Origin: Candidatus Velthaea sp.
Lineage (GTDB): Bacteria; Vulcanimicrobiota; Vulcanimicrobiia; Vulcanimicrobiales; Vulcanimicrobiaceae
Assembly (NCBI GenBank): GCA_965214935.1
Contig: CBDCCS010000023.1
Location: 1 to 26,601, forward strand
DNA length: 26,601 nt
Direction: 5' to 3'
Shown: piece after piece, positions 1 through 26,601 of the stretch
Layout: the number at the start of each line of letters is the position of its first letter
Position numbering within the stretch: position 1 is the first letter of the stretch
The notes under the pieces: model-generated
The model's database searches: none
Told to the model about the DNA's origin: nothing
What the model saw: only the letters and a program-made list of their open reading frames with translations
Translations under genes and position numbers: made by a program

Positions 1-1
1 G

Positions 2-259
2 GTCCGCGAACGGCGAGAACGGCCGTTCGGCGCCTTTGAGGCCGCGCACCGACGCGTCGCTGTTCAAGCCGACGATGAGGGCATCACCTTGTGCCCGGGC
101 CCACGCGAGGTAGTGAACGTGGCCCGCATGCACGAGATCGAAGCAGCCGTTGGTGAACACGACGCGGCGACCGGCGGCGGCTTGTTGCGCACGCCATTCG
201 GCCGCCGCGGCAATATCGAGTATTGCGGCGGCAAACTCGCTAATGCGGCGCTCCATCAT
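2..259 (-). CDS. rfaE2: D-glycero-beta-D-manno-heptose 1-phosphate adenylyltransferase (RfaE2/HldE domain II); 3' end runs off the window
   Basis: Manual translation gives MMERRISEF...[51 protein letters not shown], with the TNGCFD-HxGH and GLNSD motifs. It follows rfaE1. Confidence 0.92.
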
Positions 260-1220
260 CTTCGAGTAACGCGATAATTTCAGCCGGCGACGCCGTCGCC
301 GTGCCGAGCTTTTCCACCACGGCTCCGGCGGCAAGGTTCGCGAGCTGCATCGCCGTTTCGATCGGGATGCGCGCCGCCAGCGCCAAGGTGAGCACCGCGA
401 CGACGGTGTCGCCCGCGCCGCTCACATCAAAGACCGAGCGCGCGACGGACGGAATATCGGCCCGTTCGCCGTCCCGGCCGAACAGCGACATGCCCGCTTC
501 GCCGCGCGTGATGATCACGTCACGGCAACCCAGGCGCTCGAGCAACGCCCGGCCGGCACGTTCGAGCGACGCCGCATCGACGATTGCGAGACCGGTCGCG
601 CGAGCGGCCTCGGAAACGTTGGGCGCGATGCAATTCACGCCCGCGAAGATCGCGACGTTTTCGGGCTTGGGATCGGCGATCACGAGCGGGCAGGCGAGCG
701 CCGCTTCGACAATTTCGCGCGAGAGAAATCCCTTTCCGTAGTCGCTGAGCACCACCGCGTCGGCCGCGGCGATCGCGTCGGCGACGCGCTCGACGGCGAG
801 CCCGCGATCGGTGTCACTCAACGGCGCCGTCGACTCCCAATCCGCGCGGACCACTTGCTGATTGTGTGCGACGACGCGCGTTTTGCGGGTCGTCGGGCGA
901 TCCGCCAGCGTGATGATGCCGCCGGTGTCGACGCCGATCTCGGCAAACAGCGCGCGCACGCGCTCGCCCTCGGTGTCGTTGCCGACCGCGCCCGCAAACG
1001 CCACCGTCGCGCCCAGCGCGCGTAAGTTATTGGCCACATTTCCGGCACCGCCCAGGGTGAAGGAATGATGGTCGACGCGCACCACGGGGACCGGTGCTTC
1101 GGGCGAGATGCGCGTGACGCGGCCCCAGATCCACTCGTCGATCATCACGTCGCCGATGACGACGACCCGGCGGCCCGCCATGCGTTCGAGAAGTTCGCCG
1201 GCGGTCGGAACCGCGATCAA
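240..1220 (-). CDS. rfaE1: D-glycero-beta-D-manno-heptose-7-phosphate kinase (RfaE1, PfkB family)
   Basis: Motifs [35 protein letters not shown] and DVSGAGDTV. Start uncertain: TTG 1220, GTG 1232 or ATG 1250. Confidence 0.93.
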
Positions 1221-1747
1221 CTCAAGCGCCACGCCGGCCCACGATCCCATTCGGCGGCCGCGAGCAAAGTACCGGCGCGGAAATCGGGCTCGGGACCGGC
1301 ATAGACGACGGGCCCCGGAACGAGGACGCCGGGAATACCCAAGCGCCGGCCCAGTTCGATATCGCTACCGCGGTCGCCGACGACCGCGCTGCGCGATACA
1401 TCGATATCATGCTCGAGCGCCGCCCGGCGAATCATACCGGGCTCGGGCTTGCGGCAGTCGCACGGCGCGCCGTAATGCGGGCAGAAATAAAAGGCATCGA
1501 CGGCAACGCCGTGGTCGTGCAACCGTTCGACGATCTCGGCGTTCACGGCGTGGACGGCCGATTCAGCGAAGTAACCGCGCGCCACGCCGGATTGATTCGT
1601 CACGACGACGCACGCATATCCGGCACCGGCAAACGTGCGCAGCGCGTCGACCACCGTCGGTAAAACGCGCACGTCGGCGCGTTTACACACGAAGCCGACG
1701 TCATCGATGAGCGTCCCGTCGCGATCGAGAAACGCGGCCGGCCTCAC
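1217..1747 (-). CDS. gmhB: D,D-heptose 1,7-bisphosphate phosphatase (HAD IIIA)
   Basis: Motifs FLDRDGTL, VVTNQSG, CPH...CDCRKPEPGM and VGDRGSD. The last residues may be shifted by a 1-nt indel near 1246 (alternative end EWIVGRRGA). Confidence 0.92.
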   Translation of the reverse strand: MRPAAFLDRDGTLIDDVGFVCKRADVRVLPTVVDALRTFAGAGYACVVVTNQSGVARGYFAESAVHAVNAEIVERLHDHGVAVDAFYFCPHYGAPCDCRKPEPGMIRRAALEHDIDVSRSAVVGDRGSDIELGRRLGIPGVLVPGPVVYAGPEPDFRAGTLLAAAEWDRGPAWRLS

Positions 1748-2337
1748 GTTGGAAAAGCAGCGCTTGTTCGACGAGGTCGCAGATGATGTGGCCCATCGTA
1801 ATGTGAACTTCCTGAACGATCGCTGAGTAGCCGTTCGGGCCCACCAACGCGAGGTCCGCGATCTCGGCGACCCGGCCGCCGCCGTTGCCGCTAAAGGCGA
1901 CGGTCACGGCGCCGCGGCGCTTCGGCTTCTTCCAACGCGAGAACGACGTTATGCGAGGTGCCGCTCGTCGTGATGCCGACCACCACGTCGCCCGGTACGG
2001 CGAACGCTTCGACTTGGCGCGCGAACACGCGCTCGTACCCAAAATCATTCGCGATCGCGGTCAACGCCGACGTGTTGACCGACAGTGCTTCCGACGGCAA
2101 GCCGCCGCGTTCGCGTAAAAACCGGCCGCTGAACTCGGCCGCGAGGTGCTGCGCGTCGGCCGCACTGCCGCCGTTTCCGAACCACAACACTTTGCGTCCG
2201 GTCGTGAACGCACGCACGATCGCGGCGACGATCGCCGCGACTTGTCCGGCGTAGCGCGGCTCGTCGAGCAAGCCGCGCCGGTCGGCGAGCAGTTCGGCAA
2301 AATCACGCTGCCCGCGGACGTTTACGGTTCGATCCAA
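1744..2337 (-). CDS. gmhA: Phosphoheptose isomerase (SIS domain), apparent frameshift near 1925 and possibly near 1753
   Basis: [22 protein letters not shown] and GITTSGTS lie in one frame; [15 protein letters not shown]...[18 protein letters not shown] continues in another. The likely true stop overlaps the gmhB GTG (GTGA). Confidence 0.9.
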
Positions 2338-2779
2338 AATAGTTCCTCATTGAGCCGAACGAGCTCGCCGTTCTCGGGCAGAATGCGCGTGATAAGTCCG
2401 GCAAAGTCACTGGTGATCTCATTCATGAGCTTCATCGCTTCGAGAATGCACAACGGCTGACCGACCGCGACCCGATCGCCCACCGATACGAACGGATCGG
2501 AACCCGGCGTTGCGGAGCGATAAAAACGCCGACCACCGGGGCCGTCACTTTTAACGCTCGCTCGGACGCGTCGTTTGCAGTCGCGGGCGCGGGCGCCAAG
2601 CTCGCTGCCGGCGCGCTCGCAGCCGGCGCTGCGACGGCGGCGATGGGGACGCTCGCTTGCGGCTCTCGGCGAATGAGTTCGTATTGGGCGTCGCCGATTC
2701 GAACCCGGATCGCGTCCAGATCGAACTCGTGCAAGATCTCGCCCAGCGCCCGAACGCGCGAGGCTTCGTTGTCATCCAT
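2322..2779 (-). CDS. accB: Acetyl-CoA carboxylase biotin carboxyl carrier protein, apparent frameshift in a T-run near 2522
   Basis: Ala/Pro linker, then [45 protein letters not shown] (EAMKLM biotinylation motif)...LFWIEP*. Confidence 0.92.
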
Positions 2780-4055
2780 CTAGGCGACGGCTTCGACTAA
2801 AGCCCGTGCCGTATCTTCCGCCGTCGCCGCGGCGGCAATGTGCCGGTCTTCGCGCGTTACCAGATCGCGCAAGACGATCCGGCCCGCGGCAAGTTCATCG
2901 GTACCCATGATAAGCGCGTAACGGGCACCGTTGCGATCCGCCGTTTTGAAGTGCGCGGTGAGCTTGCGGTCGGCGAAATCCAATATACGCCGGGGCGTCG
3001 CCGAGTTTGCGAAGCGCCGCCACGATCGGCACCAGCCGAGTGCGCGACGGCGCGCCGAGCGCGATGGCTTGGAAGCCGCGCCGCGCCGGCACGGCTTCGC
3101 CCCGGGTCGCTTTCACGACCATGAGAAACCGTTCGAGCCCGAGTCCAAACCCCACCGCCGGCGTCGGGGGACCACCGAGCGATTCCACCAGTCCATCGTA
3201 CCGGCCGCCGCCGCAGACGGCGCTTTGTGCGCCGAGCGCAGCCGACGTGATCTCGAAAACGGTCCGCGTGTAGTAATCGAAGCCACGGACTAAGCGCGGG
3301 TTCACATCGTACGCAATACCGGTCGCGTCGAGATACCCCCGGATGGCCGCGAAGTGCTCGGCACACGCCGCGCACAGCGTGTCGAGAAAGGTGGGTGCCG
3401 TCGCGATGTACGGCGCGTCTTCGGGCGCCTTGGAATCGAGCAGGCGCAGCGGATTGCGATCCAGGCGGCGTTGCGAATCATCCGATAGCGCGTTGCGATG
3501 GGGCGTGAAATGCGCCAAGAGGGCGGCGCGGTACGCCGGCCGGCAGGCGTCGTCGCCGATCGTGTTGATCTGCAGCCGGGCGTCGGCGATGCCGTAGCGG
3601 GCGACCAGATTGCCCGCGACTTGCATGACCTCGACGTCGGCCTCGGGGCCGGCATAACCCAGGCATTCGACCCCAAACTGATTGGCCTGCCGATAGCGGC
3701 CGGCTTGGGGGCGCTCGTAGCGAAAAAACGGGCCGATATAAAACAACCGCAGGGCGCCCGTGGCCAGCAGCTTGTGCTGCAGAACGGCCCGTACGACGGG
3801 CGCCGTCCACTCCGGCCGTAAGGTGATGCTGCGGCCGCCTTTGTCGAGAAACGTGTACATCTCTTTTTCGACGATGTCGGTGGTTTCGCCGACGCCGCGA
3901 ACGAAGAGTTCCGTCGCCTCGAACATCGGCGTGCGAATCTCGCCGTAGCCGAAACGTCCGGCGATATCGCGCGCATGAGCTTCGAGTTCATTCCAAGCGG
4001 CCGACTCCGGCGGGTAAATGTCGTTCGTGCCGCGCGGTGCGCTCATCGGCTCCAT
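2780..4055 (-). CDS. hisS: Histidyl-tRNA synthetase, apparent frameshift near 2983
   Basis: APRGTND, TDIVEKEMY, LRPEWTA, FRYERPQAGRYRQ, LVRGFDYY, GGGRYDGL and GFGLGLER. The anticodon domain continues in ORF 2780-2983 (DFADRKLTAHFKTADRNGARYALIMG). Confidence 0.95.
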
Positions 4056-4183
4056 CGGTGGGGCAGGTACCACGCACCGCCAAGGACGCCCTCGCCGGGG
4101 AGAGCTCGATGGCGTTTGTTCGACGGTGGGGGTCAAATGAAAGGTCGAAGCATGCACGCGCCGAGGGCAAGCTACGGTCGCCG

Positions 4184-4733
4184 GTGTCAATGATTTCGCC
4201 GGTCGGCATTTGCTTCGCAACCGTGCTGCTCGCCGCGTCGCCGGCACTCGGGCTTTCGCTCCCGAACGCTCGGCTGACGCCGGGCGCGGTCGGCGCGAAC
4301 GACACCGTTTCCGTGGTTGCCGCGCAGGTCTGCGTCCGCGGCTACGCGCGGGCTGCGCGCCACCCGTACGATACGGCTTGGCGACACTACCGGACGGCCC
4401 TTTTCCGCGCCTACGGCATCCCGCATGCACGCTGGAAAGCCTATACGATCGACCACCTCGTGCCGATCGAATTAGGTGGTCGGCCGTTCGGCGTCATCCG
4501 CGGCCGCGATGGCCGCTCCACCTGGGACCTGCGCAACGTCTGGCCCGAGCCGAAGAATGACGCGCGCCGGAAGGATGCCGTCGAAAACGCGTTGCGCGCA
4601 AGCGTTTGCGCCGGCGGCTTCCGCGGCGTCCGCCCTCACACTTTCCCAGGCGCAGCATGCGATCGCGAGCGACTGGACGCGGACGCCCGTCGGCCTACCG
4701 TCTCCGGGCAGCGCATCGCCTGAATCTCGCTAA
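4184..4733 (+). CDS. Secreted HNH/His-Me-finger-like protein, apparent frameshift near 4634
   Basis: Signal peptide-like MISPVGICFATVLLAASPALG; motifs LTPGA, VC..GY, IDHLVPIELGG, NVWPE, KDAVEN and VC, then LSQAQHAIASDW in a second frame. Start GTG 4184 or ATG 4190. Confidence 0.6.
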
Positions 4734-4751
4734 CGCGTCCCGTGGTTCGCG

Positions 4752-4937
4752 TCATTCGCCATGGTCGTGATCGTGTTCGTGATCGCCATGCGCGTGTTCG
4801 TGCGTATGGACGATCCCGTCGGCATGTTCGTGGGTGTGACCATGCTCGAGATTCCGCGCACGTTGCGCGAGGCGTTGCGCCTCCTCTCGTTCAATCTTCG
4901 TCGGGCCGAACCATGCCATCAGCTTTTTAAGCATCAT
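4752..4937 (-). CDS. Small His-rich putative metal-binding protein A (61 aa)
   Basis: 12 His in three HxHxHxH blocks; amphipathic N-terminus MLKKLMAWF; directly downstream of TonB receptor 1; paralogous to 8199-8444. Confidence 0.75.
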   Translation of the reverse strand: MMLKKLMAWFGPTKIEREEAQRLAQRARNLEHGHTHEHADGIVHTHEHAHGDHEHDHDHGE

Positions 4938-5041
4938 GCAACTCTTCTCACGTTACGACGCGACATGTACCGGTCGCACTCTTATGCCCAGCTGCCGTGC
5001 CGTTGCAGACCGTCCGACTCTCCATTTGCAAACGGCCCATC

Positions 5042-7483
5042 TCATAGGCTCAGCGAGTAGGTCAGCCGAACGGTGCGCGCCTGCGACGGGTGAAAATGGT
5101 AGTCATTGACGCCTCCGCCGCCAAGTGCCGGATTGACGGACGGGTCGTTCGCCAGAGCCGGATTCGCTGCATCCGACTTCAGCCATGAGCTATAATAATA
5201 GGTCACGTCGGCTGCCGGCGAGTTCAGAATGTTGAACACATCGAGCGAGACGCTGCTGCGTCGCTTGAATTTAAACGTTGCTTGCGAATTTAGCGTTGTG
5301 GACGGGGCCGACGAAGCGTCACCTTGGGTATCGAGAAGCCGAGGACCGAAATAACGGAGGCGTAGACTTGCAGCGAAGTGCGGTTGGTCGAGCGTCGCGC
5401 CGGCGGAGATCACACCGGCCAGCGATTCGGGAACGCCCGTTCCCTCGTTGAGCGGGTCGGTCAAGAAGCGTGCTGTTGTCGTTGCCAGGTCGGCGTCGAA
5501 GGTCAGATTCTTGGTCGGCGTGTAGAAATTAGAGAGTTCGATGCCTTGACGAACGTCCGGGCCGCCAACGGACGTCGTGCCATGGTCGCCGTCGAAAATC
5601 AATTCATTCGCGACGAGTAAGCGAAAAACTGAAACGGTCGAAGTAATTCTGGTCGATGAATAGCGATAGCCCAGCTCGTAGCCGACCGCCCGCGTGAGCG
5701 GTGAATTGAACTGGACCGGCGCGCCGGTTGCGTCGAAGTTCGCGTGTGTTTGCGGATCGCTGTTGCCGATCACACCGCGTGCGTCATTGGAGTGGAAACT
5801 TGCACCGTAATCGGCATAGAACTCGTCATGCGGCGAAGCCGCATACGCTGCGGCGAACTTTGGGTTGAGTAACCCTTCGTTTGCAGCGCCGGAATTCGCC
5901 GGGTCGTACGCCGCCACCCTATAGTTATAGCGATCGTAACGCAGACCGGGAGTCAGCTTGAGCTTCGGCCCGAGTGACATTCGCGATTCCACGTAGGCGA
6001 ACTGCGAGGTATTTACCACATGATCGTTGCTTAGCGTTCCATTTTCGTACTGCTGTTGCGAGTTGGTCAAGTAAAGCCCGACAACAGGCGCGTTGTCGTT
6101 GCGTATACCGGCGCCGATGGTGGTCTCGGTGCCCGGGGTCGCGAAGCTGCGACTGGCATCAAACCCATAGTACAATCTTTTATCGACTTGCTCGCGCTGA
6201 TCGCCGCAGGTGAACGAGTATGGCGAGAGCGGAACCGAGTGTCTGGCTGCACCAGCCGGCGCCGTGTTGTTGGCGGGACAGTACGACTGGTAGCCGTTCG
6301 TACGCGGGGCGGTTCCCGTGTTCGGCACACAAGAAACGTAGGCCGCGTTGCACGTGATCGGATTCTGAGTCACGTTATAGTAGTCGTTGGCATCGAAGAA
6401 GTTGTACGTGAAGTTAGAGAACAAGTTCAGCATCGAGTTCACGCCATAGGCATTGAACTTGGTTGCTCCGTTGACGTCTGTATGCGTGAATTGGGCCGAC
6501 AACGCATAGCGGTACGTGTTACCGCCGTCGCTCGGATCCTCATAGCCGAACCGGCCGATCAAATTCTCGCCGACGGCCCGTTGCGGGATTTGGTCGGTCG
6601 AATTGAACGCGCCGTTATAGGCGATGCCGGTTACCGCCAGGCTATTGGGACCTTGCGCCCTCGAGTAACGTAAAACTCCATTGTACCGGTGATACTCGTC
6701 CGCCCGAGCGTACGAGCCGTTATCATGCGCGATCTCGGCTGCATAGAGCAGATTTCCCGCGCCCAGCTTTATCGTATCGGCAGTGAAGAAACGGTCATAA
6801 CCAAAATCTCCGACGGTAAACTCCGACGTCGGCTCGATGACGTTTCGGTAGAAGAGATTGTAACCACCGGCAACGGCAAAATCGCCCTGGTCGGCAAAGT
6901 AGGTGCCCTTCTTAAATTCGACATATCCAACGAGTTCGGGCATGAGATAGTTTATGTCCGAGTAGCCTTGACCGTGTGCATGCGAGCCTAAGTTTACCGG
7001 GATACCGTTGATATCAGCCTCTAGATTCGTGCCGTGATCGAGTTGGAAGCCGCGTAGGTAATATTGATTTGCTTTACCGCCACCGCTGTGCTGGCTGATA
7101 ATGAGCCCGGGAATGGCTTCAAGCACTTCGCCCGGCCGCAGCAGTGGGCGCGTTTCGATCTGCTCTTGACCGATCGTTCCCGTCGACGCCGACAACACTT
7201 TCCCGACAAGATTTGCCTTCCGGCCGACTGTAACGCGACCGATCTGCCGCAGCGCCCCTGGGCAGGATGTTCGGGACGCGGCCGGCGCCGACGTTGCGGC
7301 CGCCGGCGCGTTCGATACTCCGGCCGGCGCACTCGACGCGCACGGCGCCGGTTGATGCGCGTTCGATGGCGCCACGGCCGCCGGAGTCGCTTGCGCCACG
7401 ACGTTGGCGTCCTCACTCGGCGGAGCGATAAGCGCCGGCGGCAGAGCCAGCACTGCGGCCAGGACGACAGCGGAAAATACCAT
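5042..7483 (-). CDS. TonB-dependent outer-membrane receptor 1, putative metal (Ni/Co-type) transporter
   Basis: Signal peptide MVFSAVVLAAVLALP; plug motifs RPGEVLEAIPGL, QHSGGGKANQYYLRGF, DHGT, HAHGQGY and VEFKKGTY; barrel motifs PGLRYD, LNPKF and DVFNILN; terminal strand RTVRLTYSLSL. GGGGG precedes ATG 7483. Confidence 0.88.
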   Translation of the reverse strand: MVFSAVVLAAVLALPPALIAPPSEDANVVAQATPAAVAPSNAHQPAPCASSAPAGVSNAPAAATSAPAASRTSCPGALRQIGRVTVGRKANLVGKVLSASTGTIGQEQIETRPLLRPGEVLEAIPGLIISQHSGGGKANQYYLRGFQLDHGTNLEADINGIPVNLGSHAHGQGYSDINYLMPELVGYVEFKKGTYFADQGDFAVAGGYNLFYRNVIEPTSEFTVGDFGYDRFFTADTIKLGAGNLLYAAEIAHDNGSYARADEYHRYNGVLRYSRAQGPNSLAVTGIAYNGAFNSTDQIPQRAVGENLIGRFGYEDPSDGGNTYRYALSAQFTHTDVNGATKFNAYGVNSMLNLFSNFTYNFFDANDYYNVTQNPITCNAAYVSCVPNTGTAPRTNGYQSYCPANNTAPAGAARHSVPLSPYSFTCGDQREQVDKRLYYGFDASRSFATPGTETTIGAGIRNDNAPVVGLYLTNSQQQYENGTLSNDHVVNTSQFAYVESRMSLGPKLKLTPGLRYDRYNYRVAAYDPANSGAANEGLLNPKFAAAYAASPHDEFYADYGASFHSNDARGVIGNSDPQTHANFDATGAPVQFNSPLTRAVGYELGYRYSSTRITSTVSVFRLLVANELIFDGDHGTTSVGGPDVRQGIELSNFYTPTKNLTFDADLATTTARFLTDPLNEGTGVPESLAGVISAGATLDQPHFAASLRLRYFGPRLLDTQGDASSAPSTTLNSQATFKFKRRSSVSLDVFNILNSPAADVTYYYSSWLKSDAANPALANDPSVNPALGGGGVNDYHFHPSQARTVRLTYSLSL

Positions 7484-7848
7484 GTCTAACCCCCGATGTT
7501 GCGAACGATGGCTGAGCAACGACACCGTGGTTGATGCCGACATCTTCACGCGCGCTAATACATCAATGACGGTTGCCACAGCCCGACCGGCTAACCGTTA
7601 AAAGCGATAACGCTAAGGTCGCTCACCTAGATTTCGCTCTGGCTATTTGAATTCAATAATTACTAACAACGTGGTCGCGGCCAATGTTTGGGGATCGACG
7701 CTTAACTGCACGATCGCGCTAAGCGTTCGTATCGGGATTATATACCGGAAAGGTCCAATTAGAGCGTCTACATTGATTGCGTTTATCCGGTACTATGAGG
7801 AACCTGTATCGTCCGTGTGAGCGAAGCGCCGGCTTGCGCGTACGAGCT

Positions 7849-8199
7849 TTATTCCGTCCGGTTCGTTAAGCCGGCCGCAGGGCCGCCCACATGCTCGCTG
7901 GTCAGCCAATGCTCGAGGTGCGTTACGTACTCTTGACCGAACGTATCAATGAGGCACCGTACGTACGCCGCATAGCCGTCGGTTTCGCCGGCGCAAATGT
8001 GCTGTTCGAGGACGCGCCGATGAATCGCCATGTACCCTTCACGTAGGCGCAGGCCGCCATGAAGCAACTGCACAAGGAGTTCACTGGGCGAGCGTTCGGG
8101 ATGCCGTTCTAGGCGTTCGGTGAACCATTCGTCGAGTGCTCGCGGCAATCGCATCGAACGCGTCGGGCCCATCGACCCTGAGCCGCGCGCGCGCGCCAC
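7849..8199 (-). CDS. Putative ribbon-helix-helix DNA-binding protein with a His/Cys-containing C-terminal domain
   Basis: TRSMRLPRALDEWF...RSPSELLVQLLHGGL fits the RHH strand-helix-helix pattern. The GTG start overlaps the upstream TAG by 1 nt. Confidence 0.6.
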   Translation of the reverse strand: MARARGSGSMGPTRSMRLPRALDEWFTERLERHPERSPSELLVQLLHGGLRLREGYMAIHRRVLEQHICAGETDGYAAYVRCLIDTFGQEYVTHLEHWLTSEHVGGPAAGLTNRTE

Positions 8200-8444
8200 T
8201 ACCGCTGGGTCCCGGCGTCGTGCACGTGCTCGGCGGCATCATCATCGCCATGGCTATGCGTAGCCCCGTCGTCGTCGTGGTGGTCGTGATCGTGATCGCG
8301 ATGGCCGTGCGTATGCGTGTGCCGGATACCATCAAGATGTTCGTGCGTGTGCAGATGGGCCTGATTCGCAGCTTGGGTTCGGTCCTCATCGCGGTCGATG
8401 CTCATCATCTCCTTTTCGAGGCGTCCGCGCTGGGATGAATCCAT
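8199..8444 (-). CDS. Small His/Asp-rich putative metal-binding protein B
   Basis: 16 His, including HLHTHEHLDGIRHTHTHGHRDHDHDHH. Alternative starts at ATG 8408 or 8405 after AAGGAG. Confidence 0.72.
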   Translation of the reverse strand: MDSSQRGRLEKEMMSIDRDEDRTQAANQAHLHTHEHLDGIRHTHTHGHRDHDHDHHDDDGATHSHGDDDAAEHVHDAGTQR

Positions 8445-8450
8445 CCCAGC
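8429..8450. promoter_or_regulatory. Perfect 9-bp inverted repeat (candidate operator or start-codon hairpin)
   Basis: GCTGGGATG-aatc-CATCCCAGC overlaps ATG 8444 and a TATAGC -10-like hexamer on the minus strand. Confidence 0.45.
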
Positions 8451-8525
8451 TATACGCGACGTCGGCAGTCCATGGTAGTTAAGCCATCTGGTTCTTCATG
8501 CTCATAAAGTTCGCGCTCACCGGTA

Positions 8526-8551
8526 CGGTCCGGCGCCTCTTCGCCGGACCG
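8526..8551. repeat. GC-rich 10-bp hairpin downstream of TonB receptor 2
   Basis: CGGTCCGGCG-cctctt-CGCCGGACCG, with no U-tract. Confidence 0.5.
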
Positions 8552-8618
8552 CCGCGCCGGTCCCGAACGCCGCGGCCGCGACGAGAGCGCGTCGACCTCA
8601 CTCCTCAGGGGAGAGCCT

Positions 8619-10908
8619 TTATAAAGCCGTCGTCAGCCGCACGACGATACGCCGTCCGGCCGCCCATTGAGTCGTGTTGAATCCGTTATTGACCTTGATG
8701 AGGTACTGATGGTTAAACAAATTTTCCGCCACGACTTCAAGCCCCAGCCGGTGCGTTCGGGCATCGGAAAGGCGACCGAATGACGCGTTGACGATGAGAT
8801 GCTCCGGTAAGTTCCCAGACGATCCGTCCTGAAATGTGACGGGATACCCGGTGCCATATTCTGGTTCAAGCGTAACGTACAAGCTGTGATCGCTTGAAAA
8901 CCGATGCGTGTACGCGGCGTTGATGGCGACAGCTTGGTCGTGATCTTCAGGATTGAGGGTCAGATCGGACACGGCGTCGGGCGCAAACAAAAAAGTGCTG
9001 CCCGATATGCCGCCCGCAAGCGACTCGGAAAGCGTCGTTGAAAGATAGAAACTGTCGCGAACGGCATCACTTTGGAGGCGAAACTCAAGTCCATGTGCAT
9101 GGCCGATCGAGTTGTTGAAAACGGCGAAGAGTGGCGTGTTCAGGAGTTGTGTCGTGTCGAGCACGTTGGTAACGTTACGTTGCCAGGCGTTTGCATAGAC
9201 TGATAAGCCGGGGTGGTACGTATGCGCGATGCCGAACTCGACATAACTATCGTGTTCGGGCTTGAGATCGTAGGGCGGGTTCGCATCGGCCGTCGTTTGG
9301 GTCACGATGGCATCGCGCCGCGTATCTTCGAGCGACGGAGCGGCGTACAGGCGCCCGAAGTACGCGTGAAAAACCGTTGCACGATCGAACGAGTAATTGA
9401 CTTCAGCGCGCGGACTGAGCTGTCCGCCGGCGACAAAGCCGGTCGAATGATCGAAGCGCAAACCGTAGTTCACTGCAACGTGCTGACCCAACGCCCAACG
9501 GTCCCTGCAAATACGCACCGAAGAGCGTTCCCGCTTGCGCAACGTCGGATGTCTGACGGCCGGCGTTATTCGCTAATTCGATGAAGCCCGCATCGCTATA
9601 ATTCTCGCGCGATACGTCGATACCGGCCTTGAAGGCATGAATGTCGCTGGATCGACTTACCGATGTGCGCAGGCCAAGGTTGTTGACGCGTTGATCTTGC
9701 TGTAGGCCGTTCTGCAACAACACGCCGCCATTGCCGTCAGGTAGTGTTGCCAGCACGTCGCGCGCGATATCGCCGTCGTACGCTACGCGTGACGAGCGTA
9801 GCCAGGGCACCACCTGCACCGATCCTAGCCCATCGTCGGAGATATGGGTAAACGACGCACTCACGAAGCGGTCGTACTCGCGTTGCACGTCGTCGGTTCC
9901 CGGCGCTGAGACGAACGCATTGTTCGGGTCGTACGGATTCGTATTGATCGGGATTTGATATGCGGCGAACTGGTTTGACAGATCGAACGCGACCTGATTG
10001 CCGCGACCGGCGGGCGCCACCACGCGCAAGAACTGGTCGCTTAAACTCGATTGGTCGTGGGTCAACTCGCTGTCCGGAGTCGGCGCATCGAGACCGCGAT
10101 TCGAGCGCACCTCATTAGCCGAGAACGAGATCCCGGCCGAACCGACATGAAAGCTTTCGTTCAAGCGTCCTTCGGCAGTACCGTAGCTGCCCGCCCCCAG
10201 CGTGAAACTGCCGACGGGCGGCCCGCTGAGCACCGGCGGTCGCGAGATGATGTTGACGACGGCGCCCATGCGTTGTCCACCGTATTCGGCCGGAAACGCG
10301 CCGGTAAAGACTTCGACGGCTTGAACGTTGCGCGGATCGACAAGCTCCGAAAAATTCGAGCTCGTGCTTTGCGGCAACGGAGCACCGTCGAGTTCATAAG
10401 TTAGTCCGTGGTAGCCGTGCGCGACCGGTTCGTCATATGAAAAGCGCACGACGCCGGGAACGCTCTGCACGAGCGCATTGAGCGAATCGCCGCGCGGCAA
10501 AGTCGCGATACTGCCCGGCAAGATCGCGTTCTCCGAGACAGGCGTGCCGCGAACCCCACGGGTACCCCCGCTCACTTGACCGATCGTTCTGAGCGCCGCG
10601 TCGGCAGTCAAGGCGACGGTTGTGACGGCACCCGTAGCGACGTCGACGTCGGCCACGGCCGGCGACCCGCCGACGTTGGTGTGCAGCGAATAGTGGCCGA
10701 ACGGGACGCGCGCGAAAAGAAAGTGGCCGTTGCGATCGGTGGTCACGGCTTGGGCGAATCGATCGCCGTAAAGGTGCACGACGGTTTGAGCGACGCCGTG
10801 CCCAGCGCGGGCCACGGTTCCAGATATGGTGCCGACGGAATCGGCAAGCGCCGGTGCCGCACACGCGACAACGATCGCGCATGCCGCCGGCATGACGAAG
10901 CGAAACAT
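8619..10908 (-). CDS. TonB-dependent receptor 2 with N-terminal carboxypeptidase-regulatory-like domain, apparent frameshift near 9504
   Basis: Signal peptide; GTISGTV...TDRNGHFLF...PFGHY domain; plug VPGVV, HGYHGLTYELDG and VEVFTGAFPAEYG; AYLQ|DRWAL...NYGLRFD; LSPR, LKPE, DHDQ and ENLFN; terminal strand RRIVVRLTTAL. Confidence 0.87.
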
Positions 10909-10911
10909 AAT

Positions 10912-10970
10912 CCCTCACAAAGAACGATAGTTAAACAGCGAAAACCGAGAAACGCTGTCCGTTCGGAGGG
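10912..10970 (-). promoter_or_regulatory. Predicted mRNA hairpin sequestering the Shine-Dalgarno of TonB receptor 2
   Basis: mRNA pairings CCCUC/GAGGG, GAACG/CGUUC and GACAGCG/CGCUGUU. The 5' arm lies in the Ala-Pro-Pro codons of the upstream ORF. Confidence 0.65.
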
Positions 10971-11506
10971 GCGCGTCCGAAACGTCGCGCGGTACGCGCG
11001 ACCCCACGACGCAGTGGGCAAACATCGGAAGGAAAGAGCCGAGTCGCGCGCTCGCGGCGTTCGAGCCGTTCGAGCCAGTCGCGCAACAAATCCGCCACGA
11101 ACAGCGCGAACAGCGCGGTACTCCGGCGTAGCGCATAGGCTAGGAGAATCGCGAGCGCCGCAAGCACGAGCGTCGGCAAGCCAATTTCGATTCCGTTGCC
11201 CTCGATCGCTTCGATGCCATAATACAAGCTCGCCGCGACGAAAAAGACAATGGGTGCACCGGGAATGATCTGCCGCGCGCGCGCGGCCGCGATAGTTCCC
11301 GTCGTGGTCGTGGTGCTGCCGGTGAGAAACGCGCGGACGATCAGCATCGCGATGGCGACTACGCCGCCGACGGTTGCCGCCACGAGCGTCTCGCTCGCAC
11401 CACCGCCGAAGGCGTGGTCGTCACCAAAGCGGACGAAGTGCGTCGCAATGGCAACGCAGCTGCCACACGGAATAGCGAAAGCGAACCGGCGAAACGCACC
11501 CCGCAT
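10931..11506 (-). CDS. Multi-pass membrane leader protein with CxxC and C-terminal RAPP motif (putative arrest-peptide regulator)
   Basis: GGAG precedes ATG 11506; 191 aa; about four hydrophobic segments; CGSC and H..H near the N-terminus; RRFGRAPP 10 codons before the stop; ends 22 nt upstream of the receptor ATG. Confidence 0.72.
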   Translation of the reverse strand: MRGAFRRFAFAIPCGSCVAIATHFVRFGDDHAFGGGASETLVAATVGGVVAIAMLIVRAFLTGSTTTTTGTIAAARARQIIPGAPIVFFVAASLYYGIEAIEGNGIEIGLPTLVLAALAILLAYALRRSTALFALFVADLLRDWLERLERRERATRLFPSDVCPLRRGVARTARRFGRAPPNGQRFSVFAV

Positions 11507-11654
11507 GTGCGTGCTCCATTCGCGGTTCGTTGCAGGGTGAACTGCCGCCGGGCCGGGGAATCGCTCGCAGACGCCGAGCCGATGCAACGCCGGATGCGAA
11601 CGCGACGGCGCAAGACACCATGACACGCCGGGCTCGGCGGGGTACGATAGCGGC

Positions 11655-12602
11655 ATGACCATCGTCAAAGCCCAGTTTCCCGACGAGCAGTCGCAGACCG
11701 GCGCCTTCGTCCGCCAAGACGACGCGTTCCGGGACTGGGTGACCGCCGATGGCCGGTCAGGCTATCCCGCCGCCCGCGGGCGCTATCACCTGTACGTTTC
11801 GCTGGCGTGTCCCTGGGCGCATCGAACGATCGTCGTGCGCCGGATCAAACGGCTGGAAGACACGATCGGGATGTCGGTCGTCGATCCGATTCGCGACGAG
11901 CTCGGTTGGGCGTTTCGTGACGTACCCGGCGCGGGGCCCGATCCGATCAACGGATTCGGCTACTTGAGCGAGGCCTATACGGCCACTAAGCCGGACTACG
12001 CGGGGCGCGTCACCGTACCGGTTCTCTGGGATCGGCAAACCGGCCGGATCGTCTCGAATTCCGATGACGACATCATGCGCATGTTCGAGACGGAATTCAA
12101 TGCGTTTGGCGATCCGGCACCCGATCTGTATCCAGCGGCGCACCGGACCGAGATCGACGAGCTCAACGAAGTACTCTATCAAACGCTGAACAACGGAGTG
12201 TACCGCGCCGGATTCGCGACGGCCCAAGACGCTTACGCCGAATCCGCTTACCGCGTGTTCGAGACACTCGATACGATCGAGCAGCGGCTGTCAACGCGAC
12301 GGTATTTATTCGGCGCCGCACCGGTCGAAACGGATTGGCGACTATTCGTGACGCTGGTTCGCTTCGACGCGGTATACTACGGGCATTTCAAGTGCAATCT
12401 CCGCCGCATCGTCGACTACCCGAACCTGTGGGGGTATCTGCGCGATCTCTACGGGTTCGATGGCGTGGGCGACACGGTCGATCTCGATCACATCAAGCGT
12501 CACTATTACGCAACGCACGACGACATCAATCCGACTCGGATCGTTCCCGTTGGACCAGTGCTCGATTTTAGCACCGCCCACGGCAGAGAGCGCCTCGCGT
12601 AA
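11655..12602 (+). CDS. yqjG: Glutathionyl-hydroquinone reductase (GST Xi/omega-like, YqjG family)
   Basis: Motifs RYHLYVSLACPWAHR, GRVTVPVLWD, NNGVYRAGFA, RFDAVYYGHFKCN, HIKRHYY and INPTRIVPVGP. Confidence 0.93.
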   Translation: MTIVKAQFPDEQSQTGAFVRQDDAFRDWVTADGRSGYPAARGRYHLYVSLACPWAHRTIVVRRIKRLEDTIGMSVVDPIRDELGWAFRDVPGAGPDPINGFGYLSEAYTATKPDYAGRVTVPVLWDRQTGRIVSNSDDDIMRMFETEFNAFGDPAPDLYPAAHRTEIDELNEVLYQTLNNGVYRAGFATAQDAYAESAYRVFETLDTIEQRLSTRRYLFGAAPVETDWRLFVTLVRFDAVYYGHFKCNLRRIVDYPNLWGYLRDLYGFDGVGDTVDLDHIKRHYYATHDDINPTRIVPVGPVLDFSTAHGRERLA

Positions 12603-12741
12603 CGAACGCTAATTCAGCGCGAATAAACGGATTTTCCGCCCCGGCGCGGTCCGTGAAACGACGTATCGACATGGAGCGGTTACGTTCGGCTGCGCCCGCC
12701 CATTCGTCGTCGCGTAGCGGGTAGACCGCCACCCTCCGAAG

Positions 12742-13143
12742 CTAAACGATCGCTCCCGTCCGCTTTTCCAACAGCTCGACGGGAATGCCGTTGGGATCTT
12801 CGATGAAGGCGATGGCGCGCGAGCCGCCGGGAGACTTTTTCGGCTCGCGCGTTATTTTAACGCCTTTGGCGCGGATCTTCTCGATGTAACCGGCGAGATC
12901 GTCATCGTCGATCTCGATGGCCAAATGTTCGTAGCGATTGCCGATACCGTACGGATCGTGCGCTTCGAGATCGTAGACCAGCTCGATGTACGAGTTCCAG
13001 TCCTCGCCCACGAACGCCATATCGGCATTTCCGGGATAGTGGTGGGGGCCGCCAAGCAACTTGAGCCCCAGCTTTTCGGTGTAAAAGTCGAGCGACTCGT
13101 GCATGTCGTTGACGAAGATGGACGTATGCAAATAGCGCGGCAT
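12742..13143 (-). CDS. gloA: Lactoylglutathione lyase (glyoxalase I, VOC family, short type)
   Basis: Motifs YLHTSIFVND, FYTEKLG, IELVY, GNRYEHLAI and IAFIEDPNGIPVELLE; the H/E/H/E metal ligands are present. Confidence 0.78.
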   Translation of the reverse strand: MPRYLHTSIFVNDMHESLDFYTEKLGLKLLGGPHHYPGNADMAFVGEDWNSYIELVYDLEAHDPYGIGNRYEHLAIEIDDDDLAGYIEKIRAKGVKITREPKKSPGGSRAIAFIEDPNGIPVELLEKRTGAIV

Positions 13144-13192
13144 GCTCGAAGCCTACCACGTCTCGCGGCGGCGTTCCAGGCGCCGGCTCAAA

Positions 13193-13480
13193 TTAGCCGG
13201 CGGCGGCCAACCGGGCCAGCGCGAACGGTGCCGTCAGCGCCGCGCCGGCAAGATACATCGCAACGAACACGGCGGCGTTCCGGAGCGCGCCGAAGCCGAA
13301 GATCGCCAGCACGATCGGAGCGACGGTCACCGCGGTCGCCACGACGGCGTGCGGCCCCTGCAACACATCGACCGCGTCGAGTCCGGCGCGCACCCAAAAG
13401 TATTCCGCGATGCGCGCCGGGATGCCGATGAACAACGCGTAACCGACGATGCGGACCACGAATGCGATGAAGGCGCCCAT
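13193..13480 (-). CDS. Small hypothetical membrane protein (95 aa, about 3 TM)
   Basis: Three hydrophobic segments; ATG immediately follows the purH stop (TAAATG). Confidence 0.7.
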   Translation of the reverse strand: MGAFIAFVVRIVGYALFIGIPARIAEYFWVRAGLDAVDVLQGPHAVVATAVTVAPIVLAIFGFGALRNAAVFVAMYLAGAALTAPFALARLAAAG

Positions 13481-15052
13481 TTAGTGCAGAAAGTATCGAT
13501 ACGTTGAAAATACGAGCGCGATATTGTGCTCGTTGGCCGCGGCAATGACTTCTCGATCGCGAATCGAGCCGCTGGGCGCGATAACTGCGGTAACACCGGC
13601 CTCGGCTGCCGCAATCAAGCCGTCGGGAAACGGAAAGAATCCATCACTGGCACACGCCGCCCCGGCCGCGAATGCCCCGGCCCGGTCGCCCGCAATGCGC
13701 ACCGCACTCACGCGATTGGTTTGGCCGGCGCAGATGCCGCGGGTTATGCCGTCTCGGACGATCGTAACGCCGTTGGACTTAACGTGGCGCACGGTATCCC
13801 ACGCGAAAACGAGATCGTTCCATTGCGTCGCCGTGGGCTGCCGCTCGCCCGCGACATGCCAGCGTTCGGGCTCGGCCTGCGGATCGTCGTCTTCGGCCAA
13901 CACCCCGCCGAGCGCCGAACGCACGCGCAACTCCTGAGCGATTCGCTCGGGCAGACCCGGACTAAACTGCATGATGCGCAAATTCTTTTTTTTCCGTAAA
14001 CGCGCCAAGGCATCGGCGCTGAACGCCGGCGCGGCGACGATTTCGAGAAAGAACTCAGCGAGGATGTTGGCCGCCTCGAGATCGACCTCGCCGTCAACCG
14101 CGATGATACCGCCGAAGGCCGACACCGGATCGGCGTCGAGTGCCTCGCGCACGGCTCGCGCAACCGACGGCCGCTGGGCGACGCCGCAGGGCACGGTGTG
14201 TTTCACGATCGCGGCGCGCGTCACCGGCGGCGCGGCCGGCAGCGGTATGCCCAGCGGCGCTCGGACCAACAGCCGCAGTGTCGCATCGAGATCGAGTAAG
14301 TTATTATACGAAAGCGTCTTGCCCCACAACTGATTGGGAAGCTTCGCTTCGCGGGCCAAATAAAAAGCCGCGCGGTCCTGCGGGTTCTCACCATAGCGTA
14401 ATGACTGCTCGATCGGAATGGTCAGCGCCAGCGAACCCGGCAGATCGTTCACCAGTAGTCCGGCCTCTAAATAGCGGGCGATCGCGCTGTCGTATTCGGC
14501 CGTCCGCTCGAACGCGCGCGTCGCCAGCGTCCGCCGCACATCGACGTCGGGGCCGCCGGCCGGCAGCGCCGCCGCGAACGCGGGATACTGCGCCGGGTCG
14601 CTCAACACGCTAACGTGCGTGTAATTTTTCGCCGCCGCTCGCAAGAGCGCCACGCCGCCGATGTCGATTTGCTCGATCGCTTCTTCGATGGTCGCGCCGT
14701 CGCGCGCGACCGTCGCCTCGAACGGATATAAATTCACGATCACGGTGCCGATCGATGGGACGCCGTACCGTTCGGCCTCGGCAACGTGCTCGGGATTGGA
14801 ACGATCGGCTAAAATACCGCCGAATATATTGGGATGCAACGTCTTCACCCGGCCGTCGAAGAGCGACGGAAAACCGGTTAAGTCGCCGACGTCGGCGGCC
14901 GTGATACCGGCCGCATCGAGATAGCGGCGCGTTCCGCCGGTCGCGTAAATCGCAACGCCGGCGGCCCGCAGCGCCGCGGCAAGCTCCGTAATGCCGGTGC
15001 GATCGTGCACCGAAATGAGCGCCGCGCCGGCCGGCGTCGCAGTCGCCGGCAT
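13481..15052 (-). CDS. purH: Bifunctional AICAR transformylase / IMP cyclohydrolase
   Basis: Motifs ALISV, ATGGT, GRVKTLHP, NLYPF, IDIGG, LRYGENPQ, LSYNN, KH..PCGVA, SAFGG, VKSN and ASDGFFPF. Confidence 0.96.
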   Translation of the reverse strand: MPATATPAGAALISVHDRTGITELAAALRAAGVAIYATGGTRRYLDAAGITAADVGDLTGFPSLFDGRVKTLHPNIFGGILADRSNPEHVAEAERYGVPSIGTVIVNLYPFEATVARDGATIEEAIEQIDIGGVALLRAAAKNYTHVSVLSDPAQYPAFAAALPAGGPDVDVRRTLATRAFERTAEYDSAIARYLEAGLLVNDLPGSLALTIPIEQSLRYGENPQDRAAFYLAREAKLPNQLWGKTLSYNNLLDLDATLRLLVRAPLGIPLPAAPPVTRAAIVKHTVPCGVAQRPSVARAVREALDADPVSAFGGIIAVDGEVDLEAANILAEFFLEIVAAPAFSADALARLRKKKNLRIMQFSPGLPERIAQELRVRSALGGVLAEDDDPQAEPERWHVAGERQPTATQWNDLVFAWDTVRHVKSNGVTIVRDGITRGICAGQTNRVSAVRIAGDRAGAFAAGAACASDGFFPFPDGLIAAAEAGVTAVIAPSGSIRDREVIAAANEHNIALVFSTYRYFLH

Positions 15053-15059
15053 GGCCACG

Positions 15060-18000
15060 CTATGAGACAAGGACGGGTTCGCGTACGTCATCGATCTCCG
15101 GATGCGGCGCATTAGGCTGCGAGTCGAGGGTCGCGGAAATGATTGAGCTCACGCCCGGTTCAGCCATCGTTACCCCATACATGCGAGCCGCCAGCTCCAT
15201 CGTTTTCTTATTGTGGGTGACCACCAAAATTTGGGCCGCCGACGCGACTTCGCGAATCATCGCTGAAAGCCGGTCGACATTCGCGTCGTCGAGCGCCGCG
15301 TCGACTTCGTCGAGCAGATAAAACGGCGACGGCTTCACCCGAATCAAAGCGAAGATCAACGCCGCTGCGGTCATCGCACGTTCACCGCCCGAAAGTGCCG
15401 GGAGCGCGGTCATCTTCTTACCCGGCGGCGCGACCGAAATCTCGACCCCGGTGTCGGACAAGTTGTCCGGATTCGTCTGCCACATTTTGGCTTGGCCGCC
15501 GGGAAACAGCCGGGCGAACATCGCCTCGAACTGCACGCGCACCGCTTCAAACGTTTGGTTGAAGACGGTCTGACACGCGGTCTCGATCTCGCGAATCGTT
15601 GCAAGCAGCGTTTCACGTGCGCGGCTCAGATCGTCCATTTGAGTTCGCAGATGCGTTTCACGCTCGGCTAGCTCCGCCCGATCCGCTTCGGCATTGAGAT
15701 TCACGTTCGCGAGCCGCGCTAATTCCTCGCGCAGTCGCGGCAATTCGCCGCTCACGTCGGCGGGCTCCGCCGCATAGCGTTCGGCGACGTCGCGCTGCTC
15801 GTCATCGGTCGCCGGATTCTGGGCGAAATTGGCTTGCAGCATTCCCAGCTCGGCGTCAATCTCAGCCAGCCGCCGGCGGTGCTCTTGCGCCGCCTGTGTC
15901 GCTTCACGCTCGTCGCGTTGCGCGCCGCGCTCGGCGGCCTCTTTCTGAGCTGCGGCGTCGCCCTGCGCTTCGCGCTCGCGGCGCGCCGCCGCGACCGCCG
16001 CGTCGGCACCGGCAACCGCTTCACGCACGAGCGCAATCTGCGTTTGCAGTCCGGCGATTTGCCCATCCAAGCCGTCCAGTTCGACCAGCATCTGCTCGCG
16101 CGCGGCGCCGGCGCGCTCGGCATTGGCATCGAGCAGACCCAGCCGCGTGAGCGCGCCTTCGCGCTGCGCACCCAGCGCCGCGATCTCTTCGCGAACTCCA
16201 CTCGCCGCGGCGACAACGGCCGCTTGCGCGGCTTCAACTTCGGCAATCCGCGCGCGGGCCGCCGCTAGCGCCCCTTCAAGCTGCGTGCGCTGCTCGCTCA
16301 AATCGACCGAATCATCGGTTAAATTTTCGAGCGCATGCAGCCGGGCCGCGACTTCGTCGCGCCGGACCTGCATCGTGGTCGCGCGCTGTCCGGCGCCGGC
16401 GTGCTCCGCTTCGAGCCGGCTAATGTCGACGGCCAGCGATTGTAATTGCGTGCGCACGTCGCGCAACGCGACCTCCGCGGCACCGCCGGCCTGTAACGCC
16501 CCTTCGCGTTCGATCGCGCAGGCCGCGACGACCGAGCGCGCGGCGTTGCCGTCACGTTCGACCGTCTCGAGTTCCGCGCGCAGCTCCGGAAGTTGCTCGC
16601 GTAAGGCTTGAGCCTGAGCGCGTCGGGCCAAGATCGAGCGCTCGCGCCGGTAGCGACCGCCGGTGATCGCGCCGCCGCCCAAGATCTGTTCGCCGTCGAG
16701 CGTCACGATCGAATCGCGAAAGCCCTCGCCGCGAACGAGCCGGATACCGGTGGCTAACACATCGACGACCAGAATGCGGCCGACCAAAAACGCCACGATG
16801 CCGGTGTAGGCGCCGGCCGTCCGCACCAGCGTGTGCGCGTAACCGACGACTCCCGGCCGGCCGGCTAAGTCGCGTAGATCGCGACCTTCACGCGTAGCCA
16901 GGGTGTCGAGCGGCAGAAACGTCGCGCGGCCCAACTCGCGTTCGCGGAGATACTGCACCGCGCGTTCGGCATCTTCGGACCGCGCCATCACCAGATTCGA
17001 TAGCCCGGCTCCGAACGCGACATCGAGCGCGCGGGCATAGATCTCGTCCACCTCGATCACGTTCGAAACGACGCCGTGCAAGCCGTGCAACTCACCGCGC
17101 TGCGCCGCTTCGACGACGGCGCGGGTGCCGGGAACATGTCCTTCGAGCGTCGCTTCGAGCTCCTCGATCGTGTGCAGTCGCGCTTGCGCCGAAGCAAGAT
17201 CGTGGGCAATCGCGCGGTAGCGCGTTTGCAGCTGGGCAACGCGCGCCGCGGCAGCGTCGCCGCGCAGCTGCGCATCGAGCGCGAGCTCGCGCTGTTCGGC
17301 GACCTCGGCTTCGCGTGCGCGCACCAGTTCGTCGCGCGCACTCACCGCGGCACGGGCGAGCTCGGCATGCGCGGCATGGTCGGCGCGTTCGGTGCCCAAG
17401 CGCGCGATATCGGCGTCCAGACGTTCGGCGTCGCCGCGAGCGGTCTGGATCTGAGCACGGCGCTCGGCGGCGCTCGCGGCACGTTCCGCCGCGAGCGTCT
17501 CGACGGCGCGTAAGTCGGTGTAGATGCCGTCGAGCCCGGCCCGGGTGTGCGCGACCGCCGCCAGCGCAGCCGTTTCACGCTCGCGCAAGTCATCGGCCCC
17601 GGCGACGAGCGGCGCCAGGCGCACATCCAATTGGGCGGCGGTCGCACGCAGCTCGGCACGCTCGCGCTCGACCCGCTCGCGATCTTCGGACGATGCCGAC
17701 GATTGAGCCACGAGCGCGTCGCGCCGGGCGCCGGCGGCGGCGCATTCGGCCTCGAACCGTGCGAGTTCCGCACGCGCTTTTTGCGCCGCGTCACGCTCGG
17801 TTTCGAGCTGTAGTTCGAGCGTATACAGAGCCGTGCGCAGGACCGATACTTCGGATCCCAGCACCGCTGCTTGGGCTGCGGCAACCGTCCCCTTTTCGTC
17901 GAGCGATCCGACCCGGAGCGCAACGCCGTCACGTTCCTGACGCCGCGATGCAGTCGCACGCAGAAACGCCACTATTTCGAGATCGCGCAATCGCGCCGAC

Positions 18001-18653
18001 ACTTTTTGATGCCGCTTGGCGCGCCGCACCTGAGTGTCAAGCTCGGGCATGCGGCGCTCGAGCTCCGCAATGAGATCGTTGACCCGGATCGCGTTCTGCT
18101 CGGTGCCGTCGAGACGGCGCAACGCTTCGGCCTTGCGCGCGAGGAACTTTGCGATGCCGGCGGTTTCCTCGAACAGCGACCGGCGTTCGGTCGGCTTCGA
18201 CGAAAGAATCGCGTCGATCTGGCCTTGCGAGACGATCGCGTACGAACCGGGCCCGAGGCCCGTGCCCATCAGCAACTCGACGACGTCGCGCAACCGCACG
18301 TGACTTCGATTGATGAAGTACTCAGACTCGCCGGCCCGATACGCGCGACGCGTAATTTGCACTTCGGCGACGTCGAGCGGCAGCGCCCGATCGTCGTTGT
18401 CGAAGGTGAGCGTAACTTCGGCCATGCCCAGCGGTTTGCGCCCGGTGTTGCCGGCGAAGATGACGTCTTCCATCTTCTGCGAGCGCAGACTGCGCGACGA
18501 TTGCTCGCCCAACACCCACCGAATGGCATCCACTAAATTTGATTTGCCGGATCCATTGGGCCCGACGACCGCGGTGATCCCGGGTATGAAATCAAGTGTC
18601 GTTGCTTGCGCGAACGTCTTGAAGCCGAAGACTTTGAGCGACTTTAACCGCAT
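15060..18653 (-). CDS. smc: Chromosome segregation protein SMC
   Basis: Walker A GPNGSGKSN, Q-loop SQG, long coiled coils, hinge GRATFLPL, signature LSGGE, Walker B LLDEVDAALD and VTHN. Confidence 0.97.
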   Translation of the reverse strand: MRLKSLKVFGFKTFAQATTLDFIPGITAVVGPNGSGKSNLVDAIRWVLGEQSSRSLRSQKMEDVIFAGNTGRKPLGMAEVTLTFDNDDRALPLDVAEVQITRRAYRAGESEYFINRSHVRLRDVVELLMGTGLGPGSYAIVSQGQIDAILSSKPTERRSLFEETAGIAKFLARKAEALRRLDGTEQNAIRVNDLIAELERRMPELDTQVRRAKRHQKVSARLRDLEIVAFLRATASRRQERDGVALRVGSLDEKGTVAAAQAAVLGSEVSVLRTALYTLELQLETERDAAQKARAELARFEAECAAAGARRDALVAQSSASSEDRERVERERAELRATAAQLDVRLAPLVAGADDLRERETAALAAVAHTRAGLDGIYTDLRAVETLAAERAASAAERRAQIQTARGDAERLDADIARLGTERADHAAHAELARAAVSARDELVRAREAEVAEQRELALDAQLRGDAAAARVAQLQTRYRAIAHDLASAQARLHTIEELEATLEGHVPGTRAVVEAAQRGELHGLHGVVSNVIEVDEIYARALDVAFGAGLSNLVMARSEDAERAVQYLRERELGRATFLPLDTLATREGRDLRDLAGRPGVVGYAHTLVRTAGAYTGIVAFLVGRILVVDVLATGIRLVRGEGFRDSIVTLDGEQILGGGAITGGRYRRERSILARRAQAQALREQLPELRAELETVERDGNAARSVVAACAIEREGALQAGGAAEVALRDVRTQLQSLAVDISRLEAEHAGAGQRATTMQVRRDEVAARLHALENLTDDSVDLSEQRTQLEGALAAARARIAEVEAAQAAVVAAASGVREEIAALGAQREGALTRLGLLDANAERAGAAREQMLVELDGLDGQIAGLQTQIALVREAVAGADAAVAAARREREAQGDAAAQKEAAERGAQRDEREATQAAQEHRRRLAEIDAELGMLQANFAQNPATDDEQRDVAERYAAEPADVSGELPRLREELARLANVNLNAEADRAELAERETHLRTQMDDLSRARETLLATIREIETACQTVFNQTFEAVRVQFEAMFARLFPGGQAKMWQTNPDNLSDTGVEISVAPPGKKMTALPALSGGERAMTAAALIFALIRVKPSPFYLLDEVDAALDDANVDRLSAMIREVASAAQILVVTHNKKTMELAARMYGVTMAEPGVSSIISATLDSQPNAPHPEIDDVREPVLVS

Positions 18654-18657
18654 GCGT

Positions 18658-19473
18658 TCAGAGTGGTGCTTTCGGTGGAGGTTTTATTTTGCGGCGGGCG
18701 CGAAACGCGATCACGCGGCCGTCGGATGCGGGTCCGGGCGGTGCTTCGTGCGACACCTCCGGTGGCGCTGCTGCGACCCATATCCGGCCGCGTAACGCCG
18801 CCAGCGCCATCGCGGCGGCGCTGAGCTGAGCGGTTTTCTTCGAAGCGCCGATGCCTTCGCCCAACACCTCGTCGCCGACCCGCACCTGCGAAATGAAACG
18901 GCGATCGTGCGCCGGCCCTTCGGCTCGCTCGAAGTAGGTCGGCATGGTGCTCAGCCGTGCTTGAGTCAGTTCCTGCAACGCCGTTTTGGCGTCGGCCTCG
19001 CCGAGTTCGATGCGATCGGTCGGCGCGAGATGTTCGGCTTCGACGAACGCGCTTACGAGTGTCAGGTCGGTCGCCAACAACAGCGCCGCGATGTACGCCT
19101 CGAACGCGTCGGCGAGAATTGATGAATTGTCGGCGCCGCCGGCCGACTGCATTCCGTGGCCGAGTACGATGAGTTCGCCGAACTCGAGCCGGCGGGCCGA
19201 CTGCGCGCACGACTCCCCGCTCACAAGCGCGTTTTTCCGCCGGGCTAACTCGCCTTCGCTGGCGTGCGGATAGCGCGCGAACACATAGCGCGCGGTGATA
19301 CAGCCCAAGATGGCGTCACCGAAAAATTCGAGCCGCTCGTTCGACTTTCCGGCGCTCTCACGAGCCGCCGATTCGTGAATGAAGGCCGGCTCGATCGCGG
19401 CCGATTCGACGTGGCCGGCACCGCTGCGCTTGAGCAGTGCGCGCAAACGCCGGCGGCGGGCTTCACCCGGCAT
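18658..19473 (-). CDS. rnc: Ribonuclease III
   Basis: NERLEFFGDAIL, ADAFEA and dsRBD (DAKTALQE...GPAH...G.G.SKK.AQ). Confidence 0.95.
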   Translation of the reverse strand: MPGEARRRRLRALLKRSGAGHVESAAIEPAFIHESAARESAGKSNERLEFFGDAILGCITARYVFARYPHASEGELARRKNALVSGESCAQSARRLEFGELIVLGHGMQSAGGADNSSILADAFEAYIAALLLATDLTLVSAFVEAEHLAPTDRIELGEADAKTALQELTQARLSTMPTYFERAEGPAHDRRFISQVRVGDEVLGEGIGASKKTAQLSAAAMALAALRGRIWVAAAPPEVSHEAPPGPASDGRVIAFRARRKIKPPPKAPL

Positions 19474-19491
19474 CGCGACCGCTGGTGTAGC

Positions 19492-20739
19492 TCACGGCGC
19501 GTGCTTTCCGAAGACCGCGACGGCATTGTGTCCGCCGAAGCCGAAGCCACTCGACATCGCGATGTCGACCGTCGCGCGGCGCGCGATGTTCGGCACGTAA
19601 TCGAGCCGGCACTCCGGATCGGGGTTTTCGTAGTTGATCGTCGGTGGAATGATGCTGCGCTTGATCGCTAAAATCGCGGCGATTCCTTCGACCGCGCCGG
19701 CCGCGCCCAGCAAGTGTCCATGCATCGACTTGGTCGAACTGACCGCCAACTGAAACGCGTGTTCACCGAACACGCGTTCAATAGCTTGCGATTCGGCCAG
19801 ATCGCCGAGCGGCGTCGACGTTGCGTGCGCGTTGATGTAATCGACTTGTTCGGGCGCAATGTCCGCGCTGCGCAACGCCCGGGTGAAGGCCAGCGCAACC
19901 CCTTTGGACTCGGGATCCGGCTGCGCGATGTGATAGGCGTCGGCCGACTCGCCGTAGCCGAGTACCTCGGCGTAAATACGCGCCCCGCGAGCGATCGCGA
20001 ACTCGCGTTCCTCGAAGATCAGGGCTCCGGCGCCTTCGCCCAGCACGAAGCCGTCGCGCGTCGCATCGAACGGCCGCGAAGCCCGCAACGGCTCGTCATT
20101 GCGCGCCGACAGCGCTTTCATGCTGTCGAAGCCACCCATCGCGGTGCCGATCACGGTTGCTTCCGAGCCGCCCGTTACCATCGCAATCGCATCGCCGAAC
20201 GCAATCTTCATATACGCCACAGCCATCGCGTCGTTCGAGCTGGCGCAGGCGCTCGCGACCGAGAACGTCGGCCCGCGCATGCCGTGCTTCATCGAAATAT
20301 TGGCCGAAGCGGCGTTCGCCATGAGCATCGGGACGAAAAACGGCGAGATGCGATCGTAGGCGCCCGTCGGCGCGACCGCGCTCGTGGTGTCTTCGACCGT
20401 GATGATTCCGCCGATGCCGGTCGCCATAATGACGCCGGTTTCCTCGCGCACGGCCGGGTCGGCCGGAAATTGGGCGTCGGCAATCGCCTCGTCCGCCGCA
20501 ACATAGGCAAATTGGGCGTACCGGTCCATGCGGCGCGCTTCCTTACGGCCGATGAGTTTCTCCGGCTCGAAGTTCTTCACTTCGGCCGCGAAGTGCGTAC
20601 GCAGCCGGGTCGAATCGAAGGCCGTGATCGGCCCGACGCCCGACTGACCGGTAATGAGCGCTTGCCAAAACGCTTCGAGGGTATTTCCTAACGGTGTCAC
20701 CGCGCCGAGGCCGGTGATCACCACGCGTCGTTTCTCCAA
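19492..20739 (-). CDS. fabF: 3-oxoacyl-ACP synthase II
   Basis: Motifs RRVVITGLG, SACASS, SRPFD..RDGFVLGEG, INAHATST, STKSMHGHLLGAAG and GFGFGGHN. Confidence 0.96.
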   Translation of the reverse strand: MEKRRVVITGLGAVTPLGNTLEAFWQALITGQSGVGPITAFDSTRLRTHFAAEVKNFEPEKLIGRKEARRMDRYAQFAYVAADEAIADAQFPADPAVREETGVIMATGIGGIITVEDTTSAVAPTGAYDRISPFFVPMLMANAASANISMKHGMRGPTFSVASACASSNDAMAVAYMKIAFGDAIAMVTGGSEATVIGTAMGGFDSMKALSARNDEPLRASRPFDATRDGFVLGEGAGALIFEEREFAIARGARIYAEVLGYGESADAYHIAQPDPESKGVALAFTRALRSADIAPEQVDYINAHATSTPLGDLAESQAIERVFGEHAFQLAVSSTKSMHGHLLGAAGAVEGIAAILAIKRSIIPPTINYENPDPECRLDYVPNIARRATVDIAMSSGFGFGGHNAVAVFGKHAP

Positions 20740-20834
20740 AACTGTAACGACATACGCGCCGGACGGCTCGCGCCCTGCGGGAACGGGCCCGAATTGAAGT
20801 GACGGCCTCGAGGTTGCGGCACGCTACTCGCGTC

Positions 20835-20843
20835 TGCTATGAT
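20835..20843 (+). promoter_or_regulatory. Extended -10 promoter element for rpmA
   Basis: TGcTATGAT ends 9 nt before ATG 20853; no Shine-Dalgarno is present. Confidence 0.5.
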
Positions 20844-20852
20844 GCCGTGGCT

Positions 20853-21134
20853 ATGTTCTTCTTCGACCTCCAGCTCTTCGCGTCCAAAAAAGGCGCCGGT
20901 TCGACCCGCAACGGACGCGACTCGAATTCACAGCGGCTGGGCGTGAAGCGCTTCGGCGGCCAGCTCGTCGTTCCGGGTAACGTCATCGTCCGTCAGCGGG
21001 GCACGCAGTTTTATCCGGGTCTGGGCGTCGGGATGGGCAAAGATCACACGCTGTTCGCGCTCGTTGAAGGGCACGTGAGCTTCACGACGGCGCGCAATCG
21101 CAAGCACGTAAACGTCGTTTCCGCTGCCGTGTAG
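20853..21134 (+). CDS. rpmA: 50S ribosomal protein L27 with N-terminal extension
   Basis: [29 protein letters not shown]...RQRGT...[10 protein letters not shown]. Confidence 0.97.
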
Positions 21135-21168
21135 GATGCGGGCGGCGCTGCGCGGCGCGCTGCCGAAG

Positions 21169-21191
21169 AAGAGCCGAGCGGGCTCTTTTTT
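21169..21191 (+). terminator. Rho-independent terminator after rpmA
   Basis: AAGAGCC-gagcg-GGCTCTT followed by a T-run. Confidence 0.75.
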
Positions 21192-21213
21192 GTTCTCGGC
21201 CGGATAAGCAGCG

Positions 21214-22491
21214 ATGCAGTTCATCGACGAGGCGACGATTGCCGTCCACGCCGGGAGCGGCGGCGACGGCGTCGTCGCTTGGCGGCGCGAGAAGTACGTG
21301 CCGATGGGCGGGCCGGCGGGTGGCGACGGCGGGCGCGGCGGCAACGTCTTCTTGGAAGCCACGCCGAACCTCAGCACGCTGGTCGACTTTCGCTTCAAGA
21401 AAGTTCTCGCTGCCGAATCGGGCATTGCCGGTTCGACCTCGAATAAGTCCGGCAAATCCGGCGCCGACCTGATCATCTCGGTACCGGTCGGCACTTTGGT
21501 CTATCGGGCCGCGATCGACGCGGAAGGCACCACCGGCACGGAGCGGCTCTTCGCCGATATGAGCACCCCGGGCGAACGAACCCTCGTCGCCAAAGGTGGC
21601 CGCTACGGGCAAGGCAACCAGCACTTCGCGACCAGCGCGCGTCAAGCGCCGCACTTCGCCGAGAAGGGTCAGCCGGGCGAACACTGCGTGATTCGGCTTG
21701 AACTCAAGCTACTGGCCGACGCGGGTCTGGTCGGCTTGCCCAACGCCGGCAAATCGACGTTGCTGTCGGTCGTGTCCGCCGCGCGCCCGAAAGTCGCCGA
21801 TTACCCGTTTACGACACTCGAACCCCAGTTGGGCGTCGTGCGCATGGGCGTGGACGAGTCCTTTGTGATGGTCGATGTACCGGGCCTCATTGAAGGCGCT
21901 TCGGAAGGCGCCGGCTTGGGCGACCGGTTCCTGCGCCATGTCGAGCGGACGCGCGTGCTCGTGCACCTCATCGACGGCGAACGTTCGCGCGAAGAATTGC
22001 TGGCCGATAAGGCGACGATCGAAAGCGAACTGCGCGCTTGGAATCCGGCGCTAGCCGACAAACCGCGCATCCCGGTTATTACCAAGCTCGACCTGCCCGA
22101 AGCGCGCGCACGCTTCGAGGAGTTGACGCCCGAGATCCCCGGTCTGCGCGGCATTTCGGCCGCAACGGGCGAGGGCGTCCGAGAGTTATTATTTGCCGCC
22201 TGGGAAACCATCCGCGCCCTACCGCCGCCGGAGCTTGCCACCCCGGAGCCGGCCACGATCGATCTTGCGCCAAGCGAACCATTTGAGGTGCGGGTCGAGG
22301 GCCGGGTGTTTGTCGTAAGCGGCGAACGCATCGAGCGACTCGCGCAAATGACCGACTTCGAATCGGATGAAGCGCTGTTGCGCTTCGAGCAAGTGCTGGC
22401 GAAGCTCGGGGTGGAAAAACGCTTGCGCGAATTAGGCGTGACCGACGGCGACACGGTGCGCGTCGCGGGCGTCGAATTTACCTACAGCTAA
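21214..22491 (+). CDS. obgE: GTPase Obg/CgtA with C-terminal OCT (DUF1967)-like domain
   Basis: Gly-rich N-domain, GLPNAGKST, DYPFTT, DVPGLIEGA, TKLD and ISA; C-terminus LRELGVTDGDTVRVAGVEFTY. Confidence 0.97.
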   Translation: MQFIDEATIAVHAGSGGDGVVAWRREKYVPMGGPAGGDGGRGGNVFLEATPNLSTLVDFRFKKVLAAESGIAGSTSNKSGKSGADLIISVPVGTLVYRAAIDAEGTTGTERLFADMSTPGERTLVAKGGRYGQGNQHFATSARQAPHFAEKGQPGEHCVIRLELKLLADAGLVGLPNAGKSTLLSVVSAARPKVADYPFTTLEPQLGVVRMGVDESFVMVDVPGLIEGASEGAGLGDRFLRHVERTRVLVHLIDGERSREELLADKATIESELRAWNPALADKPRIPVITKLDLPEARARFEELTPEIPGLRGISAATGEGVRELLFAAWETIRALPPPELATPEPATIDLAPSEPFEVRVEGRVFVVSGERIERLAQMTDFESDEALLRFEQVLAKLGVEKRLRELGVTDGDTVRVAGVEFTYS

Positions 22492-22502
22492 GGTAGCCGC
22501 TC

Positions 22503-23099
22503 ATCAAGATTGGTATATTCGGCGGTGGCTTCGATCCAATCCATAACGGGCATCTGTTCGTTGCCGAGGCGGTGCGAGATGATATCGGCCTCGACCGGGT
22601 CGTATTCGTGCCGACCCGCAGCGGCGCTCATCGCACCGCCCCCGTTGCGGCGCCCGACCAGCGCGCGACGATGGTGCGGCTCGCGATCGCCGCGAATCCG
22701 GCCTTCGGCTTTGATGAAAGCGATCTGGCGCCCGAAGCGACCGGCTACACCGCCGATTTACTGCCGATTCTGCGCGACCGTTATCCCGATCACGAATTGC
22801 ACTTCATCGTCGGCGGCGATTCGCTGGTGCGTTCGCGCTGGAACCGGCTCGAGAACATCTTGCACCAATTACAGGCGTTGGTCGTGGCCCCGCGAGGCGA
22901 TGTCACCGGTGCGGAACTCGATGCGGCGCTGGCCGATTTGGCGCCCGCGCTGCGCGCGAAAGTCCGCATGCTCGATCTGCCGCTCGTCGCCGAGTCAGCG
23001 ACGCTCATTCGCAACCGGCTGGCGGCCGGCCGCAGCATCCGGTACCTCGTTCCCGAACCCGTGTACCGGTATATCGAGGAGTGGAGATTATACCGTTGA
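22503..23099 (+). CDS. nadD: Nicotinate-nucleotide adenylyltransferase, apparent ATC start
   Basis: KIGIFGGGFDPIHNGHL (HxGH), FIVGGDS, SATLIR and RYLVP..V.RYI. An in-frame TAG lies at 22494, with no ATG/GTG/TTG before the conserved N-terminal motif. Confidence 0.9.
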   Translation: MKIGIFGGGFDPIHNGHLFVAEAVRDDIGLDRVVFVPTRSGAHRTAPVAAPDQRATMVRLAIAANPAFGFDESDLAPEATGYTADLLPILRDRYPDHELHFIVGGDSLVRSRWNRLENILHQLQALVVAPRGDVTGAELDAALADLAPALRAKVRMLDLPLVAESATLIRNRLAAGRSIRYLVPEPVYRYIEEWRLYR

Positions 23100-24334
23100 T
23101 CGCGCCGGCCATGGTTGATGCACCGATCGGCGGCGTTCCCGCCGGCGAACTCGCCGCGACGTACGGGACGCCGCTGCACATCATCGACGTCGACGAATTA
23201 GAACTCGAGATTGAGCGCTTTGTGCGCGCCTTCGATGCGCGCGATATCCGCGTCGGTTACGCGGCCAAAGCGTTTCTGTGTATCGCGCTCGCCGAACTCG
23301 TCGCCCAGACCGGGCTGCGGCTCGACGTCTGCTCGCTGGGCGAATTGCGAACGGCCGAACGAGGCGGCGTGCCGGCCGGGCGGATATACTTTCATGGGTG
23401 CGGCAAAACCGACGCCGAACTTGCCGCCATCGTCGAGCGCCGGGTCGCCTTCAACGTTCTGGACAACATTGAAGAACTCGACCGGCTAGCAGCATTGGCT
23501 ACCGGCGGAGCACCCGTTGACGTCATGCTGCGCCTGAATACCGGTATCGAAGCGCACACGCACGAGTACGTGCGCACCGGCGGCGACAACACCAAATTCG
23601 GCATCGGCATCGACGCCGTCGGTCCGACCCTGGCGCATCTGCAAACGCTGCCGCAACTGCGCCTCATCGGCCTGCACAGTCATGTCGGCTCGAACATCGT
23701 TGACCCCGAGCCGTTCGTCGATAATCTCGGTCTTCTCATCGAATCGGCCGACGCGGCGCGCCGGCTGGGTCATCCCGTGCGCGAGCTCATTGCCGGCGGC
23801 GGCTTCGGTGTTGAAGCCGTGCCGGGCGATCCGCGCCCGCTCGACCTCGAAGCGCTGGCGCTGCAATTAATACAGCGCGCGCGCGCGACCGGCTATCGCG
23901 TGGCCGTTGAGCCCGGCCGCGCGTTGATCGCCCGCGCGGGCTCAACACTGTATAGCGTCATGGCGGTGAAACGCCAGGGCCGGCGGCGGTTTGTCATTGT
24001 CGACGGCGGAATGGCAGACAATCCGCGGCCGGCATTATATGGCGCATATCACCATCTCGACGTTATGCGTTCAGCAGCGATTGAAGCACCACAAGCCGCA
24101 ACATTGTGCGGCCGGTCATGCGAAAACGATGAACTCGGGTCGGTCGCAATCGCAGCGGACGTGCGGGCGGGCGACCTCGTCGCGCTGCGCACCACCGGCG
24201 CCTACACCTACAGTATGGCCAGCAATTATAACCGCTTCGGCCGTCCGACCGTCGTGTTCGTTCGCAACGGCTCGCATCGGCGCGTTATACGCGGCGAAGG
24301 TCCGGACGACGTCCTTCGGAACGATTTAGGTTAA
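23096..24334 (+). CDS. lysA: Diaminopimelate decarboxylase
   Basis: Motifs YGTPL, YAAKA (PLP Lys), KFG, HSHVGS, EPGR, DGGM.DN.RPALY, CE and GAYTYSMASNYN. The TTG start overlaps the nadD TGA; alternative GTG 23081. Confidence 0.95.
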   Translation: MIAPAMVDAPIGGVPAGELAATYGTPLHIIDVDELELEIERFVRAFDARDIRVGYAAKAFLCIALAELVAQTGLRLDVCSLGELRTAERGGVPAGRIYFHGCGKTDAELAAIVERRVAFNVLDNIEELDRLAALATGGAPVDVMLRLNTGIEAHTHEYVRTGGDNTKFGIGIDAVGPTLAHLQTLPQLRLIGLHSHVGSNIVDPEPFVDNLGLLIESADAARRLGHPVRELIAGGGFGVEAVPGDPRPLDLEALALQLIQRARATGYRVAVEPGRALIARAGSTLYSVMAVKRQGRRRFVIVDGGMADNPRPALYGAYHHLDVMRSAAIEAPQAATLCGRSCENDELGSVAIAADVRAGDLVALRTTGAYTYSMASNYNRFGRPTVVFVRNGSHRRVIRGEGPDDVLRNDLG

Positions 24335-24371
24335 ATTCGCGCTACCATGGAATGATTCGCAGGTTTCCCGC

Positions 24372-24400
24372 TTGCCATGTTGGTGACAGCACCATAAAAT
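24372..24400 (+). promoter_or_regulatory. Sigma70-type promoter of maf-mreB-mreC
   Basis: TTGCCA (24372-24377), 17-nt spacer, TAAAAT (24395-24400). Confidence 0.65.
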
Positions 24401-24406
24401 AGATTC

Positions 24407-25051
24407 ATTCAACACCAACTGCGGCCGATTCGACACCTCGCGCTCGCAAGCGCTTCCCCGCGCCGGCGGGAACTGCTTCACTCGATCGGCCTGCGCGTTG
24501 ATGTTATCCCCACGAGTTACCATGAAGCGCCGCTCGCCGGCCATACCCCGCAGGAACTCGCGCTCGCGCATGCGCGCGGAAAGGCCGCCGGCGCAGCCGA
24601 CGCGCCGATGCTCATCGTCGCAGCCGACACCGTCGTCGATGTTGACGGCGTCGCGCTGGGCAAACCGCACGACTTGGCGGAATCGCGCGCGATGCTCGAA
24701 CGCTTATCGGGACGCGACCATTACGTCCACACCGCTTTTGCATTGCGCGACGAGCATACGGGCCACATCGTCGTCGAAACCGAGTCGACACGCGTTCGTT
24801 TCGCGACCTTATCGACTAGGACAATCGATGCATACGTTGCCGGCGGCGACGGCATGGATAAAGCGGGCGCATACGGTATTCAAGGCTTTGCGGCAACGCT
24901 CGTCGAGCGCATCGACGGCGACTACTTTACCGTTGTCGGCTTTCCACTTGCCGCGTTTGCACGCACCTTGCCGCAATTCGGCTACGAGTTAGTCCCGCCC
25001 ACCCACACCAAATGGTCTCCCGAGACCAAGCTCACCGAGGCCGCCGTATGA
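24407..25051 (+). CDS. maf: Maf/YhdE nucleoside triphosphate pyrophosphatase; start codon unclear (ATT 24407 or CTG 24419)
   Basis: LALASASPRRRELL lies upstream of the listed ORF in the same frame; further motifs AADTVV, LGKP, LSGR.H, DKAGAYGIQ and VVGFP. Confidence 0.9.
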   Translation: MQHQLRPIRHLALASASPRRRELLHSIGLRVDVIPTSYHEAPLAGHTPQELALAHARGKAAGAADAPMLIVAADTVVDVDGVALGKPHDLAESRAMLERLSGRDHYVHTAFALRDEHTGHIVVETESTRVRFATLSTRTIDAYVAGGDGMDKAGAYGIQGFAATLVERIDGDYFTVVGFPLAAFARTLPQFGYELVPPTHTKWSPETKLTEAAV

Positions 25052-26136
25052 GTATCGCGGGCACGCTCCGCTCCACGTTCAGCCCCGATCTCGGTATCGA
25101 TCTCGGCACGGCCAACACGGTCGTCTTCGAGTACGGCAACGGCGTGATCGTCAGCGAGCCATCCGTTGTCGCTTACCGCGTAAGCGACGATGCGATCGTC
25201 GCGATCGGTAGCGCGGCCAAAGAACTCGACGGTCGCGCGCCGGGCCGTATTCGCGTCGTCCGGCCGTTGCGCGGCGGTACCATCTCCGACTTCCGCGGCG
25301 CCCACGCGCTCATTGAGACGCTCGTCGACCGGGCGATGCAATCGCGACCGCGAATCGCCCCGCGCATCATCGCCTGCGTTCCCGGTTGCGCCACGGATAT
25401 CGAGTGCAAAGCGGTCGAAGAAGCAATCAAAGCGGCCGGGCCGCGCACGCTGTGCTTCGTTCCGCAGGCGGTGGCCGCGGCGGTTGGTGCCGGCTTGGAT
25501 ATTGCCGAGACGCGCGGCCGCATGGTGGTCGATATCGGCGGCGGAACGACCGAGATCGCGGTGCTGTCGATGACCGGCGTCGTCGCGCTTCACTCGATTA
25601 AAGTCGGCGGCGACACATTCGATGCCGCGATTGCCGCCCGGTTGCGCAACGAGCGGTTCGGCATTGGCCCGCTGACGTCGGAACGACTGAAGATCGAACG
25701 TGGCTACGCCGGCCGTCCGCCCGGGCGCGACCCGTACCCGGTCGCCGGAACCGACAATGCCGCGATGCGGCCGGGCCGGCGTCTGGTCGATGAAACGCTC
25801 GTCGGCGAAGCGATGGCCGACGGCATCGAGCAGATCGCCCGCGCGTGCTGGTCGATCCTCGAACAAACGCCGCCCGACCTGGCGGCCGATCTGCTCGAGA
25901 CCGGAATCACCTTAACGGGCGGCGGCGCGCTCATTCCGGGACTCGCAGGCGAGTTGAGTGCACGAACGAATGTGCCGACGACGGTCGCCGACGACCCCTT
26001 AACGTGCGTGGCGCGCGGAGCGGGCGTCATTCTCGCGTCGCCGAGTCTGCTCGAACGGTTGAAACCGCAAGCGGACCGGTTGACGAGGTGGTATCAATCT
26101 CTACGTATCGGGATGAGAGAAGGCTATTCGCGGTAA
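25048..26136 (+). CDS. mreB: Rod shape-determining protein MreB (divergent)
   Basis: Motifs DLGIDLGTANT, EPSVVA, PLRGG.ISDF, MVVDIGGGTTE, GGD.FD, TPP.LAAD and LTGGGAL; ATGA overlap with maf; followed by mreC. Confidence 0.92.
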   Translation: MSIAGTLRSTFSPDLGIDLGTANTVVFEYGNGVIVSEPSVVAYRVSDDAIVAIGSAAKELDGRAPGRIRVVRPLRGGTISDFRGAHALIETLVDRAMQSRPRIAPRIIACVPGCATDIECKAVEEAIKAAGPRTLCFVPQAVAAAVGAGLDIAETRGRMVVDIGGGTTEIAVLSMTGVVALHSIKVGGDTFDAAIAARLRNERFGIGPLTSERLKIERGYAGRPPGRDPYPVAGTDNAAMRPGRRLVDETLVGEAMADGIEQIARACWSILEQTPPDLAADLLETGITLTGGGALIPGLAGELSARTNVPTTVADDPLTCVARGAGVILASPSLLERLKPQADRLTRWYQSLRIGMREGYSR

Positions 26137-26601
26137 TCGGCGTCGTCATCGTGGCGGCGTTAGTTGCGCTACTACAGATTGACTTCGCTCGCCAAGGCCG
26201 GCCCAGTCCCATCACGACAACGGTTACAACCGTTGCGACGTACGCCCAGCTTGCCGTCGCGACGATAACGAGCGGGCTGCGTAGCGGCTTTACAACGGTA
26301 GTCGACACGCCGCAACTTGCACGGGACAACGCTGTTTTGCGGACGCAGAACCGTCGCTTGCGCAACGAGAATCGCGAGCTGACGGAAACCCTGGCCCGGG
26401 TTCCGGCCGAACGCGACATCGCGCGCGCCGCCCAGCGTCATCCGGCTGGTATCGAAGCGACGGTCATCGGTTACGATCCCGAGGCGACCACGCACGTGAT
26501 AACGATCGATCGCGGGGCCCACGACCGGATTGCCCGTGACGACGGTGTGATTACCGGCGAGGGCGCCGTCGGACGCGTGATTGAGGTTGCACCGATTTCC
26601 A
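26088..26601 (+). CDS. mreC: Rod shape-determining protein MreC (partial, runs off the window)
   Basis: N-terminal TM LFAVIGVVIVAALVALL, coiled coil LARDNAVLRTQNRRLRNEN, then ATVIGYDP, ITIDRG and VITGEGAVGRV. Confidence 0.88.
   Translation, partial: MVSISTYRDERRLFAVIGVVIVAALVALLQIDFARQGRPSPITTTVTTVATYAQLAVATITSGLRSGFTTVVDTPQLARDNAVLRTQNRRLRNENRELTETLARVPAERDIARAAQRHPAGIEATVIGYDPEATTHVITIDRGAHDRIARDDGVITGEGAVGRVIEVAPIS

Follow-up and report, generated by a model that had tools for sequence, protein, structure and literature searches.

How might the production of a TonB-dependent receptor be governed by the small membrane protein encoded just upstream of it? Both genes lie on the minus strand of the window, the 26,601-nucleotide stretch of DNA that was analysed here. 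An initial annotation had read the upstream gene as a leader whose C-terminal RAPP motif stalls the ribosome and frees the receptor's Shine–Dalgarno (SD) sequence from a hairpin. In our analysis, the best explanation of the locus is cis-acting, stall-coupled control by a metal-sensing leader, with the metal and the direction of the response left open; we give this a probability of about 0.68.

The leader, its family and the receptor gene

The features of the two genes are as follows.

8199..8444 (-): small His-rich ORF 3' of the receptor; no Pfam match; possible metal-binding peptide
8619..10908 (-): TonB-dependent receptor with carboxypeptidase-regulatory-like domain (PF13620, below cut-off), plug (PF07715) and barrel (PF00593)
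10931..11506 (-): 191-aa leader ORF, predicted to have four membrane helices and an Arg-rich tail ending in RAPP
10975-10964 (-): RAPP codons (CGC GCC CCT CCG), aa 178-181; putative arrest site, the Ala-Pro codons doubling as anti-SD
11201..11212 (-): Glu99-x2-Glu102, end of helix 3; candidate metal ligands
11414..11440 (-): His23-x7-His31, end of helix 1 and the next loop; candidate metal ligands
11456..11467 (-): CGSC, aa 14-17, inside helix 1; not conserved
11514..11517 (-): GGAG, read from the sequence as the leader's likely ribosome-binding site

The leader was confirmed as a membrane ORF with 10 residues left between RAPP and the stop, and among the frames at the locus only its own has a positive coding score. 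The prediction of membrane helices draws on hydropathy and charge profiles, and the candidate ligands His23, His31, Glu99 and Glu102 lie on the predicted periplasmic face. The predicted structure (pLDDT 86.9) has helices at 2-27, 35-63, 71-80, 84-102 and 110-156, and cleavage after helix 1 may occur. As a small membrane protein with a motif near its C-terminus, encoded first in its operon, the leader has the sequence characteristics of RAPP-like arrest peptides. A second copy is present in the same genome, with no Cys at the CGSC position.

In the window the coding sequence of the receptor falls into two frames (9403-10908 and 8619-9542). The surplus base at 9503 is missing from a 99.5% identical genome (G001), in which the receptor is intact with 762 aa, and from 4/4 sequencing runs; the gene is therefore most likely intact at this length. 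We reject its reading as a pseudogene and regard the frameshift base as an assembly error. Comparison with solved structures gives weak matches to FepA/Cir barrels, which do not indicate a substrate.

The leader is a member of a four-helix membrane family that has not been catalogued. The window leader has no Pfam match at E<=1, and neither Pfam nor NCBIfam assigns the family. The initial annotation had set the leader apart from DUF2946 by its four or so membrane helices, and the distinction held: PF11162 was absent from 19 family members, and a search of genomes found it in 0/5, against 2/14 controls. The Atlas places the family in three unnamed clusters, mostly from Vulcanimicrobiota, with one weak DUF6412 row at 0.79; the sensor part alone matches nothing among the named clusters. 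A Foldseek search with the leader model gave no match at E<=0.001. In a survey confined to the phylum Vulcanimicrobiota, the leader is found in 153/206 genomes of one family and in 0/94 genomes of other families. A possibly homologous sister family, whose members end in NRPPP, can be aligned with this one over no more than the stretch between helix 3 and the tail, inclusive (58.6% probability, E 9.5e-5). Searches for longer, fused forms found none, which is weak evidence, and one family member had no plasmid match. A Rubrobacter operon reached via YcnI has a two-component system at its head and no leader. We found no description of the family in the literature on RAPP/RPPP arrest peptides, CruR-type copper uORFs or copper/TonB uptake in Eremiobacter/Vulcanimicrobi.

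Conserved residues and the stem over the receptor's SD

Residue conservation was counted on 142 family sequences, in an alignment gathered with a profile that itself contains the invariant residues. His23 is His in 141/142 (with one gap), His31 and Glu99 are conserved in 142/142, and Glu102 is Glu in 141/142 and Asp in the other. On the strength of the alignment, these four nearly invariant residues are candidate metal ligands. When loci were instead chosen by their receptor, an ORF ending in RxPP lay directly upstream in 30/33, and all 24 of these ORFs that belong to the leader family carry H-x7-H and E-x2-E, as judged by eye. A fifth position, His104, is present in 113/142 sequences and is Asn in the window leader.

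Both CGSC and nearby His residues had been highlighted as notable; the histidines proved conserved and the cysteines did not. CxxC occurs at aa 14-17 in 1/37 close relatives, and across the 142 sequences these columns hold L/F, G, L and L/P. No column of the alignment exceeds 15% Cys or, apart from the start, 25% Met, and CxxxC is found in 4/128 family sequences. CxxC was rejected as the metal sensor.

The motif, in turn, is conserved as R-[AP]-P-P (R178, P180 and P181 in 142/142), with RAPP itself, the form originally named, in the minority: the second residue is P in 106 sequences and A in 36. Among XPPP motifs, RPPP is reported to stall ribosomes most strongly when EF-P is absent (PMC4176338). 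In long ORFs of the window's own genome RAPP is rarer than chance (3 vs 20.6 expected), and AAPP occurs 48 times vs 37.4 expected. The distance from Glu102 to the motif Arg is 72-77 residues in 140/142 sequences, a constant spacing over a linker whose sequence varies.

The receptor ATG (10908) is preceded by an SD-like GAGGG, and the gap between leader and receptor is 22 nt. The elements of the stem are as follows.

10953..10970 (-): 5' arm, from the minimum-energy fold
within 10912..10940 (-): 3' arms 10940-10934 and 10926-10922, and receptor SD 10916-10912, from fold and sequence

The nested stem drawn in the initial annotation, in which the Ala-Pro-Pro codons pair with the receptor SD, is the minimum-energy structure. 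By itself it is hardly beyond chance stability (z of -0.26 for 101 nt, -1.10 for 131 nt, -1.49 for 71 nt and -2.29 for 63 nt), and its support comes from comparison among relatives. We used 70 loci, which are kin, many from one genus; because they are related, the counts overstate their independence.

The third motif position uses the rare Pro codon CCT in 51/70 loci and in 16/18 close metagenomic relatives, where the baseline is 3.3% of Pro codons in the window's genome, 80/1566 in downstream genes and 38/486 elsewhere in leaders. In 64/70 loci the arm pairs better with its own SD region than, on average, with the SD regions of the other loci. Synonymous recoding lowers the pairing between arm and SD in 67/70, with p<=0.05 in 52 and p=0.015 for the window. 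Covariation, which had been put forward as a check, was also found: in a helix that was named from the same data, 72% of cells are paired and 6/9 pairs show two-sided changes, with a score reached by 0/500 shuffles and by none of the slid registers. When 41 loci were aligned by sequence, RNAalifold gave no consensus structure.

The median cost of opening the initiation region is 11.0-11.2 kcal/mol at the 70 loci vs 6.7-7.5 at 85 ordinary starts. With the ribosome footprint masked, the median at the leader loci drops to 7.1-7.7, and the drop is at least 3 kcal/mol in 38-41/70 leader loci vs 7-9/85 ordinary starts. The window copy, folded with 30 nt of upstream context, stays at the level of an ordinary gene (6.5-7.1 kcal/mol), and masking reduces this by 0.2-1.5 only. 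Its switch is seen only when folding begins at the motif (10.4 to 5.0; 9.9 to 6.9). The window stem is weaker than that of the paralogue in the same genome, and several close relatives (L018, L137-L146) have no drop on masking. Taken across the family, these sequence comparisons indicate that the stem is under selection.

On codon usage in general, Pro codons are inherently complementary to SD sequences, and a rare CCT could alternatively be retained for slow decoding.

The gap to the next gene is 18-68 nt in 69/70 loci. Rfam gave two chance-level rows only and no riboswitch, and a scan for promoters and terminators found neither an intrinsic terminator in the gap from leader to receptor nor a promoter match on the minus strand.

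Proposed direction of the response and probable metal sensed

We regard stall-coupled control of the SD as highly probable and, given such control, sensing of metal by the His/Glu set as quite probable. The chain would insert into the inner membrane during its synthesis, placing His23/His31 and Glu99/Glu102 on the periplasmic side. A ribosome pausing with the two Pro codons occupying its P site and A site would cover the anti-SD arm, exposing the receptor SD, and receptor would be made. Metal, most likely copper, would bind the His/Glu set, and the helices would pack or insert and pull on the chain; this pull would end the pause, the stem would refold and less receptor would be made. Because the motif codons mask the SD of the next gene, the leader's most likely role is to turn on an importer of metal in the outer membrane when metal is scarce.

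The genes downstream of the leader bear on both direction and metal. The expected adjacency was borne out, with a TonB-dependent receptor after the leader in 58/70 loci. Other targets are CusF, CopC/CopD, YcnI and SCO. CusF lies immediately 3' of the leader in the closest clade (G002, of the same genus, and three metagenomic loci), and other branches have CopC-CopD fusions with YcnI, CopC, SCO and multicopper oxidase. These copper-related targets fall on several separate branches of the leader tree, a quick tree used only for this purpose. In other genera, orthologous receptors follow Met/Cys-rich leaders that also end in RAPP, one of which precedes CusF. Because the downstream genes include CusF, CopC/CopD, YcnI and SCO, the sensed metal is probably copper, and gene context narrows to this the range of Ni, Co, Cu and Zn first considered.

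It is unlikely, though it would use the same stall and stem, that metal makes the stall stronger and turns the downstream genes on, for resistance or buffering; this is a sub-case that takes up somewhat less than a third of the main reading. CusF and multicopper oxidase, both among the targets, are usually tolerance proteins. The majority motif RPPP also favours induction by metal, as does CutF, which has the same RNA logic and a PPP motif and is described as copper-induced (PMC9973294; bioRxiv 10.1101/2025.02.05.636593). Against it, most loci lead to a receptor of the importer class, CopC/CopD, YcnI and SCO fit copper acquisition, and copper is reported to shut off CruR, which precedes a TonB receptor (PMC9426467). 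We therefore consider that metal probably releases the stall rather than inducing it.

Equally unlikely, and a sub-case of similar size, is that at least the window copy senses nickel, cobalt or zinc. Ni, Co, Zn or Mn would be suitable metals for a set of His and Glu that has neither Cys nor Met. The window's clade has Asn for His104 in 28/37 sequences, with extra conserved Asp/Glu at 29, 30 and 107, and the receptor itself has His167, His656 and His703 in 34/34 aligned sequences and no invariant Cys or Met. A second receptor and His-rich peptides lie 3' of both leader copies in the window genome, those at the paralogous locus being similar to the one in the window. Urease accessory genes are found near one close relative's locus, an Nramp gene lies 3' of one CopC/D operon, and His-only CutF-like proteins are reported to adjoin HupE/UreJ (PMC9973294). 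These points are set against the presence of CusF as the next gene in the closest clade, the recurrence of copper genes on separate branches, and the Met/Cys-rich leaders that stand in before orthologous receptors.

Less likely again is that the leader is mainly an inner-membrane partner of the receptor, a metal acceptor or permease, whose motif and stem couple or pace translation and sense nothing. Many leaders offer less than a well-folded four-helix bundle with invariant polar residues, and the bundle weakly resembles the 4-helix permease domains of FtsX/MacB/BceB-type ABC proteins (best Z 8.2, rmsd 4.6, 144 aligned), a match under the level that the fold-search tool treats as meaningful for helical bundles. 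However, the leader is always first in its operon and heads different operons, unrelated N-terminal domains precede the same receptor with the RxPP end retained, and the spacing from Glu to motif is fixed where the linker sequence is not. That the leader monitors membrane insertion (Sec/YidC activity) like ApdA, ApdP and MifM, with no metal sensing, is very improbable: RAPP peptides first entered the literature as monitors of this kind, released by translocon pulling (PMC10987492), but sec and yidC are absent among the downstream genes scanned, and the invariant His/Glu and copper-related targets would be left unexplained.

A further-reaching form of the metal-sensing reading is tentative, at a little under even odds. 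Here, a Cys-free His/Glu site between helices 1 and 3, formed on the ribosome, would be the switch, and one lineage would have spread this module over copper-uptake genes (receptor, CusF, CopC/D, YcnI, SCO), swapping unrelated sensors ahead of the same receptor and shifting between RAPP and RPPP. Such shifts within one family, if true, would let stalling that resists EF-P be compared in nature with stalling that is sensitive to it. The leader family also hints at the class of substrate, a metal and probably copper, of a TonB receptor that is widespread in Vulcanimicrobiaceae and lacks annotation. How extracytoplasmic metal binding becomes release or prolongation of a stall is described as open even for CruR and CutF (PMC12992588). 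The pulling-force idea is directly testable here, because the family combines a compact, confidently modelled sensor, in which four residues can be named, with constant spacing and an uncomplicated RNA switch.

Comparison with known systems

In SecM, ApdA, ApdP and related peptides, a stalled ribosome opens a stem over a downstream SD, with a RAPP-like motif; unlike the leader, they are described as controlling sec or yidC and sensing translocation, without a metal site (PMC10987492). The RAPP/RGPP small proteins surveyed by Fujiwara et al. include leaders with RAPP that precede TonB receptors, YcnI, copper chaperones and thioredoxins, nearly all of the TonB class having a signal sequence; RPPP falls outside that survey, and RAPP members of our family may sit among its anonymous counts (PMC12992588). 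One of its proteins, SLIV_18480 from Streptomyces lividans, contains four membrane segments, with a copper site of His3-Met type predicted; compared by description only, it differs from the leader in its Arg at 273 and its His/Met ligands (PMC12992588).

CutF, which precedes cutO in Rhodobacter capsulatus, is closer in its RNA logic: a stall at a proline-rich C-terminus melts a stem hiding the next SD (PMC9973294), and sensing takes place from the periplasmic side during export (PMC9973294; bioRxiv 10.1101/2025.02.05.636593), both as proposed here. The SD-shielding stem-loop of the CutF-like class was also computed for our family, more weakly for the window copy. CutF is described as having a cleaved signal peptide, CxxxC, fewer than 150 aa and a copper-induced stall (PMC9973294; bioRxiv 10.1101/2025.02.05.636593), unlike the leader with its 191 aa, four hydrophobic helices and an anti-SD within the motif codons themselves. 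The survey of CutF-like proteins would have missed the family (~175-190 aa) because it dropped proteins >150 aa (PMC9973294).

CruR (Bp2923, DUF2946/PF11162), upstream of bfrG in Bordetella pertussis, shares with the leader a C-terminal RAPP before a TonB-dependent receptor, a constant distance between metal site and motif, and a probable link to copper (PMC9426467). It is reported to arrest the ribosome with Pro codons in the P and A sites (PMC12992588). CruR is described as an exported protein of 145 aa whose CxxC lies 45 residues ahead of RAPP, with a gap of 162 bp and termination that depends on Rho (PMC9426467), whereas the leader has four membrane helices, an SD-masking stem, short gaps and no PF11162 match. 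Its His/Glu set lies 72-77 (Glu102) to ~153 (His23) residues before the motif, and its CxxC more than 160. Judged from these comparisons, the control appears to work like that of CutF and CruR, but the leader is not a DUF2946 protein; the family extends this class to RPPP and to proteins >150 aa, which the two published surveys would largely have missed.

The leader, its stem and its receptor

The features of the locus, as read from the sequence, are:

11506-10931, minus strand: leader ORF, 191 aa
10975-10964, minus strand: RAPP codons, ten residues before the stop
10916-10912, minus strand: GAGGG, the receptor Shine–Dalgarno sequence (SD)
10908, minus strand: receptor start

On re-reading, the initial annotation had placed all four correctly, and the nested stem that it drew is the predicted minimum-energy fold. 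That said, the window alone proves little for the stem, because its z-score against shuffles depends so strongly on the stretch folded (-0.26 to -2.29).

The receptor has plug and barrel domains, in an ORF broken across two frames. We treat the surplus base that splits it (9503) as an assembly error; the base is missing from four of four sequencing runs and from a genome of 99.5% identity, which has an intact receptor (762 aa). Another single surplus base relative to all four runs lies at 8510, and frameshifts also seem to affect the gmhA-like (1701-2337), accB-like (2432-2779) and hisS (2895-4430) genes, pointing to indel errors in the assembly.

A conserved family of membrane leaders

The window leader has 37 close matches, and a profile search with its family returned 276 clusters at 50% identity. 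In a tally that takes in six unpublished genomes, the profile matches 153 of the 206 genomes from the window's family but none of the 94 from the phylum's other families. By the Atlas and by named records the relatives belong to Vulcanimicrobiota, with Vulcanimicrobiaceae among the names. The same genome carries a 68% identical paralogue that precedes a paralogous receptor. No fitting family was found in Pfam or NCBIfam, and no account of these leaders in the literature searched. The suggestion that they stand apart from DUF2946 holds: the window leader does not qualify for that family, and PF11162 had no match in the five genomes tested.

Across 142 aligned leaders (mean column identity 28%) the arrest-type motif R-[AP]-P-P is fixed, with Arg178, Pro180 and Pro181 each in 142/142; 106 leaders have it as RPPP and 36 as RAPP. 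His residues near the N-terminus are conserved too (His23 in 141, with one gap; His31 in 142), and Glu99 occurs in 142 and Glu102 in 141, with one Asp. His104 is present in 113 and His38 in 90, at positions where the window leader has Asn and Ser, respectively. The CxxC of the initial annotation proved private to the window protein at that place (1/37 close relatives). In 141/142 sequences the invariant His23 is preceded by a small residue (leader aa 19-23; window 11438-11452). Cleavage of helix 1 at this point would leave an N-terminal His, as found in CopC; helix packing would account for the pattern equally.

An AlphaFold2 model (mean pLDDT 86.9, with a low-confidence tail) has helices at 2-27, 35-63, 71-80, 84-102 and 110-156, averaged family hydropathy has four main peaks, and structure searches gave no clear match among solved folds. 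Positive charge lies at the N-terminus, the 61-80 loop and the tail, and negative charge at 26-40 and 96-105; by the positive-inside rule for membrane proteins, both His/Glu patches are therefore predicted to face the periplasm and the tail the cytoplasm. Glu102 lies 72-77 residues from the motif Arg in 140/142 leaders. Given this spacing and the length of the ribosome exit tunnel, helix 4 would sit just outside the ribosome at arrest. The spacing resembles the fixed CxxC-RAPP spacing of CruR (PMC9426467).

Because the 142 sequences came from a profile holding the conserved residues, we also examined 33 loci picked by receptor (the genome's own third locus, 8 named and 24 of 28 others, four unpublished being left out). 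An ORF ending in RxPP lies directly upstream in 30; of the three exceptions, one has it a gene further upstream, ahead of CusF, one is truncated by a contig end but retains RAPP codons, and one shows no such ORF. The 24 of these 30 leaders that belong to the present family all carry H-x7-H and E-x2-E, read by eye. In the other six the N-terminal domain is a different one (Met/Cys-rich, Cys-containing, or of a His/Glu family that ends in NRPPP).

This second four-helix family precedes a related receptor (G000:C3:182296-185472, in the same genome (L124); L128; L162-L170), occurs in 9 of 101 genomes from the phylum and is a possible homologue of the present family (hhalign probability 58.6%). Two genomes carry both leader types in facing orientation, about 6 kb from each other. 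At L097, L102, L085 (2808-3530), L087, L088 and L092, orthologous receptors follow unrelated Met/Cys-rich or Cys-containing membrane leaders, also RAPP-ended, and the three types scanned had no Pfam match. The sensor domain upstream of orthologous receptors looks exchangeable. A crude scan of the window's own genome gave five RAPP/RGPP-type leaders, and such ORFs end right before secreted-looking proteins at G000:C18 (to 203363, plus strand) and G000:C21 (to 71639, plus strand).

Pairing between the motif codons and the SD

Pairing was analysed at 70 of 71 distinct loci (one unpublished locus left out; four starts set by hand). At 47 loci the SD pairs with motif codons, and at 56 it pairs inside the 21 nt that begin at the motif. 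Motif position 3 is CCT at 51, compared with CCT shares of Pro codons of 3.3% genome-wide, 5% in downstream genes and 8% in the rest of the leaders. Of 31 close metagenomic loci, 18 could be used (the others being cut, duplicated or lacking a called start), and 16 of these have the same codon. An arm's own SD region beats the mean of the others at 64 loci, being its very best partner at only nine, and synonymous recoding weakens the duplex at 67.

Covariation bears out the proposed stem in homologous loci, with reservations. RNAalifold predicted no structure for 41 of the 70 rows, chosen for sharing one register. In these rows a nine-pair helix, named from the data and scored among kin, is 72% paired with two-sided changes at six pairs, and outscores every one of 500 shuffles and every slid register.

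The median cost of opening the initiation region is 11 kcal/mol at leader loci, compared with about 7 at 85 ordinary starts, and masking the footprint of a stalled ribosome brings it back to about 7. The ribosome was placed with Pro codons in the P and A sites, a site taken from PMC12992588. Two results count against the stem-switch reading: one group of close relatives has no such drop, and with 30 upstream bases the window copy looks ordinary (6.5-7.1, falling to 5.0-6.9 kcal/mol). Only on folding from the motif onward does the window copy show the switch, its cost falling from 10.4 to 5.0 or from 9.9 to 6.9. The paralogue's stem is strong in both foldings (14.8-19.7, falling to about 5 kcal/mol), much stronger than the window's, and extends to the start codon.

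Further upstream, L004, L006, L025, L039, L049, L059, L068 and many g34 loci have a -10-like hexamer 6-9 nt before the leader start and no SD, which suggests that many RPPP members are translated from leaderless mRNAs, unlike the window copy with its SD. At 36/70 loci a near-palindromic element containing TACGAC is found some 50 nt ahead of the leader.

Metal, mechanism and known systems

The claimed adjacency to TonB-dependent receptors was confirmed, 58 of 70 downstream regions matching the window receptor's subfamily, in which three His, but no Cys or Met, are invariant. We think that the sensed metal is probably copper. Three loci scanned (L073, L077, L081) carry a fusion of CopC-CopD with a signal peptidase (S26) domain, then YcnI; other non-receptor targets include SCO, a cytochrome c protein and a thioredoxin-like gene. 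In the same genus, and at three close metagenomic loci, the leader and the receptor are separated by CusF, a multicopper oxidase gene follows one receptor, and copper-linked targets spread over several branches of a quick tree. An uncatalogued secreted protein (~300 aa, N-terminal His-Val-Val-Cys) follows the leader at L048:8290-9150, L057:8103-9011, L030 and L031 and precedes CopC at two loci; it is a candidate copper-uptake component. Another metal, the less likely reading, is hinted at locally by urease accessory genes beside one relative and by the paralogue's neighbours: His-rich peptides, a second receptor, a CsoR/RcnR-type repressor and arsenic-type genes. That metal island (G000:C22:798792-801674, L123) also holds DUF411, ArsP, ArsR and BlaI/M56 genes. 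In the window, a His-rich 81-aa ORF (8199-8444, minus strand) and a further TonB receptor from a different subfamily (5042-7579, minus strand), both downstream of the first receptor, make a Ni/Co/Zn link possible.

Alongside the observed conservation, covariation, spacing and gene context, we infer a stall and metal binding by the His/Glu set. Most likely, the leader would be inserted into the membrane during synthesis and its ribosome would pause at the motif, keeping the anti-SD arm off the receptor SD; metal bound by the His/Glu set would then end the pause and the stem would close. We put the probability of this direction, metal releasing the stall, at roughly 0.7. The CutF direction of control and another metal are the foremost rivals, followed by a leader that is a working membrane partner with mere coupling; a Sec monitor is a further, less likely reading.

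The leader resembles CutF at the RNA level and CruR in its target. As a membrane leader it is not new in kind, since Streptomyces is already known to have RAPP peptides with four helices and predicted copper sites (PMC12992588). The CutF-like survey left out proteins >150 aa (PMC9973294), and the RAPP survey has no mention of RPPP in its main text or in the supplements searched (PMC12992588). RPPP is named as a RAPP-like pattern in PMC10987492 and described as a strong staller without EF-P in PMC4176338. The observed arrangement is real, and would be a variant of existing stalling-leader control.
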